A stretch of 64,000 bases of DNA from a virus. This document shows positions 1 through 64,000 of this stretch, piece by piece. The stretch lies in the IMG/VR virus record IMGVR_UViG_3300045988_171858, one strand, 5' to 3'. A model generated the notes under the pieces. The model was not told where the DNA came from and did not search any database. It was given only the letters and a program-made list of their open reading frames with translations. The position numbers and the translations under genes were made by a program. The stretch's first letter is position 1. Each line of letters starts with the position of its first letter.

Positions 1-2
1 CC

Positions 3-623
3 GGCGCAATCCTTCGCTTTAAGAAGCCAATCCATAACCGCCTGTACGAAGAAACAGACCTTCAGCTTCGAAGCAGAGTATTCCTAGCTAAGAATAAAAC
101 ACATGGCTCTAGCAATGCCGCATTGGCAGGAATCGTATCTTCAATCCCTCTTATCAAATATTACGACATCGAAGAGGACAAGTCCCTAGGTGTAACAAGA
201 GTTTATGTTGCTACAGCTAAGACTATTCTTGATGAGGCGGAACAAAACTTTGAGGCTATCACCTCAGCCATTCGTGCAAGAGCTGATTATAAACTATCTG
301 CAGAACAAAGAATCGAAGTTTATGAAGCAGAAGTAATCAGACTATCTCCATTGTATACATACAAAAATGTAACCGAAGATATGGCTATGGCGGCTATGGC
401 GGATGCATTTAACAGTATCTATACTCCATTCTCAAAGACCGTTAATATCGACGAGCTTAATAAGCGAATCGTTGAATCAGGCATCGGAGTTACAGTTGAT
501 AGATTTGTAACCTCACATAAAAAGTTGGGGATTATAGGCTCACAATCTAGCGGCACCCTTGCTATTGATGGCCCGTATATCGTTGTATTCTCAGATGCAG
601 AGGCACAAGGGGCACCAGAGTGA
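3..623 (+). CDS. virion/tail-module protein, 5'-truncated at window edge
   Basis: The frame is open from base 3 to the stop at 621-623, with no stop upstream of the TTG at 123 used by the ORF track. It overlaps the next start by 4 nt (GTGA). Confidence 0.7.
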   Translation, partial: GAILRFKKPIHNRLYEETDLQLRSRVFLAKNKTHGSSNAALAGIVSSIPLIKYYDIEEDKSLGVTRVYVATAKTILDEAEQNFEAITSAIRARADYKLSAEQRIEVYEAEVIRLSPLYTYKNVTEDMAMAAMADAFNSIYTPFSKTVNIDELNKRIVESGIGVTVDRFVTSHKKLGIIGSQSSGTLAIDGPYIVVFSDAEAQGAPE

Positions 624-2047
624 AGCAAAACTTATCGCTCAATCTTCTGACAAAATATTTCGCCAAATGGTCAACTCCCTATTTGTCACCATATTCAAAT
701 GTAGGTAGAGTTCTCTCTCCTATATCTGACATCATCAATTCAAACATTGAATACGCATCCAATCTAATAAACACCAGATACAGACAGTCTGGTCTAGATA
801 CATACTCAAAGCTCTATACAATTCCGTCATATGGGGAATATAAAAAGGTAGAGTCCGAATCTACAAGGATTATCTCTGCAAATGGAAATGTCGAATATAT
901 CGGCACTTCTGTTTTAGAGAATATCGGACAATACGGTGAAGAGTTTTTTGGGTTGTATCCTGCAACCGGTGTAGAGCTTTTAGAAGACCCTTCCAACTGG
1001 CTTGAGGATTCTTTCTCAGTCAGTTTGGAGCCGGGCGAGACTCACCTTAATTTAAGGTTTGTTTCTCCTAATAGGGCCTATATCACATCAGCAGGAGGTG
1101 CAGAAAATATCCCGGTCATCATAAGCGGATACACCAAAGACTACAAATATGTAGCTGAGTCCATTACGATCACCCATAAGGGATGCTTTGAATCATTCAA
1201 TGAGTTCTCAGAAATCTGTTCAGTTCAAACTCCAATCAAAATTGATATTTCTAATTATGTAGATTGCCAAGACGAGCATTCTATCGTAACCAAAGAGACA
1301 TTACCTAGCAGGGTAACAGACTTGGACGGTTCATTCCTGGACGCCGGCCTAACCTTTGATGAAGAAACAGTATTTATCGTAGACAAGGCCAGAGAATTAG
1401 AATCTCCTATTGGCCAATACGATATGGAAATCCCTGCAAGATTTGGATTCCTATCTTCTATCATGGACGTTTATACTATTGATGAAGCCGGATGGTTAGG
1501 TGTAGCCAAACCGACATTTAACCTATCTTCAGATACAATAGCAGACGGCTCTGCAAACAATAACGAATACGTCTACCTAGAGGACTACGAACATAGAGTT
1601 GGGTCAGTTATTAGAGCAAGAGTAAAGGCTCATCAAATAGCAGCACGGTCAAGCAGTAACAATATCAGAATCTCGGTTAAGAACGGAGAAACTCTGTATT
1701 ATGTGGACCGCTTTGGTAATCTTATGGTCGATGAGAACACATGGATTGATGCACGAATGACGGCAGATATTATTAACATCGCCATCATGTGTGACAACAA
1801 AGATCCATACTTGTTTAAAGTGGAAGACGAGGACGGGAATACCTACTCGACAATGCTTGCACAAATGGTGTCGCAATACACTGACATTATCGATGGATGC
1901 ACGGCGATGTATCTTTACAACAAAGAATTATACGTTGTAAGAAAGGGTTCTCTATATAAGGTTCGGCCATTAAGACACATTTACTCCAGATACAATAGCT
2001 CTAGGATTGCACTAGATTCGGATTACGGAAAGATTAAAGTATCATGA
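620..2047 (+). CDS. hypothetical tail/baseplate-module protein (475 aa)
   Basis: Long ORF translationally coupled on both sides (GTGA and ATGA overlaps). No recognisable motif. Confidence 0.8.
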   Translation: MKQNLSLNLLTKYFAKWSTPYLSPYSNVGRVLSPISDIINSNIEYASNLINTRYRQSGLDTYSKLYTIPSYGEYKKVESESTRIISANGNVEYIGTSVLENIGQYGEEFFGLYPATGVELLEDPSNWLEDSFSVSLEPGETHLNLRFVSPNRAYITSAGGAENIPVIISGYTKDYKYVAESITITHKGCFESFNEFSEICSVQTPIKIDISNYVDCQDEHSIVTKETLPSRVTDLDGSFLDAGLTFDEETVFIVDKARELESPIGQYDMEIPARFGFLSSIMDVYTIDEAGWLGVAKPTFNLSSDTIADGSANNNEYVYLEDYEHRVGSVIRARVKAHQIAARSSSNNIRISVKNGETLYYVDRFGNLMVDENTWIDARMTADIINIAIMCDNKDPYLFKVEDEDGNTYSTMLAQMVSQYTDIIDGCTAMYLYNKELYVVRKGSLYKVRPLRHIYSRYNSSRIALDSDYGKIKVS

Positions 2048-2673
2048 TTAAAGTAGAAACAATCGACATTAATCCGTTCAAAAGGGCGGAGCTTTCTCCG
2101 TCCTATGCTAAGACTATCGGAGAGACATATCCTGCTATTGCAATCTATAACACAGATAAAGTTATTTCTGTGTATGATGGGATCATGAAAGTAGACAATG
2201 AGTCGATTGACCTTAAAGATTTAACCATCGGCGGGCTATTTAAACTTTTGAAAACAAAAGGTATTTCGACAAAAGTCTTTAAGGGCATGGAAAAACTTCC
2301 AGCCCTTTCTATTGCAAACTACTCAAATGTAGACCTGGTTGTTACAGAAGCAAGACGTTCTCCAATCTACATTGCATCTCTTGTATCTGAATATATTGCT
2401 AAGGGCCTGATTGGAAGTTATAATGAGAATGTTGAGATAAGAATCCTTAGCGACAACACCATCGCGGGGAATAGAAAATACTTCTCAGAAAGCTCAGAAC
2501 TGCCGGTTGAAATCGAGAGTCTGCATAGAGCCAAAACATTCGTCCTATTGGCAGCAGATGCAAACGTAATTAGAGGTACGAAGAGAATCAAAGACATTAA
2601 GCAAGTCAATGATGCAATAGTTGACTTTAATCTTAAAACATATGGGAGAGATAATGCCTACATTAACCTATGA
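2044..2673 (+). CDS. hypothetical structural-module protein (209 aa)
   Basis: ORF with an ATGA overlap to the upstream gene. Confidence 0.75.
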   Translation: MIKVETIDINPFKRAELSPSYAKTIGETYPAIAIYNTDKVISVYDGIMKVDNESIDLKDLTIGGLFKLLKTKGISTKVFKGMEKLPALSIANYSNVDLVVTEARRSPIYIASLVSEYIAKGLIGSYNENVEIRILSDNTIAGNRKYFSESSELPVEIESLHRAKTFVLLAADANVIRGTKRIKDIKQVNDAIVDFNLKTYGRDNAYINL

Positions 2674-4105
2674 CGTAAGAGTCGGGGCTAGAGCTGGAGT
2701 ATCTCCCGAATACCGGAGCCCACCTCTTAGACTGTCAGAAATAGACCCTAATAGAAACCATCTATTAGATACATACACATCTCCAGGTTCAGTCTCTAAA
2801 TTCGGATGGGAATCAGAGTTGATGTCATTCGATTCGTTCGGTAAGCTAACAGCGGGATCTATGTCGTTCCTAAAGGATGATAGTTCTGTCTCAGCGGTGT
2901 CAGGCTATGGATTTATCCCATCTAGCCAAAAGATAAAGCTCAAGACTTATGTATCGGTATCTGCATCAGTTTATAAACGAGGCAAAGATTCTGATTCTGT
3001 ATATATCAAATATAGTGGTAATAAGGATGACAAATATCACGTCCTGACAACAAGAGTTGGCGAGCTGGACCATATCGAAGATGATTCACATAACCACGGT
3101 ATTAATCTTGACGAGGTTGGCGAACTCACAATCGAAGTTTCACACATTGCTATCCCAGAGGAAAAGACTAAGGTTTCATCAGATAAAATCATTAAGCTAG
3201 ATTACTATCCTGTTACGAACGTCAGAGTAGAAGGCGCGGCAGAATACGATGTAAATCCATATTCCGGCATTGTCATAAATAAATCCGGGAAAAGTCTTAC
3301 AATCAAATATAATCCTGCTCCATTAGTAGTTATTCATAGCGGTCCCGCCACATATCTTGAGGCAATCAACCCATCAATAACCCTAAACCTTCTAGAGATA
3401 AACAATCAAAGTGTTGATAAGATTATCTCTAACGACAATATGATTGACGCTAAAACCAGCTTCTTCATAGAGTCCACGGGTCCTGTCGATATAGATAACG
3501 CTACATACTCCTCAGGTAGAAAACATATCCTGCCTCCTGGCGTATACTCATTGACCCAGACAAGTTCAGAATGGGAGACAGAGGTCAACTCTAAGATTGC
3601 AGCCTCGGACTTATCGGTAGTTGCAGATATTAAATCCAGACTCCTTAAGAAGTACAAGTCGGATAATGCAAACCCAATCTCATATGAGAGCGCAGCTAAT
3701 GGTGATGTGTATAAGTTAAAAGAAGATGGTAGATCTGGAACCTATTCATTAGAAACGGTTGTGGATAATGAGGATAGAAGGATTATTCTTCCGCATCTTA
3801 CAAATCCTGCCTCCATCTCTGTGCAAAGAGTTGGTCACCGCAACTCTAGGGTAGAAGTAACTGACTATGACAAGGACGCCGCCGGCACACTAAAATTTGA
3901 CACCAAAGGTAGATATATTATTAGATACACCCCCATCAAAGAGAACGAATGGGAAGCTTCAAATTCTAGCATTTTAAGCTCAATTGTAGCTGCACTAAGA
4001 GCACCTCAAACGCAAGTCAAAGTGTATTACGGGACAGAAGAAAACGGCTCCGTAGAGTATTTAAATATAGACAACCCTATTATTATAGGTAGCAACAATG
4101 GATAA
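2654..4105 (+). CDS. hypothetical structural-module protein (~483 aa)
   Basis: The ORF opens at 2621. The ATG at 2654 is preceded by GGGAGAG and overlaps the upstream stop by 20 nt. The stop overlaps the next start. Confidence 0.75.
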   Translation: MPTLTYDVRVGARAGVSPEYRSPPLRLSEIDPNRNHLLDTYTSPGSVSKFGWESELMSFDSFGKLTAGSMSFLKDDSSVSAVSGYGFIPSSQKIKLKTYVSVSASVYKRGKDSDSVYIKYSGNKDDKYHVLTTRVGELDHIEDDSHNHGINLDEVGELTIEVSHIAIPEEKTKVSSDKIIKLDYYPVTNVRVEGAAEYDVNPYSGIVINKSGKSLTIKYNPAPLVVIHSGPATYLEAINPSITLNLLEINNQSVDKIISNDNMIDAKTSFFIESTGPVDIDNATYSSGRKHILPPGVYSLTQTSSEWETEVNSKIAASDLSVVADIKSRLLKKYKSDNANPISYESAANGDVYKLKEDGRSGTYSLETVVDNEDRRIILPHLTNPASISVQRVGHRNSRVEVTDYDKDAAGTLKFDTKGRYIIRYTPIKENEWEASNSSILSSIVAALRAPQTQVKVYYGTEENGSVEYLNIDNPIIIGSNNG

Positions 4106-7100
4106 ACTAACTCTGCTTTCAGGCAGCACAATAACCCAACAAGGAACGATTGATGCAATTAATAAGCTTGCTCAGGCAAGTAATAGCATCAATGGGGATA
4201 TTGGGGATGTCAATAATTTTAGCGGTAAGTCAGACGCTCTAAACGGAACTCTTGCCGGTACACTTGGCAACGGTGAACTACTGGCGCCGCAAATTCCTTT
4301 TGGCGAAACAATCACAGACTTCACAGAGAACTTTAGCGGTTCAGCATCCCATGATTTCGTATTGACCCTTATCCCACTGACCGATGTAACAATCACAACT
4401 CAGTCCGGTAAGTCATACGAAAAAGTCGATAAAGCCACAATGACAAACGACTCTCACTATTCCATTGAGGGTCGCAGACTAAACTTCTACAAAAACCCAG
4501 AAGGCCAATTCTCTGTAACCTACAAAGGTAAATTCCCAAGTATTCCTGGTTACGAGAAATACGCAACTAATACATATCCAAACGTAGCAAGTGTTGCATC
4601 TGGTAAACAGCCAAAGTCAGAAGTCCAAAAGCTTGACAATACAACCTACTCTGTAACTATTAAACCGACAACAAAGATTGGCGATATTGGCATTCCAAAT
4701 GGAATCCAGCCTTCCCTTCCGGATAAGGTTAAACCATATGTTGACCCAAACGGAACCAAAGAGGCGAATCCTTCTGATGTCTCAGTCTGGGTTAAATCAG
4801 ACGAAAGATACCAACGAGTATCAGATGCCGTCGTATATCTCTTAAGCGACTCTACGTTTAAATTCAAAACGCAGATGTCTCTTCCGTCTAATCCAGAGAT
4901 TGTTCTATACGTTAACGGTTGGACTGTTAGTGACGGTGTAGGCTTACTGTATAAGCTGTTCACCTCTCATGCACACAATGGTGAAGACCCATCGGCGTTA
5001 CTTAGCCACTCAAAACTTGTAGGCCTAATTGCTGATCGTTATGTTGCCGGACAGCCAGGATTTGGCGTATCAAAACACAAAGGCGATGACCATCCTCATT
5101 ATTTCCATAGGGATGGTTATACTACGGACAATCCCGGCAACTTTAACAATGCAATCCTTGGTGACGTTCTTATTGGTTCTACCAATCCTGGCGACATGTA
5201 TAACAACACCTTAGACAATTCCAATAAATTGTTCTTCGGTTCTGTCTCTACCGGCGCATCATTAATGTATGATAAAGACTTCCAAGGTATCAAGTTATTC
5301 GGTACTAATTCTGGTCTTAGAATCAATACACACGGTTTGCCTAGCGAAGAAAAGAATCTGTATGCCACGGCAATTGAATTCGACGGCAATAAGCTCTACT
5401 CTACCGGCGACAAAGGTGATGCTAAAAACGTCCTGAACATTAGGGCAAAAGACGGTCTAGTTAAGGTTTCCAAAACGGACGAAGAACTGGCAGCAATTGA
5501 GGCCAAGTCTGTTTCTGTCCAAGACGCATCAGTGTCAGGAACTCTTGCAACAAAAGGCACTGGCGGAATTAAAGTAGCCAAGGTTGACTTCCGCAGTAAT
5601 GACGGTAATAAGGTAGAAGTCTCATCTGAGGATGCAGAAGCCTCGGTCGAATTCAAACTTCCTGTTGCATTTGACAAACTGGCCGCTAAATCCTTTAACC
5701 CAACATCTATTGGTATCTCCGGCGATGGAGCAATTAAGTTCGGGGAAGAGGGCGCAAACTCCATCAAGAGTGTAGATGGTGCAGCAACAGTTGCAGGTAA
5801 GAAACCACTTACTATCGAAGAGTCAGGTAAGAACACCGGCATTCGTTATCAACGTCAAGAAGGCATGCCATTTGCAAACGTCTACGTATCAGCAGAGAAC
5901 GGCGGACAGGCAACCCAGACAGACCATGACACCTACTTCGAGACCGGCAATGGTGACCTGTATTTTCTAAAAGACACTACAAAGGTTAACAGTGTCCTAG
6001 GAACTAAGTACGGTTTCGGTGAACTTGCAAAAGACGGCGCAACCCGGTTAGATAACCTAACTTTAATGCCAAGAGCCAACACATTTGCCGGTACTGGTGA
6101 TTTCTACACTATCAAAGTTAAAGAGTCATCACTAAAACAAAGACAGGGTATCCATGTAGGCCCAGATGCAAACATTTATGCAACCGGTGCAGATGCTGAC
6201 TGCCCTCCAGGCTGGCTTGTAGTTGAATCTCGCAATGGTGTTGTATTCGCAGAGACCCGCGCGGGCGAGATGAACTGTTCCAACTTGTCTTATTCGGAAG
6301 TTACAACCGGTTCATTGAAAGTCTTTGGTTCAGCTTCCATTGATAAAAACCTTGGCTTGAACGGAAATATCGACGCTGGCGGTTATGTTAGTGCAGAAAG
6401 TGGCGAGTTTAAAACCAAGATTTCTACAAAAGAAATCGAAGTTGCCGGCAACTCACGATTCACAGGTAAGGTTGATTTTACGGAGAACGTAGAGATCAAT
6501 TCCGGGCTTGTTGTTGGTGGTTCTATCCAAACCAAGAACAGACTCGAAGCAAATGAACTTGCAGTTCAGTCCAGTGCAATCTTCTCAGGCCCTGCAACAT
6601 TCTCGAAACAAATCAACATCGAGGGTGATATTTACTCTCGCGCCGGATTTAGTGGCGCAGGAACAATCTCTACAACAGGCTCTGTAAATGCAGACCAGGC
6701 TAAATTCAATACTGCTAGTATTGGTCAGCTATCCGTAGTAAATAAACTAGATGCAAGAGCAGGTATTTCAGGCGCAGGTGACTTTGTTACCAATGGTAAC
6801 TTAACCGCAGACGGCGACGTAACAGCAACCAATGCTCGTTATACAGGCACCGCCACATCAGGAATGCTCGATGTAGAGAAAGACGCATCTATTAGAGGCG
6901 ACATCTATGTCGGAGGTAAGGTTCAGCTTAACGGCGACACCTATGTTGGCTCAGATGAAAATGACAAACTGAATGTTCTTGCTAATACGACATTCAACAA
7001 TAATCGAAACATCTTCCTCGGGGATGTAGAGATTTCCGCCCCTGTTTCAGTAAAAGCGGAATTGGATGTAGTAGGACAATCAAGCTTCCAATCTGCAATT

Positions 7101-8150
7101 AGAGCTAAGGCCGGACTAGAAGTAGAAGGCCCAATCAATTCTAAATCAAGCGCAGAATTTACGGCAGTTGATGTTAAAGACAATATCAGTGCTGCCGGCA
7201 ACATCTACGCTAAGGGCGATATCGTTTCAGATGGCCAGCTAAGAGCAGATAAAGGCGCTACGATTTTAGGTAACTCTAACATCGGTCAGCAAGGCGACAA
7301 TATCAACATCTCTGGTGATGTCATTTTTGGTAATGAGAAGTCTACATTCTCTGGCGAAGTATTAATGACCGATAAGGTTACAATCTCTGGTGAAACCACA
7401 CTTAACTCAAAAGTTAATGTTGAGGGTTCTATCAAAGCCAAGGGTAACCTAGAGATTGAGGGTATTGCAAACGTCAAGACAATCCGCGCAGATGCTCAGT
7501 CAGAGTTTAAGGGCGGCGTTATTATTGACCGACAAACAGAGATGTACAGTGCCTATATCAAAGATAAGGCAATCATCGAAAAAGACCTGATTGTCTCTGG
7601 CGGCCTAAGCCTTCAAGGCGATATCACCTCAGTTCCATCATCAACTGCAACACTGGGACAACTTAACGTCTCTAAAGGTTTAACACAAATCGGTTCAGCC
7701 GAGGTTAACAGCTTTGCAGGTGAAACCAGATTCAACTCCACAGTTAGCGTATCTGGCAAGATGTCCATATCTGGTGCTATAATGACAGGTAGCGAACGGT
7801 CTGGTGTTATCATTGAGAATAACACGATCCAAATGACCGGCGAGGCTTCCTTGATTAAAGCAGACTCAATGTCTGTTAATAGCATCCGAGGCGATGCAAC
7901 CAAAACCGTACCAATCACTTCTTCTAACGCCGCAATGTCTAGAGAGGCAAACAATCTTAGCCGTAAGAAATTTACGACTATTAATAATGCCTACATCGAA
8001 GACTCAATGGTTGCCAATGGTAACTTGTTCTGTCTTGGTACATTGTTTGTAAGTGCAATCGAAGTGGTCGAGAACGAGAAGTCTAAAAACGAGCTGAATA
8101 ACAAATCTGTTCTTAACATTATTGCAAGAAGGGCAAAATACGCTCCATGA
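4098..8150 (+). CDS. long tail fibre / fibrous spike protein (1350 aa)
   Basis: Very long Gly/Ser/Asn/Thr-rich ORF. From about aa 750 there are many short periodic units of the type G-x-(I/V)-x-x-x-G / 'GNL..(D/E)G(D/S)I..', typical of trimeric beta-helical fibres. Confidence 0.8.
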   Translation: MDKLTLLSGSTITQQGTIDAINKLAQASNSINGDIGDVNNFSGKSDALNGTLAGTLGNGELLAPQIPFGETITDFTENFSGSASHDFVLTLIPLTDVTITTQSGKSYEKVDKATMTNDSHYSIEGRRLNFYKNPEGQFSVTYKGKFPSIPGYEKYATNTYPNVASVASGKQPKSEVQKLDNTTYSVTIKPTTKIGDIGIPNGIQPSLPDKVKPYVDPNGTKEANPSDVSVWVKSDERYQRVSDAVVYLLSDSTFKFKTQMSLPSNPEIVLYVNGWTVSDGVGLLYKLFTSHAHNGEDPSALLSHSKLVGLIADRYVAGQPGFGVSKHKGDDHPHYFHRDGYTTDNPGNFNNAILGDVLIGSTNPGDMYNNTLDNSNKLFFGSVSTGASLMYDKDFQGIKLFGTNSGLRINTHGLPSEEKNLYATAIEFDGNKLYSTGDKGDAKNVLNIRAKDGLVKVSKTDEELAAIEAKSVSVQDASVSGTLATKGTGGIKVAKVDFRSNDGNKVEVSSEDAEASVEFKLPVAFDKLAAKSFNPTSIGISGDGAIKFGEEGANSIKSVDGAATVAGKKPLTIEESGKNTGIRYQRQEGMPFANVYVSAENGGQATQTDHDTYFETGNGDLYFLKDTTKVNSVLGTKYGFGELAKDGATRLDNLTLMPRANTFAGTGDFYTIKVKESSLKQRQGIHVGPDANIYATGADADCPPGWLVVESRNGVVFAETRAGEMNCSNLSYSEVTTGSLKVFGSASIDKNLGLNGNIDAGGYVSAESGEFKTKISTKEIEVAGNSRFTGKVDFTENVEINSGLVVGGSIQTKNRLEANELAVQSSAIFSGPATFSKQINIEGDIYSRAGFSGAGTISTTGSVNADQAKFNTASIGQLSVVNKLDARAGISGAGDFVTNGNLTADGDVTATNARYTGTATSGMLDVEKDASIRGDIYVGGKVQLNGDTYVGSDENDKLNVLANTTFNNNRNIFLGDVEISAPVSVKAELDVVGQSSFQSAIRAKAGLEVEGPINSKSSAEFTAVDVKDNISAAGNIYAKGDIVSDGQLRADKGATILGNSNIGQQGDNINISGDVIFGNEKSTFSGEVLMTDKVTISGETTLNSKVNVEGSIKAKGNLEIEGIANVKTIRADAQSEFKGGVIIDRQTEMYSAYIKDKAIIEKDLIVSGGLSLQGDITSVPSSTATLGQLNVSKGLTQIGSAEVNSFAGETRFNSTVSVSGKMSISGAIMTGSERSGVIIENNTIQMTGEASLIKADSMSVNSIRGDATKTVPITSSNAAMSREANNLSRKKFTTINNAYIEDSMVANGNLFCLGTLFVSAIEVVENEKSKNELNNKSVLNIIARRAKYAP

Positions 8151-9838
8151 CGACAATAACCTACAACATCTCGATTGTAGGGAAGAGACATTCAGCAGAA
8201 TTTCAACAAGCCACAGACAGCAGAAACGCTGTCGTGGCTGTTGATACTTCTCCATTGAATGGTTCCCTAATTGAGATCGAACACAAGAGCCAGGGCGACA
8301 GACTACGCTTTGTCAGACTGGAATCAAAATCTATCTCAGGGATTGCTATTCGTTCTAGCAGCCCTGACATTTTAATTACCGACATTATTCATAATGGCCG
8401 CCCGATGTGGTATAAGTACCAGCTTCGAGGAGAGCCTTCTTTATCAACACCGCATTGGACAAAAGACGACAACTGGATTTATAGCGATGCCCCATACCTA
8501 AATATTGAATATGGGAATATCAAACTAAGAGAAGTTGGAACTCCAGTATTCGTAAAAGAGTCCAATCATTTTCTAAATGCCATTAAGGCACTCGACAATA
8601 GAACATATTCTGTATCACAAGATTCATCTGGCGAATATATTATCAAATGCAAGAATCAGAATGTTTCGTTCTCAAGTATTACCGGAGAGATTGCAACAAT
8701 CTCTGAGTATACTAATCCAAATAGCCCTGTAGTAGGCATCTTTGCAAACGAATACTCAAGCGATAGAATCGCCTCAGTGGGAGAACAAAAAGCAAAATAC
8801 CGCTTTCAATCTCCAGAGTTTATAGCATCAGTAATCAAAACAAATAAAACGAAAGTGCCTGTCAATTCTGGCGTGGCCAAACTCCCTCATAGATATATCA
8901 ATTCCGTTAAATCCCACGAACCCAAGAATATTGTATACAATCAAGGATTTATTGTCGTTGATCCATCATTGGAGTCAATTGACGTAGAGTACGAATATAT
9001 CGAACCTGTTAATAACTATGCTTCTATCCCTTTGGGTGTAATTAGAAATGCATCGGTTATTAAGGTTTATGCAACTCCGTACTCAATAGCTAAGGGTGAT
9101 GCTGAGGATTTTCTTAATACGGAACTTCTATTCTCTGCCTTCGACAAGGCTGGCGTTTGCATTTACTCAACAATGACAGGAATTAATTCTTCTGTTCCGG
9201 CCGCAATTCTTGTTACGTCAAATTCCGCATCCGGAGTTGACTACAATGCGGGTAAAGGTAAGAAGAAATCAAAGGCGCCGCGCTCATTATTTCAATCTGC
9301 CCCAGAACTAGAAAAAGATACCGTATTGGAAATAGCAGAAATCAGAATTAAAAAACAAGAACTAGATTACGCTATCTCCGGAAGAAGAGCTATGCCAGTA
9401 CAAGGAAGTATAGGACCAAGAGACCTAAGACTACCCAAACTATCATACTCAAGAATAGTTCTAGCGGATTACGCTCCACAATCTATTAATTCAAATGTTA
9501 CAGTAATAGATGCAAATCTATCTGCCGGATACCCAATTCTTATTGGAGAAACAGATTCAGACATACTTGTAGAAATAGATAACAGAGAAGAAGAAACAGA
9601 TGTTGATTTTGTCGACGATGATGATGGCCGTTTCCATAGACGCAATCCTCCTGTATTCCTTGGTCAAAACTCTAAAATTTGCCTAGTTAATACATACAAT
9701 ACACACAGAGAAATTTTAAAAGAACTTGCTTCAAAAGAGCTTGATGGAAAGACGTATATTAAGGCTAAAAAGTCGGACTACCCAATTGGTAGAATCACAG
9801 CCGAATACGTTCACCTGTCTAAGATTCCGAAAGGCTAG
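8147..9838 (+). CDS. hypothetical tail/baseplate protein (563 aa)
   Basis: ORF with an ATGA overlap to the fibre gene. Confidence 0.8.
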   Translation: MTTITYNISIVGKRHSAEFQQATDSRNAVVAVDTSPLNGSLIEIEHKSQGDRLRFVRLESKSISGIAIRSSSPDILITDIIHNGRPMWYKYQLRGEPSLSTPHWTKDDNWIYSDAPYLNIEYGNIKLREVGTPVFVKESNHFLNAIKALDNRTYSVSQDSSGEYIIKCKNQNVSFSSITGEIATISEYTNPNSPVVGIFANEYSSDRIASVGEQKAKYRFQSPEFIASVIKTNKTKVPVNSGVAKLPHRYINSVKSHEPKNIVYNQGFIVVDPSLESIDVEYEYIEPVNNYASIPLGVIRNASVIKVYATPYSIAKGDAEDFLNTELLFSAFDKAGVCIYSTMTGINSSVPAAILVTSNSASGVDYNAGKGKKKSKAPRSLFQSAPELEKDTVLEIAEIRIKKQELDYAISGRRAMPVQGSIGPRDLRLPKLSYSRIVLADYAPQSINSNVTVIDANLSAGYPILIGETDSDILVEIDNREEETDVDFVDDDDGRFHRRNPPVFLGQNSKICLVNTYNTHREILKELASKELDGKTYIKAKKSDYPIGRITAEYVHLSKIPKG

Positions 9839-9840
9839 TA

Positions 9841-10230
9841 ATGAAGGATTTTATTCAAAACCATCAGTTCAACTACGTTAACGATGAATTGCGTATCAAG
9901 GGCATAAAAGACCTAGATACAATCGGCCTTTCATATGTTACGAAGGAAGTTTCTAGATTTGGCGAGACTGCAACCTCTTCTTCTGACTTTATCGTAGAGT
10001 CAATGGACAGGATCGAGGCTGATCTTGAAAAGTGGCATAAGGGATACATCGAGAAGCTGGCTATTATTAAGAGCGGTTCTGATTTTATTCAGGGTAGCAA
10101 TCTGTCATCAGAAGATGCAGGTCATTATGCAATTATGGAAATTGACACGTCGGCGAATGGAAGCATGATTTATTCGACCACTGAAGAAGCATATGTTATG
10201 CCTCCACGCGATGAAAGGTATTTTGCATGA
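9841..10230 (+). CDS. hypothetical protein (129 aa)
   Basis: ORF with a 2-nt spacer upstream and a 4-nt overlap downstream. Confidence 0.7.
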   Translation: MKDFIQNHQFNYVNDELRIKGIKDLDTIGLSYVTKEVSRFGETATSSSDFIVESMDRIEADLEKWHKGYIEKLAIIKSGSDFIQGSNLSSEDAGHYAIMEIDTSANGSMIYSTTEEAYVMPPRDERYFA

Positions 10231-11015
10231 AAGAACTAAGAGAAACACTGCGGCCGGGCGTATCGTTCTTTAATAGAATAGTAATCCGTCCAAATGTAAG
10301 AGATGTAGTTATCTCATCTATTACCGCTATTGATTCTATGGGCAATGCAAAGCCTATCATATCGTTCCCTCTTGAGCTCGATGAACCAATCGTAATCAAA
10401 AATAAACATCAAAACTCTATGGCAATAGAAGTGTCAATCATCCATGAGCATATCGAAGATGGAGACTCTCTGTCTAAATTTGTCGACATTGACGCTAATA
10501 GAATCTCTTCCGAAGATGTTGCTTCTCTGCGGACAAAAAGAACAGAGATACTTAACTCCGGTTCGCTTAACGTAGTGATTAAGGGTGAGGACCTTGAGAC
10601 GGCAATTATCTCCGGCAATATTACAGTGACTGGATATTCTCGTTCCGGCGTAGAGTTAATGGAAGAGAAGGTAACACTAGGTCTTGGCAAAACCAGAGAA
10701 GTCGTACTTGGAAGTGAACCATCTAAATACAAGCTGTCCAGTGCATATAAATACAGAGCGGGGATGGTTAGCAAAGACGAGGTTATAATTAAGGACGGGA
10801 AGGTAGAAGATAGAGATGAGTCTTGCTTCTATATTGCGTCTCCCAACTATACCGGCGGCCTGTATAGCAATGAAAATATAGCTATTGATGAAAACAACTC
10901 AATTAGAATTTTAAATAAGGATGTTTACAAAATAGCCTGCTATTTGGACGCAGTTGTAATTGACCCGGATAAGTCTGAGCCTAACATCAAATACGTTGGA
11001 ATTATATCAAAATGA
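10227..11015 (+). CDS. hypothetical structural protein (262 aa)
   Basis: ORF with coupled overlaps on both sides. Confidence 0.75.
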   Translation: MKELRETLRPGVSFFNRIVIRPNVRDVVISSITAIDSMGNAKPIISFPLELDEPIVIKNKHQNSMAIEVSIIHEHIEDGDSLSKFVDIDANRISSEDVASLRTKRTEILNSGSLNVVIKGEDLETAIISGNITVTGYSRSGVELMEEKVTLGLGKTREVVLGSEPSKYKLSSAYKYRAGMVSKDEVIIKDGKVEDRDESCFYIASPNYTGGLYSNENIAIDENNSIRILNKDVYKIACYLDAVVIDPDKSEPNIKYVGIISK

Positions 11016-13639
11016 TAAAAGATTATTTCAGTTCATATTCCGTTTATTCAAAACGGCTTCCAGGATGGAGAGAGCAACTCTTATCCGATATTAAAGCTAG
11101 AGCGGATAAGCTGGCTTCATCTGTAAACGATTCCAATAATAGAATCGCTATGGCTATCGGTAAATTTGCTGAAGGCGTATCGGATGTAAGAGAGCAGATG
11201 TCTGACGTTTCGGATTTGTATCTGACCGTATCAACTGTTAGCGGTAATACTAATCGGCAGTTTGGCATTAACAATATGCCAATCCTAAAGAACAGTGGAA
11301 TCGTAATTAGCGATGGAACGCTATCCCTGCAAACCAAGACATTCTCTCCTGTTCCTATCGTAGATGTAAAGGTCAATACGAACGGGCAAGAAGGCAACTC
11401 GGCAGACTTTGATATTCCCAGATACAACAATAAGAATACGATCATTTCTGAGACTCAGTATGAGGTAGAGAAATTTGATTCCGCTATCACCGCTGTATTG
11501 ACAATCAACCTCAGAGACGTAAGTCAGGTAAACAGAATCTCCTTGGCGCATTCTGAATACGGAATTAATAAGCCCACAGTTATGTACCTAGAGGTTTCTC
11601 CAGACGGCAAGCGATTCTACCGTTCTGACTTCTCTGTTCAGGAAGTTAATGGTATTTCTCAAATCAGCTTCCCCGGAGTTAATGCGACATCGGTTAAAGT
11701 GTCTTTCCTTCAGAACAGTCCATACACCTCAAAGAGCGGGCAGATTCGATACGCTATAGGGATCCGCAATCTCTCTATTGGTATTGCTACATCAATCGAA
11801 AGCGGCGAAGTAGTATTTGGTCCTATTACACAGAAAGACGAAATCTTAAAGGCATCAATCGCTGCATCTATTCCTACGGATAAATACTCATTTGAAAATA
11901 TTGCATTCGAAATAAGCAATGATTCTTCAACATGGTATCAGGTGTCTACGCCATTCTCTGTAAGCGACTATCCAAAACATCTGGATTTCAATACTAAGTC
12001 TGAGAACTCCATTAATACAAGAACGCCGGTGACTACGTTATTCTTCAGAATCAGAATGACTGGCAATCGGCATACATTGCCACTAATGGCGTCTAGCATT
12101 AATAGACATATTCAGCAGGTTAGTCAGCAATCTCCAGTAATTCAGGCTCCATTTGACTTGTCCGATAAGTATATCGTATCAGAAAGACTTGGTTATCAAT
12201 TCGGAGAAAGAGGCTCATATTTCCTCTACAATGACAATACGGAATTGGTAGATTCTATTAGCTCAATCAAATCAGGGTCCGATTATCTTATTAAAACAGT
12301 TGCTCCTATGAAAAATATTACAAGAGCAACAATTAGAGCTGATAAGATCAAGTGTGCAATCGAGGGCGGCGAGATTTATAGAATCGTCCCTCCATACTCT
12401 ATTGATCCAAAATCAGCAAAAGCATATAAAGCATCATTGCCAGTTAATAGGGAAGTAAGAATATCAGACAGCGCAAATATGGTTATCCCATTTACACAGC
12501 CTGCCGGTATATACACACTTACAGACGGAGAGAATACAAGAAAAATCAACCTAACACTAGGTTCATTTGCATCTTGCTACGAATGGGTATTTGCCCCTTC
12601 GGATAGGACCGTATCTTTAACTGACCCGTTTGGTAAAAAGGTAATGGAATTTGAGGCCGGCAAGTACATTAATCTGCTGGACTATTTTACAGTAACAGTC
12701 CCGACCAGCTCAAACAAATCCATTATCAATGTAACATTCAATAGTAGATACCCAGAAGCCCCATTAAGCGAGGGCGAATTTACCATTATCGATGGTAAAT
12801 TCTATTCTTCTTCTCACTCTGCTATTGTTAATGGTATGTACGTCAACTACGAAGAAATTCCTCTAGTTATGCGTTCCAATATCAATGGAATCGACCTGTA
12901 TACAGAGGAAGCGAAGTTCTCTAAATCAAAAGAGAAGCTTTCGCGTTTCGACGGCCAAACATCTGCTAAACTTGCACACTCGGGATTACTAAAGGGCGGA
13001 CTGAAGTTTACAAACAAATCATCTTCTCTTTTGTCATTCGTAAAAGAGGTTCCGTATATCAACGGCATTGACGAGTTTAAAACTTCCGGCAGGGCGAATA
13101 TCCTTATTCCAAAATCAGCAAACAGATTTAGTCTGGGTAGACTTGTTAATCACTTCGACGACATTGAGATTACCGGCGGCGTTGAACAGCTAAGTTCAAA
13201 GGTCTTTAGCAGAGACGAACTCATCTATCGCGGCGACTATATGCTAGAAGATGTTGGCAATGAAACATTTATTCAATTGCCAGAAGGAGTTAAAACAGAC
13301 GATATTATCGACACGTTTATCTCCGTATCTGTAGCCGATTCTAATAGCTCAAGTGGGTTATACTCTATTGACTACACGAACGGTATGCTGTATTCTCAAT
13401 CTACAATTAGCGGCGAATCCGAGGTAGAGTACATCTATTCAAATATCTTCATATCAGGCTTCCCAATTAAAGTTCTTGATAAGAAATCCTATTCAGTAAG
13501 CGAGCGTCAAATCGAATTAAAGGATGCGACAATGGATACTGAATATGTGGTTCTGTCCGAAAGCAAAACAGATAAGGGCGAAGAAATACTGCGCTCACCA
13601 ACATTGAAGAATCTAACATTAAACACAGTGACGGTATAA
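11012..13639 (+). CDS. tail/baseplate protein with discoidin (F5/8 type C)-like carbohydrate-binding segment (875 aa)
   Basis: The segment ..LTINLRDVSQVNRISLAHSEYGINKPTVMYLEVSPDGKRFYR..ATSVKVSFLQ resembles galactose-binding-like domains. The domain call is tentative. Confidence 0.75.
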   Translation: MIKDYFSSYSVYSKRLPGWREQLLSDIKARADKLASSVNDSNNRIAMAIGKFAEGVSDVREQMSDVSDLYLTVSTVSGNTNRQFGINNMPILKNSGIVISDGTLSLQTKTFSPVPIVDVKVNTNGQEGNSADFDIPRYNNKNTIISETQYEVEKFDSAITAVLTINLRDVSQVNRISLAHSEYGINKPTVMYLEVSPDGKRFYRSDFSVQEVNGISQISFPGVNATSVKVSFLQNSPYTSKSGQIRYAIGIRNLSIGIATSIESGEVVFGPITQKDEILKASIAASIPTDKYSFENIAFEISNDSSTWYQVSTPFSVSDYPKHLDFNTKSENSINTRTPVTTLFFRIRMTGNRHTLPLMASSINRHIQQVSQQSPVIQAPFDLSDKYIVSERLGYQFGERGSYFLYNDNTELVDSISSIKSGSDYLIKTVAPMKNITRATIRADKIKCAIEGGEIYRIVPPYSIDPKSAKAYKASLPVNREVRISDSANMVIPFTQPAGIYTLTDGENTRKINLTLGSFASCYEWVFAPSDRTVSLTDPFGKKVMEFEAGKYINLLDYFTVTVPTSSNKSIINVTFNSRYPEAPLSEGEFTIIDGKFYSSSHSAIVNGMYVNYEEIPLVMRSNINGIDLYTEEAKFSKSKEKLSRFDGQTSAKLAHSGLLKGGLKFTNKSSSLLSFVKEVPYINGIDEFKTSGRANILIPKSANRFSLGRLVNHFDDIEITGGVEQLSSKVFSRDELIYRGDYMLEDVGNETFIQLPEGVKTDDIIDTFISVSVADSNSSSGLYSIDYTNGMLYSQSTISGESEVEYIYSNIFISGFPIKVLDKKSYSVSERQIELKDATMDTEYVVLSESKTDKGEEILRSPTLKNLTLNTVTV

Positions 13640-13640
13640 G

Positions 13641-15374
13641 ATGAATAAAGTAGAAGAAGCGATTTACAATTTGAATCTATTCCAAGCTTCATCTGCTGGA
13701 ACTGAAATCCCGAGCCTCGGCAGTGAATACACTGAGGCCGGGTTAAACAAGATTCTAAAAGAATGGTATGACATTCTGTTCTGCAATCAGGATAAGATAG
13801 ACGAATTACTACCACGGATAGAGAAGTTCGAAACCAGGTCTTCTGATTATGTCAGGGATATTAAGACTAGGTTAGCCAAAGCGTCATCAGATGCTAAGGC
13901 GGCAAACGTTGCGGACAGGTCTGTTACGAAGTATACAAAAGCGGTTTATTACTCCCCATCATCAATTTCATACATTGAGGAAGAAACTACCGCTTATGTT
14001 GACGGCGGAAAGATTGTTGGTGTAAAAGAGTCGGATACATTCAACTCCGACTCTCATGTTATCTCCAATAATACCAGCTCCGGCATTTCGTGCTATGTAT
14101 TTGAGGATAATAAAAAAGTTGATTTGGTTTGGACTGTTGATGGCGGCGCGGCACAATCCCGCAATGTCTTAAATTCCAATGTCAATTCAACCATTTCCTA
14201 TTCCTCTCTAAATGGTGGTACTAAGAGTTTTGTATTGGATATTGATAGAAAAGAATACGGAGTCTTTAATAATATCCAGTTAAAAACAAAACGAGCATAT
14301 GTGTACACCATCTACACCAGCAATGATTCAATCAACTATAACAGGATTACAGATAGAATCCTAACCAATAGTCTAAACGAATCAATCGGCGAAACAAACG
14401 ACCGTTATGTCCGCATAGTTATCGAACTAGACAAAAATTCGGATTATGTATCAGGCAGATATATCTACAACGTAGAAATAAGTTCTTTTCACATTGCAGT
14501 AAAGCGGTACTCAACTCCGACAGAATACGTTACAGGCGATATTCCTATCAGGGCTACCGGTGAGTTTGTAGCCATAGATACTTGCGACAACTACCAGTCT
14601 AAGAATGTCGATATGCACTACCAGATTTCAATCAACGGCGGCGCGTATAAAGACATTAAGCCTCTACGGAAGCTATCAAAAACTGGCAGGTCAATTAGGA
14701 GCATTTTGCCAATAAATGACTATTCTGATAATAACATTGTTACGCTACACGCCCATATTAGACATCCTGATGGGAACATTTTCACGACTGAAATAGACCC
14801 GGCGCTACTTGAAACAAACATCTTTAAGTATTACGATGCTACAAATCCTATCTCTGTAAAAGGAAACGTAGTATCTGCTTCAGGCATTGCCATTTCAGAA
14901 AAGGTCATCAACTTCAAAGATACCTACTTCGTAAATGGTGTACCATTCTCAGGCGAGTCTACTATCTACACAGGGTTCAATAGTTTGTCATTCCCTGCCG
15001 ACAATTATGTCGAAATCTATGACGTAACTAAATACACTTTAGTATCTTTCAACTCCGGGGAGTTTAGGGTTGCAGACGCGGCCGGCGTAGAACAAACCAT
15101 TATAGCCGAAGACTGGGAGAAAAACCCATTCACTTCTATTGTTCTATCCCTTAAATATATCCTTGGTAGAGAACTAGGGTACGGCAAAGATATCAATACT
15201 AGCAAATCAAAGAATGGATACCAGCTAAAAACATCAGAGGATGTAAAATCCCTCTATGTAGCTGCCAGACAGAAGAATGCTATTATTAATACAGCCAGAA
15301 TCAAGATAAAGATGAAAACCTTAGATGGATACACCAAACCTAATGTATCCAGAATCCTAATCAAGGTGGCCTAA
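13641..15374 (+). CDS. tail/baseplate protein, second discoidin-like segment (577 aa)
   Basis: The segment ..[49 protein letters not shown] has the same pattern as the upstream gene. Confidence 0.75.
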
Positions 15375-15952
15375 TGCAGTTAGATTTAAAACTGAAACAA
15401 GCCGCATTCTTCTTCGTTAATGGAATTTCTGTCAGAAGAGAATTTTCAACATTCGACATTGACAACGGTGATACCACCGCTCTAATTTCCGTAGTTAGAG
15501 GAATTGAGGGGAACAGGATCGAATCGTCAATCTCTGCTGAATCCATTCGGGCAATCATAACTCCGAATGGAGGTGGTGGTGGCGGTGCACCTGGCAGGCA
15601 GGGACCTCAAGGCGCTAGAGGAGAAACAGGCCCGGCAGGCCCAGCCGGACCACAGGGACCAACCGGTTTAACAGGACCTATGGGACCTCCAGGCCCTCCA
15701 GGACCTCCGGGGCCAAAAGGCGATAAGGGTGACCCAGGACCAAAAGGAGACCCTGGCGAATCTAGTTCTTCAAGCGGGCTATTCGATATTGAAAAGTTCT
15801 ACAATACCTATCTTGATATGCAAAAAGACTTCAGTATCAAGGAAGGAACTTTTGTAGGAGTTCTCGATTCCAATGGTAATAAAGAAAACTCTATCATCTA
15901 CAGGAAGGCAAACGGACAATTTCAAGAGGTTGTCAACTTCTCAGAAATCTAA
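15374..15952 (+). CDS. collagen-like tail fibre protein (192 aa)
   Basis: GGGGG followed by about 20 uninterrupted G-X-Y triplets ([27 protein letters not shown]...GDPGE). TAATG start/stop overlap. Confidence 0.85.
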
Positions 15953-15961
15953 GGAAGAGTA

Positions 15962-16393
15962 ATGAATGCACTTACAATTATCTCTCTTCAGTTCAAGAAG
16001 CTAATTGACAAAATCACGCCAATTCTAGCCGACCTAACCTCACTGAAGAAAAGAGTTGAAACAATCGAATCCAGCCCATTATATACAGGCGCCGGAAGAA
16101 AAGAGGAATTCATCGTATTGACCAAAGAAATGTTCAATGACAATGGATATCCTTATACAGAAAAACCAATCCAATTCAGAAACACCTATACTTCTCCCGT
16201 AGCTAAGGTATACACTAATTTTAGTGGAGCTGAAACTGGCGACACAACCATAACAGTTTACCAACTAAAGGAAAATAGATGCTCCTTGAGATATGGAATT
16301 GGTAAAAGGCCAGTCGAACTCGGCAAATCATATAGGGCGATTCTACACATACAAGAGTCTGGAACAGATCCGGCTTTATTTAAGAGAGTCTAA
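15962..16393 (+). CDS. fibre-associated protein sharing its N-terminus with the next gene (143 aa)
   Basis: The N-terminus (MNALTIISLQFKKLIDK...) is paralogous to the N-terminus of 16414..17172. Confidence 0.7.
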   Translation: MNALTIISLQFKKLIDKITPILADLTSLKKRVETIESSPLYTGAGRKEEFIVLTKEMFNDNGYPYTEKPIQFRNTYTSPVAKVYTNFSGAETGDTTITVYQLKENRCSLRYGIGKRPVELGKSYRAILHIQESGTDPALFKRV

Positions 16394-16413
16394 ATAAAAT
16401 ATAAGGCAAATAA

Positions 16414-17172
16414 ATGAATATTGTACAATTGCTTTCACTACAATTTAAAAAGCTGGCATCCGGTTTGACTACTTTGACTACCAAAACCGAAGAGCTAGAT
16501 CAAAAGGTAAAATCCCTTGAAGTTACTGGCGGTGCTAAAGGTGGAAAAGGCGAAGACGGCAAATCCGCATATGAGCTGGCAAAAGGAACTGGCTATACCG
16601 GCACCAAAGAAGAATGGCTGCAAACACTCAAAGGTGAAGCAGGTCCTCAAGGTCCAACCGGCCCACAAGGTCCTCAAGGTCTCAAAGGCGAAATGGGTAG
16701 CCCATTCTCAATCGCCAAAACATTCGAAACCAAAGCCGAACTGGAAGCAGACCGAACTGTCGAAGAAGGCAAGTTCGCTGTTGTAGCCTCCGCCAATCCC
16801 GATACAGACGAAGATAACGGTCGTCTCTATGTTCGAACTACAGATGGTTGGTCTTACATCCTCGACCTGTCAGGTGTTAAAGGTGTCCAAGGCCCAGCAG
16901 GTCAAGATGGCCCAGCAGGTCCAGCAGGACCTCAAGGTATTCCTGGTGAGCGAGGACAAACTGGCCCAGCCGGAGAAAAAGGTGACCCTGCCAATCTATT
17001 CGTTGCAGAAGTCACCGATCTAAGCGAAGCCGGAAACACTTCCGACTTTAAAGATGGAGACATGTTGTTAGTTGTACCTGCCGGTACCAAAAAAGAAGAC
17101 GGCAAGCTTTACAGCTTCCAAGAAAACGACTCCTCTTGGGAATTGGTATTCGACTATTCTACGGTCAAATAA
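16414..17172 (+). CDS. collagen-like tail fibre protein (252 aa)
   Basis: Two G-X-Y blocks ([22 protein letters not shown] and [36 protein letters not shown]). N-terminal SLQFKKL motif. Confidence 0.85.
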
Positions 17173-17237
17173 AAAAGAAAAGGGTGGTCGCGCAATAAAG
17201 CACGGCCACCCTTCAATACATTGAATAAGGAGATAAG

Positions 17238-17597
17238 ATGAAGATTAACAAAGAAAGCATCGCTGAATACGCAAAAAGCTTCACACCTTTTTGGGTTAAG
17301 ATTCTTCCTGCTGTCTTTATTCTTGGACTTGGCGCGGCACTGGTTTACCAATACGGAGAAAACAAATACCAGCGTGGACGAACTGATGCAGAAGCAATGT
17401 ACCTTAAGGAATCGGCTGAACTGGCCAATAGAATCAGAGGAGTAGAGGGTACAGTTCTTACTCAATTCAGAGAGGGCCGTAAAGGCGTAAGAGATATGCT
17501 GAATGACAACAACGCGGAAATCCGTGCACTTGTCGTTGACAAAGAATGTGTATCTGAAGACTTCAAAACTGAATATAACAAAAGGCTGAAAAAATGA
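17238..17597 (+). CDS. i-spanin-like protein (N-terminal TM helix plus charged periplasmic domain)
   Basis: TM segment FWVKILPAVFILGLGAALVY is followed by a charged helical region. ATGA overlap with the following lipoprotein gene. Confidence 0.6.
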   Translation: MKINKESIAEYAKSFTPFWVKILPAVFILGLGAALVYQYGENKYQRGRTDAEAMYLKESAELANRIRGVEGTVLTQFREGRKGVRDMLNDNNAEIRALVVDKECVSEDFKTEYNKRLKK

Positions 17598-17860
17598 AGC
17601 ATCTATTAATTGTTCTGGCTGCACTATCCTTGGGTGCTTGTTCCTTTGCACAAAAACCTAAAAAAGCACAACAAATACAAATAGCAGAAGAAGTAAGACT
17701 CGGACAATGTGAACAGGAAATCCAAGAACTACAAGGAACCACATCAAGAGCACTAATCGAGCACTCATTATCGCTTATTGAAAAAGTTCATAATTGCAGA
17801 CTTGAAAAACAATATCTAGTAGACCTAATTGACGGATACAATAAGGAGGCCGCTAAATGA
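17594..17860 (+). CDS. o-spanin-like outer-membrane lipoprotein (88 aa)
   Basis: Signal peptide with lipobox: MKHLLIVLAALSLGAC|S. Confidence 0.65.
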   Translation: MKHLLIVLAALSLGACSFAQKPKKAQQIQIAEEVRLGQCEQEIQELQGTTSRALIEHSLSLIEKVHNCRLEKQYLVDLIDGYNKEAAK

Positions 17861-18216
17861 AATGGTCAGTCAAAAAACTAAACAAAAATGAATACATTAC
17901 ACTAGAAGGTGTAACATTGGGAACTGATGCAACTGAAATCAAAGTAACAGACCAAAACAAAGTTGCTATTCGTGCAGTTAAGAATGCCCTATCCCGATTG
18001 AAACGTGAAAAACGTATTGAGGTAGTTTCAGGCGATGTTCCAGAGAAAGCTGCAACTGTATATGCTAAGAAAAACAAACAGGCCAAAGCAGCTCCAGCTC
18101 CAACAGAACGAGCAGCAGTAACAGAGCAAGTTCCTCCGGCCAAGCCAGTAAAACCTAAAGCGGCTAAACCAGAAGCACAAGCTGAAGGTGTAGTAGCTTC
18201 AGAAGAAGCAAGCTAA
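17857..18216 (+). CDS. hypothetical protein, paralog A (119 aa, Ala/Pro/Lys-rich tail)
   Basis: The first ~60 aa (MKWSVKKLNKNEYITLE...RLKREKRIEVVSGD) are paralogous to the next ORF. Confidence 0.7.
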   Translation: MKWSVKKLNKNEYITLEGVTLGTDATEIKVTDQNKVAIRAVKNALSRLKREKRIEVVSGDVPEKAATVYAKKNKQAKAAPAPTERAAVTEQVPPAKPVKPKAAKPEAQAEGVVASEEAS

Positions 18217-18248
18217 GAATAATCAAAACAACAGTAAGAATCAGCTAA

Positions 18249-18710
18249 ATGAAATGGTTAATCAATAAGATGAAATGGCTAGTTAGAAAACTAAGAAAGC
18301 ACGACTATATCGCATTGGAGAATAAGACCATTAAGGACGAACCAACAGAGATAGTTGTACCGGATGATCCTAATGTTATCCGTTCTGCAAACAACACCCT
18401 TAACCGTCTTAAAAACGAAGGTAGAGTAGAAGTTCTTTCAGGCGAAACAACTGGTAGTCATAACCCTTTTAACGGCTCGGGAATTCCTGGGGCTTCTGGC
18501 AATCCCGGAAGCTCCGGTGGTTCTGGTAACTCAGGGAACACTGGTGCACAAGACTTCTCCGGCCCTACTATTGATTCATCTACAACCACTGAGGTTAAAA
18601 GAGAAGTAACTCCAGATGGTAAAGAAAAAATCGTAGAAAAGGTAACTATCAAACAAATCGTTGACATTAGCAATACAACTAAAACTAAAATAGAAGAAAT
18701 CCTGGCCTAA
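18249..18710 (+). CDS. hypothetical protein, paralog B (153 aa, Gly/Ser-rich linker)
   Basis: MKWLINK-MKWLVRKLRKHDYIALE...RLKNEGRVEVLSGE. The start may instead be the second ATG at 18270, which aligns with paralog A. Confidence 0.7.
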   Translation: MKWLINKMKWLVRKLRKHDYIALENKTIKDEPTEIVVPDDPNVIRSANNTLNRLKNEGRVEVLSGETTGSHNPFNGSGIPGASGNPGSSGGSGNSGNTGAQDFSGPTIDSSTTTEVKREVTPDGKEKIVEKVTIKQIVDISNTTKTKIEEILA

Positions 18711-18720
18711 GAGAGTAAAC

Positions 18721-21700
18721 ATGACAACTCCAAATTTAGACTCAGTAACCATCTTAATGGCACAAAAGATTGCTGCTAACAAAGCAGAGCAAGTAGCAAT
18801 CAAAGGCGAAATTGAGAGAGTCAAAACATCTCAGAGTGAATCTGATAAGAAAGCAGATAAAGCTTTAGAGGCAATCAAAACGGCTGAAGGTAAAATTGCC
18901 ACAGCAGAGGAATCTCTAGAGCAGGTTAAATTAAAAGCAGAAGAAGCTAAACAACAATCGTCGGAAGCTAAAGAACAAATCGAAGCTGCTAAACAATCTG
19001 CAGAAGCAGCCAAACAAGAAGTAGCACAGCACAAAGCCACGGCGGAAGATGCCAAAACAAAAGCCGAACAAGCTCAAACTAAAGCTCAAGAAGCACTAGA
19101 TGCAGCTAAAGAGGCTAAATCCTCTATTGTCACTCCTACTGTTGATATTACTGTCGGACAAGAAGGCGACATCAAAGTCAACAATAAGACCACTGGTGTA
19201 AAAGTTGTAACACCAGAAAAAGTAGAAGAGGAAGTAGGAAAAGCGCTTGGTTCAGAAGACTCAAGCAAAAAGATCTTAAAAAGCCAAGTTGAAGCAACAA
19301 AATCCGAAGATCATATTAAAGCCCCTCTAAGACTTTCCTTGGAGTCAGGCATTTACTATATCGAAGATGCACTGACAGAAGATCTTAGAAACAAAGTTAT
19401 GTCCAGATACTACGAACCACTGGACAAAAAAGTAGAAGGCAAAAACGATGCCAGAGAAATCGTAAGGCTGATTCAAGCCTGGTATGACAAAGTTCCTCCT
19501 CATTCGTACATCTCTTCTCGCGGCGGCGTATTCCCATTTACCAAAAACAAAGGTTACAAACCAGAATACTACGGTGCAGATAACCGTTCTATCAAACGTA
19601 ACTGGGACAATCCTCAAACACTGGTAGTCCACGGACAGCAACCATGTATTTCCTTCTATCACTCAGTCGGCAATAAATACGACTTTGCAAAAGCAAAATT
19701 CATCGTCGAAGAAATGGGCCAAGATGCATTCCATCTTTGTGGCAATTCGTTAGATAACGAAATCATTCACGGCGGCACAATCCTTACACGGGCTTATCAA
19801 GAGTTCGGCTACAAAAAAGGCGCTGACCGAGATAAAATGCTGTTTGCTCCTATTGATGGATGGACCAAAGAAGCACCTAACATCGGTACGGGGATGGCAG
19901 ACAAAGGCGTAGCAGAAGCAGGTTTCAACACAACAACACAACGCCATGATATTGCTGCATATATGAACAACGGCTATGAAGCCCAAGACATTCAGCAGCC
20001 AGAAGGTTTTAACAAAACCAAAATTATGGAGCTTCTGAGAAATGGTTCTTCCCTCAGATACATGAGTGCCGGCGGATACTTCAACGAGCAGGGCATTTCC
20101 GAATTCCCTCAAGAAGACGGAACCACTTCTCCGAAATGGGGAACTTGGCGCGGACAACAACGAGGCAGTCGTGGTTACGGATGGAGACTATTCGGCACTA
20201 AAAACACTATCGTCAAAAACTTCGATGTTAGAGGTATGACAGGTGGTGCAATTGTCTGTGGACTCTATGGCACTCCTATGGGTGAATCTGTAGATGCCAG
20301 AGACTCAGCCGCCGCATTCGCCGCTGGTATTGTTGCAGAAAATACAAAAATCACAGGTGGTTACTTCACACATAACTACATCTGCGGTGTAGAATGTATT
20401 CGTGCATCTGGCTTTGAATTGACCGGAATTTACGCTCCAGACTCTGTCGTCGGACATCCGGACGCAAACCTTGAACATACACGCGGTATTGGTGGTGGTA
20501 CCTCTCTCGATCCTGGCTATCAACAATGTACATCTCGATATCTGCCAATGGATAATATCTATATCCATGACAACGTATTCGGATTGGGAATGCGGAAAAT
20601 TATGGATATCCATACCGGCAATAACGTTAAGATCATCAACAACGTTGGTAAAGCTATGTATTATGGTGTATCAACAGTTATTGAAGAACTATTCGCCGGC
20701 AAGCTAATTAAACCTAGCGATAGAAACAGTAAAGACATTCCAGACCCTCATTCCTTCCCATACCAAGATAGCAATATCGAAGTAAGAGGAAACACCATCA
20801 CCTCTGGACTATTTGGCCTTCATCCTATTAATGGAGCCAAAGGTGTAAAAGTCCGTAGAGATGCCAAAAAATGGTGGCTAAGATGCCATCAAGTCTGGGC
20901 GGACAATATTGTTTATGCTCCTAGAGGTATCCTTTGCAACTTTGGCCATAACCACTACCTAGTTGAGAATAACCAATTCACATTCGCGCTTCCTTATGGC
21001 GAATTCTATTCTATGCGTCAAATCTCGGGCATTAACATCACAAACCAAGGCTCAGGATACACCAGCGAACCAACTGTAACAATTACAGGTGGAGGTGACG
21101 AAGCATTCGATGGACAAGCTTCAGCAAAAATCCAAGACGGAAAAGTCGTAGCAATCAGACTAGACCGGGCAGGAAGCAGATATGACACTCCTCCCACAGT
21201 AACAATAACAGGAGGCGGCGGTTCAGGAGCAACAGCAGTTGCAACTGTAAACTCTCACACATATGGTATGCTCATTGGTGCGGAAACTCACTATGGAGAC
21301 ATGCTAGGATGTGTTATTGCTAAAAACTGGATTCAAAACTCCCCAGAAGGCAACTATGCCAGACAGTTGGTGGTAGGTTCACTAAGAGGCTCAACCTTGA
21401 TGTGCAACTATACAGACACCACTCCGTTCTCTAGCGAAGAAAAATCAAAACTTCCATTTGGTGACCCTTATGTATCCAAAACGATGAAATACAGAGACGG
21501 CATCGGAAGTCAAGGATTCTACGGCGGCGCATTGAATGGCTGTGAAGTAATCGGAAACTATGAATACGACCAACTAAGACAAACGCTTACACCGTGGATT
21601 GGTAAGAATAGAAACGGAACTGTTCATAGCAATTACACTCCGACATACTTGCAATCTGTACTAAACTTGGAAGAAATCCAAAAACTGACAGCTAAGGTTA

Positions 21701-22443
21701 CAGAACTAGAGAAACGACTAGGTTCAACATCCGGTAGCTCAGGACAAGGTTCATCAGCAACTAATCCTGCTACAACTCCGTCACAACCTCCAGCGCCTCC
21801 AAGAGAACCGGGACCTTCCGTTTCAACAGCAATGAGTCTGGCTTCAGTGGAAGCAAACGCCAATAAAGTCGAGCTGGGCCATATTGTTATTAAAAGTCTA
21901 AACTCCTCTCCTAATAGCGGAGAGCCAGAAGGATGGCAGGGTCTAGTAAAAGAAGTTGATGGACACAAATCTATTATCAGCTCCCATACTGGAAATAGCG
22001 GATTCAGATATCTTGAAACCGAAGGATTTGCATCTAAAGCCGGAGAGGATAGAGCGTTAGTTATTCCGTTTAGACTAACTAAAGGTGGAACTGATGGTGG
22101 CGCATTTGCCATTACTCCATTGAAAGATAATGCAGTCGCAGTCCCTACATTGCTAACCACAAACGAGGATAGCGGATTCAAACTTCGCTTCTACGAAGAT
22201 GTCAAAATAAACGGCAAGAACATTGACCCAGATAAGGTATACGAATACGATAAATGGCATATCGTAACTATGTCAATCAAAGCTGGAACAGAGTTCAACA
22301 AAGTAAGATTCGGCGCTAACCAAAATGCAAATACCATTCGTCTAGTAGCAATTGGCGAAGGAATGGAATTCATTGAGGGTGATATCTCTAGAATCGGAGA
22401 AAAAGCCACAGCGTTGATGACTAAATACGGCGTACAACAATAA
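18721..22443 (+). CDS. tailspike / depolymerase-like protein (1240 aa)
   Basis: N-terminal Ala/Glu/Lys/Gln coiled coil. The central region has right-handed beta-helix-like repeats (IHDNVFG, NNVGKAMYYG, VRGNTITSG). It also has a tandem GSGYTSEPTVTITGGG / GSRYDTPPTVTITGGGG repeat, a second coiled coil and a Pro-rich linker before the C-terminal domain. Confidence 0.8.
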   Translation: MTTPNLDSVTILMAQKIAANKAEQVAIKGEIERVKTSQSESDKKADKALEAIKTAEGKIATAEESLEQVKLKAEEAKQQSSEAKEQIEAAKQSAEAAKQEVAQHKATAEDAKTKAEQAQTKAQEALDAAKEAKSSIVTPTVDITVGQEGDIKVNNKTTGVKVVTPEKVEEEVGKALGSEDSSKKILKSQVEATKSEDHIKAPLRLSLESGIYYIEDALTEDLRNKVMSRYYEPLDKKVEGKNDAREIVRLIQAWYDKVPPHSYISSRGGVFPFTKNKGYKPEYYGADNRSIKRNWDNPQTLVVHGQQPCISFYHSVGNKYDFAKAKFIVEEMGQDAFHLCGNSLDNEIIHGGTILTRAYQEFGYKKGADRDKMLFAPIDGWTKEAPNIGTGMADKGVAEAGFNTTTQRHDIAAYMNNGYEAQDIQQPEGFNKTKIMELLRNGSSLRYMSAGGYFNEQGISEFPQEDGTTSPKWGTWRGQQRGSRGYGWRLFGTKNTIVKNFDVRGMTGGAIVCGLYGTPMGESVDARDSAAAFAAGIVAENTKITGGYFTHNYICGVECIRASGFELTGIYAPDSVVGHPDANLEHTRGIGGGTSLDPGYQQCTSRYLPMDNIYIHDNVFGLGMRKIMDIHTGNNVKIINNVGKAMYYGVSTVIEELFAGKLIKPSDRNSKDIPDPHSFPYQDSNIEVRGNTITSGLFGLHPINGAKGVKVRRDAKKWWLRCHQVWADNIVYAPRGILCNFGHNHYLVENNQFTFALPYGEFYSMRQISGINITNQGSGYTSEPTVTITGGGDEAFDGQASAKIQDGKVVAIRLDRAGSRYDTPPTVTITGGGGSGATAVATVNSHTYGMLIGAETHYGDMLGCVIAKNWIQNSPEGNYARQLVVGSLRGSTLMCNYTDTTPFSSEEKSKLPFGDPYVSKTMKYRDGIGSQGFYGGALNGCEVIGNYEYDQLRQTLTPWIGKNRNGTVHSNYTPTYLQSVLNLEEIQKLTAKVTELEKRLGSTSGSSGQGSSATNPATTPSQPPAPPREPGPSVSTAMSLASVEANANKVELGHIVIKSLNSSPNSGEPEGWQGLVKEVDGHKSIISSHTGNSGFRYLETEGFASKAGEDRALVIPFRLTKGGTDGGAFAITPLKDNAVAVPTLLTTNEDSGFKLRFYEDVKINGKNIDPDKVYEYDKWHIVTMSIKAGTEFNKVRFGANQNANTIRLVAIGEGMEFIEGDISRIGEKATALMTKYGVQQ

Positions 22444-22452
22444 GGCCAGGCA

Positions 22453-22650
22453 ATGGAAAAAGATCTATTAATCCAACAAATCGAAGATTTAAAACAGCAC
22501 TGTAGAAATCTTCAGGCAAATATCCAAGAAGCCCTAGATTGGGGAAGTCAAGGAATTGCAATCGCGCTAATGGATGACCTTCAAGAAGCGGAATCCCAAA
22601 TTGGTGCTAAAAAACTTTTCCTAGAAGAGCTAGAACAAAAAGGGCAATAA
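22453..22650 (+). CDS. hypothetical small coiled-coil protein (65 aa)
   Basis: ORF 9 nt after the tailspike stop. Confidence 0.55.
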   Translation: MEKDLLIQQIEDLKQHCRNLQANIQEALDWGSQGIAIALMDDLQEAESQIGAKKLFLEELEQKGQ

Positions 22651-22653
22651 GCT

Positions 22654-23199
22654 ATGATAGAAACCATTACCATCACCGGTACTGGCGAGTCTGTCTATGA
22701 AGTTCCTGCAAAAGCAAAACGTGGAACAGTTAAGTCTAAAAACGAGTCTTATCAAGTACAAGAAGTAGACGGGAGCCTGGACACAAATTCGGGCACCGTC
22801 CTTGTATTGATAACACCAGAACTACCAGTAGGTTTCAAACTAGAATTAGAATACGAAATTCCAGATACAGAAGCCCTACAAAAAGTAGAAAGAGCAGTCT
22901 TCGGAGAACAGATAAAATCCTCTTCTCTAAAAGACATCATCGTTGTCTTAACTAATATCATAGAAAGACAAAACAACTTAGAAAAACTCTTATACGATAA
23001 AGTCGGATACTCAGAGCTAGATGCAGCAGTGCACCCAGTAAAAGAGTCTCTAAGTCTAATCGTAGAGGACATCAAGTTGCGTCAGCAAACAAAAGAACCG
23101 GCCAAAGGAAAAGGTAAAACAACCAAGACCGAAACAACCGGAACATTTGATTTATCTCCTACCGTAATGAAGAAAGTCGAAGACCTCCTAAACGGATAG
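22654..23199 (+). CDS. hypothetical protein (181 aa)
   Basis: Last ORF of the + strand block, followed by a terminator hairpin. Confidence 0.7.
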   Translation: MIETITITGTGESVYEVPAKAKRGTVKSKNESYQVQEVDGSLDTNSGTVLVLITPELPVGFKLELEYEIPDTEALQKVERAVFGEQIKSSSLKDIIVVLTNIIERQNNLEKLLYDKVGYSELDAAVHPVKESLSLIVEDIKLRQQTKEPAKGKGKTTKTETTGTFDLSPTVMKKVEDLLNG

Positions 23200-23210
23200 G
23201 CAAAACAAAA

Positions 23211-23245
23211 CCCCGGCACCAATTAAGGTGTCGGGGATATTTTTA
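23211..23245. terminator. bidirectional intrinsic terminator at the strand switch
   Basis: CCCCGGCACC-aattaa-GGTGTCGGGG forms a 10-bp stem with one G.U on the + strand. It is flanked by AAAACAAAA upstream and ATATTTTTA downstream, between convergent genes. Confidence 0.75.
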
Positions 23246-23959
23246 TTACTGATACAAAGCTTTGTTGTACGTATCCGCGGTGAAATATTTTAAAGGGTCC
23301 AATCGTCCAGTAAGGCCTTTGCCTGGATGTTGGGAAGTTCTCACCTCAAAGTGCAAATGAGAACCCTCGGCCATATTCCGCATTGTCCTAGCATTTCCAG
23401 AAGAGCCGGTAAGGGCAACAACGTCACCAGCCTTAACTCTCTGCCCCTCTTTGACAAGAATGTCTTTAAGGTGTGCATACGCAACATACAGTCCACGGTC
23501 AAGCTTAATAATAAGCATACGTCCATAACCATTGTCATCAGTAGTTTTAACAAAAGACACTACACCATCATCGACAGCATAACATCTATAGTTATTAGGC
23601 ACAGCAAGATCAACACCCTGATGTGCCCGAGTACCTCCATTACGAACCATACCAAAACCAGCAGAACGAACAGAAGCTAACTTAGCAGTTCTAAGAACAT
23701 TGAAACCATGTTTTAGGGGCTGAAATTTAAATCCGCCCGGCAATGGGTCATAATTGCTCTCAGAAGGCTTTTGAACCACAGGTAATGGTTTTGTATTAGC
23801 AGGAGTAGAAACGCTCTCTACGGCCGTTTTTGGAGCCTCTACGGGTACTTCGTCTACTTCGTCAAAAGAATCTTCTTCTAGTCTGTATGGAACTTTAACA
23901 TTGGTGGTTTTTTGGTCAGGCTGATTTAATAGCCCTCCAATAAGATTGAAAATATTCAT
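23246..23959 (-). CDS. M23 (LytM-type) peptidoglycan metallopeptidase
   Basis: HxxxD (HQGVDLAVP) and HxH (SHLHFEV) motifs in the C-terminal domain. Pro-rich N-terminal linker. Confidence 0.8.
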   Translation of the reverse strand: MNIFNLIGGLLNQPDQKTTNVKVPYRLEEDSFDEVDEVPVEAPKTAVESVSTPANTKPLPVVQKPSESNYDPLPGGFKFQPLKHGFNVLRTAKLASVRSAGFGMVRNGGTRAHQGVDLAVPNNYRCYAVDDGVVSFVKTTDDNGYGRMLIIKLDRGLYVAYAHLKDILVKEGQRVKAGDVVALTGSSGNARTMRNMAEGSHLHFEVRTSQHPGKGLTGRLDPLKYFTADTYNKALYQ

Positions 23960-23985
23960 AGGCTTTATCCTTATGTGACCTAGGG

Positions 23986-24711
23986 TTAATCCCAGGTATG
24001 AAATTTACTAATGAATTCTGCAGCAAGTGGCAAAGCCGGGTCGTACATACAGTCATCTATTTCATATGATACCACATCTGGTACATCATCGAAGCCTATG
24101 GTTTCCCGCCTCCATATAAGAGAGTCGTAAACGGGCCCTCTTCTAAGGAAATCTCTAAATTCGTACTCCAGACAATCCGGGAATTGATTGATGAAGAATG
24201 TTCCGAATTTAAATTTTGCGTCATGATTATACTTTGGCAAAGACCAGGTCATAAACTTGTTGAGGGCATTATTCCAAAGTGTCGGCCAGTTATCCTCGAG
24301 GATGGACCAATAACGGGCGTTCAATTTGAAATGTATCCTCAACTCAAGTCTAAACAGAATATCATCCCTTATCATCTGATAAGAACCTTTCCATTCTTCC
24401 CTGAATACTTTGTCAAAGACAAGGTAGGACCTCGTTAATCTTGACATTATCCGGTTCATCTTTACGGTATTCTTAAGTCCCATACTCAACTCTTCAGGAG
24501 TAAAGTCGGCAAGCTCATTAACCATAGAAGATTTAAAAACCAGCTCATCTCCAATAGGCTTATCTAGCCCCTTTTCGATTCTGGCTATCCTAGCTTTACG
24601 GCGCTTTTGTCTACGTTTCTCAAATCGACTTTGCACCCGGTAATATGCAGACCAGTCAGTAACATACGGAATTTGTCCGTCGTATTGACCTTCAAGGACT
24701 ACATTACTCAT
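23986..24711 (-). CDS. hypothetical protein (241 aa)
   Basis: ORF only. Confidence 0.7.
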   Translation of the reverse strand: MSNVVLEGQYDGQIPYVTDWSAYYRVQSRFEKRRQKRRKARIARIEKGLDKPIGDELVFKSSMVNELADFTPEELSMGLKNTVKMNRIMSRLTRSYLVFDKVFREEWKGSYQMIRDDILFRLELRIHFKLNARYWSILEDNWPTLWNNALNKFMTWSLPKYNHDAKFKFGTFFINQFPDCLEYEFRDFLRRGPVYDSLIWRRETIGFDDVPDVVSYEIDDCMYDPALPLAAEFISKFHTWD

Positions 24712-24890
24712 AACTTCATAAAGCTAGCTAATGATGCCATAGGGTTCTTGCCATAATTGCGTTGAAAGGTTTTCTCTTTACGAGTAAGCAAATCCAATGC
24801 AAAGTTGACAATTCTTTTAGCTAGAATAAGCATACTTTGGAATGCTAAGATTCCAAGAAACTTAGAGAGTGACAACATAAATAATACCAA
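24708..24890 (-). CDS. small membrane protein (about 56-60 aa)
   Basis: Hydrophobic N-terminus LFMLSLSKFLGILAFQSMLIL. 4-nt overlap with the downstream gene. The start is TTG at 24890 or ATG at 24878. Confidence 0.4.
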   Translation of the reverse strand: MVLFMLSLSKFLGILAFQSMLILAKRIVNFALDLLTRKEKTFQRNYGKNPMASLASFMKL

Positions 24891-24913
24891 GGATTGCTTT
24901 TGCTTATATCTTT

Positions 24914-25165
24914 CTATGCTAATTTTGAAAGGCGAATCCTATAACCTTCTAAATCAGTTTGGGCCGAGAGGACAGGCTCAATTCGGAACTCATAACCGCA
25001 GCATCTATCATAACCGGTTATAAAATTCATATCCGCAGCGGGGTTCCAGGCCAGCTTCAAATCCCATTCAAGAGGAGTGCCACAAATATGGCAACAACTC
25101 AAAAGCGCTTCTTCTATTGTATCGAATATAGCGCCATCTTCGGCATCCGCATAAATAGCATTCAT
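24914..25165 (-). CDS. hypothetical Cys-rich small protein (83 aa)
   Basis: CCHIC...CCG cysteines. ATGA overlap with the upstream gene. Confidence 0.6.
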   Translation of the reverse strand: MNAIYADAEDGAIFDTIEEALLSCCHICGTPLEWDLKLAWNPAADMNFITGYDRCCGYEFRIEPVLSAQTDLEGYRIRLSKLA

Positions 25166-25728
25166 GCAGACACCATAGATTCAAAAATTTCTTTAAGAGA
25201 AACCAGATAACGAGCTGAAAAGTCATTTTCCAATTCAATGACACCTTCTACTTCATCTTCGATTCCCCATTCTGATGCGTGTTCAGAAAACTTAGACTTA
25301 TTATGTTTATCTTTAACAGCGGTAATATTAATTACTTTGCCGCCATTGTTAATAACATAATCACGCTCATTGTCAAATCTAATATCAGAGATAATGACAA
25401 TATCGAAATCAGAATAGCGTTCTGAAATTCTTTTATCCAGGACTTTAACCCAGATATCTTCAGACACCATATGTCTGCCCCAGTCAGTACCAAGGCTCTG
25501 GAGAATCTCTCTTAAAGAAATTCCAAAACCGTCTATTGGGTCTTCTTTACTACCACGACGATAAATATCATCAACATCAAAAATAGGTCTAACCATATCT
25601 CTAACTGCATCAGCAAAAGCAACCTTTGCAATCTTCAGGTTAGGATATTCTTGAATAATATGGTCGGCTGAAAAGTCTTTGCCACTATGGGCCTTTCCAG
25701 CGAAGCCCAATAAAAACGGTTTCTTCAT
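25162..25728 (-). CDS. deoxynucleoside monophosphate kinase-like P-loop kinase
   Basis: N-terminal Walker A (GFAGKAHSGKDF). Size and layout match phage dNMP kinases. Confidence 0.6.
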   Translation of the reverse strand: MKKPFLLGFAGKAHSGKDFSADHIIQEYPNLKIAKVAFADAVRDMVRPIFDVDDIYRRGSKEDPIDGFGISLREILQSLGTDWGRHMVSEDIWVKVLDKRISERYSDFDIVIISDIRFDNERDYVINNGGKVINITAVKDKHNKSKFSEHASEWGIEDEVEGVIELENDFSARYLVSLKEIFESMVSA

Positions 25729-25741
25729 TATTATTATTACC

Positions 25742-26161
25742 TTATTTGGATTTAGAAAGAATTTTTTCTTCCAAATCGAAAATATCCAAAATACCTAGGC
25801 GACAATACAGTTCTGCATAAACCTGAAGATTTTGGAAATCTTCTTTAGTTACCTGCTTGCAGAATTCAGAAATGGCATCAGTAACTCTGGCATCTGCCTG
25901 TTCTAGGCGCCAAATATATGCAAAGCCTATCCTTTCGGCAACATACCGGTTATACTCTCTAATCATCTTTCGAGGGTCGTTTAGGATGTCAGGATTTGCA
26001 TAGTGAATACCATTAGATCTAATAAGGTCTCTTAATACCTCTTCTGCAGTTCGGGCCGGAATAGAATACCCCTCAGAAATTACGCGAACAGCATCTAGAT
26101 GAAATTTAGGATCATCAGAAATGGCGGCCCTTAATTCTTTTAAGAGTGTTTCTTTTGACAT
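25742..26161 (-). CDS. hypothetical protein (139 aa)
   Basis: ORF only. Confidence 0.65.
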   Translation of the reverse strand: MSKETLLKELRAAISDDPKFHLDAVRVISEGYSIPARTAEEVLRDLIRSNGIHYANPDILNDPRKMIREYNRYVAERIGFAYIWRLEQADARVTDAISEFCKQVTKEDFQNLQVYAELYCRLGILDIFDLEEKILSKSK

Positions 26162-26169
26162 TTTTAATC

Positions 26170-26379
26170 CTATTTAATAGGGTGTCCTTCTACGGCTACA
26201 ATCTTGCAGAATCCCCATGTATCATCTACTTCGATATCTACATTAATAGCGCCGAAAGCAGAACGTATTGCATCTTGTTGCTCCTCATTAAACATAAGGG
26301 CACAATGGTCCAAAGGAGGTATTTCTCCTTCTTCTTCTATTTTGTATCTGCATCTTACTAGCATGTTAATCCTTAGCAA
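26170..26379 (-). CDS. hypothetical protein (69 aa)
   Basis: ORF only. Confidence 0.5.
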   Translation of the reverse strand: MLRINMLVRCRYKIEEEGEIPPLDHCALMFNEEQQDAIRSAFGAINVDIEVDDTWGFCKIVAVEGHPIK

Positions 26380-26401
26380 TAATGTAGCCGTATAAAACTA
26401 T

Positions 26402-26764
26402 TTAACCGATAAGAGCTTGGAACATTTGAATAAGCTCAGAAGCTTTACGCTTAGATTTACGAGCGTCAAGGTGTTCCTGATGGGCTTGAAGTACACTCGC
26501 TTTAGATCGGCGAACTTCTTTTTTATTTTCTGCTTCATCAAGAATTCCAGCCAATGTAATAGCACCGATAAGCTTCAGAAACTCTTCAAACTCTTTTTGC
26601 TCATCGTCTTCACATTCAAAGGTTTCGGTTGGAATAACTTCTACAGGCTCGTCATCTTGGACTGAACGCAAATAACCCAGTCCGTCAATAGCTTTACTTC
26701 TTTCAGCAGCTCGATGTGCTGCTAGGATTTTGGCGATATCGCCAGGGGAAACGTTACGAATCAT
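26402..26764 (-). CDS. hypothetical protein (120 aa)
   Basis: ORF whose start overlaps the nrdA stop by 1 nt. Confidence 0.65.
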   Translation of the reverse strand: MIRNVSPGDIAKILAAHRAAERSKAIDGLGYLRSVQDDEPVEVIPTETFECEDDEQKEFEEFLKLIGAITLAGILDEAENKKEVRRSKASVLQAHQEHLDARKSKRKASELIQMFQALIG

Positions 26765-28206
26765 TATAGTTTACACGCTACACAATCGTCTTCATCGTCT
26801 GTGTGAGAATCATCAGGAACTTCGGTTACATTGCCTTCCATAATGTCGGAAGATTGACCATCATAATTGTTATTATAATACATGGTCTTACCTCCCAATA
26901 GATAATGGAGATAAATGTCCCAAGATACAACAGATGCGGGCACCTTGTTGTTCGGATAATTCTGTTTGTTATAATACGTATTAACAGAAATAGCTTGGTC
27001 AGTATATCTCTGAATAACAGCATAAGTTTTAATTAGCGCCTCATTAGACGTATGATCCCAAATGCGGTCATACTTATCTTTAAGCCGCGCCAATTCAGGC
27101 ACTACGAATTTAGCCTGTCTATTCTTGCCGCCCTTAGAAATAATCAATTCCCGTATTGGCTCAATACCATTGGTAGTACCAGAACCAGAAATCTTAGCAC
27201 TCGTTTCAGCAGGGAACATAGCAATCATAGAAGCATTTCTAACACCGTACTTAGCAATTCTAGCACGGAGACTAGTCCAATCTAATTTCTCTTCATAATT
27301 AAACAAAGAGTCATACATAGGAGTAGTCATATCTTTTGGAAGTTTACCTTCCGCCCATCGAGTATCAGCGTATGCATCACAAGCACCGCGCTCTTCAGCA
27401 AGGCTAACAGAAGCACTAATAACTCCATAAGAGAAATATTGCATCCATTCGTCTAACAGTTCATAGCAATTGGAATATTTCTTATCATTCTTAGCTAACC
27501 AATATGCAAGACCTGTAATACCAATACCAATAGGTCTAAACAATCTATTATGTTCCTCGGCCGCCGGGAAAGGATGCTCTTGGAAATCTAACAAATTGTC
27601 AACAGCACGCATAGTTACATAAGCTACACGAGCCAAATCTTTAGGGTCATCAAAAGCCCCAAAGTTAATACCACTCAAGTTACACAGAGCAATCAATCCG
27701 TCCTGCTTATATGTCTTACTTACAGGGTCATAAGTTCGCGTAAGTCCTTGAGTTGGAAGAACAATCTCAGCACACAAATTAGATTGTTTAATCGGATATC
27801 TGTCCGTATTGTACATAGAATGACGGTTAATATTATCCGCAAATCCTACATACACTCGACCAGTGCCGAATCTTTCTTCCACCAATAGGTCCATAAGGTG
27901 TCGGGCATTAATAGTACCAACAGCCTCGCCTTTATTCATGGCTCTGGTGTAAGCATCATAAAAATGAGAGTCAGAACAGCTAGAATAAAAAGCATCGTAA
28001 ACCTCTTTGGAGATATGCGGGGAGAACAGGCCAATATCCCTATTTTCCGCCGCGGCCTTAAGCATAAAGCCGTTTAAGAATATAGAATGGTCAGAATGTT
28101 TCATAGACTCAGAATCCTTCTTCATATTATTTTTATAAAGAAGAGTTTCTTCGATGTCTGGATGTAGACCCCACCAGTTGAATGTCAATGAGCCCTTCCT
28201 GATGCC
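26764..28206 (-). CDS. nrdA: ribonucleotide reductase class Ia large subunit, exon 2
   Basis: Begins GIRKGSLTFNWWGLHPDIEE and contains NLCAEIVLPT. Joining it to exon 1 restores SCSQG|GIRKG (compare E. coli SCSQGGVRGG). Confidence 0.9.
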   Translation of the reverse strand, partial: GIRKGSLTFNWWGLHPDIEETLLYKNNMKKDSESMKHSDHSIFLNGFMLKAAAENRDIGLFSPHISKEVYDAFYSSCSDSHFYDAYTRAMNKGEAVGTINARHLMDLLVEERFGTGRVYVGFADNINRHSMYNTDRYPIKQSNLCAEIVLPTQGLTRTYDPVSKTYKQDGLIALCNLSGINFGAFDDPKDLARVAYVTMRAVDNLLDFQEHPFPAAEEHNRLFRPIGIGITGLAYWLAKNDKKYSNCYELLDEWMQYFSYGVISASVSLAEERGACDAYADTRWAEGKLPKDMTTPMYDSLFNYEEKLDWTSLRARIAKYGVRNASMIAMFPAETSAKISGSGTTNGIEPIRELIISKGGKNRQAKFVVPELARLKDKYDRIWDHTSNEALIKTYAVIQRYTDQAISVNTYYNKQNYPNNKVPASVVSWDIYLHYLLGGKTMYYNNNYDGQSSDIMEGNVTEVPDDSHTDDEDDCVACKL

Positions 28207-28473
28207 CAAATATGTTCAGTATCGTTCGCAAATCGACACCCGGGATTATACCCAGCTCTATATCACTATAGAGTTCAGACTATATCTTCATCCGTATTAA
28301 ACGGAGCGTAACATTTCGAACGCCATAAGCTTGCGTCCTACGCCTCTCGGCTAGTCGTTGAACCTTGAATCCATAAAAGGAAACCTTGGCTGCTGATTGT
28401 CTCGTATGTTGAGAGTTCCCAGCAATTAATTACGTTTGCTATTGTATATTACTATACAAAGGGGCAGTCATTT
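28207..28473 (-). mobile_element. group I intron (family 1, 267 nt, no ORF) in nrdA
   Basis: On the - strand: 5' splice site GGU|AAAUGACUGCCC (P1 GGGU/GCCC), P AAUUGCUGGGAA, Q AAUCAGCAGCC, R GGUUCAACGACUAGCC, S GAAGAUAUAGUCUGAAC, terminal G before GGC. The exon-1 frame stops 2 codons into the intron. Confidence 0.85.
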
Positions 28474-29361
28474 ACCCTGGCTACAAGAAAGTGCACTATA
28501 CTCGATAGATTTAGCATGATAAAGAGCTCCACTGTTTACAGCAGCACCATTTCTGATTGATGCATTGCGCTCTCTTAATTTGGATGAACCAATACCAAGG
28601 CCCGCGCCCAGTGTTGCATATTTACGGGCAGCAGTTGCCGCTTCGCCAATCGAATCGATAGAATCATCAGTTTCAATCAGGACACATGAACTAAAACTAC
28701 GAGTAGGTTTCCTCAAATTTGCAATATGAGGAGTGGGAACATTTACCCGGCCAAGAGACATATTGTCATAATGCTCTTTAACAAAGCTTAGACGATCTGT
28801 ATAAGCATCGCCTTTATCGTTGATAAAGTACATCATAGCTGCAACCATATACGAAACTTGTGGAGTCTCGTAATATTCTTTGGTTTTAGCATTCTTGGCT
28901 AAGTATTTAGCTTCCCATTCAACCGCGCCGGAGATAGAATACATCATATCCCTATTGTGGTCTATTTGTTTATTCAGCCATTCAATTTCTTCTTCAGAAT
29001 ACTTCTCAAGAATAATCTTGTCATAAACACCAAGCTCTGTATTGTGTTTAATAATTTCATGTAAATGTTTAGGCTCAAAATCACCATAAACATATTTGCG
29101 CATATTACAAAGCAAGATGCGGCCGGCAACAATAGCATAATCAGGATGCTCTTCATCAATCAAATTGTTAGCACTGGTTAACAATGCCCCATTGATTTCT
29201 TCGGTAGTGATCCCATCGTAAAACATAATGTTGCTATTGACAGCAATTTCAGAAACAGAAACGTTGTCTAATCCTGCACATACAAAACCAAGAAAGGAAT
29301 TGATACGTTCAGGGTTATAAGGGACAACGTCACCGTTACGTTTGGTAACGTTGAATCCCAT
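28474..29361 (-). CDS. nrdA: ribonucleotide reductase class Ia large subunit, exon 1
   Basis: N-terminal ATP-cone-like region (VTKRNGDVVPYNPERI) and an RNR body ending ...YSALSCSQG. Confidence 0.9.
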
Positions 29362-29362
29362 A

Positions 29363-29677
29363 TTAAGCCTCTTCCAAGTTCAGTGCCTTAACAAGCTCTA
29401 CAACTTTAGCACGGAGGTCTTTAAATTCTACATGCTCATAAGAGCCTGTATCATCACGATCAATGAAGATTTGAGGAACAGAACGAGGTTCAGGTTTTCC
29501 CATTTCTTCGAATCGTTTTTTCAGTTCTTCCATTTCTGTTTTACCGGCATCAACATAAGTCTTTTCAAAATAGAATCGCTTATGCTTGTCGATATATTTG
29601 GTACCCAGGCCCTCCAGAATGGCAGTAGCCTGAACACATTGCGGGCAATTGGATTTGGAATAAATCAAAACCTTCAT
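29363..29677 (-). CDS. glutaredoxin/NrdH-like redoxin
   Basis: CPQC active site at aa 11-14 and a VPQIFI motif. Lies between nrdB and nrdA. Confidence 0.8.
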   Translation of the reverse strand: MKVLIYSKSNCPQCVQATAILEGLGTKYIDKHKRFYFEKTYVDAGKTEMEELKKRFEEMGKPEPRSVPQIFIDRDDTGSYEHVEFKDLRAKVVELVKALNLEEA

Positions 29678-31698
29678 TGATTTTTCTCCGGGTTAAATTT
29701 GTTAAACGCAACAAGAATCTCTCCATAATTGGTTTGAGACTTATCAATAATGCCGCGCTCATAATCTGTTTTCTCCGCCTCTTGTGGTGCCACTTGTTCT
29801 TTTTCCTCACCATTCCAAGCTGTTACCCAAGGAATAGGATTCTTAGTTACAGATTGCAGGCCACACAACTCTTCCAGCGGCGGAAGGTTGTATCGTTTCA
29901 ATCTAGCAGTTGCCAGATAGCGCAGATACTCTTCAAGGATTGCTTGGTTAAAGGCAAAAATTTCACCTTCTTTGAACAGGTACTTGCACCAGTCAAGCTC
30001 TTCCATAATGGCATCTCGCCATATTCCTTCAATTGCACATTTGACGTCTTCTTCTTCAGACACCATAAGGAAGTCGATATCATCGACAGGAAGAATGCTT
30101 AGCAGGTTGTTTGTGATTGCGACGTGAATATTTTCGTCCCTATTGATGAGTTTAATAATACGCGCAAGTCCGGGCAATTTGCCCATTTGTCCAAAGATGA
30201 AACTACATGCAAAAGATACTTGGAATCGGATAGACTCCAAAGCATTTGCAGTATGCAATGCAAGCCACAAAGCCCTTACAGCTTCAATACGCTCACATCT
30301 ACCTTCATAGTAATCTTGAACCTTTTGAATGGCATCATCATAATATTTGCAGATGCTATCTTTACATTGGACAATCTCTTGGATGTCCATAACAGTATCC
30401 AAAGTTTCTTTTGGATTAACAAAAGACTGTTGGATAATATGTGTATATGAGAATGAATGCAGGCAGTTGCCGGTAATAGACGGGATGCCTTTATAACGAA
30501 TGACAAACGCGCCGGTTGGCACTGTTAAGCAGTAAACCTTACCTTCATATTGCTCATAAGTCTTTTCGACAAAATCACCACGAACAGTATCGTCATGGCT
30601 AATATACAATACATAGCCGCCATCCTCTTCTTTGTATGTAGAATGAATGCCAGACATAAAGAGCAATGCCTGAATATCGTCCACAATTTCTTTACGCTCA
30701 ATCCAAAGGTTATCTTTACCAGAAGCTTCGGCCATATTTTTAATTAAACCAAGAAGCTGATAACCTTTAAGATAGCTCATCGAAGAAAGAGGCAGTATAT
30801 CAGTAAGGCGATTATGATAGACATCTTTAATTGCTCCATCTAATTGGAATTCAATACGGTCATCGAATACAAAGCTAGGTTTAGCTAAGTTCGACAACAA
30901 ATCGGCCGCATACTTATTCTTTCCATAAAAATGAAGTTCATCAGGAATACCATCATCTGTCTTAAGGTGATATCCAAGGACAGTTGCATACACCTTAGCG
31001 GCTGTAATCGCATCAAAATCAGCACTGAATTCTTCATCTTCAAAAGCAGTGCCGGTCAATGGCAAACCAACCATCTCATGCGGCTCAAACTTATCGGCCT
31101 CTTCAAAACCAAAAGAGTCATAGGTCACAAAAGGCATTCTATGGTTCTTAGTTACGAACTGCTCAAAATTACCATTAGCAGATTTAAAACGAACCAGTTC
31201 TTCGTTCTTATCGTAAACATGAATCTTCTCAGGATGAGTCCAATACAACCCTCTATTGGTAGAACGATATTGAGCAACCATAGTTTCCATAGTTACATCT
31301 TTAATATCAATCCATCCCTTGTCGGTAAGAACTTCAGCTCCTTCAGCCAAACATTCAAACAAAGACCAAGTTTGAATCACACATTCAAGACTAGGATCAG
31401 CAACCGCCGGATTAAACACAGCAGTAGGAGCACGACCCATAATAGAATCCAATAGGATCTGACGCTTAATGTTAGAAATAACAATATGCTCCTCCGCCTT
31501 TGTAAGCAAAGGAAAGTTAGTTCTATCATTAGTCATATCAATTTCTTCAGGGCGCCAAATCTTTTCAAGCTGCATTGTAAATAAATCCAAGATAACTTTG
31601 TATCTAGGATTATCAAAACGCTGGACCGTAGCGCCCTGGCTGCGGTCCAAGAATAAAGTCTTAGGAAACAATTCGTTCCCAAATACTGTACCTGTCAT
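29674..31698 (-). CDS. nrdB: ribonucleotide reductase small subunit with in-frame intein (674 aa precursor)
   Basis: WRPEEID and the iron ligand motif E|CLHSFSYTHII, which is split by an insert. The C-terminal part is typical of R2. Confidence 0.9.
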   Translation of the reverse strand: MTGTVFGNELFPKTLFLDRSQGATVQRFDNPRYKVILDLFTMQLEKIWRPEEIDMTNDRTNFPLLTKAEEHIVISNIKRQILLDSIMGRAPTAVFNPAVADPSLECVIQTWSLFECLAEGAEVLTDKGWIDIKDVTMETMVAQYRSTNRGLYWTHPEKIHVYDKNEELVRFKSANGNFEQFVTKNHRMPFVTYDSFGFEEADKFEPHEMVGLPLTGTAFEDEEFSADFDAITAAKVYATVLGYHLKTDDGIPDELHFYGKNKYAADLLSNLAKPSFVFDDRIEFQLDGAIKDVYHNRLTDILPLSSMSYLKGYQLLGLIKNMAEASGKDNLWIERKEIVDDIQALLFMSGIHSTYKEEDGGYVLYISHDDTVRGDFVEKTYEQYEGKVYCLTVPTGAFVIRYKGIPSITGNCLHSFSYTHIIQQSFVNPKETLDTVMDIQEIVQCKDSICKYYDDAIQKVQDYYEGRCERIEAVRALWLALHTANALESIRFQVSFACSFIFGQMGKLPGLARIIKLINRDENIHVAITNNLLSILPVDDIDFLMVSEEEDVKCAIEGIWRDAIMEELDWCKYLFKEGEIFAFNQAILEEYLRYLATARLKRYNLPPLEELCGLQSVTKNPIPWVTAWNGEEKEQVAPQEAEKTDYERGIIDKSQTNYGEILVAFNKFNPEKNQ
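30466..31353 (-). mobile_element. intein (296 aa) in nrdB with LAGLIDADG-like endonuclease region
   Basis: Starts with Cys (FE|CLAEGAEVLTDKGW) and ends ...SITGN|C, so removal gives WSLFE-CLHSFSYTH (ExxH). Internal LGYHLKTDDG and YLKGYQLLGLI segments resemble LAGLIDADG motifs. Confidence 0.8.
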
Positions 31699-31759
31699 AC
31701 TAGCTATTCCTTTTTGTAATTATAATAGTAGGAACATCTTAATTGCAACAAAGCAATAA

Positions 31760-32400
31760 GGTCGGACGAAAATGTCCGCTCGGATCCGGCAGCATGCCGG
31801 ATCTGCAGTCACCCCCGGGCACGGGGGCCCAACATCTGCGAAGCACGGTGTTGGAATCTTCTCAGAAACGAACCTCAGTTCGTAGAAGGTTGGGAATAGC
31901 ATGTACTCCCACAGCTAGTTTTTCTTTTAGAAAAAATAAAGATATTAATGAGCCTCAGCTCATATAAGGCCGGAAGGAAAACTTCCGTCACCGGGCGCGT
32001 CCGCGGCCGTGTGATCAGCTCCGCCAGGCAGCGCCGGGCGGGCGCATTATTTTACCAAAATAATGCAATACAATATTAACGGACCTCAATCCATTTTAAG
32101 GCAGAAGACTATAAGGTTATCCCAGCTGTCAATCACAACTGATGCACCGCACATCTTCTACATTTTAGCAGGCGCTAAAATGCATTTATTTGAATCTACC
32201 CAAAGCGTAGATTCAAATGTCTAAGTATAATCACTCTTAAGTGACAAAGACCGGAAGGCAAGCTTCCGTGCCGGAGCAGAGCCCACGGGATCTGGCCGGC
32301 ACCTACAGCATCAGGCTGCCCGAATTTCGCAGAAATTTGGATGGTGTTATAACGATCCTTAAATCGTAGTTGCCGACTCTGCCCTGGTCGGCCCGGGTTA
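31760..32400. other. GC-rich, hairpin-dense non-coding island (candidate structured RNA or mobile remnant)
   Basis: No ORF of 60 aa or more that fits the gene context. At least 12 stable hairpins are listed in the findings. The strand is uncertain. Confidence 0.5.
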
Positions 32401-32486
32401 TAAAGGAAATTTCATTATGACTTTAGAATTTATGAAAATTAAATCTAAAAGGTTATGGAGCTTAATCCATCGCCGCAATTAATCTT

Positions 32487-32975
32487 TTATTTTTCTGTGG
32501 CATTGCGATCAACCACACCTTTTTGTTTTTGTTCTCGATAACGTTTTGCCCTGATCTCCCTTGCCTTCTCTAAGGCCGGATTTTCAGAACTCTTCATTAT
32601 AGAATTGAAATCGTATTCAACATCAGGATAAGGCACTGAATCTATGATCGCCTTTAGCTCTTCTTTACTTTTAGGACATTCGGATTGAGGAATCCTAATT
32701 AGCTTAATGCCGGACTCTTCTGCTTTTCTGTCCTTCTTTTTGTCCTTGAACTGCTGCCACTTAAAGCCTGTAATGTCTTTATGAAAATGTTTAATAAATT
32801 CAGCATGCTGGGCCCCATCGGTTTCTACGACTATTCCCATTTCTTTGACGAAACAGTCATATCTCGTCCCATCTGGAAGACAAGCTTCGTATATAACATT
32901 ACACGTAGGATAAAGCTGGCAAAGATAGCCATAAATAATGCGCTGTTCATTGGAGCCTCTATTATCGGCCGCCAT
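32487..32975 (-). CDS. free-standing PD-(D/E)XK (Vsr/DUF559-like) endonuclease
   Basis: The pattern ...RYDCFVKEMGIVVETDGAQH... matches the 'D-x(n)-(V/I)-E-x-DG-x-x-H' core of the Vsr/DUF559 nuclease fold. Basic C-terminal tail. Confidence 0.55.
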   Translation of the reverse strand: MAADNRGSNEQRIIYGYLCQLYPTCNVIYEACLPDGTRYDCFVKEMGIVVETDGAQHAEFIKHFHKDITGFKWQQFKDKKKDRKAEESGIKLIRIPQSECPKSKEELKAIIDSVPYPDVEYDFNSIMKSSENPALEKAREIRAKRYREQKQKGVVDRNATEK

Positions 32976-33291
32976 AACAAATACCCTGAATAGAGCTCAA
33001 TTCTCCATGAGCAATGCCATCTAGAACCTTTCCGAGTCCATTATCGTAAAAGAACTTACGATACGCCTCAAACGCTTTATCATCATCAACGCGCTTAAAG
33101 TTATGAGTGGCAAATTTCCAAATGGCACGTTTATCAATCAGTTCATTGATATAGCAGGCGTTATAAACCTTATCTACAATCAGTGCAACTTCAATACCAT
33201 CATCTTCGAGGACGGCAACAACGACCTGATGGTCGAAGCTGCCTTCCACATTAAAACCCATTTTCTCAGGGGCCATATGTACTATCTTCAT
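32962..33291 (-). CDS. hypothetical protein (~109 aa)
   Basis: The ORF opens at 33357. The ATG at 33291 is preceded by AGGA. Confidence 0.6.
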   Translation of the reverse strand: MKIVHMAPEKMGFNVEGSFDHQVVVAVLEDDGIEVALIVDKVYNACYINELIDKRAIWKFATHNFKRVDDDKAFEAYRKFFYDNGLGKVLDGIAHGELSSIQGICYGGR

Positions 33292-33589
33292 CGGAATCCT
33301 TTTCTGGGCAATCTTTCTTACACTTGCATCTGAATAGTATATAAATATGTTCAACAAGAAGCAAAAATGTAGCCAATGCGAAGACGCCTAAAATGAAGAC
33401 CACTGGAGTCATAAAAATCAATGGCCACGGAACAAATGCAATTTCCCCGCTAATCTTCATCAGTATCATTGGCAAGATACCGGCAGTAAACCCAACACCA
33501 ATAAGCTTTAGATTATGGAATGACAATTCATCCTTATCTAGTGCAATTTTGGCTTTTCTTTTCTTACTCTTTATAGAACGAACTGTCAT
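33266..33589 (-). CDS. membrane protein (107 aa, 2-3 TM)
   Basis: Hydrophobic stretches LIGVGFTAGILPMILM and WPLIFMTPVVFILGVFALATFLLLV. Confidence 0.6.
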   Translation of the reverse strand: MTVRSIKSKKRKAKIALDKDELSFHNLKLIGVGFTAGILPMILMKISGEIAFVPWPLIFMTPVVFILGVFALATFLLLVEHIYILFRCKCKKDCPEKDSDEDSTYGP

Positions 33590-33599
33590 GTCTCAATCC

Positions 33600-34475
33600 T
33601 TAGAAATTGTCAGGTATCATCTTTTGTATTCCGCAATAATTATGATTTGGGCAAGCAGAACATTTTCCCGGATTACCTCCGGAAGTAGAGTCAGAGTTCA
33701 TAAATCTGATAGCTATTTCTTTTAGCGGCCCTTGAGTAAACTCAGGTCGCTTGGTCACTCCTGTATTGATATTAGGTGTCCAACCAAATGGAATCCGAAT
33801 ATCATGCAAAGTATTAACCTTAATCCCTATATCTTCTATATGCTTTACAACTGCCATGTTTCTTGGATTGTTATATGCATACATCGGGTTGTTTTTATCA
33901 TCTTGATGAAAAGGACTAATTAAAAAAACCTCAATTCCATCTTCCATCAATAGGATAAGGTCTATCGACGTATGAAACGTCTTTCTTGGCTTTCTGCCAT
34001 AGGACCAAAATATAAGCTCGTCATTAATAGCGCCCTTAGAGTTATACACCCTATCAGAGATTATATCCAAAGACTCGGTTAAGAATCTTCTTAGTGCCGC
34101 TTTATACGACTCCATATTTTCATCTCCAGCTGGGAGTATCTTCCTAATTTTGCGCTCAAAATAGAGAATTGGGGCATTGCTAGGCCCATTCAAATCAGAC
34201 ATATAGATCTTAATTGCTTCATATAAAGCCAGGGCGGCCCGCTCTTTCTCACTGAGATTTTCATCATCAGAAGAAAGACCTTCAAAAGAAATGATTTGAT
34301 TTAGACTACGATAAACTGTATCCGGCGCGTCAATCTTATTCCTGCATTGGGTATACAATTTAAACATATTAGCATTAAGCTCCATATAAGGAGCATCAGC
34401 CCTAGTCCTTCTATCATGAAGAGGTATCTCAACCTCCTCCTTTAAGACAAGCTCTTCTATCTCATTGTTGAACAT
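33600..34475 (-). CDS. Cas4/RecB-like nuclease with C-terminal Fe-S cysteine cluster
   Basis: C-terminal GKCSACPNHNYCG (Cx2Cx5C) plus an upstream Cys, as in Cas4/AddB-type nucleases. The acidic catalytic residues are not clearly placed. Confidence 0.5.
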   Translation of the reverse strand: MFNNEIEELVLKEEVEIPLHDRRTRADAPYMELNANMFKLYTQCRNKIDAPDTVYRSLNQIISFEGLSSDDENLSEKERAALALYEAIKIYMSDLNGPSNAPILYFERKIRKILPAGDENMESYKAALRRFLTESLDIISDRVYNSKGAINDELIFWSYGRKPRKTFHTSIDLILLMEDGIEVFLISPFHQDDKNNPMYAYNNPRNMAVVKHIEDIGIKVNTLHDIRIPFGWTPNINTGVTKRPEFTQGPLKEIAIRFMNSDSTSGGNPGKCSACPNHNYCGIQKMIPDNF

Positions 34476-36987
34476 TTTGACCGATACCCTGTTTAGCAGC
34501 AGTATTTTGCTGAATCAGTGCATCAAACTCACGAGGAGTCATCTCTTCAAAGTAAGCCTTCTCAGGCCAGAATCTAGTTGGAATATCACCCTTAAAGGAT
34601 GCAACTTTATTCTTACCAATGCTCCAGATAACAAGAGGTTTTCTACGACGAGATTCATCTTCGCTATAATCAATATGATAAGCGACTGCATTCTCGCGCA
34701 GACCATGCAACTCATTCCAACCGTGCATAATCAGATTACTGTCATACACAAGGCTGTTAGATTCGGCAATGTTGTTATTGTGTGGGCGAACATCCGGCGG
34801 CATCTTCGTATACTCTACGGTTGAAACAACAGTCAAACCATACTCTACAGAATATGCCTTCAGTTCATGTGAGATATGTTGGAATTTCTCACGTCCGGAC
34901 CTCTCAGTTGGGACCTGAATCAAGTGGAAGTTATCAATGAAGAAGTAGATGTGGCGACCAGGATATTTATCCCGGTAATTAGCCATCAGTGTCTTAATGA
35001 ACGCCAATGAGCGACCATCAACACTATCGTAGATAATGAATCTGTCTTCTCTGGCATAGCTTAAGAATTTACGGAAAAACAATTCCCGCTCTTCAAGAAG
35101 CATAGGATATTCTCGGCTATCTTTATACAATTCCGGTTTAGCGAATTTGTTAATGTTGATAGCATCAAAAATGTCCATATTGCCATTATCTCTTGCTCGT
35201 TTTGCCGCATCATAACAAATAAATCTCGGCAATAGCTCTTTAGCACTATCGTCAATGGAAAGGAAGATAACCATAGCATGTGGATTATTCTCCGCAATGC
35301 GCCATGACAAGTTGACCTGCCATGAGGTTTTACCAGAGTTAGAAGAGCCACCAATAAAGATGACTTTTTCCTGGATATCGCCATCAGTAGTGGCAGATAG
35401 GATAGGCATATCGCCGCCCCAATCTGTATATTTGCCACTACTAGGGTCTTCCTGATATTCCTTGATCCCCAAGATATTATTAACGCGGGCAGACGTATCC
35501 ATAATGTCCGTATTGTTCATCTGGTTAATCTGCCCTATATTAGACAGGGCTTCACTGAGTAAAAGTTCAGAGTCATTACTCGAGTCACTATTCAAGTCTT
35601 TAATCAGCTTGTCAATAATGGCTCTTTTAGAATCTTGACTTCTACGATCCTTTTCACGCTCAGACTTGTTTACCTCATCACGAATGATTCTATCACTATA
35701 GCCGGTAAACACAGACAATTCGGAAATCATCTTTTCCCTACGAATAGAGCTAGGCTCGCTTGTAATAATAGGAACCATCTTTTCGCAGATGTCTGCAGGG
35801 TCCATATCATCATCTTCGAATAGGGATAATCTCCAAGAGAAGGACGAAACCTTTGGAATCTCTTTAAATTTTTCGATTCCATATTTACGGACGAATTCAT
35901 CAGGGTCAATCTTAACCCTGACTCCATTTTCATATTCATCAGGCAAGAATACAAAAGCAAACTTGATATCATGGGTTTTAGCCACGACTTTATCAAGCAT
36001 ATCTATCGCTTTCTGTCTACCAGCTGCGTCATTGTCCAGACAGATTGTAATATTATACAAGCCATTCCGGCGCAATGTATTTAAATGGGCCTCAGAGAAA
36101 TCAAGGCCGCAAATACCAACGGCATTAGTCATACCGTGGTTATGCAGACTTAAGGCATCAGAATTGCCCTCTACAATAAAAATGGAATCAGTTGTTTTAC
36201 GGGCCTTATCCAATAGATAAAGTCGCTCATTCTTCTTGTAGATGTTCTTCTTAACACCGTTTTTAGTTCCAATGAATTTAGGGCCGTTAACCAGTTTCCC
36301 ATCCTCATTGAATACACCATCATAGTTCAGATTACGGGCTTGGAACCCAACAGGACGACCAAACTCATCACAAATGGTATAGATAAAATTCGAAGGATTG
36401 AACAACATCGGGTTACACAAATCAACTTCGTCGATAAATGTATTTTTAAAACCAAGGTTATTCAAATACTTGCGCAAATCGGCAACATCATTACATACGC
36501 CAATCCGGTATTTCTTCATGAATTCAGCACTGAATCCCCGCTTCTCCATTTCCCCCATCTGCTTTTCATTCAAATCAGTTCGAGAGACAATATAGTTCGA
36601 GGCAGCTTCATAGGTCTGATACATGTTAAGCTCATATACCTCATCCTCAGAGAGTTTACGATATACAAGCTCAATGCCATATTTATCGGCGAGATATGCA
36701 ACGGTGTTGTCGACAAATCCGGGGCCAGACATGGGTTTATCTTCCAGCACATGAGCTGCATTGAAGATGTCCATTGTAGACCCACAGCTCATACACTTCA
36801 CAAGAGGATAACCCTGTTCCGCCATAAACATGGACATTGACGGGTGATGGTCATTATGTTCAGGATTCAAGCAACAAATCTTTTTGCCATTCTCTACATT
36901 GAGACCATGCTCATGCAGATATGCAGGCAAAAACATTCGAATGCTATCAAGCTGACTTTCGAAATCACTTATTTTTCTGTAAGACAT
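34462..36987 (-). CDS. bifunctional primase-helicase (T7 gp4-like, 841 aa)
   Basis: N-terminal zinc ribbon (CCLNPEHNDHHPSMS...CMSCG), TOPRIM (IFIVEGNSDALSL...CLDNDAAG) and C-terminal DnaB-type Walker A (GGSSNSGKTSW). Confidence 0.9.
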   Translation of the reverse strand: MSYRKISDFESQLDSIRMFLPAYLHEHGLNVENGKKICCLNPEHNDHHPSMSMFMAEQGYPLVKCMSCGSTMDIFNAAHVLEDKPMSGPGFVDNTVAYLADKYGIELVYRKLSEDEVYELNMYQTYEAASNYIVSRTDLNEKQMGEMEKRGFSAEFMKKYRIGVCNDVADLRKYLNNLGFKNTFIDEVDLCNPMLFNPSNFIYTICDEFGRPVGFQARNLNYDGVFNEDGKLVNGPKFIGTKNGVKKNIYKKNERLYLLDKARKTTDSIFIVEGNSDALSLHNHGMTNAVGICGLDFSEAHLNTLRRNGLYNITICLDNDAAGRQKAIDMLDKVVAKTHDIKFAFVFLPDEYENGVRVKIDPDEFVRKYGIEKFKEIPKVSSFSWRLSLFEDDDMDPADICEKMVPIITSEPSSIRREKMISELSVFTGYSDRIIRDEVNKSEREKDRRSQDSKRAIIDKLIKDLNSDSSNDSELLLSEALSNIGQINQMNNTDIMDTSARVNNILGIKEYQEDPSSGKYTDWGGDMPILSATTDGDIQEKVIFIGGSSNSGKTSWQVNLSWRIAENNPHAMVIFLSIDDSAKELLPRFICYDAAKRARDNGNMDIFDAININKFAKPELYKDSREYPMLLEERELFFRKFLSYAREDRFIIYDSVDGRSLAFIKTLMANYRDKYPGRHIYFFIDNFHLIQVPTERSGREKFQHISHELKAYSVEYGLTVVSTVEYTKMPPDVRPHNNNIAESNSLVYDSNLIMHGWNELHGLRENAVAYHIDYSEDESRRRKPLVIWSIGKNKVASFKGDIPTRFWPEKAYFEEMTPREFDALIQQNTAAKQGIGQNVQQ

Positions 36988-37002
36988 ATCTCGCCTTTAT
37001 AA

Positions 37003-37392
37003 TTATTGTTCTTTGGCTTTTTCTTCTGCAGCTTTTACTGCTGCTTCGGCGGAATCGGCAAGTTTCTCTGCTTGTTCTGCAGCAGACTGTTCGGCTTCTT
37101 GTTCCAGGCGGTCACGGTGTGCCTTCAGCTCTTGACCAAGACGGGTCATTTCTTTTTCAAATTCTTCGCGTGTGACCAATTTCTTTTCTTCAAGGATGGA
37201 CAGAATTGCCTCACAAATCAGGAAGTTAGACATCCATTTGCCATCTTGTTCTGCAAATGCATGGCTTGCACGGCCAAGTGCACTTTGGAAACTACCAAGT
37301 GCAAAATACACTTCGGTAAAACGCTTAGATGCTTCGGCGAAATCTTTGACTTCGATTTGTGGAATTTCTTGTTGTAGTTTTTGTTCAGACAT
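37003..37392 (-). CDS. hypothetical protein with Ala/Glu-rich coiled-coil tail (129 aa)
   Basis: ORF whose start overlaps the upstream stop by 1 nt. Confidence 0.65.
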   Translation of the reverse strand: MSEQKLQQEIPQIEVKDFAEASKRFTEVYFALGSFQSALGRASHAFAEQDGKWMSNFLICEAILSILEEKKLVTREEFEKEMTRLGQELKAHRDRLEQEAEQSAAEQAEKLADSAEAAVKAAEEKAKEQ

Positions 37393-38330
37393 TATGTGTA
37401 TCCTTGTTCTTCTTTTTGTTGTTTACAAATAGTTCTGTAGTTGCAATATGCACATTGCCAATCACCGATTGGGTTGGCATCTGGATTTCTTGTCCATTTT
37501 TCGTATTTAGTTTTTGCGATTTCGCCTTCATTCCAAAGTCGGATTACCTTTTCTTTGGAATAGACATGTTCATAGTCGGGCGGCGGCGGCATGTCTTTGT
37601 AGTCACGGGCAGAATTAATTTGCTCTTCATACCGCTCAAATACACCCTCAAGGGTAATACCAGGCATATCATAAGAATGATGAACACCTTTAATGTCTTC
37701 ACCATCAATATGGATATAGGTCTTATCACCTTCTGGTCTTAATGTTACCCAGAATTCCCTATTGTTCTCTGGTCCTCCACAAGCCCTATCAAAATAGGTT
37801 AGTAAAACCCTATTGATTCCGCCTCTTTCTGGAGGATTGAAATAATGCAGATACAAAGCAGCCTGCATTACATTCTGATGCTTAGGCATAGGAACTCTAC
37901 CTCCAATGCCGCAATACTCAGCTTTGGCCTGATAATTAGCAGAGCTATAAGTCTTAGACTCTACGATAATTACTTCCCCTGTTTCAGGGTCCTTGATTGC
38001 AATATCGATTTCACCGGAAAGATAATATTCAGGGATAGAGAACTTCAGGTTATTCATCAGGAAGAAACCACCGAGCTTACATTGCTCAATAATCCATTCT
38101 TCCCACATCTTACCTGCAGCAAAGATATACTGGCTATAAGCCCCAGATGGGTCAGACTCGGAGTACCCTGCCAAACGATACCATGTTGCCCTTAAACAAC
38201 CACCGTGGATTTTAGAAGGGTCTTCAATATCACGGCAAGATGCCGATGAAGGATAGAGCGTTTTTAGACGACTTCCCTTTAACGGCGGCGGGGCCAATAT
38301 GTTATCTTCTATTGTTTTAAAAAATCTCAT
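37392..38330 (-). CDS. Cas4-like PD-(D/E)XK exonuclease with Fe-S cluster
   Basis: N-terminal Cys (HGGCLRATWY), D...ExK core (GEIDIAIKD...VIIVESKT) and C-terminal CAYCNYRTIC (Cx2Cx5C). Confidence 0.75.
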   Translation of the reverse strand: MRFFKTIEDNILAPPPLKGSRLKTLYPSSASCRDIEDPSKIHGGCLRATWYRLAGYSESDPSGAYSQYIFAAGKMWEEWIIEQCKLGGFFLMNNLKFSIPEYYLSGEIDIAIKDPETGEVIIVESKTYSSANYQAKAEYCGIGGRVPMPKHQNVMQAALYLHYFNPPERGGINRVLLTYFDRACGGPENNREFWVTLRPEGDKTYIHIDGEDIKGVHHSYDMPGITLEGVFERYEEQINSARDYKDMPPPPDYEHVYSKEKVIRLWNEGEIAKTKYEKWTRNPDANPIGDWQCAYCNYRTICKQQKEEQGYT

Positions 38331-38734
38331 TATTTGAACTCAGTTAAAAAATGGATTAAATCCATAGGCATATAAGGACGCATATCAAATTCATGATTAT
38401 AAGAAACACCATCAACTTCAATACGGCACTTATAATACAAACGAATCATCATATCCTCATCCCTGCGGATAGACACACCAACAGGTTCCCCAATTTCACT
38501 AAGAGAGACATCAGCATAAGGTGTTAGCTCATAAATAGAGCCTTTATTGCTTGCCATTGCCTGAATGCAGTCCAAAAGGATTGACCTCTTAATAGACACA
38601 TGCAGGTTAATGCCTTTAGCAGGGACGGCTTCACCATCAAGTGGAATGCCGTTGAAGTCTACTTTATCTTCAGGGAAAAAGGTTGTCTTTATGTTGATAT
38701 TTTCAAGACTGTCGATGAAGAATTGTTTTATCAT
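38330..38734 (-). CDS. hypothetical protein (~134 aa)
   Basis: The ORF opens at 38794. The ATG at 38734 is preceded by GGAGAG. Confidence 0.6.
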   Translation of the reverse strand: MIKQFFIDSLENINIKTTFFPEDKVDFNGIPLDGEAVPAKGINLHVSIKRSILLDCIQAMASNKGSIYELTPYADVSLSEIGEPVGVSIRRDEDMMIRLYYKCRIEVDGVSYNHEFDMRPYMPMDLIHFLTEFK

Positions 38735-39074
38735 TATTTGCTCTCCGGGCCGCTTCTTGAAATTCAGAAAACCATTTATGGGCGACCAATTCAATTGCGT
38801 CTGACTTTAATTTAAACTCACCCTCTTTCAAAATATTCTCTTCAACATGACGTTCTTTAAAGTGATAGGTAACGCCGTGCATAATATTTGTAGCAGGCTC
38901 TTTTGCAACCAATGTCAAAATACCATTTCGAATGCCGTCCTCATTATCAATATAAAGACTGATTTTAGCTGAAAGGCTGTCAGTTCTGAATCGGCCGACC
39001 TGTTTATTGGTCACAGTTCGCAAACAATTTGCAATATGCGATTTAGTAATAGAAGAGAGTGGGTGTTCAGACAT
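38703..39074 (-). CDS. hypothetical protein (123 aa)
   Basis: ORF only. Confidence 0.6.
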   Translation of the reverse strand: MSEHPLSSITKSHIANCLRTVTNKQVGRFRTDSLSAKISLYIDNEDGIRNGILTLVAKEPATNIMHGVTYHFKERHVEENILKEGEFKLKSDAIELVAHKWFSEFQEAARRANNDKTILHRQS

Positions 39075-39131
39075 TTTCTTTTTCCGATGTTATTTTAATA
39101 AAAATAGCCGGGCCGTTTCCGACCCGACATA

Positions 39132-40406
39132 TTATCTTGTAGAGATTGTTACATCTCTAAGCCCATTAAAATCACGAACAACATCAATATCAGCAGTCTT
39201 AATGTAAAATGGGCCAAACCGTATAGTTGTTTTATTGATCTTGACGCCAGGGCTAACTTCCGGTTCAAAGTCGGCCATAGTGATGAACACTTTCGTGCCC
39301 TCATCGTCATCAGATCTATTGTCCCTAATTTTGTTCAGAACGGTTCTAAACTTAATAGGAGACGGAATCCCAGTCATATTGACTGTAATTTCTTCGAAGA
39401 CGGACGCAGCCTCGTCATCGGGGCTAGAAGTATCAACAGTTAAATCCAAAACAGAATTTATAATACAGTCAATACCAGTGCCTCTATAACTAGGCTTAGC
39501 TGTAATAAAGCACTGCAGATACTTCCCTACAGCAAACAGCTCTTTATTAGGCTCATAGACGTTGGAGAATGCAGTTAAGGCATAATCCCTGCCATGTATA
39601 TCCTTAGCTTCAATAAAGGCCATAGGCTTACCATTTTTAGTGGTAATAACCCTAACCTTAGAAACCTGACATACAGTGGCTCCATGATAACCTCCGGCTT
39701 CAGCGACTTCACGTTCAATAAAAGCAGAATCATGATGCACATCCTTAACACCCTTGGTAATAACATCCATAGGGTTACCTGAAATGTATACACCAATCAA
39801 TTCTTTTTCTGATTCCAGGATTTCAAGAAGCGTAAATTCCTTAAACAATGGGTCAACGAAATACGTATGCTCCAGCTTGCAGAATTCCTTGATTCTCTCT
39901 TCAGCTTCAGTAGTTAAGCCTTTAGCTGCCCTGCATTCCTTCTTCAATCTGCCCTTAGGGTCAAAATCAAGAATGAACTTAGAGTACGAACGAATAAGTA
40001 CACTTCGTTTATATCCAAAAGAATCGACCGCGCCGGAAAGGATTAAACTATCACAAACCTTCTTATTGATATTAGTAGTCAACAAATAAGTTCTAAGAAG
40101 AAAATCCCCAAAACTACTATAAGGTCTAAGTTCAATCAATTTACTAACAGCACCATCACCAATCCCACGAATACCAGACAAACCATAAATAATATCATTG
40201 TTACGATTAAGACCAAAAGTACCAACAGATTCATTCAGGTCGGGCGGCAAGATATTAATACCTTTAGAAACAGCATCTTCCATATAGGTTTTCTTCATAG
40301 GAGGATCAGTTTCACAAGTAATAATAGAGCAATAAAACTCTTCCGGATAATTGGCTTTAAGCCATGCAGTGTAGTAAGTCAAATGACCATAGGAGTACGC
40401 ATGCGA
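39132..40406 (-). CDS. dnaE: DNA polymerase III alpha-type polymerase, C-gene, last exon
   Basis: Begins SHAYSYGHLTYYTAWLKANYPEEF (DnaE 'KSHa.aYa...AyLKahYP.eF' motif), then an OB-fold-like C-terminus. The TTG 'start' in the ORF track is the intron 3' end. Confidence 0.85.
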   Translation of the reverse strand, partial: SHAYSYGHLTYYTAWLKANYPEEFYCSIITCETDPPMKKTYMEDAVSKGINILPPDLNESVGTFGLNRNNDIIYGLSGIRGIGDGAVSKLIELRPYSSFGDFLLRTYLLTTNINKKVCDSLILSGAVDSFGYKRSVLIRSYSKFILDFDPKGRLKKECRAAKGLTTEAEERIKEFCKLEHTYFVDPLFKEFTLLEILESEKELIGVYISGNPMDVITKGVKDVHHDSAFIEREVAEAGGYHGATVCQVSKVRVITTKNGKPMAFIEAKDIHGRDYALTAFSNVYEPNKELFAVGKYLQCFITAKPSYRGTGIDCIINSVLDLTVDTSSPDDEAASVFEEITVNMTGIPSPIKFRTVLNKIRDNRSDDDEGTKVFITMADFEPEVSPGVKINKTTIRFGPFYIKTADIDVVRDFNGLRDVTISTR

Positions 40407-40675
40407 CAATTGTTACCCTAGAGGCTTTTTATCCTCTAGCTCTATGGATACTTTACACTCTCCATAGTTCGGCATATATTTTCTTCCCATAGGGAAGGCG
40501 GACACTCTTGGGCGGATTATATTCTCTAACGAGTTTCACCGCCTATGCTCTACAATGGTTTAAGATGTTAACCTTAAACTTATCTCGGTATTAGGAACAC
40601 AAGGCAAATCCTTTCACCGATTTTGCCCACTGATAATCTAATATATTACTATACTAGACGCCTCGCATTATTCAA
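40407..40675 (-). mobile_element. group I intron i7 (family 2, ~269 nt) in dnaE
   Basis: P AAAUCGGUGAAAGG, Q CUAAUACCGAGAU, R GUAGAGCAUAGG, S GAAAAUAUAUGCCGAAC, 3' end GGGUAACAAUUG|UCG. P1 pairs AUGCU (exon) with GGCGU. Coordinates +/-2. Confidence 0.7.
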
Positions 40676-40683
40676 AGCATTAA
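40676..40683 (-). CDS. dnaE: dnaE mini-exon (~8 nt, UUAAUGCU)
   Basis: With the last nt of the previous exon it encodes F-N-A, restoring ARYA-FNA-SHAYSYG (compare AGYGFNKSH). A 5-nt version is also in frame. Confidence 0.5.
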
Positions 40684-40980
40684 CAAATATGTTCAACCTC
40701 ATTCGCAAGTTGAGGTCCGTTATTAATAACTGCTCTATGTTTCCATAGAAGTTCAGACTATATCATATCCTCCGGCATTATCCGGTAAGGCACCAATAAG
40801 GTGTCTACATAGAGGAATAAATCCACTGTAGAATTCCCATTTTCAGACATCATAAGCTTATGCCTTACGCTTTTCAGCTAGTCGTTGAACCTGTCCGTAG
40901 ACGTGGCTGCTGATTCCCTAAACGGGTTCCAGCAATTAACGGGATTATCATTTGTATATTTCTATACAAAGGCGCCAATG
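40684..40980 (-). mobile_element. group I intron i6 (family 1, ~297 nt) in dnaE
   Basis: Closely resembles the nrdA intron: UUUGUAUAGAAAUAUACAA, P UUAAUUGCUGGAAC, Q GGAAUCAGCAGCC, R GGUUCAACGACUAGCU, S GAUAUGAUAUAGUCUGAAC, 3' end GAACAUAUUUG|. P1 pairs GCGU with GCGC. Confidence 0.75.
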
Positions 40981-41107
40981 ACGCATACCTCGCAAACTCC
41001 AGGAGCTCTTCCCAGAATTGCGCTACTTCTTGTTTATCTTCACCATTGGCCACTGCACCATTGATGAAGTCCTCTCTGAGTGATGCCAGTTTGGCTGCAT
41101 CTTTTTT
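40981..41107 (-). CDS. dnaE: dnaE C-gene exon (KKDAAKLASLREDFINGAVANGEDKQEVAQFWEELLEFARYA)
   Basis: Matches the DnaE 'gKKk...m...F..Ga..nG......if..i..FagY' region. Confidence 0.8.
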
Positions 41108-41351
41108 CAATTATGTTATCCCGCCGGCTTTTTATCCGGCAGTTCTTATACTCCATATTCGTATAAGTTCGGCGTACATTTTCATCCCATTGGGATGTCG
41201 AACACTCTTGGAGATATTATATCTTTTCAATCTCTACGCTCTACGGTGGTTTACAGTTCCTGTAAACTTACCTCGGTATTAGCATCTCAGCCTTCACCGA
41301 TTTTGCTCGATACACACTGCATCATTACTGAAGCAGGGGGCAATTAAAATT
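41108..41351 (-). mobile_element. group I intron i5 (family 2, 244 nt) in dnaE
   Basis: 5' splice site GGU|AAUUUU, P AAAUCGGUGAAGG, Q CUAAUACCGAGG, R GUAGAGCGUAGAG, S GAAAAUGUACGCCGAAC, 3' end GGGAUAACAUAAUUG|AAA. Confidence 0.75.
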
Positions 41352-41422
41352 ACCAACAGCCTTTCTTAAAACATCAGCTTTAATATCAGAGAAGCCGCAC
41401 ATTTCTTTTGATAATCGGAGGA
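41352..41422 (-). CDS. dnaE: dnaE C-gene exon (..LRLSKEMCGFSDIKADVLRKAVG)
   Basis: Matches the DnaE '..aGfs..eaD.lRrAmgKK' region. In frame only when joined to the flanking exons. Confidence 0.75.
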
Positions 41423-41700
41423 CAATTTGTTATCCCAAAGGCTTTTTATCCTTTGGCTCTATATCTACTTTTGCTCTCGATATAGTTCGGCATACATTTT
41501 CACCATATTGAAAATCAACTTAGGTGCCGGCCACTCGTGGAATCATTATATTCTCCATTGGAGTTTCAGATTCTATGCTCTACGATGCTCCGCGTCATTT
41601 AAATGCGAAGTTATCTCGGTATTAGGATAAAAGCAAAATCCCTTCACCGATATTGGCCAGTAATAATAAAAAGTATTTCTACTTTAAACGTCCCTCTTAG
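41423..41700 (-). mobile_element. group I intron i4 (family 2, ~278 nt) in dnaE
   Basis: P AAUAUCGGUGAAGGG, Q CUAAUACCGAGAU, R GUAGAGCAUAGAA, S GAAAAUGUAUGCCGAAC, 3' end GGGAUAACAAAUUG|. The 5' boundary is uncertain by a few nt. Confidence 0.7.
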
Positions 41701-41839
41701 AACCTTCCTGAAAAATCAATTCGTTATGTGCGTTACTAAAAATGTGGTCATACTTAGGAAATCTAAATTTCGTTGGAGGAAGCTCTCCTGAAATCTTTCC
41801 TATAATTCGTTGTACCAATCCGGGGATATTAAGCGGTCC
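41701..41839 (-). CDS. dnaE: dnaE C-gene exon (GPLNIPGLVQRIIGK...NELIFQEG)
   Basis: Continues YRP|GP.. and ends at the conserved (Y/F)QE motif. Confidence 0.75.
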
Positions 41840-42091
41840 CAGAAATGCAATACAACGGTATCTGGTATTTCTATCAGGATTGGACTATCTCATCACCATA
41901 TCAAATGACTTAGGTGTCGGGCGCTGTATCTGGTAATTAAGAACACTATAGTTCTCCAGTAGTCTCTGCACCTTCTTATGGTGTACCATAAGCTTGGCTC
42001 AGGATTGCCTTATCTTAAATTAAGACTTAGGTTTCCCTGAGTTCACCCGATTTTAACCTAACTGTTTCCAATTAGGGCCCCAGACCGCTTT
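41840..42091 (-). mobile_element. group I intron i3 (family 1-like, 252 nt) in dnaE
   Basis: 5' splice site CCU|AAAGCGG with P1 GCCCU/GGGGC, R GUGCAGAGACUACUGG, S GAUGAGAUAGUCCAAUCC, terminal G before GGACCG. Confidence 0.75.
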
Positions 42092-42338
42092 AGGGCGATA
42101 TGTACTAACAATTACTGCAATATCATGAATCGTTTTGGGTTTACAGGCATTAACAAATCCAGACATACCTGCCTCTTCAAATTGAAAGATACCATAGTTC
42201 CTTTCATTCCAAAGAACCTTATACGCTGCCTCGTTGTCCATTGGTAAATTATACCAATCAATATCAATGCCGTGACGCTTCTTAATCAGCTCTCTTGCAA
42301 AGTTAAGAACTGTAAGCGTCTTTAACCCAAGGATGTCT
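42092..42338 (-). CDS. dnaE: dnaE C-gene exon (DILGLKTLTV...GIFQFEEAGMSGF...VSTYRP)
   Basis: Contains the DnaE motifs 'KmDfLGLk.L' (completed across the splice junction) and 'GvFQlES.gm'. The frame was checked against ORF 42053..42241. Confidence 0.85.
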
Positions 42339-42606
42339 CAAAATTTTGTATAATCAATACAAGGGTGGGCTTTTTATCCCAACCGTCCAGACTTCTTTTT
42401 AATCTGGTTTGGCATACTTTTTCAACCGTTCTGGTTGCACCGGCCTCGTGGGGATATTATATTCTATTTAAATAGGTTCAATCCCTATGCTCTGCGCCTG
42501 ACTAAATTTTTAAATCTAGCCTTCGGTCTCGAGTTAGCATCACAGCCTTCTCGCTTAATTCCGGTGTGATAATCCATAATGTTCCCACTATGGACGCCAG
42601 ATATCT
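42339..42606 (-). mobile_element. group I intron i2 (family 2, 268 nt) in dnaE
   Basis: Close relative of the recA intron: GGAAUUAAGCGAGAA, CGAGACCGAAGG, R GCAGAGCAUAGGG, S GAAAAAGUAUGCCAAAC, 3' end ACAAAAUUUUG|AGAC. Splicing gives VK-L-DILGLK. Confidence 0.8.
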
Positions 42607-43547
42607 AGCTTCACGACATTTGACGTTTCTTCAATCTTATTGCCCTCCCATTGAATAGCAGGGGAGCCCTTACTATCCCAGAGTGGCACATCTTCCCATA
42701 GAGGACGGTCAGACAATGCAACGCCACAGTTATGAACAACTACGCCATTAGCAATATAAGAAGAGTCATCTAATACGGTAAAGTTATATACATCAACCTC
42801 TGAGTCAAGATCTTTAGCAAAGGCTTTGGATACATCAAGAACTTTTCTTGCATATCTTAAATCTTCCTTGTCGTTGATGCCTATCACACCATACCCTGCA
42901 ACAATAGACTTTGCCTCTGACCATATCAATTGCCCTTTAAATTCGCCATTACCTTGCGGTTCAATTGGATCAATGAGCCCAATCGGGTGATTCGAGGTAC
43001 AAACAAAATGGTTAAAATCGTCATACTTAGAACATTGGTAAGATATGTGCAAAAGGTCTTCTTTTCGGACCTTGTTGACTTGAATCTCAACTACCTCTTT
43101 CCATCTTAACATATGGGTTAAGGCATAATATCCAGGCTTAACATCCTGAATATTCATAAGTCGAGGGGCATCATTTTCAGATGTTTTTATATAAACCTTT
43201 GTATCTGCTATGAAACAGGCATGAAGACCAGTGGCCGCCAAACAGTCACTAAGACTAATTGCATCATCCCAGACCTCTTTTACTTCAGGGTCTGAGTCAT
43301 ATAATGCCTTAATGGAATCGTCCTCTTTAAGCAATACATCAAGTGGAGGGCAATCAAGCTCCGGCATCATGCCGGATATCTTATTGGCCTTTTCAAAGCC
43401 CATACCATGAATACGTGCAGCGTCTTTAAAGGCCTTTTTGCCGCCGGTGTATGTTAAGGTGCCCAAATGAGCAAATCCATCACCATACTTCTCCTTGAGC
43501 ATTTCGAAAACTTCAGGCCGACGTTCTTTCTCTACGTCGGAATCAAT
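42607..43547 (-). CDS. dnaE: dnaE C-gene exon with in-frame mini-intein
   Basis: IDSDVEKERRPEVFEMLKEKYGDGFAHLGTLTYTGGKKAFKDAARIHG..., then ..TGLHA[intein]CGVALSDRPLWEDVPL. Confidence 0.85.
42729..43217 (-). mobile_element. mini-intein (163 aa) in dnaE C-gene
   Basis: HA|CFIADTKVYI... (block A), ...VYNFTVLDDSSYIANGVVVHN|CG (blocks F/G). Interrupts the conserved 'HAaGvvi' motif. Confidence 0.85.
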
Positions 43548-43800
43548 CGTTTATGTTCAGTATAGGTCGTTAATCTATACCCGGTACAAAACCAGCTCTA
43601 TGTCGCCATAGAGACCAGACTATCTCATCACCATGTCCATGAGGATTTAGGTGCTCTGCGCTTCGAACCACTTGGCCCTACATAATAGTCGTTACACGTC
43701 CTTCGCTTTCGCAAAGTTTCGCACGGTATTGTCTTCTAGAGAGTTTCACCGTTTTCACAGAGTTTTCTGTTGTCAATTTCTTGACAAAGGGACTATTTTA
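43548..43800 (-). mobile_element. group I intron i1 (family 1-like, 253 nt) in dnaE
   Basis: 5' splice site GGAU|UAAAAUAGUCC (P1 GGAU/GUCC), R GUGUAACGACUAUUAUG, S GAUGAGAUAGUCUGGUC, 3' end GAACAUAAACG|AUU. Splicing gives GGGFPD|IDSDVE (the PDxDxD catalytic motif). Confidence 0.8.
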
Positions 43801-44061
43801 ATCCGGGAAGCCGCCACCAACAGTATGAACCTTACCGGTCGGCGGGGTTGTTACGATTCCGAGTAGATAAGCAATAGAAGAATTAGCCTCATTATCCTCA
43901 ATATTTCTAACACTCGCATTATACAGATTCAAATAATACGAATCGATATGATGCAATTCACAATGATTCAATTCGAACATAATATTTGCTTTATGCTCTT
44001 TGAACCAATCGGTATCAGAATAAGAAAGAACTAACTCTCTTAAGTTTTTATGCTCAGCCAT
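43801..44061 (-). CDS. dnaE: dnaE C-gene exon 1 (divergent duplicate of the palm segment)
   Basis: The likely start is the ATG at 44061, which overlaps the upstream stop (AAATGGCTGA). It ends ...SSIAYLLGIVTTPPTGKVHTVGGGFPD. The ORF track opens at 44145. Confidence 0.6.
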
Positions 44062-45121
44062 TTTCTTTGCCCATGTAATATGCCAATGGTTGAACCATAT
44101 AGGCGATTCTATCCTCAATACTTGATTCTTTTGGAAGCAAATCAATAATCAGGGCCTTCATTTGACCTTTGATTTCCGCAGAATGAGGTTTAGTACAATC
44201 AAAAGCAACCGGTTCCGCCGACACAAGTGGGATCACCTTGTCACCAAATTTAACATAGCTTCCATCTTGAACTGGACTGACCGGAACAAACAGGCGAATA
44301 CGTCTGGTGTCAAAGTTAATTGTGTCAGTATGCTCAGAGACTACACAGTCTTCAAATTCCTCAACTTCAACGCCGGCAACAATATAATCGTTATCTTTGT
44401 TGTATTGTTCAATCTGCAATTCAAGTCCGACCATAGTAAGATGGGCTAATGGAGTTCTGTGTGCCTTAGGATTAACAAGGCCCGCGGCATACAAGAAATT
44501 AGTATTCCAAACACCAGAAAGTTTATCCATACTATTAGGATACATACCGATAGTTTCTACGATAGTATCTAACAGTCCAGTATTCTTAAACAATTTGAAA
44601 TCGGGAATACGGATATGCCCAGAATCACAACTATCCGCATAAATGAAGCTACCTTCAATTACTTCTGTATAGCTCATAGTTGGCTTCAAGAAGCTTGAAT
44701 TATAGCTCCTATCAGGAGGACAAGTAACAATAAAGGCATAAATACCAGCGCCGCCAAGATGTTCAAAATCAGTACCGCGATTGATTTCAAAACAGAGTTC
44801 AGTCGCTTTCGACTCATAGTGTTCCCCATTGTATTTTAAAGAAGATTGGAACAAAGGAATCAGAAAGCTCAGGGTGCCGGGAGGTTCATACCCATAAGGA
44901 TGACCTTTCAGTTCCCCGGACTTACCAGGAATCCAAATGCCGCATAAGGCATTCAAGCCCTCTTCGCAGACTTCATAGCCTTCGGCAAGCTCTTGGGCAA
45001 TCTTCATGCCGAAATCACCGGGCTTTTCATTCACATTGCCGAAATAACCATAGCGCCCAAGATTCGAATATTTGATATCCGCGTAAACGCCTCTAAGCAT
45101 GTATATAGGTGAGTCTTTCAT
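44054..45121 (-). CDS. hypothetical protein (355 aa), last gene of the dnaE-splitting cassette
   Basis: ORF only, with no motif I can name. Translationally coupled to the dnaE C-gene. Confidence 0.75.
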   Translation of the reverse strand: MKDSPIYMLRGVYADIKYSNLGRYGYFGNVNEKPGDFGMKIAQELAEGYEVCEEGLNALCGIWIPGKSGELKGHPYGYEPPGTLSFLIPLFQSSLKYNGEHYESKATELCFEINRGTDFEHLGGAGIYAFIVTCPPDRSYNSSFLKPTMSYTEVIEGSFIYADSCDSGHIRIPDFKLFKNTGLLDTIVETIGMYPNSMDKLSGVWNTNFLYAAGLVNPKAHRTPLAHLTMVGLELQIEQYNKDNDYIVAGVEVEEFEDCVVSEHTDTINFDTRRIRLFVPVSPVQDGSYVKFGDKVIPLVSAEPVAFDCTKPHSAEIKGQMKALIIDLLPKESSIEDRIAYMVQPLAYYMGKENG

Positions 45122-45136
45122 TTTCTAATTCCTTTA

Positions 45137-45811
45137 TCATTCGGCTAAACCCGCTTTTGCCAGGCCATAAAATACGCCAGTATCGCCATTCCAACTTTGG
45201 AATTTTTCGGCAATAACATGAAGCTCAGTAATGTCCATAGTTAACAATGGGAACTCCTCAAAGAAGCTCTTAGTAGATAGGCCACCATAGCCAACCATAA
45301 TGCCGCCGGGACGAAGAAGTTTTTCATAGACCTGGGTAGAATAAATATTCGTAGGGTCAAGAGCAAGTTCATCAGTCAAATCACAAACAATTAGGTCATA
45401 AGTCTCAGATTGTTCGTTATGCTCAGCCAAGAAGGTTTGAATGTCTTTCTCTACGATAGTTAAAAATGCCTTGCCGGTCATGGCTGCATATTGCTTTTTA
45501 AATTGGTTAGCAGCAGCAGTATGATGAGGCTTAAACTTGGTAAAGTATTCCGTAATGCCTGGGTCCACAATTGTAATGCGGTTATCATAGGACAGGAATG
45601 TACATTCGCTGATTAACTGGAAATCACCACCGCCAATAACAAGGATATTGTTCCATTCTTCCGGAGCCTTATTATCAGGGAACATTCTTTGGTATACTTT
45701 ATGGAACATTCGGGGATATTTGAAATAATCCCGGCCAGTTGCCCATTGGATCAAACCGTCAATGTAATAACCAAACGACCCGCCCGGGCCCTTTTTAAAC
45801 TCAAGCTCCAT
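45137..45811 (-). CDS. spermidine-synthase-like (class I SAM-binding fold) transferase
   Basis: ILVIGGGDFQLISE (compare SpeE GGGDGG), ITIVDPG, and YDLIVCDLTDELALDP (compare SpeE D-x-x-D-P), then L..GGIMV. Confidence 0.55.
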   Translation of the reverse strand: MELEFKKGPGGSFGYYIDGLIQWATGRDYFKYPRMFHKVYQRMFPDNKAPEEWNNILVIGGGDFQLISECTFLSYDNRITIVDPGITEYFTKFKPHHTAAANQFKKQYAAMTGKAFLTIVEKDIQTFLAEHNEQSETYDLIVCDLTDELALDPTNIYSTQVYEKLLRPGGIMVGYGGLSTKSFFEEFPLLTMDITELHVIAEKFQSWNGDTGVFYGLAKAGLAE

Positions 45812-46394
45812 ATCTTCTTACCTCATCAAAAACAAAACAGTTATCCTTGTCGATATCTGTAACATTATACTTCTTAATAACATCTTCCTTAGTAGGGAAG
45901 TCCCTCGTTTCACCATAAAGAATACGATACTCTTCAGCAATCATGCTCTCTTTTAAGCAAGGAACGACGGATTGGGCAGTAGAAACGATAAGTGGAGTCC
46001 ATGTGTTTACTTCACACGCATCGAATTCATCTTGGATTAAACAAGCCCGAATGCAAATTGCCTTGATAGCTTTAAGGATAGACATTTTGCATGAGCGAGG
46101 ATGGAGAAATATAGTACCGCCAATAATAGAATTTGTTCGGTCTAAGTCCTGACAGAAAAAGCCAACATCTTTTTGTCCGTTGTTGACGACATATAGGTCT
46201 TGCGGCGCCTTTGGATAGATGTACCGTTTAAACCAGTCAAAGTTATAACACTTATGCAGCTCTTCCTCACGGATACCAAACTCCTTCAACCAGTCCTCAA
46301 ATGTCCCGCTATAATCATTGATAACCCAGTCTTTATTGGAACATTCCACAAGCCATTCAAAATCGGCTTCTGTTGCTTTTCGTACTAAAACCAT
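45801..46394 (-). CDS. hypothetical protein (197 aa), weak GNAT-like N-terminus
   Basis: VRKATEADFEWL resembles GNAT starts, but no clear acetyl-CoA motif is present. Overlaps both neighbours. Confidence 0.6.
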   Translation of the reverse strand: MVLVRKATEADFEWLVECSNKDWVINDYSGTFEDWLKEFGIREEELHKCYNFDWFKRYIYPKAPQDLYVVNNGQKDVGFFCQDLDRTNSIIGGTIFLHPRSCKMSILKAIKAICIRACLIQDEFDACEVNTWTPLIVSTAQSVVPCLKESMIAEEYRILYGETRDFPTKEDVIKKYNVTDIDKDNCFVFDEVRRYGA

Positions 46395-47518
46395 CAGTCT
46401 TCTCTCTCAACTTCTTCCTGCTCAATAGCTATTTTTAATAGCTCATCAACTTTAGGATAAAAATAATCAATTATCTCAGACAGATTATCAGCCTGAGAAT
46501 TTACGGCAACGATTGTAGAGTACATAGGTTTTACTACAAAATCTTGCCATGAATCAGATAGCCAATACAGATCGTTTTCAACACCTGCCTGTCTATACTG
46601 TATATTCTTAACTGGACAATGGGTTAAGTCTTTCTCGTTTTGTTCAACTATAGGAAAAGACTCATTGTCAGATTTTAGGTTATTCTTATTGAAGAATTGA
46701 ATAACCTTTGGAGAATAGAACATCTCTTCTTCGTTTGCTGCATGATCACGGCACATATAAATGTTACCGCGCGGCGAAATAGCCCTTACGTTCTTTGAGC
46801 ATAAATCCTTATCGCCTTGATGATACCAAGATGCAGCCAATAGCTCTTTCGCTACAAACAGAGACTTATCTTCTCCGGAAATATAAATATCCCTAGAAAT
46901 CTCCATAATGCCTTTAAATAAAGCACCAAAGAAATCTCTAGGGATGATAACAGCTTTGTCTGTTCTATATATTGTTACCGGCTCGTAACTAAACGTATCG
47001 ACACCAAGCGTCGAGAAGAATTTGTAATTATCAAACATATTCTCAAATTTAGCCCGACCATACAGAACAGAACTCAAAGTAATATCAAGCTCATCTGATT
47101 TTCGCATTGCTCTAATATTATTCAGAACAGCTTCAAACTGAGCCTGACTTTCAAAACGTTGCTTATTCTCTTCAAAAGTAGAACCATCAAGAGAAATAAG
47201 AACTTCATCTAAAATATAAGACAGAGAAAGGACTTCTTCCTCCGTCCAGTCTTTAAATAATCCATTAGTGTACAATCTGGTACGAATGCCCATATCAAGA
47301 GAACTGCAAAAATCAATAATGTCAAACAGTTCTTTTTTATGGAGGGTAGGCTCACCGCCGTAAAACTCGACGATGGAACCTACCTTAGCATACTTCCTAA
47401 TGAAGTCTTTAATTTGATTTAAATCAGCCAATACTGGAGATTCATTCTTAGACTGTATACAGCAATAAGAACAATCCAAATCGCAATGATTACTGAACAC
47501 AACACTAAGAATATACAT
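46394..47518 (-). CDS. radical SAM enzyme (374 aa)
   Basis: CDLDCSYC (Cx3Cx2C) at aa 12-19, GGEPTL, and three further C-terminal Cys (possible auxiliary cluster). Confidence 0.85.
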   Translation of the reverse strand: MYILSVVFSNHCDLDCSYCCIQSKNESPVLADLNQIKDFIRKYAKVGSIVEFYGGEPTLHKKELFDIIDFCSSLDMGIRTRLYTNGLFKDWTEEEVLSLSYILDEVLISLDGSTFEENKQRFESQAQFEAVLNNIRAMRKSDELDITLSSVLYGRAKFENMFDNYKFFSTLGVDTFSYEPVTIYRTDKAVIIPRDFFGALFKGIMEISRDIYISGEDKSLFVAKELLAASWYHQGDKDLCSKNVRAISPRGNIYMCRDHAANEEEMFYSPKVIQFFNKNNLKSDNESFPIVEQNEKDLTHCPVKNIQYRQAGVENDLYWLSDSWQDFVVKPMYSTIVAVNSQADNLSEIIDYFYPKVDELLKIAIEQEEVERED

Positions 47519-47520
47519 CT

Positions 47521-48120
47521 TTAGTCCTTCACTGGGTTGTCTCTAAAATAAGCTTGCACTTGAGATGGAATTGCTTTACGGGCAGAATCATCCTCGTCGA
47601 AGAAGCCCATGATATAGTCATTGTAACCAAATCTGGTTTTGTAGACTTTGATCTTTTCGTAAAGCTCTTTTGTATATAACCACAACCAATCGGTTTCATA
47701 GTCAAATGCAAATTGGAATTTCAGATATTTAAAATCAGATTCCTGAATTCCATCAAGGGCAGTATAGCACTGATAGAGGTGGTCTACAAATTCGCGTAAA
47801 CCTCGAATATCAAGGCTTGCCAAATCTGCATCAGTACGAGGAAGTGCATACTTCTCACAATAGAAGCGGGAGAAACGTAACAATGGGTACTGTTCCGATT
47901 CCTTCTCAACTACTTCTAGTTCGGCATCAATAATACCCTTCAGAGTGTTATAGGCATAGAGAGAGTAATCATCATCCTCGATATTAGAGGCGAAATAGAA
48001 AATCTTTTCCGCCCGTTCCAATGAACCCTTTTCGGAAGCTTCAAGAACTTCCAGAGCCTTTTCATAGTTACCCTCGGCAACCGTCATCGTATTGTTGATT
48101 TCAAAAAAGCTAAGGGCCAT
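47521..48120 (-). CDS. hypothetical protein (199 aa)
   Basis: ORF with a 1-nt overlap to the upstream small ORF and a 2-nt gap to the radical SAM gene. Confidence 0.7.
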   Translation of the reverse strand: MALSFFEINNTMTVAEGNYEKALEVLEASEKGSLERAEKIFYFASNIEDDDYSLYAYNTLKGIIDAELEVVEKESEQYPLLRFSRFYCEKYALPRTDADLASLDIRGLREFVDHLYQCYTALDGIQESDFKYLKFQFAFDYETDWLWLYTKELYEKIKVYKTRFGYNDYIMGFFDEDDSARKAIPSQVQAYFRDNPVKD

Positions 48121-48332
48121 CAGCAGCCACCTCCAACATTATCTTGGTGTGTATGTGTATGAATCATCAGTGCCTCAATAACACGACGCATATCGTTAAT
48201 ATCTCGAACACTAATATCATCTTCTGTAGTTACCCGTCTAGAGACACCATTTCCAAACGGGAGTGCTTCTTGTCCTGAGCCATTAGTCCATTGCGGAACT
48301 GAAAAGCCCGTAGGAGAACTGGTTTCTGGCAT
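48120..48332 (-). CDS. small protein/peptide (70 aa) ending HTHTHQDNVGGGC
   Basis: ATG preceded by GAAAGGA. Coupled to the downstream genes. Single Cys at the C-terminus. Confidence 0.6.
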   Translation of the reverse strand: MPETSSPTGFSVPQWTNGSGQEALPFGNGVSRRVTTEDDISVRDINDMRRVIEALMIHTHTHQDNVGGGC

Positions 48333-48393
48333 AAGAAATCCTTTCTTGTAGAAAAATATATCTGTTGCTACAGATACATTCTACATCAGATCC

Positions 48394-48879
48394 TTACTCT
48401 TTACTACCTTCAATTCGTATATAGGAAGCGTTTGACACAATCATGAAGTGCAGAATTGTTGCAAGCTCAAGTAGTGTGTCATCCTGATGCATATACCAAA
48501 TAGGCCCTGCATTCAGGCGATCGTCAATGATCAAAGAATCCAAACGTTTCTCGCCGTCTTCCATTTCGAGGATTCGCGCCAATAGGCCATAAACGTTGGT
48601 AACTTCATCAAGACCCATACGGCCGTCTTTACGATGCGAGAAATAGACTACAGGATTTACGCATTCCGGCACGCAACTCAAAAGCAAATCGTCTTCATTG
48701 CAAGAGATGTGCAATGTGTCCATGAAGGACATCCAATTGTGGTCAAAACCGGACTTGACAACTTCCTTGAGGAATTCATATTTCTCTTTTACCGGCAAAT
48801 TGGTATAAGTAGAATAGCATGCAAAATTTGCGTTATTCAGTTTTGGGAGTAGTTCGTTTTGAAGGTATGGTAAAGACAT
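48394..48879 (-). CDS. hypothetical protein (161 aa)
   Basis: ORF starting 4 nt after the dnaE N-gene stop. Confidence 0.7.
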   Translation of the reverse strand: MSLPYLQNELLPKLNNANFACYSTYTNLPVKEKYEFLKEVVKSGFDHNWMSFMDTLHISCNEDDLLLSCVPECVNPVVYFSHRKDGRMGLDEVTNVYGLLARILEMEDGEKRLDSLIIDDRLNAGPIWYMHQDDTLLELATILHFMIVSNASYIRIEGSKE

Positions 48880-48882
48880 TTT

Positions 48883-50697
48883 TTATTTTCTTTCTGTAGT
48901 AAGCCACTCTTTTAACGGGTAGCCTTTAATTTCGATAACCGGCAATTTTGCGCGTCCGGCATTAAGGTAACGGCTGAACATTAGCCCGTATGGGATAGGA
49001 TCAATAGCGGTAATACCTAAAGCATAGGAGAGCAATGAGCCCGCGGCGCTATTGTGAACCATACAAACATTAGTCCTAAAAGAACAATCCTCGTCAACCA
49101 TAAGGTCATATACCCTTACCGGTTCATCTTCATTATAGAAGCTAGACAACTCAAAATTGTCTATTGAATCCATTTTGTAATCTTCAACCTTAGACAAAAT
49201 ATCGTCAGGTAAAGTTCCCCTATCTAGTGTGTGTATTTGCTTGTCCAATTCGATAGCGGGAATGAATCCATGTTTTTTAGTTTTAACTTTATGGTCTTCT
49301 GTTAAATGCATCATACCATATTCAGTTTCAAGGGTAATCATTTCCCTATAATCTACAATATGTTTGGTAGTATGATACACAGACTTCCATCGGTTATTAT
49401 GGGTCCAAACCATATCTCCGACTTTGACAAATTCAATCGGACAATAATAAATGGCGCCGGCCCTATTGATTAGAGCCTTAGTCCCCTCAAATAGACACCC
49501 ACGACCAGGACCAATCATAATACCTTTAGCTTTAGCCTCATCAAGAATCTCTTGCAAGACCAAAGGATAAGAACTGAAACCCATCTTAGAGTACATATCA
49601 AGCTCTTCTTCAAGTCTATCGAAATAAACCTTCTTCTGTTCGTCAGAAAGCTTTTTAGAATATTCAGAATACCATTGCATGGCTCTGCCTCTCAATACAG
49701 AGTCAGGGTCAGCATAAGGAGCAGGGAAGATAATATCCTCATTCTTAGGCAAGGTTACATTACACATCTCTGCAATTTTATTTGTATTTGCAAAAGCCTC
49801 TGCATCTTCAGGATGAGAGTAATACTCTTCAACCAATACATGATGCGGCTTAACATAATACTGGCTAGGCTGATAGAACATAGAGTTGCTATCAACGTCG
49901 GCATCTTCTTTGCTCGAGTCAGTCAGGCCGGCAGCTTTTACCGCCTTATTGATTTGACCGCCAGTATTAACCATAACTAATTTAGCATGGCTATCAGATT
50001 GCCAAGGATATACATAGTGGCTATCACATGTGATAACCATAGGAATATTATGCTTCTTGGAGATTTCAACCAAATTCTTATTGGCAATATCCTGCTCTTC
50101 AAGGCCGGTATAAGTTTTCTCCAAATAGAATCTGTCACCAAAAATCTCCTTCAGCTTTAATGCAATCTGTTCGGCTTCTTCCGGTTTGCCATCCAAATAC
50201 AGCTGGTTAATAGGTCCGCCCAAACAAGCAGACGTACAAATCAAGCCTTCATTGCACTCTTCAAGAAGAGCTAAATCAAAACGCGGCTTATAGTATTTGT
50301 AACGAGTCCAGGCAATAGAGGTAGCTTTCATAAGGTTACGATAGCCCTGCTCATTAATAGCGATAAGCAGAATATGATAGTTAGCTTTATAGCCTTCTAT
50401 CTTTTCCTTAATAGAGCCAGAATGAAGAGTCATGTATCCTTCATTAGCAAAAATTGGCTTAATACCATGCTTAGCGCAAATTTTAGCTTGCTCATGATGG
50501 CCAATCATATTGCCATGTTCAGACAAACACAAACCCTTCATTCCAAGAGCCTTAACACGTTCACAATACTCTTCAAGCTTACCAAATCCATCCAAAGGAC
50601 TATAGATACTATGAGCATGCAGATTCGTATACATCCCGACATCTTCGGGTTTAATATCGCCATTTGGATTTTCGGGAGTGGACACAAATTCCATCAA
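48883..50697 (-). CDS. dnaE: DNA polymerase III alpha-type polymerase, N-gene (PHP domain plus start of palm) with mini-intein
   Basis: PHP motif NLHAHSIYSPLDGFG, then ...GPGRG[intein]SAAGSLLSYALGITAIDP..FSRYLNAGR. It continues into a degenerate LPVIEIK in place of PDxDxDF and stops. Confidence 0.85.
   Translation of the reverse strand: MMEFVSTPENPNGDIKPEDVGMYTNLHAHSIYSPLDGFGKLEEYCERVKALGMKGLCLSEHGNMIGHHEQAKICAKHGIKPIFANEGYMTLHSGSIKEKIEGYKANYHILLIAINEQGYRNLMKATSIAWTRYKYYKPRFDLALLEECNEGLICTSACLGGPINQLYLDGKPEEAEQIALKLKEIFGDRFYLEKTYTGLEEQDIANKNLVEISKKHNIPMVITCDSHYVYPWQSDSHAKLVMVNTGGQINKAVKAAGLTDSSKEDADVDSNSMFYQPSQYYVKPHHVLVEEYYSHPEDAEAFANTNKIAEMCNVTLPKNEDIIFPAPYADPDSVLRGRAMQWYSEYSKKLSDEQKKVYFDRLEEELDMYSKMGFSSYPLVLQEILDEAKAKGIMIGPGRGCLFEGTKALINRAGAIYYCPIEFVKVGDMVWTHNNRWKSVYHTTKHIVDYREMITLETEYGMMHLTEDHKVKTKKHGFIPAIELDKQIHTLDRGTLPDDILSKVEDYKMDSIDNFELSSFYNEDEPVRVYDLMVDEDCSFRTNVCMVHNSAAGSLLSYALGITAIDPIPYGLMFSRYLNAGRAKLPVIEIKGYPLKEWLTTERK
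49051..49497 (-). mobile_element. mini-intein (149 aa) in dnaE N-gene
   Basis: GPGRG|CLFEGTKALI.., block B LTEDHKV, and blocks F/G VYDLMVDEDCSFRTNVCMVHN|SAAGS. Confidence 0.85.
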
Positions 50698-50719
50698 TAG
50701 TCCTTTCTTATTGGAGTGG

Positions 50720-51265
50720 TTACTTAATACACTTAGTTAAATCCGGCGCCCAATAATGAGGGCCTTTGATAACCTTTCCGAGTTCATTTTTAACAGCCTT
50801 GCCATCAACAAATTTAGACATATTAGAAGCATGAACTTCATCAAATCCAGCTTCAAGATCCAAACCAAATGTAATGGCAGCACCAGTATTAACATAGTCG
50901 ATATCAACAATAGCATCATAGACGCCAATCAAATCAATATCGAGATCTTTATCTTTCAATTCATGAGAAACATCTTTCAGTTTCTTCAGGCCGACATTTA
51001 AAGTGTCCAGGACATCTTTTGCTTTATTATTATTTTCAGCTTCATTAGACAAAATAGCTTCGGCCATTTCGATGGTTTCTTCGAGAGTCAATTGTACACG
51101 AAGGAGAGAATCGGCGGAAGAAGGAATGGTAGCCTTCTCATTAACGGTTTGGCCAGCAATAGTCATAAACCGTTTTACCTTTTCCGTGTGACTCTTAACA
51201 CCAAAGAATTTTGCAAGTTTGCACATCATAAAATTACCGGTCATCCATACTTGATAAAAAAACAT
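50720..51265 (-). CDS. MazG-like nucleoside triphosphate pyrophosphohydrolase
   Basis: Helical EExxE-type segment LTLEETIEMAEA, then VYDAIVDIDYV and HASNMSKF, as in phage MazG/NTP-PPase proteins. Confidence 0.55.
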   Translation of the reverse strand: MFFYQVWMTGNFMMCKLAKFFGVKSHTEKVKRFMTIAGQTVNEKATIPSSADSLLRVQLTLEETIEMAEAILSNEAENNNKAKDVLDTLNVGLKKLKDVSHELKDKDLDIDLIGVYDAIVDIDYVNTGAAITFGLDLEAGFDEVHASNMSKFVDGKAVKNELGKVIKGPHYWAPDLTKCIK

Positions 51266-51702
51266 TAGTATCCATCCTCAACAGTTCCGGGCGCACCGAC
51301 TACTTGAATACCATCATCGTCATGCCCTGCATTGTTAACAAGTTCCTGAAGTTTATCCAATTCAGAAGGATTAGCTTCATAATAAGACTTAAGACCAGTC
51401 TTGCCTTGGAATTTAAGAACTTCACCATCAGGAGTACAATAAGGTAATGTATACCAAGCGCCGCCCTTTTCAAAAACATCTTTAGCAATAGCAGCATCAA
51501 TAAGTTCTTCAACCCTATTGAAACCTACACCAAAATAAAGGTTAGATTCACCAACACCAAAAGGACTACCGACTTTATTCTTAATTATAGTAAAGTCCAC
51601 GGTTTGGCCAATGAATCCATCACCGGCTGAATTCTTGATTCTCATTGATGGAGTCGAATTGACTTTGACACGGCTTGAGCAATAGAAGGGAATGGCTTTT
51701 CC
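51265..51702 (-). CDS. recA: RecA/UvsX-type recombinase, exon 2
   Basis: Begins GKAIPFYCSSRVKV (compare RecA GGnALKFYaSvRldiR). Confidence 0.85.
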   Translation of the reverse strand, partial: GKAIPFYCSSRVKVNSTPSMRIKNSAGDGFIGQTVDFTIIKNKVGSPFGVGESNLYFGVGFNRVEELIDAAIAKDVFEKGGAWYTLPYCTPDGEVLKFQGKTGLKSYYEANPSELDKLQELVNNAGHDDDGIQVVGAPGTVEDGY

Positions 51703-51997
51703 CATTTTGTTATCGCAGAGCTTTTTATCTCTGCTTCTGCATCATTACAATGCAGTTCAGCATACTTTTTCACCATATCCAAAGGACTTAGGTGTAGCGG
51801 CCTCGTGGAAGCATTATATTCTATTATTAGTTTCAGCTTCTATGCGTTGCCCCTGACTGGGCCGTTAGACCAGCCTTCGGTTCGAGTTGTCCTATCTAAG
51901 AGGGAGGATTTTCTCGCTTAATTCCGCTATTATAATTCATAACGTTTCCGCTATGAACGGCAGATATAATCACTTAAGTAGTTGATTTATATACATT
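51703..51997 (-). mobile_element. group I intron (family 2, 295 nt, no ORF) in recA
   Basis: 5' splice site GGU|AAUGUA, GGAAUUAAGCGAGAA, CUCGAACCGAAGG, R GCAACGCAUAGAAG, S GAAAAAGUAUGCUGAAC, 3' end GAUAACAAAAUG|GGA. Splicing gives QTTPG|GKAIPFY. Confidence 0.85.
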
Positions 51998-52654
51998 ACC
52001 TGGAGTGGTTTGCCCACCCCAAAGGTCCATCTTGTCCCTCACCTGATTCACAAAGATCAGAGTGGTATTAGCTTTCTTCAGAGACTCTAAAAGCTTTGGC
52101 AGGGCCTTGGACAAGAATCGGGCTTTCTCGGCCATCGTCTCTTTATCATAATCGCCATTTAATTCACGTTTAGTCATCAGCGCTGGAACGCTATCAACAA
52201 TAACTAAACTAAAGGCGCCGGTAGCGACCGCGCCATCAATAACTTCGAAAACATTTTCAGCTTCTTGCATCTGAAGGAACACAACGCCTTCGTCATTTTC
52301 GCAGTCAAGGCCAAGCTTTCGCATATAGTTGAAGTTTTGTGCCTGTTCGGCGTCAACGTACAAGATATATTTGTCGGGATATTGTCGACGTGCATTTGCA
52401 CAAGTCAAAGATACAATGGTAGATTTGCCAGAACCGGATGCCCCAAAGATCTCGTGAATACGACCTCTGACCCATCCTCCATTGCCAAGAAGACCATCAA
52501 GAATAGCAGAGCCAGAAGAAATAGACTCAAAAACCTGATACTCCCCATTGGAGAAGATATCGCCACCTTCACCGTATTTCTTATTCATTGCTGTCTTAAA
52601 GCTGGTCATTGCCCTTTTAACGTCGGGCGAAACGTTCATTTCTATTTTAGACAC
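51998..52654 (-). CDS. recA: RecA/UvsX-type recombinase, exon 1
   Basis: Walker A GASGSGKST and Walker B LVIVDSV. Ends ..WGGQTTPG. Confidence 0.9.
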
Positions 52655-52683
52655 TTCTACGTTGTCCTTTTTATTTAGAGTTA

Positions 52684-53202
52684 TTATTGACCTCTAGTAG
52701 AGTATCTCTCTTCTAGAGATACCAAATATCCCAGACCTCCCAGTCTGGAATCGAAGACTTTGATTTTTTCATTTTGAATATGCCAATAGTCAACGAATGA
52801 TTCGGCTATGTTCATTGCAATATATTTTGTTTTACACTCTTCCATAGCCATAGAATTTAAAGCTTCAATGCTCGGCCGGCGCTTAGCTTCTTGTTGCTCG
52901 AAGCGCTCCATAATTTCTTTTTTGGCAGCCAACATAGCAGCCTGATAATGCACTTCACAAGTCTTATACGCAGCTTTAGCATACGCATAATTAGAATTTA
53001 CAACACGGAGTATTTGAATAAACCTTGCATTGGCCGCCCGCAAATCAGCAGTATCTGAATGCTCATTGATAACAGGAAGTTGAACTTCAGCTTCCCATTC
53101 AGCCAAGGACTTTCCTCTAAATGGAACATTCTCCATAAAAGAAGAAACATACTCATCATAATTACGATAGCCAATCATGGCTGTTTCAATAGTTTCAGAC
53201 AT
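52684..53202 (-). CDS. hypothetical protein (172 aa)
   Basis: ORF immediately upstream of recA. Function unknown. Confidence 0.7.
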   Translation of the reverse strand: MSETIETAMIGYRNYDEYVSSFMENVPFRGKSLAEWEAEVQLPVINEHSDTADLRAANARFIQILRVVNSNYAYAKAAYKTCEVHYQAAMLAAKKEIMERFEQQEAKRRPSIEALNSMAMEECKTKYIAMNIAESFVDYWHIQNEKIKVFDSRLGGLGYLVSLEERYSTRGQ

Positions 53203-53203
53203 A

Positions 53204-53497
53204 TTATTTCTCTATTTCAGGCGAATCAGAAAAACGTTCAGACATCTTGATTAGAACATGAACCTGAAGCATTAGTTGCAATCCGAAATTGTCCGGATGG
53301 GCAAGGCACATTTTCTCAACCTCGAAGCTGTCATTGTAATTAAATTTAGGAATGTTTCCGTCAATCACTATATGTGCAAGCGAAAAGACTCGCAGCAAAT
53401 TAGCAACAGATAAAATAAACTCGGCATTAGTCGGACTTTCTTCTTCTACGACCTCGTTTAGTCTTCCCAGTATCTTCTTTATCTTCTTCACATCCAT
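53204..53497 (-). CDS. hypothetical protein (~97 aa)
   Basis: The ORF opens at 53584. The ATG at 53497 is preceded by GGAGAG. The 5' part overlaps the ruvC-like gene. Confidence 0.55.
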   Translation of the reverse strand: MDVKKIKKILGRLNEVVEEESPTNAEFILSVANLLRVFSLAHIVIDGNIPKFNYNDSFEVEKMCLAHPDNFGLQLMLQVHVLIKMSERFSDSPEIEK

Positions 53498-54002
53498 TTT
53501 GTATTCTCTCCATTTGCAAACCATAGGAAACGGCAACAGCAACAGCATCAGATTCATCGTAATTGTTGAAGGTGAAATCATCAATATTCACGACAAAATT
53601 TTTTAATGCCGACTGGACTTCATTTTTGTCTGCCCTTCCCGAGCCGGTAATTATTTTCTTGACTGTTTGGGGAGCAATTACGTCGTAACTTTTATCAAGT
53701 CCGCGTATAATATGCCCCTTATATAATCCAGCCAGTTCAGCCAAGTCTGTTAGACGGCCGGGAGAACCAAAACTATAGTTTTCCAATACAAAGAACTTAG
53801 AGTCCTTAATTGGAGTAAAGGACTCTGTTGCAAAGATAAAGCATTCCAAAGATTCCAATTTTTTGTTGAAACCTTTTGTTCTCGGGTTCGGCGCGATTGA
53901 CTTGATATCAATCAAATTGAATTTGCCTTCCCCTAGATATTCAACTACTGCCAACCCTGTATTGGTGACAGATAAGTCAATACCACAAAAATAAACACTC
54001 AT
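53427..54002 (-). CDS. ruvC: RuvC-like Holliday junction resolvase
   Basis: N-terminal CGIDLSVTNTGLAVVE and C-terminal DESDAVAVAV acidic motifs. Confidence 0.8.
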   Translation of the reverse strand: MSVYFCGIDLSVTNTGLAVVEYLGEGKFNLIDIKSIAPNPRTKGFNKKLESLECFIFATESFTPIKDSKFFVLENYSFGSPGRLTDLAELAGLYKGHIIRGLDKSYDVIAPQTVKKIITGSGRADKNEVQSALKNFVVNIDDFTFNNYDESDAVAVAVSYGLQMERIQNGCEEDKEDTGKTKRGRRRRKSD

Positions 54003-54005
54003 AGT

Positions 54006-54764
54006 TTACTCATTGCTACTACCATTACCAATAGAACCAATTCCAGCAATAATGGTTAAGAACTCTCTATCAAGAAGTGCTCTATAAGAAATATCCAAAG
54101 TAAAAGAAGGATATGTTGCATTCGGGTCAAGATGGGTAGCGCCCAAATTGAATAATACAGCGTTCTCTCTATGGTGATACAGCCAGTATACCGAAGCATG
54201 AATATGAGGAGCAGTAATATTCATCATAACCGGCTCGGTAGGAATGTCAAATGCAATACCTCTAACAAAATTATGGTAAGGAATGAGAGATTCCGACCAG
54301 AAGGTGGTATCGAGATCCTCATAAATCGCCTGATAGTGCGTGTTTGAAAACATCAGCCTATCAAGGCTATACGCGATATCGAACAGGTATTCCTGCCCAA
54401 CCATATAATTTCTGAGGTTAACAATAGACTTCAGATACTCGCTTGCATTGTAAGCATAGAAGGAGTGAACGTTCTTTTTCGCTTCTCCCCTAATATATGG
54501 CTTAAACAGCATATTATTTAAATCATGCGTCCTGTTATCAAACATTGTATCAGAGAAGATTTTTTGCCGAGGAAAAGATATGCGGACATTATTGTTATTC
54601 AGCGAAACCCGGACTCCATCACCCAAAAGTTTTCTGAGATGAGCTCCCAAGGATCGGCGGTAGCTTCCCATATCGAAGCCTCTGAATTTAACCTTTGTAT
54701 CCCGAATACCTGCGATATTCGAAATTGCAGTTCTCAAAAGCACTTCATTATCTAAAAAGTTCAT
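54006..54764 (-). CDS. hypothetical protein (252 aa)
   Basis: ORF only. Confidence 0.7.
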   Translation of the reverse strand: MNFLDNEVLLRTAISNIAGIRDTKVKFRGFDMGSYRRSLGAHLRKLLGDGVRVSLNNNNVRISFPRQKIFSDTMFDNRTHDLNNMLFKPYIRGEAKKNVHSFYAYNASEYLKSIVNLRNYMVGQEYLFDIAYSLDRLMFSNTHYQAIYEDLDTTFWSESLIPYHNFVRGIAFDIPTEPVMMNITAPHIHASVYWLYHHRENAVLFNLGATHLDPNATYPSFTLDISYRALLDREFLTIIAGIGSIGNGSSNE

Positions 54765-54796
54765 GTTAATATCTTTCTGTTTGAATTGGTGTTGCC

Positions 54797-54952
54797 CTAT
54801 TCTATCGTTTGCATAAAGATATCATTATACAAAAGACGAATTATCTCAAGGAATTCTTTGTTCAAAAGCAGTGATGTCGGAACAATAAGATCCGTCTCAT
54901 GGCATCTCCTATTCCATAAATTATCTTTCCACACAACCGTATCGTAGATCAT
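54797..54952 (-). CDS. possible small ORF (51 aa)
   Basis: ATG-initiated ORF, below the ORF-track threshold, that fills an otherwise empty 220-nt gap. No other support. Confidence 0.3.
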   Translation of the reverse strand: MIYDTVVWKDNLWNRRCHETDLIVPTSLLLNKEFLEIIRLLYNDIFMQTIE

Positions 54953-54984
54953 AGTCCTATCGACATGATGGTAGTCAAGGTTGA

Positions 54985-55326
54985 TTAAAAATGGAAATTA
55001 TTATGCCTCCATCCAGTATCGTCCACATCGTTCTCTTTCATAAAAAGATAGAGGCAATAGTATGCCTTCATCGCATTGGACGGCTCAAGCATCCTTCTAG
55101 GCTCTTTTCTGTGGATTTCGAAAGGAGGAATGGTAAAACGAATATATGAACAGTTGCTGCTAAGCTCAATAACATCAAAAGGCAAATGCATTCTGCTAAG
55201 TTCTAAAAATTCATAAATCTCAAGGCAGAATTCCCATGTATAATCTTTATCTGAAAACTTGAAATTCATTCCAGATATTTGAGACATTAGAGTTAAACTC
55301 AGGCGCCTTAGCAAAGGAGGAATCAT
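54985..55326 (-). CDS. hypothetical protein (113 aa)
   Basis: ORF only. Confidence 0.6.
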   Translation of the reverse strand: MIPPLLRRLSLTLMSQISGMNFKFSDKDYTWEFCLEIYEFLELSRMHLPFDVIELSSNCSYIRFTIPPFEIHRKEPRRMLEPSNAMKAYYCLYLFMKENDVDDTGWRHNNFHF

Positions 55327-55376
55327 ATTACACCAATCTATACGATAGCCTCCCGTCCCAAGACAGGAGGCCGATT

Positions 55377-55730
55377 TTAGTTAATACCAGAAGCCATCAA
55401 AATGCGGTCCATAATGCTTGGAGCTTGCGGATTGATTTTAGAGAGAATAGTAGATTTGACGACTTCCAATGCACCAATCGCCTCATGACTTCCCCATTGG
55501 CCTTCAATCGAAAAGGAAATTGAACCATTCTTTTCCACAATTACGATTGTTTTTTGAACAGGCTGAGGAGCCTCTTTTACTTTCTCTCGGCCATCCTTAT
55601 CGGGAGAATAGTCCGGGTCTTTATCAAACACGACACTTTCTTTTTTGGGGAATGTTTCGGCAAATACCGGGCCGCTAGTTTCCATAACTTCACTTTCAGT
55701 TGTTTGATCAACATCTTTATATTTAATCAT
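55377..55730 (-). CDS. hypothetical protein (117 aa)
   Basis: ORF whose start overlaps the upstream stop by 1 nt. Confidence 0.65.
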   Translation of the reverse strand: MIKYKDVDQTTESEVMETSGPVFAETFPKKESVVFDKDPDYSPDKDGREKVKEAPQPVQKTIVIVEKNGSISFSIEGQWGSHEAIGALEVVKSTILSKINPQAPSIMDRILMASGIN

Positions 55731-56590
55731 TACTCTCTCCGTAGTATAAATCGGATTTTATCTGAATCTGAAATCAATGCAAGCTTAACCAAGGAGCATA
55801 CATCCTTAAAGGATATATGTACGCCTTCACTTGGGTCTTTAACAATATTGCCCGGATAAACAGTAATACGCTGACCATTGTTTGATTCCAACACGACAGA
55901 TTCCATTAGCTTGAGGGATTTGCCTAATCCAGGGTCACTCAACTTCATAGAATCAATCATACGGTCGATCATCTCATCAACTTGAAACGAAACTTCGGTT
56001 CCGTCTGCTGTTTCCTGGGCCACAGAGAACGTTGTAGGCGCATCATCCGGCCGGACATATGGTTGCTCAGGTTTAGCCTCTGCAGGGGCTTCCTGCTCAT
56101 TCTGAGGGGCCTCCTGAACAACTTCCTTTACAGGCTCCTGTTTAACTTCTGGTTGCTGCGCCTCTTGGGCTTGCTGTTGAGGTTGGCTGTGTTGAACAAG
56201 GCTTGGATACCATTCAGAGAATTTAGCCGCAATCTTCTGGACGCAATTCCATAACATTGCCTTATCAGAAACCAAACAATGCGGCAAGGCATAGTGGGAA
56301 ATAGGCTCCGACAAAATGCAAACTGCAACCTTTTGTGCATCGTCTGCAAAGTCTTTGATAAAGGTATATCCAGGATAGCCGCGCTCTCTGGACAAAGGCA
56401 TAGTAACCTTGCCGGACGTTTCATTGAAGCAAAGAAAAATCGACTTACCAGAAACATTTAAATCTTCAGATTCAACATCAATTACACGAACAAATTCCGG
56501 ACTAATATTAGCCAAGGAAAAAATGCGTTTAATTGCCTCAGACTCTTGAGAAGTCACGCGCTTACTTACTACATAAATTATATTGTGCAT
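55730..56590 (-). CDS. hypothetical protein with Gln/Pro/Glu-rich linker (286 aa), coupled to the RT gene
   Basis: GAGGAA Shine-Dalgarno sequence within the 22-nt spacer between the RT stop and this start. Linker QHSQPQQQAQEAQQPEVKQEPVKEVVQEAPQNEQEAPAEAKPEQ. Confidence 0.7.
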   Translation of the reverse strand: MHNIIYVVSKRVTSQESEAIKRIFSLANISPEFVRVIDVESEDLNVSGKSIFLCFNETSGKVTMPLSRERGYPGYTFIKDFADDAQKVAVCILSEPISHYALPHCLVSDKAMLWNCVQKIAAKFSEWYPSLVQHSQPQQQAQEAQQPEVKQEPVKEVVQEAPQNEQEAPAEAKPEQPYVRPDDAPTTFSVAQETADGTEVSFQVDEMIDRMIDSMKLSDPGLGKSLKLMESVVLESNNGQRITVYPGNIVKDPSEGVHISFKDVCSLVKLALISDSDKIRFILRRE

Positions 56591-56612
56591 ATTGTTCCTC
56601 TAAAATCTGAAG

Positions 56613-58151
56613 TTATTCCTGACGGTCAATATAAAGGGCATCCAAGAAATCTTTCTCAAAAGAGAATACCGAAGCAGTATGTTTTTTAGTGCCATTGGAG
56701 AATTCTTTAACAAGGCCGACGGACAAATGGACTTTGCCGCCTTCCTCGTAAACATTTGTAGTCCACATTTTGTAACCGGAAGGATTGTCCGCAATAAACA
56801 TTTCAGCAAATTTGTCTATCGCCGCATATAGCTCTTGATCTTCATCATCACTATCACGCCCGTAAGGCCATCGGTAATTGATTGGAAGATTTTTAGCCAT
56901 AATGCAGATATCTTTATAGCTCAATCCGGTTGGGTCAAAGATATCCTTGTCCATTTTTAAATCCAATTCACCGGCAACCAATTTATCCCAAAGCTTACAC
57001 TTATCGTCAAAATAGGAATGCAAAATGATATCTGGATTGAACAATACCGAAATGTCACTATTAATACGAATTGCGTAGTCAATGATGCCCTTTTCGGAAG
57101 GCGTATATTCACGGCGTTCTTTGACAATGTCAAGACATTTTTTACGACTCTTAGAATCAACCTTCGAGTAATGGCGGGCAGTGAAATCAAAGACTTTACG
57201 CTTGCCAAGGGTAGAATACTCAAATTTAGAGTCATCAGCTTTGGGATAGAAGTATTGCGTCTTTTTATAATTCAAGTAGAGGCCGCCCTTGTTTAAGGCT
57301 TTTTCAAATTCAGCATAAATAGCCTTAATATCATGTTCCCTGCCGGCAAGAATTAAATCATCCACATATACATAAACCCGCGAAGATGTAACACCCGCCA
57401 TAGCCTTATCAAAGTGATGAAAGATCGTATTGTACAAATGGTAATTCGCCAACTCATTCGCATATCTCGCACCAGTAGGAACGGCACCATTGTGAAAGAG
57501 GCAACTCAAAAATGCCCACAATCCAATTTCAAGGCGCTCAAACTTTTTGTGGTCTTCCAGTTCGAATTTGCATTCGCTGAACAACGGAAGATTTTTAATC
57601 AAAAATGTTTTAGGTGCAAGCTGCATTACCTTTTCAAATCTTACAGATTTAAAGAAGGCAGAAATATCCGACTTAATAACCATTTCATTGTAATTATTAG
57701 TCGCTACATGATTTGTATTGTGGATATTGTGCATAAACCGTAAATTTGGAGTCATCCAACGTAAGGTATTCCGAATACGATTATGAGCCCGTTTAATATT
57801 CTCACAATCATCTTCAGAAATCTTTTTGTTGATATAACAAACCTCACGGCCTTTATCTGTCACAAAATTACGGAAAAGAAGAGTGTTATTGCAATTACCG
57901 ACAAAGTCAGCAAGAGTTTTAACCATTCTTGAGTATTCCTCAAAATCCGGAGTCAACAAGCCATTTACACCATTAAGGGATTCGATTGCCTTCAGGACAT
58001 CTTCCTTAGGTGTCTTGTTAAAAAGTTTCTCCGGGAATGTGGAATCAATATCGCATTCACCATCTTCAATTTTTTTGATGATGTCTAAAAATGTTTGGGC
58101 CAAATAAACAATTGGCGTAATGAACTCTAAATGAATATCTACTGCGTCCAT
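56613..58151 (-). CDS. reverse transcriptase (512 aa, unclassified lineage)
   Basis: RT motifs A (IKSDISAFFKSV), B (GAVPTGARYANELAN), C (VYVYVDDLILAG) and E (LYLNYKKTQ). Confidence 0.85.
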   Translation of the reverse strand: MDAVDIHLEFITPIVYLAQTFLDIIKKIEDGECDIDSTFPEKLFNKTPKEDVLKAIESLNGVNGLLTPDFEEYSRMVKTLADFVGNCNNTLLFRNFVTDKGREVCYINKKISEDDCENIKRAHNRIRNTLRWMTPNLRFMHNIHNTNHVATNNYNEMVIKSDISAFFKSVRFEKVMQLAPKTFLIKNLPLFSECKFELEDHKKFERLEIGLWAFLSCLFHNGAVPTGARYANELANYHLYNTIFHHFDKAMAGVTSSRVYVYVDDLILAGREHDIKAIYAEFEKALNKGGLYLNYKKTQYFYPKADDSKFEYSTLGKRKVFDFTARHYSKVDSKSRKKCLDIVKERREYTPSEKGIIDYAIRINSDISVLFNPDIILHSYFDDKCKLWDKLVAGELDLKMDKDIFDPTGLSYKDICIMAKNLPINYRWPYGRDSDDEDQELYAAIDKFAEMFIADNPSGYKMWTTNVYEEGGKVHLSVGLVKEFSNGTKKHTASVFSFEKDFLDALYIDRQE

Positions 58152-58206
58152 TTAACTTCCTTGAAAGTGAAAGAGCGGCCGACACATTTAATATGCCGGC
58201 CATCTA

Positions 58207-58815
58207 TTAGATAATTGCAATGTTTTTCAGAACAACTTCAACAGTCGGCATTGGAAGACAATTGAAATTAATACGAGCAGGAATAGAATCCGGTTGGCTC
58301 ATAAACGAGCATAACCAGTTGTGTCCAACAAGGGCAGCAGTATCATTTGCCACCAAGAATTGTTCTTCCAGAGCTTCATCGGTATCTGCCTCTGCACAAG
58401 AATACAGCTTAACTTCTTCTTCCTGAGTCAGAGTTTCCGGAGACATAGAAAAGAATTTCAATCTCCAGAATTCTTCATTTGTTGCTCTTCCATACGGCGT
58501 TGCAAACAGTTGGCCATGAGCCAGTTCATTGCCAATATCGACAATCCATCCGCTCATACTGAGAGAGTGGACCGCGCGGCGGGCATTTTGATTGTCCACC
58601 AAATTGAACACCACAACTTTATCGCAGTGTTCAATCATGCTGTTCAGAACACCAATATAGGTGAAATGGGCCGGATCAGAATTGGATTTCATTGTCAAAT
58701 ATTTATCCAGATATTGAACTTCAATATCCTTCATTACAGGGCCGTAACGCAAAGCCATAACTTCTGCTTTGTTACTGCCAATGTCCGGCTCAATAAAGTT
58801 CTGCCGAATCAAGTT
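58207..58815 (-). CDS. E1-like (ThiF/MoeB family) adenylyltransferase, exon 2
   Basis: Begins NLIRQNFIEPDIGSNKAEV, which is the second half of the 'D.D.V..sNL.RQ.....diG..Ka' motif. Confidence 0.75.
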   Translation of the reverse strand, partial: NLIRQNFIEPDIGSNKAEVMALRYGPVMKDIEVQYLDKYLTMKSNSDPAHFTYIGVLNSMIEHCDKVVVFNLVDNQNARRAVHSLSMSGWIVDIGNELAHGQLFATPYGRATNEEFWRLKFFSMSPETLTQEEEVKLYSCAEADTDEALEEQFLVANDTAALVGHNWLCSFMSQPDSIPARINFNCLPMPTVEVVLKNIAII

Positions 58816-60044
58816 CTTAGGTTCGCTTATTGTTACTCTTTGCCATTGATAAAAAGTTTTTATACTTTCTATCCAAATATATCTTAGAGTCTAAATAAAG
58901 ATAATTTAAAACTTTCAAAACATTGTCATTGCCAGATAAGGACAATTCATAACAACAGTTTTCTGTATTAAATCTCTTTTTAAGTTTTTTAGAAGTGGAA
59001 AATCCCATTGAGTTGAAAATCCCCATCAGGCCCAGAAGAAATTCTTCTGTTCCACATATCGTCATTGATGACCTGTAATAACCGTCATTATGAAGATATT
59101 TTCCAAAAGATCCATCGCCATCTATATAGCCTCTTATAAAATGCCTATAAAGAGAGCTATCGATTTCTGGGATTCTAAAGTTCACCGTTTTGTCTCTTAC
59201 AAAACCTAAAGACCTTAAACTGGAAATCATTTCCTTTGTCCCGAATGCGAATCTAGCAAACTTTGATTCTTTATCTAAGCTAAAAGAATTTCCAGTATAA
59301 AATTTTATACCCTTATTTATACCAATACTGCTTCTAATCTTTTCGATAATATCAATATCTTTAGACGATAGCGATATTATTATTTCCTTGTCAGAAACAT
59401 GACCGTCAGCAGCTATGAACCCAAGGGTATAGGCCTTTTCTTCAGTGTCAATTGAGGAAAAGTATTGAGGATCTTCGTAATTCTTATGGTTATAGTTGTA
59501 TCTTCCAGATAGATTATGCCTTCTAGCGAATGCATTTACATTTACTAAGGAACATCCGTATTTTCGGGCAACATCAATACTAGGAATGTTATTGCATATA
59601 TCTATCATCATGCAAATATTCTTAGATGACATATGCTTAAATCCAAGCTCTTTTATCCTTCTTTCTGCTGTTCTTTCCGAAACATCAAAAAACTTAGAAA
59701 CAAGACTCTTGTCTATATAACCATTGTAAGAGTTATTTTTAATGTACTCTAAAATATTTTGTTTTATTTTCATGTGTGCCCTAATAAAATTAATCAAGTC
59801 TATTTGACATGAAAAACATTATACGACACTATTTGGCAAATGGCAAGGTCGTTTCTGTTCCGCCTTGCTCTGTATCTCATATATGCATATTTCCGATACA
59901 GTACAGACTATCGCTTCACTATAAAAGTGTTCACCCGCATTAGTCGTTCACGCTGCACGAGAATGATCTCTGCTTGCGCCTTGTCTTCTGTTATGCCAGA
60001 GGTCCAAGTCAATTAGGGCAAATTTATACACGGCCGGTTAGAGA
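58816..60044 (-). mobile_element. group I intron (1229 nt) with LAGLIDADG ORF in the E1-like gene
   Basis: The core lies at the 5' end, with R GCGUGAACGACUAAUGCGG and S GAAGCGAUAGUCUGUAC. The ORF occupies the 3' kb. Terminal G at 58816. Splicing gives DGDTVNLN|NLIRQ. Confidence 0.75.
58817..59797 (-). CDS. LAGLIDADG homing endonuclease (326 aa, double motif, N-terminal HTH-like region)
   Basis: The two LAGLIDADG motifs are AYTLGFIAADGHVS and FIRGYIDGDGSFG. The stop codon ends 1 nt before the inferred 3' splice site. Confidence 0.8.
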   Translation of the reverse strand: MINFIRAHMKIKQNILEYIKNNSYNGYIDKSLVSKFFDVSERTAERRIKELGFKHMSSKNICMMIDICNNIPSIDVARKYGCSLVNVNAFARRHNLSGRYNYNHKNYEDPQYFSSIDTEEKAYTLGFIAADGHVSDKEIIISLSSKDIDIIEKIRSSIGINKGIKFYTGNSFSLDKESKFARFAFGTKEMISSLRSLGFVRDKTVNFRIPEIDSSLYRHFIRGYIDGDGSFGKYLHNDGYYRSSMTICGTEEFLLGLMGIFNSMGFSTSKKLKKRFNTENCCYELSLSGNDNVLKVLNYLYLDSKIYLDRKYKNFLSMAKSNNKRT

Positions 60045-60344
60045 ATTCAGGTTAACCGTGTCGCCGTCCACAAGGATCAAAGAGAACTTGTGTGACAGCA
60101 AATTCTTGCGCTTCATGTCATTGATGGTTTTAGCCAGCTTTGGAATCAGCCAAGAGCCTGTTCCGCCGCAACCAACCACAACAATTTTATCCAAAAGCCT
60201 AAAGGTTCGTGCAGATTCTTCACCGGAAAGCCTTTCCATCAGCTTTCCCGATTCATATTCTTCCACGCCTTTTTGATGAGCGTCAATTTCTTCCTGAGTA
60301 GAAAGGAACTCGATGATCTTTCCACGAATAGATGTTCTTTCCAT
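60045..60344 (-). CDS. E1-like (ThiF/MoeB family) adenylyltransferase, exon 1
   Basis: ATG at 60344 (AAGGAAAA SD) lies 14 nt after the JAB stop. Rossmann loop KIVVVGCGGTGSW. Ends LVDGDTVNLN. Confidence 0.75.
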
Positions 60345-60357
60345 TAATGATTTTCCT

Positions 60358-61284
60358 TTAAAATTTTTCCAGATAAGCAGCAATACGCTCAGGCAGGCAT
60401 AAATATTTAATGCCGTGAGCATCAAGCTCTTTCGACAACGGATTACTGCTCGTAATAAACGAGTCTTCTACGGCAAAAATAGAGGATGCAAGCGCAATAC
60501 ACAATGCTTTTGAAGGGTCTGCAATTTTATCAATACCGCTTCTCTCACCGGAGTGGATATCCGAAATTGATTCTACCAAATTCGACATAAAAATTTGCAA
60601 GCCGGACGAGAATACGCGGTACGGATGACCTTCAGGCAGCTCGATCGCATTGATAAAATCAGAAGCGGCAGCTTCAATTTGTTTAAACTCTTCATCGGCA
60701 TACAGAAGAGTGTCATATGGTTTATAAAAACCGCGAAGAATAGACGAAATCCAATGATACTTCGCTTTGTCCGCAGCTGCCTCGTTCCCGAGGGTCCAGT
60801 TATCCTCTACATCGCTAGGAGTTACAACTTTAGCATTTGTACCACCAGCAACATTATTCCAATGATCATAGTGGCCATAGTAAGGATAATCCCCATAGCC
60901 GGCGTAGTAATCATAATCTTCAACATCGCCGCCATAATAGTAGTCTTTGACTTTGGAGACGTTTGCCGCTGGCTTGCCGCCCGTGCTAGGAAACCCTTTC
61001 GATTTTGTCTTGTCATAATTGCCATACGCTCCATAGTTATAGACCTTAGCTTTAACTTTTGCATAGTCTTCTTCGGGAATTTCGAACAAGAATTCGCAAC
61101 CTTCGGTAAATTCGAAGATGTCTTCCAGAGCCAAAGGAATCAATGCATCAGCACAGCAAACGCGTTGAACGGTTTTATATGTAAAGGTATTGTCGGCAGT
61201 ATTGTTTACCAAATTGCCAAATACAAACGAGTAAATGCCGTGTTTGCCTTTCTCGTCTGAGTTGTCTGTGCCGGAATAGAATGC
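60358..61284 (-). CDS. JAB/JAMM-domain protein, exon 2 (rest of the JAMM motif, Tyr/Gly/Asp-rich linker, C-terminal domain)
   Basis: The frame extended upstream of the ORF-track start reads AFYSGTDNSDEKGKHGIYSFVFGNL.., supplying the Sx2D part of the motif. Confidence 0.75.
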   Translation of the reverse strand, partial: AFYSGTDNSDEKGKHGIYSFVFGNLVNNTADNTFTYKTVQRVCCADALIPLALEDIFEFTEGCEFLFEIPEEDYAKVKAKVYNYGAYGNYDKTKSKGFPSTGGKPAANVSKVKDYYYGGDVEDYDYYAGYGDYPYYGHYDHWNNVAGGTNAKVVTPSDVEDNWTLGNEAAADKAKYHWISSILRGFYKPYDTLLYADEEFKQIEAAASDFINAIELPEGHPYRVFSSGLQIFMSNLVESISDIHSGERSGIDKIADPSKALCIALASSIFAVEDSFITSSNPLSKELDAHGIKYLCLPERIAAYLEKF

Positions 61285-61590
61285 CTTTTTACTATTCCTC
61301 TTACGTTTAGGTTCGACTAACCTAAATCCGCCCTTTCGGTATTGAGATTGTTACGTCATCTCGCGGTGTGGGACTATATCATCACTGATTGTTATCAGTG
61401 CCTTGCGCTTCGGGGCACATCCCTACTCTACTCGATTCTATGTAATTAATTACAAAGTCTTTCGATAGTCTCTGATCGTCCCTTACAGATAAATTATATT
61501 CATCTATTAAGGTTTCGATGCTGATTGCCCTAGACAATTTGTCCTTAAGGGTTTCCAGCAATTCACAAGGTTTTAAATGGGCACATGTTT
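61285..61590 (-). mobile_element. group I intron (family 1, 306 nt, no ORF) in the JAB gene
   Basis: 5' splice site GGU|AAACAUG, P GAAUUGCUGGAAAC, Q GGCAAUCAGCAUC, R GAUCAGAGACUAUCG, S GAUGAUAUAGUCCCAC, 3' end AGUAAAAAG|GCA. Confidence 0.85.
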
Positions 61591-62058
61591 ACCCATTGTA
61601 TGATGTGAGTGTGATGTCAATACCAACACTTTATTAGGGTCATCATACCAACCGCCAGTTCTTTGATAAGTGATAGACGCACCGGCAACTTCTTGTTCTG
61701 GGACCTCAACGAGATACTTCTGCTCTTCTTTATCCCACCAGATTTGGGCCATCACTTCATTTTTGTTAGTTTCATAAATCTTGCGATAGAAACGGATAAT
61801 TCCGTAGAACAATTCGCCAGGAATCTTTGGAATTTCCAATGATTGGGTGAAACTTTCAGACATCTGAGGCATACCAATCATTTTGGTTTTAAAGCTTTCT
61901 GCCTTAATCCAGAAATCACCAATAGTGGCGCGGACCAGTTTGTAGACACCATCTTCAGCGACAATAGAATCGCCATCTTCAGCTTCTTCTTTCGTCTTTA
62001 CAATCTGCGGCACACGAAAATCCATTTCGGCCATCAGGTCTTCAATGCTTAAACTCAT
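61591..62058 (-). CDS. JAB/JAMM-domain protein, exon 1
   Basis: Conserved Glu (KNEVMAQIWW) and HSHHTMG at the exon end. The frame stops 5 codons into the intron. Confidence 0.8.
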
Positions 62059-62089
62059 AATATTTTTCCTTTAATCTGTGAAACAAAAA

Positions 62090-62809
62090 TTACATCATAA
62101 CGCCGCCAACGAGACATTGATATGAGTCCAGGATTTCAGAGCTCAAATCGAAATCTTCGTCTTTTTCATACTTCATTGCAAAGTACCGAACAGTTGAATT
62201 TTCAGCAGAACAGTTGGAAGCACTTGGCTTGATTTTATCCCAAATAGCATCAGTAAAATGATACTGGTTATGCAGGTCGCCGTTAAATATCGAACCAAAG
62301 AAGATTTGCGGCAATTGCTCAATATCAAAGAGGTCGCCTCTCTTCATGATTTCATTAACGGAGTCTTCATTCCGGCCCCAACAAACCCCATAAGAGGGGT
62401 TGTAGTTGTTCATCTTTAAATCCCAAAGTTTTGTGCTTGGATTGATTTCATTTCCATCGCAGATAAAGATAGAGCTTTTCTCACGCAAGAAGTTACCGTT
62501 TGCACTTGCAACGGCCTTCATAACGATGCCTGGAAGTTTAACCTGATATGGTTCACCACCACGATACTGCACTTGGAACGCGCGGGATGGTTGATAAATC
62601 AAGTAGCCCTTGTATTCTGAGTTTTCCCAAATGCGCAGAATATTCTGAGGAATCAAACCTGAATCCTTATTCTCGCCATTGGGACCGGCCAACGCAGCAG
62701 CCGCAGCCTTAGCTGTAACCATTTTTGATGTTCTGCGACCTTGAGTATCGGTAACATGAAGAACAACTTTGTCCTTATTTAGGACTTCAATATTGATTTT
62801 TCCTTGCAT
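62090..62809 (-). CDS. hypothetical protein (239 aa); candidate E2-like partner, C-terminus ..CLVGGVMM
   Basis: Cys in an HPN-like context (NNYNPSYGVCWGRN). Its position is immediately upstream of the JAB and E1-like genes. The fold assignment is unverified. Confidence 0.7.
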   Translation of the reverse strand: MQGKINIEVLNKDKVVLHVTDTQGRRTSKMVTAKAAAAALAGPNGENKDSGLIPQNILRIWENSEYKGYLIYQPSRAFQVQYRGGEPYQVKLPGIVMKAVASANGNFLREKSSIFICDGNEINPSTKLWDLKMNNYNPSYGVCWGRNEDSVNEIMKRGDLFDIEQLPQIFFGSIFNGDLHNQYHFTDAIWDKIKPSASNCSAENSTVRYFAMKYEKDEDFDLSSEILDSYQCLVGGVMM

Positions 62810-62828
62810 TTTTTATTTCCTTTAAAAA

Positions 62829-63452
62829 TTAATAATCGTAGAAATTTCTTGTCGTGAAATACGGGCTCCAGCTATATGAGAAAAATGGCGATGCTGTCCT
62901 TTTGCTATCGTCAGGCTTAAAGTGCTCTTCAAGTTTATATGCAAAAGAGTTCTTAATGCTATCTCTCATGGACTCAAAGGAACTCAAAACCCTTCGTCTT
63001 TTAACGAGAAGCCCGTCGTATATATTTGCACTAGGGTTCATGTCTAGCTCCATTAGATAATAGACGTAATACCTAGTCATACAGTCGGCAACTTCATGGA
63101 CACCCATTTTAATAGGGAGGTTCATTCTTCTCAGGTATGTAAGGCAATCTGTATTTGCATCGTATAAACGGGCACTTAAATTTATATAATACCCATCTAC
63201 TCCTTCGTACATGGCAGTTGCTAGCTCTTGGCTAATAAGATTTCTGCCTGTAGCCGCTCTTGTATCGTCAAATTTCATCGGCACATGGACAGCAGACCCA
63301 ATAAGAATCTTTCTGCGACGATTCATACGAATAGCAAAAACATCAGGAACCACATTAACGAAGTTCTCAATAAGGCCATCGTATTTGGCATCTAGTAGAA
63401 ACCTTGACATAACCAATTTCTGCAATGGATTATGAATATCTAGATCGAACAT
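62829..63452 (-). CDS. hypothetical protein (207 aa)
   Basis: ORF whose start overlaps the upstream gene by 23 nt. Confidence 0.65.
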   Translation of the reverse strand: MFDLDIHNPLQKLVMSRFLLDAKYDGLIENFVNVVPDVFAIRMNRRRKILIGSAVHVPMKFDDTRAATGRNLISQELATAMYEGVDGYYINLSARLYDANTDCLTYLRRMNLPIKMGVHEVADCMTRYYVYYLMELDMNPSANIYDGLLVKRRRVLSSFESMRDSIKNSFAYKLEEHFKPDDSKRTASPFFSYSWSPYFTTRNFYDY

Positions 63453-63981
63453 TTCGACTCCTGTCTATTAAATCAGCAACACGATTCCGACTGTAGCACA
63501 TATTGCTTACGAAATCCTGAAAAGTCAAATTTGCTTTCCGCAATGTTATTACAGGGTGATAATAGATATTCTCTATGCAATGAAAATCGTGGGAAAACAA
63601 ATATACTCCATCATCAGAGATATGGTAGTATATTCTTCTCGCCCCAATTTTTTGCATGATTTCAAACGAAACCGCATTTATTGATTTAGAGCGGATGTGC
63701 ACAAGGTGCAGGTCGTTATCCTTTCTGAAAAACATGATGAAGGATTTAAGTCCCGATATATATATATTCGGGATAACTGCCGGTTCGATTTTAACTGTGG
63801 CGAATACATTTGCAATCGCCCCTGTTTCCCACGCCGAAAATGACGGAGGCGTGATTTTATAATTCTTGCCTAAAAGAACTTCCCCAACCAGACCCAAGTC
63901 CATTTCGTATGGAGTTTCAACACCGGAGCTTTGAATCAGTTTTAACAACATCATTCTTTCATATATTTTATCAAAATCCAT
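63430..63981 (-). CDS. hypothetical protein (183 aa)
   Basis: ORF with GAGGT upstream of its ATG. Confidence 0.65.
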   Translation of the reverse strand: MDFDKIYERMMLLKLIQSSGVETPYEMDLGLVGEVLLGKNYKITPPSFSAWETGAIANVFATVKIEPAVIPNIYISGLKSFIMFFRKDNDLHLVHIRSKSINAVSFEIMQKIGARRIYYHISDDGVYLFSHDFHCIENIYYHPVITLRKANLTFQDFVSNMCYSRNRVADLIDRSRNVRSRYS

Positions 63982-64000
63982 TTCAACCTCATCAATCCTA

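What the first reader, a model, noticed from the sequence alone, without database searches (positions are those of the whole stretch)
58207..63981. Phage-borne E1-like / JAMM / candidate E2-like cluster (ubiquitin-like-conjugation-type machinery) in the replication arm
Seen in sequence: removing a 306-nt intron gives a 464-aa protein with a complete JAMM signature (KNEVMAQ ... HSHHTMG|AFYSGTD, i.e. E..HxHx7Sx2D). A ~302-aa ThiF/MoeB/E1-type protein starts 14 nt downstream. It has the Rossmann loop IVVVGCGGTGSW and the adenylation motif DGDTVNLN|NLIRQNF..DIGSNKAEV, which is contiguous only after intron removal. Three tightly packed ORFs (183, 207 and 239 aa) lie directly upstream. The 239-aa one has a Cys in an HPN-like context (NNYNPSYGVCWG). 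Established knowledge: E1+JAB (+E2 +Ubl) operons occur in bacteria as Bil/Bub-type antiphage systems, CBASS Cap2/Cap3 and PRTRC cassettes of mobile elements. Inference: here the set is carried by a lytic phage next to a reverse transcriptase, with no recognisable small beta-grasp Ubl gene. It could tag phage or host proteins, or reverse host Ubl-based or CBASS-type defence. I do not know of a described function for this arrangement.
Basis: partly seen in the sequence, partly recalled or inferred. Interest (0 to 1): 0.85.

Follow-up and report, generated by a model that had tools for sequence, protein, structure and literature searches.

The report
Phage ubiquitin-like tagging gene cassette
A large uncultured human-associated phage carries what looks like a full ubiquitin-style protein-tagging kit (tag, activating enzyme, candidate carrier enzyme, trimming protease), two of whose genes are split by self-splicing introns; this type of cassette is already known from plasmids, but nobody has tested what it does.

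Summary
Removing a 306-nt group I intron (Rfam 74.9 bits) gives a 464-aa JAMM/JAB protein with an intact E..HxHx7Sx2D site. Removing a 1229-nt intron that carries a LAGLIDADG endonuclease gives a 302-aa ThiF/E1 protein. Related phages have intron-less genes that run straight across both junctions.

The 239-aa ORF belongs to Pfam Prok-E2_D and has an invariant Asn135...Cys143. A confident AlphaFold model did not match any solved E2 in Foldseek.

It is a 64-aa ORF about 1.1 kb beyond the window end on the same 189-kb contig, ending in an invariant ...TGSKA. Relatives include tandem "poly-tag" proteins sitting upstream of E2_D-JAB-ThiF genes in other phages.

The order tag...E2-JAB-E1 and the best family matches (PRTRC_A, PRTRC_ThiF, both below cut-off) place this as a diverged phage/Firmicutes-type variant of the PRTRC cassette (Iyer et al. 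2006, operon type "6d"). Similar sets occur in cultured Bacillus, Salmonella, Vibrio and Acinetobacter phages.

orf183 and orf207 remain unassigned. The adjacent reverse transcriptase is linked only within this phage lineage. I found no functional study of this cassette type; targets and role are unknown. Novelty: a new variant of a known kind. Interest is moderate to high.

The parts
62090..62809 (-). E2-like protein (orf239, 239 aa), Pfam Prok-E2_D family. Candidate catalytic Cys143 (codon starting at 62383) with Asn135 upstream and N176-x-D178 downstream.
   Evidence: 9 of 12 family members hit PF14460. Nearly all 37 database relatives carry PF14460. The lineage profile hits Bacillus phage WH1 gp214 at 6.6e-14 and the Cytobacillus 'prokaryotic E2 ligase family D protein' at 7.9e-10. 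Invariant residues are G24, P93, N135, C143, G145, N176 and D178. hhalign places N135/C143 on the HPN Asn and catalytic Cys of UBE2D2, weakly (P 0.016-0.019). Foldseek on the AF2 model (pLDDT 83) gave no UBC hit.
61591..62058 (-). JAB/JAMM gene, exon 1 (residues 1-156): JAB-N region, E101, H150, H152.
   Evidence: The NCBIfam PRTRC_A match covers residues 22-188.
61285..61590 (-). Group I intron in the JAB gene (306 nt, phase 0). It sits between HSHHTMG and AFYSGTD.
   Evidence: Rfam RF00028, 74.9 bits. The 5' exon ends in U and the intron ends in G. The intron-less allele occurs in L001, L002 and L003.
60358..61284 (-). JAB/JAMM gene, exon 2 (residues 157-464): S160, D163, a Tyr/Gly/Asp-rich linker and a C-terminal domain of unknown function that canonical PRTRC_A lacks.
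   Evidence: The C-terminal region matched nothing by hhalign. No PDB relative by sequence.
60045..60344 (-). E1/ThiF gene, exon 1 (residues 1-100): Rossmann loop G58-G63, D93, D95.
58816..60044 (-). Intron in the E1 gene (1229 nt, phase 0), with group I hallmarks and a LAGLIDADG homing-endonuclease ORF (58817-59797).
   Evidence: Stop codon 6 codons into the intron. The 5' exon ends in U, the intron ends in G, and there is a GAAGCGAUAGUCU element resembling the group I P7 region. Homologous endonuclease-less introns occur in L005, L006 and L011, and intron-less alleles in L001, L002, L003 and L007. Rfam RF00028 does not recognise it. Endonuclease: Pfam LAGLIDADG_3 and PHROG 4645.
58207..58815 (-). 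E1/ThiF gene, exon 2 (residues 101-302): N-L-I-R104-Q, D174 (VDN), and an invariant Cys240 in an S-C-[AS] motif.
   Evidence: Alignment with 12 relatives, including four PRTRC ThiF proteins. Best NCBIfam hit is PRTRC_ThiF, 75.1 bits.
62829..63452 (-). orf207, unassigned. It occupies the position of the fast-evolving 'middle' protein (PRTRC_F position) just upstream of the E2-like gene.
   Evidence: No hit in Pfam, NCBIfam, PHROGs or PADLOC. 36% identity in L001 and absent or unrecognisable in most relatives. hhalign against PRTRC_E/F and other middle proteins found nothing.
63430..63981 (-). orf183, unassigned, poorly conserved.
56613..58151 (-). Reverse transcriptase (512 aa, YVDD motif) immediately downstream of E1. 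A lineage-specific neighbour, not shown to belong to the system.
   Evidence: Pfam RVT_1 E 2.6e-10. Weak hits to group II, retron and DRT models. Follows E1 in all 11 related contigs but not in the other phages or plasmids examined.

Best explanation
The cluster is the enzyme core of a phage-borne ubiquitin-like (Ubl) protein-conjugation cassette of the PRTRC type (Iyer et al. 2006, operon type '6d'). The gene order on the minus strand is: Ubl (64 aa, about 1.1 kb beyond the window end), then o111, o190, orf183, orf207, then E2-like (orf239), JAB protease and E1.

Proposed mechanism:
1. After both introns self-splice, the E1 adenylates the C-terminal carboxylate of the small tag (...N-R-T-G-S-K-A) with ATP.
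2. The E1 takes the tag as a thioester on Cys240.
3. The E1 passes it to Cys143 of the E2-like protein.
4. The E2-like protein transfers it to an amino group of target proteins.
5. The JAMM protease (E101, H150, H152, S160, D163) cuts after the tag's C-terminal small residue. In relatives this would release single tags from tandem poly-tag precursors and short C-terminal tails. It could also remove tags from targets.

What is shown here: family membership, conservation of catalytic residues, gene order, intron structure, and conservation across phages.

What is inferred: the chemistry, by analogy with CBASS Cap2/Cap3, Bil and Bub; and the role. The cassette sits in the replication and early arm (SpoVG-like, Whirly-like ssDNA-binding protein, RT, RuvC). 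On plasmids it sits beside ParB, SSB, DnaN and helicases. I therefore think it most likely serves the mobile element itself, tagging host or element proteins while the incoming genome establishes and replicates. The targets are unknown.
For: Component identities:
- JAB and E1 score best against PRTRC_A (53.9 bits) and PRTRC_ThiF (75.1 bits). ThiF scores 34.8 and MoeB 13-16.
- orf239 belongs to Pfam Prok-E2_D.
- Plasmid PRTRC cassettes read C - (F or hypothetical) - B - A - ThiF, the same order as in the phage.
- PRTRC_C is Pfam Prok_Ub (E 7.8e-21).

The tag gene:
- The window's own contig (L019, identical over the overlap) carries a 64-aa ORF upstream of the cassette. It is conserved in all relatives with an invariant ...TGSKA end.
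- The C-terminal motif G-[STAN]-K-[GA] occurs in 10 of 2621 six-frame ORFs of the phage loci. All 10 are this gene.
- The same motif occurs in 5 of 1498 ORFs of outside loci. All 5 lie upstream of E2_D/JAB/E1 genes, and two are annotated PRTRC_C.
- A profile of the tag, searched against 1.84 billion proteins, recovered tandem-repeat proteins (P0025 E 1.6e-6). P0025 lies upstream of Prok-E2_D, a 405-aa protein and ThiF on another phage-like contig.
- A profile built only from those repeats finds the phage tag gene as its only significant hits (E 3.4e-6 to 4e-4). It also finds Bacillus phage WH1 gp211 (3.3e-22) and the Cytobacillus di-tag (1.8e-12). The di-tag itself hits Prok_Ub at 1.1e-4.
- The AF2 model of the tag has pLDDT 85, strand-strand-helix-strand-strand order and a flexible tail.

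Catalytic residues are conserved across phage, Firmicutes and proteobacterial versions.

The whole set is syntenic in 11 related 170-188 kb phage contigs. It is also present in cultured phages WH1, Arash, D69 and ME3.
Against: - No biochemical data exist for any PRTRC-type system in the literature I could search.
- NCBIfam scores for the A and ThiF proteins are below the curated cut-offs. The B, C, E, F and ParB models do not hit.
- Foldseek found no UBC fold for the E2-like model and no beta-grasp for the tag model.
- A direct profile comparison of the tag with PRTRC_C is weak (E 0.05; E 0.017-0.14).
- The tag ends in Ala, not Gly.
- The downstream His that Iyer et al. describe as absolutely conserved in 6d E2-like proteins is replaced by N-x-D.
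- The E1 intron is not recognised by Rfam, and splicing was not observed directly.
- The biological role is argued from gene context only.
Confidence: 0.68

Rival explanations
1. The cassette is a defence or competition module carried by the phage, comparable to Bil, Bub or type II CBASS. In this reading it tags proteins of competing phages or plasmids, or triggers abortive infection, rather than helping the phage's own replication.
For: All experimentally studied bacterial E1/E2/Ubl/JAB operons act in anti-phage immunity or stress response (PMC11601603 introduction). The E1 Rossmann region hits PADLOC CBASS E1-E2 models weakly (best 35.8 bits). PRTRC cassettes sit near SIR2, nuclease and methylase genes on some plasmids.
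Against: The JAB and E2-like proteins hit no PADLOC model. The cassette occupies a fixed, syntenic position in the replication arm of all 11 relatives down to 48% E1 identity. It does not look like a variable island. It recurs in unrelated large virulent-type phages.
Confidence: 0.15
2. The main function is counter-defence by deconjugation. In this reading the JAMM protease strips host Bil Ubl tags or cleaves CD-NTase conjugates, and the E1 and E2-like proteins are accessory or decoys.
For: JAB enzymes such as Cap3 reverse conjugation (10.1101/2022.03.31.486616). The phage JAB has an extra C-terminal domain of about 270 aa that could bind foreign substrates.
Against: The JAB is closest to PRTRC_A. 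It always travels with its own Ubl-like, E2-like and E1 genes. Poly-tag precursors in relatives give it a cognate substrate. No similarity to Cap3 or BilC models was detected.
Confidence: 0.08
3. It is a sulfur-carrier or other adenylation pathway of the ThiF/MoeB, QbsCDE or CysO-Mec type. In this reading the small protein is thiocarboxylated for cofactor, nucleoside or DNA modification, and no protein is tagged.
For: ThiF-family E1 plus JAMM plus a small carrier protein is also the make-up of the Qbs and CysO pathways (established knowledge; Iyer et al. 2006 Table 1 row 4a). One poly-tag relative has a faint ThiS hit (E 0.005).
Against: The E1 scores 75 bits on PRTRC_ThiF against 35 on ThiF and 13-16 on MoeB. 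No rhodanese, cysteine desulfurase or sulfur-acceptor enzyme was seen in the neighbourhood. A conserved E2-like protein with an invariant Cys is present. The carrier ends in K-A, K-G or K-S rather than G-G, and occurs as tandem repeats.
Confidence: 0.07

Closest known systems
PRTRC cassette (ParB-Related, ThiF-Related Cassette; NCBIfam TIGR03734-03742), equal to operon type '6d' of Iyer, Burroughs and Aravind 2006 (PMC1779556)
   Same: The four core parts occur in the same order: small Prok_Ub-like tag ... E2 family D, JAB with an N-terminal extra domain, then ThiF-type E1. The best-scoring NCBIfam models for JAB and E1 are PRTRC_A and PRTRC_ThiF. Both are carried by mobile elements next to replication genes. 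Function is untested in both.
   Different: Scores are below the curated cut-offs. No ParB, E or F homologue was detected. The tag ends in Ala (...GSKA) instead of Gly (...GTKG). The conserved His downstream of the E2-like Cys is replaced by N-x-D. The JAB carries a C-terminal extension of about 270 aa. Two genes are interrupted by introns. Unrelated ORFs (o111, o190, orf183, orf207) fill the space between tag and E2. The host element is a large phage, not a plasmid or ICE.
E2_D-JAB-ThiF sets of cultured large phages and Bacillaceae megaplasmids: Bacillus phage vB_BceM_WH1 gp211-216, Salmonella phage Arash gp246-248, Vibrio phage D69 gp303-307, Acinetobacter phage ME3 gp130-139, Cytobacillus plasmid pN497-ZHONG
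   Same: Same subfamily. The E2 profile hits at E 6.6e-14 to 1e-3. JAB is 24-37% and E1 28-36% identical. They share the N-x-D variant of the E2-like protein, the long JAB, and a tag ending in K-G or K-A.
   Different: Several have tandem poly-tags (2, 3 or 5 repeats) where the window phage has a single tag. None has the adjacent reverse transcriptase. Their annotations are 'hypothetical', 'ThiF', 'PRTRC system protein A' or 'structural protein', with no functional study found.
Bil (BilABCD) and Bub anti-phage ubiquitination-like operons
   Same: Separate Ubl, E1, E2 and peptidase genes. Multi-domain or repeated Ubls occur. The expected adenylation, thioester and conjugation chemistry is the same.
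   Different: Different protein families: no PADLOC hit for the JAB or E2-like protein. Bil and Bub are chromosomal defence islands that act against phages, whereas this cassette is encoded by the phage.
Type II CBASS Cap2 (E2-E1 fusion) and Cap3 (JAB)
   Same: A ThiF-type E1 with a catalytic Cys, an E2 Cys and a JAB antagonist. The E1 Rossmann region gives weak hits to Cap2 models.
   Different: Cap2 is a fusion protein and its substrate is the CD-NTase C-terminus, not a dedicated small tag. There is no CD-NTase or effector gene here.
ThiF/MoeB with ThiS/MoaD, and QbsC/D/E or CysO/Mec+ sulfur-carrier systems
   Same: An adenylating E1 fold, a small carrier protein, and in Qbs and CysO a JAMM protease that trims the carrier.
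   Different: These have no E2-like protein, and their carriers end in Gly-Gly and feed sulfur chemistry. Here the matches to ThiF and MoeB models are much weaker than to PRTRC_ThiF, and there are no sulfur-transfer partners.

Membership tests
PRTRC cassette (NCBIfam definition) | ThiF-family protein reaching TIGR03736 cut-off (144.75 bits) | tested here: not met
   Best hit of all models, but only 75.1 bits.
PRTRC cassette (NCBIfam definition) | Protein A (JAB) reaching TIGR03735 cut-off (101.8 bits) | tested here: not met
   It is the only NCBIfam hit, at 53.9 bits, covering residues 22-188 against model positions 19-178 of 192.
PRTRC cassette (NCBIfam definition) | Proteins B, C, E and F recognised by their NCBIfam models | tested here: not met
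   No NCBIfam hit at E<=1 for orf239, orf207, orf183, the 64-aa ORF or the upstream ORFs. hhalign against PRTRC_E/F alignments found nothing.
PRTRC cassette (NCBIfam definition) | ParB-family protein in the cassette | tested here: not met
   No ParB domain among the called genes within 10 kb upstream or downstream to RuvC.
PRTRC cassette (NCBIfam definition) | Gene order C ... B - A - ThiF on one strand | tested here: met
   Phage order: tag, four ORFs, E2_D, JAB, E1. Plasmid cassettes.
Operon type 6d (Iyer et al. 2006) | Small beta-grasp-like protein with a conserved C-terminal Gly | tested here: inconclusive
   A 64-aa ORF with predicted strand-strand-helix-strand-strand order and an invariant ...TGSKA end. 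The Gly at position -4 is conserved but the terminal residue is Ala. The link to Prok_Ub is transitive only. Foldseek found nothing.
Operon type 6d (Iyer et al. 2006) | E2-like protein with a conserved Cys, lacking the classical HPN His, with an absolutely conserved His downstream | tested here: inconclusive
   The Cys is invariant and the classical His is absent, so those two points are met. The downstream His is present in four PRTRC_B proteins but replaced by N176-x-D178 in all phage and Firmicutes-type members.
Operon type 6d (Iyer et al. 2006) | JAB with an extra N-terminal alpha+beta domain (JAB-N) | tested here: met
   About 95 residues precede the catalytic Glu and align with PRTRC_A. 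The exact conserved Arg/Trp pair was not verified.
Operon type 6d (Iyer et al. 2006) | Fast-evolving alpha-helical accessory protein | tested here: inconclusive
   Fast-evolving ORFs (o190, orf183, orf207; a 448-aa protein in L008) occupy that position, but no homology could be shown.
JAMM/JAB metalloprotease | Motif E ... HxH x7 S xx D | tested here: met
   E101, H150, H152, S160 and D163 after splicing. Conserved in 10 relatives. Pfam Prok-JAB 27.1 bits, above the gathering score of 25.
ThiF/E1 adenylating enzymes | Gly-rich nucleotide loop, D-x-D...N-L-x-R-Q, VDN Asp, and a Cys for thioester formation | tested here: met
   G58-G63, D93/D95, R104-Q105, D174 and an invariant C240 in 13 aligned sequences. 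Pfam ThiF 52.3 bits. Thioester formation itself was not tested.
UBC/E2 superfamily | UBC fold | tested here: not met
   The AF2 model (pLDDT 83.2, pTM 0.72) found no UBC or E2 chain in the PDB by Foldseek (best E 0.048, to unrelated folds, TM about 0.1). Profile searches against PDB sequences found none.
UBC/E2 superfamily | Asn (of HPN) followed 8 residues later by the catalytic Cys | tested here: inconclusive
   N135 and C143 are invariant.
Bil / Bub / type II CBASS defence systems | Components recognised by PADLOC models | tested here: not met
   The E1 hits only the Rossmann part of Cap2 models (35.8 bits or less). JAB, E2-like, orf183 and orf207 give no hit.
ThiF/MoeB sulfur-carrier pathway | E1 matching ThiF or MoeB equivalogs, a Gly-Gly carrier, and sulfur-transfer partners | tested here: not met
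   ThiF 34.8 bits against a cut-off of 275. MoeB 13-16 bits against 266-377. The carrier ends in K-A. No rhodanese or desulfurase among the neighbours.
Group I introns | Covariance-model match and splice-site hallmarks | tested here: met
   JAB intron: RF00028 74.9 bits. E1 intron: not recognised by RF00028. It does have U/G splice-site hallmarks, a LAGLIDADG ORF, endonuclease-less homologues and intron-less alleles. Splicing was not observed experimentally.

The most novel reading that the evidence does not exclude
Large phages, and the plasmids that carry PRTRC, encode their own complete ubiquitin-like conjugation cascade. They use it during establishment of the incoming genome to tag host proteins or their own, for takeover or counter-defence. 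The tag's reactive end is an unusual Lys-Ala, Lys-Gly or Lys-Ser, which diGly proteomics would miss. This would be the first virus-encoded Ubl-E1-E2-deconjugase system in prokaryotic viruses shown to act for the virus rather than against it.
Probability: 0.4. Interest if true: 0.85.

Novelty: new variant of a known kind. Interest (0 to 1): 0.6.

Why it matters
Every bacterial ubiquitin-like conjugation system studied so far (type II CBASS, Bil, Bub) defends cells against phages. The PRTRC/6d type was predicted in 2006. I found no functional study of it in the searchable literature.

This work shows three things. A diverged version is a conserved core module of a lineage of about 170-190 kb human-associated phages. 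Equivalent sets, some with polyubiquitin-like tandem tags, sit in cultured Bacillus, Salmonella, Vibrio and Acinetobacter phages. All four parts can now be named, with candidate catalytic residues.

That makes an old open question directly testable in tractable phage-host pairs: what do mobile-element-encoded E1/E2/Ubl/JAB cassettes do? If they act for the phage, it would add an offensive use of ubiquitin-like tagging to the phage-host conflict.

There is also a practical warning. After trypsin digestion the tag would leave a single Ala or Gly on the target Lys, so standard searches would not find it.

Tried and rejected
- I first suspected that orf239 itself was the tag, because it ends ...LVGGVMM and relatives keep a Gly near the end. 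I rejected this once the family proved to be Prok-E2_D and a separate 64-aa tag gene was found.
- A megablast of 56-64 kb against 50,697 phage records found no match. A primase protein search found only distant hits. A crAss-like affiliation was suspected, but Yutin et al. 2021 has no mention of ThiF, JAB, ubiquitin or RT, so the phage family is left open.
- Direct searches of the tag against Pfam Prok_Ub and NCBIfam PRTRC_C gave no hit. hhalign against three PRTRC_C sequences gave E 0.05. A profile built from outside tags did not retrieve the phage tag significantly. Only the chain through the poly-tag repeats worked.
- Foldseek on the tag model against PDB and BFVD, and on the E2-like model against PDB, gave nothing significant.
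- hhalign of o111, o190, orf183, orf207, the L008 448-aa protein and the JAB C-terminal domain against PRTRC_E/F and the 'middle' proteins of other phages found nothing.
- The idea that the RT is a system component was dropped. The Cytobacillus 'reverse transcriptase-like protein' next to ThiF showed no blastp similarity to RT512, and other carriers lack an RT.
- The 'structural protein' labels on Arash gp246 and gp248 come from a 116-protein particle proteome that also contains many enzymes. I do not take them as evidence of packaging.
- Promoter and terminator scans were at chance level.
- Long HEAT, TPR and SprB repeat proteins in the representative search are false positives caused by repeats.

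Full report
**1. What is in the sequence**

All genes from about 24 kb to the window end lie on the minus strand. Read in the direction of transcription, the finding region holds:
- orf183 (63981-63430)
- orf207 (63452-62829)
- orf239 (62809-62090)
- a JAMM/JAB gene in two exons (62058-61591 and 61284-60358)
- a ThiF/E1 gene in two exons (60344-60045 and 58815-58207)
- a 512-aa reverse transcriptase (58151-56613)

Joining the exons gives a 464-aa JAB protein and a 302-aa E1. The JAB protein has E101, H150-S-H152, S160 and D163, which is the full E..HxHx7Sx2D signature. The E1 has G58-C-G-G-T-G63 and D93-G-D-T-V-N-L-N|N-L-I-R-Q. Both introns sit in phase 0, and both unspliced frames run into stop codons within six codons.

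**2. The introns are real**

Rfam calls the 306-nt JAB intron a group I intron (74.9 bits against a gathering score of 50). Four more group I introns lie elsewhere in the window.

Rfam does not recognise the 1229-nt E1 intron. Other evidence supports it. The 5' exon ends in U and the intron ends in G. It contains a GAAGCGAUAGUCU element like the group I P7 region. It also carries a LAGLIDADG homing-endonuclease ORF.

The strongest evidence is comparative. Eleven related viral contigs of 170-188 kb carry the same genes. L001, L002 and L003 have an uninterrupted JAB gene, and L001, L002, L003 and L007 an uninterrupted E1 gene. These align across both junctions without a gap. L005, L006 and L011 carry the same E1 intron without the endonuclease.

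**3. What the proteins are**

- *JAB.* It passes Pfam Prok-JAB (27.1 bits, gathering score 25). Its only NCBIfam hit is PRTRC system protein A (53.9 bits, below the 101.8 cut-off). That match includes the region N-terminal to the catalytic Glu.
- *E1.* It hits Pfam ThiF (52.3 bits). Its best NCBIfam match is PRTRC_ThiF (75.1 bits, cut-off 144.75). This is well ahead of ThiF (34.8), TcdA (30) and MoeB (13-16).
- *orf239.* It has no direct hit, but it belongs to Pfam Prok-E2_D. One database relative carries a precomputed PF14460 hit. Nine of 12 family members hit PF14460 (best E 5.2e-6). The family profile finds Bacillus phage WH1 gp214 (6.6e-14), the Cytobacillus protein that NCBI names 'prokaryotic E2 ligase family D protein' (7.9e-10), and homologues in a Clostridium plasmid and in phages Arash and ME3. 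A wider search returned 37 proteins, nearly all carrying PF14460.

Alignments across phage, Firmicutes and proteobacterial versions show the expected conserved residues:
- an invariant N135...C143-x-G145 in the E2-like protein
- the complete JAMM motif in the JAB
- the adenylation motifs plus an invariant Cys (C240, in an S-C-[AS] motif) in the E1

**4. The cassette and its missing member**

Annotated PRTRC cassettes on plasmids of Azospira, Polaromonas, Rhodanobacter and Pseudomonas read (ParB) - E - C - F or hypothetical - B - A - ThiF. Protein C is Pfam Prok_Ub (E 7.8e-21). The phage order orf239 - JAB - E1 is the B - A - ThiF order.

An exact-protein look-up found the window's own contig (ENA ERZ27262853 k119_141106, 189,299 bp; locus L019). 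It is identical to the window over the overlap. Upstream of orf183 it encodes a SpoVG-like protein, a Whirly-like ssDNA-binding protein, o125, a 64-aa ORF, o111 and o190.

The 64-aa ORF is MSQVRGYIYNGETKTLPNNGTTTVENMLTALKNKYVALRGEGSFDHAVNADGYLVITNRTGSKA. If the window continued, it would lie at 65085-65279. It is conserved in every relative and always ends ...TGSKA.

**5. Is the 64-aa ORF the tag?**

Direct tests were negative or weak:
- no Pfam or NCBIfam hit
- hhalign against three PRTRC_C sequences gave E 0.05
- Foldseek on a confident model (pLDDT 85; strand-strand-helix-strand-strand with a loose tail) found nothing in PDB or BFVD

Four other lines of evidence converge.

(a) *The C-terminal motif is specific.* G-[STAN]-K-[GA] at the C-terminus occurs in 10 of 2621 six-frame ORFs of the phage loci, and all 10 are this gene. 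It occurs in 5 of 1498 ORFs of the outside loci. All 5 are small ORFs upstream of E2_D/JAB/E1 genes, and two are annotated PRTRC_C.

(b) *Relatives are head-to-tail repeats.* Vibrio phage D69 gp307 has three repeats, each ending KTGTKG. The Cytobacillus plasmid protein has two repeats ending AGTKG and hits Prok_Ub at E 1.1e-4. Bacillus phage WH1 gp211 has five repeats.

(c) *A blind search recovers tags in the right context.* A profile of the phage ORF was searched against 1.84 billion proteins. It returned single-domain relatives (...RTGNKA...TGSKA) and tandem-repeat proteins P0025, P0026 and P0035. P0025 lies on a phage-like contig, followed by a 97-aa protein, a 341-aa protein, Prok-E2_D, a 405-aa protein and ThiF. 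P0020 lies in a SpoVG - Whirly - x - tag - ... - E2 - Prok-JAB array.

(d) *The reverse search is clean.* A profile built only from the P0025, P0026 and P0035 repeats finds the phage ORFs as its only significant hits among 2621 ORFs (E 3.4e-6 to 4e-4; 0.04 for the most distant clade). The same profile also finds WH1 gp211 (3.3e-22) and the Cytobacillus di-tag (1.8e-12).

I conclude that this ORF is the tag of the system. Homology to Prok_Ub is supported through intermediates. The reactive end is [TSN]-K-[G/A/S] rather than Gly-Gly. The tandem forms imply cleavage after that small residue, which is a natural job for the JAMM protease.

**6. Weak points**

- A confident AlphaFold model of orf239 (pLDDT 83.2, pTM 0.72, 37-sequence alignment) has a beta-meander, a loop carrying N135 and C143, then helices. 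Foldseek found no E2/UBC structure, and profile searches of PDB sequences found none.
The P value is only 0.016-0.019.
- So 'member of Pfam Prok-E2_D with an invariant Cys in an HPN-like setting' is shown. 'UBC fold' is not.
- The His that Iyer et al. (PMC1779556, Table 1 row 6d) describe as absolutely conserved downstream of the Cys is present in PRTRC_B. In all phage and Firmicutes-type members it is replaced by N176-x-D178.
- No ParB, E or F homologue was detected.
- orf183, orf207, o190 and o111 matched nothing, either by family scans or by profile-profile comparison. They evolve fast.
- The roughly 270-aa C-terminal extension of the JAB, absent from PRTRC_A, is also unassigned.

**7. How it most likely works**

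The chemistry below is inferred by analogy with Cap2/Cap3, Bil and Bub:
1. The introns splice out.
2. The E1 adenylates the tag's C-terminus and forms a thioester on C240.
3. The tag moves to C143 of the E2-like protein and then to target amines.
4. The JAB matures precursors and may reverse conjugation.

None of these steps was tested here.

The role is inferred from context. In all 11 relatives the cassette sits at the same place in the replication arm, between the SpoVG and Whirly genes and the RT and RuvC genes. On plasmids it lies beside ParB, SSB, DnaN, helicases and nucleases. This pattern fits a function for the incoming element better than a variable defence island. The defence and pure counter-defence readings are not excluded.

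The sulfur-carrier reading is unlikely for four reasons: the score ranking of the E1, the presence of the E2-like protein, the absence of sulfur-transfer partners, and the non-Gly-Gly, sometimes tandem, tag.

**8. Comparison with what is known, and novelty**

The system type was predicted in 2006 (operon type 6d). It is encoded in TIGRFAM/NCBIfam (PRTRC) and Pfam (Prok_Ub, Prok-E2_D, Prok-JAB). Phage copies are already in GenBank with partial annotations, for example ME3 'PRTRC system protein A' and 'ThiF'. Full-text searches found no functional study of PRTRC-type systems and no description of phage-encoded ones. Recent work lists only CBASS, Bil and Bub as characterised.

What is added here:
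- the recognition of a diverged phage/Firmicutes-type subfamily
- its tag, including polyubiquitin-like tandem forms and the K-A, K-G or K-S end
- the candidate catalytic residues
- the intron-split genes
- its status as a syntenic core module in a lineage of large human-associated phages

I rate it a new variant of a known kind, with interest 0.6.

Noticed in passing
window 28256-28483, 40733-40990, 41861-42101, 43596-43810, 61352-61600 (all minus strand): Five Rfam group I introns in 64 kb, plus the Rfam-negative E1 intron. Ribonucleotide reductase and DNA polymerase ORFs each match their PHROG families in two separate stretches, which suggests that these genes are also interrupted.
   Followed up: partly
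window 59846-59818 (minus strand): A near-consensus sigma-70-like promoter (TTGCCA, 17-nt spacer, TATAAT; 11 of 12) lies inside the E1 intron just upstream of the LAGLIDADG ORF. It may drive the endonuclease independently. Promoter-like sites overall were at chance frequency.
   Followed up: no
window 56613-58151 (minus strand): A 512-aa reverse transcriptase with a YVDD motif and only weak hits to group II intron, retron and DRT models. It follows the E1 gene in all 11 related phage contigs but in no other carrier of the cassette. Its class and function are unknown.
   Followed up: partly
L019 7400-8670 (same contig, beyond the window end): SpoVG-like (134 aa) and Whirly-like ssDNA-binding (157 aa) genes and an unassigned 125-aa ORF directly precede the tag gene. 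The same SpoVG - Whirly - x - tag array recurs in L001-L011 and L023.
   Followed up: partly
L013 2733-5843 (Acinetobacter phage vB_AbaM_ME3): The ME3 JAB gene is annotated as two pieces (ME3_135 ends ...VVVMDIH; ME3_131 resumes after the S..D motif). Between them lie a strong group I intron (81 bits), a weaker one and a tRNA-Met. The JAMM active-site coding region therefore seems to be an intron insertion site in unrelated phages too.
   Followed up: partly
L016 754-1692 (Bacillus phage vB_BceM_WH1 gp211); L017 2412-3203 (Vibrio phage D69 gp307); L014 2547-2888 (Cytobacillus plasmid): Tandem 'poly-tag' proteins with 5, 3 and 2 repeats, each repeat ending ...GTK(G), lie upstream of E2_D-JAB-ThiF genes. 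WH1 gp211 is annotated 'virion structural protein'.
   Followed up: partly
L018 1519-4539 (Salmonella phage Arash gp248-gp246): The E2_D and E1 homologues are labelled 'structural protein'. The label comes from a particle proteome listing 116 proteins that include RNA polymerase and ribonucleotide reductase (PMC10585845). This shows the proteins are made. It is weak evidence for packaging.
   Followed up: partly
L008 9497-10678 and the E1 genes of L009-L011: In the most distant clade of relatives the E1 is about 90 aa longer at its C-terminus. A tag-family profile gave a non-significant match there (E 0.13), which might hint at a ubiquitin-fold domain.
   Followed up: no
proteins P0039, P0041, P0043, P0045, P0053, P0054: Prok-E2_D relatives from Bacillus subtilis, Priestia, Gottfriedia and Cytobacillus all sit on contigs of 220-247 kb. 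These may be jumbo phages or phage-plasmids.
   Followed up: no
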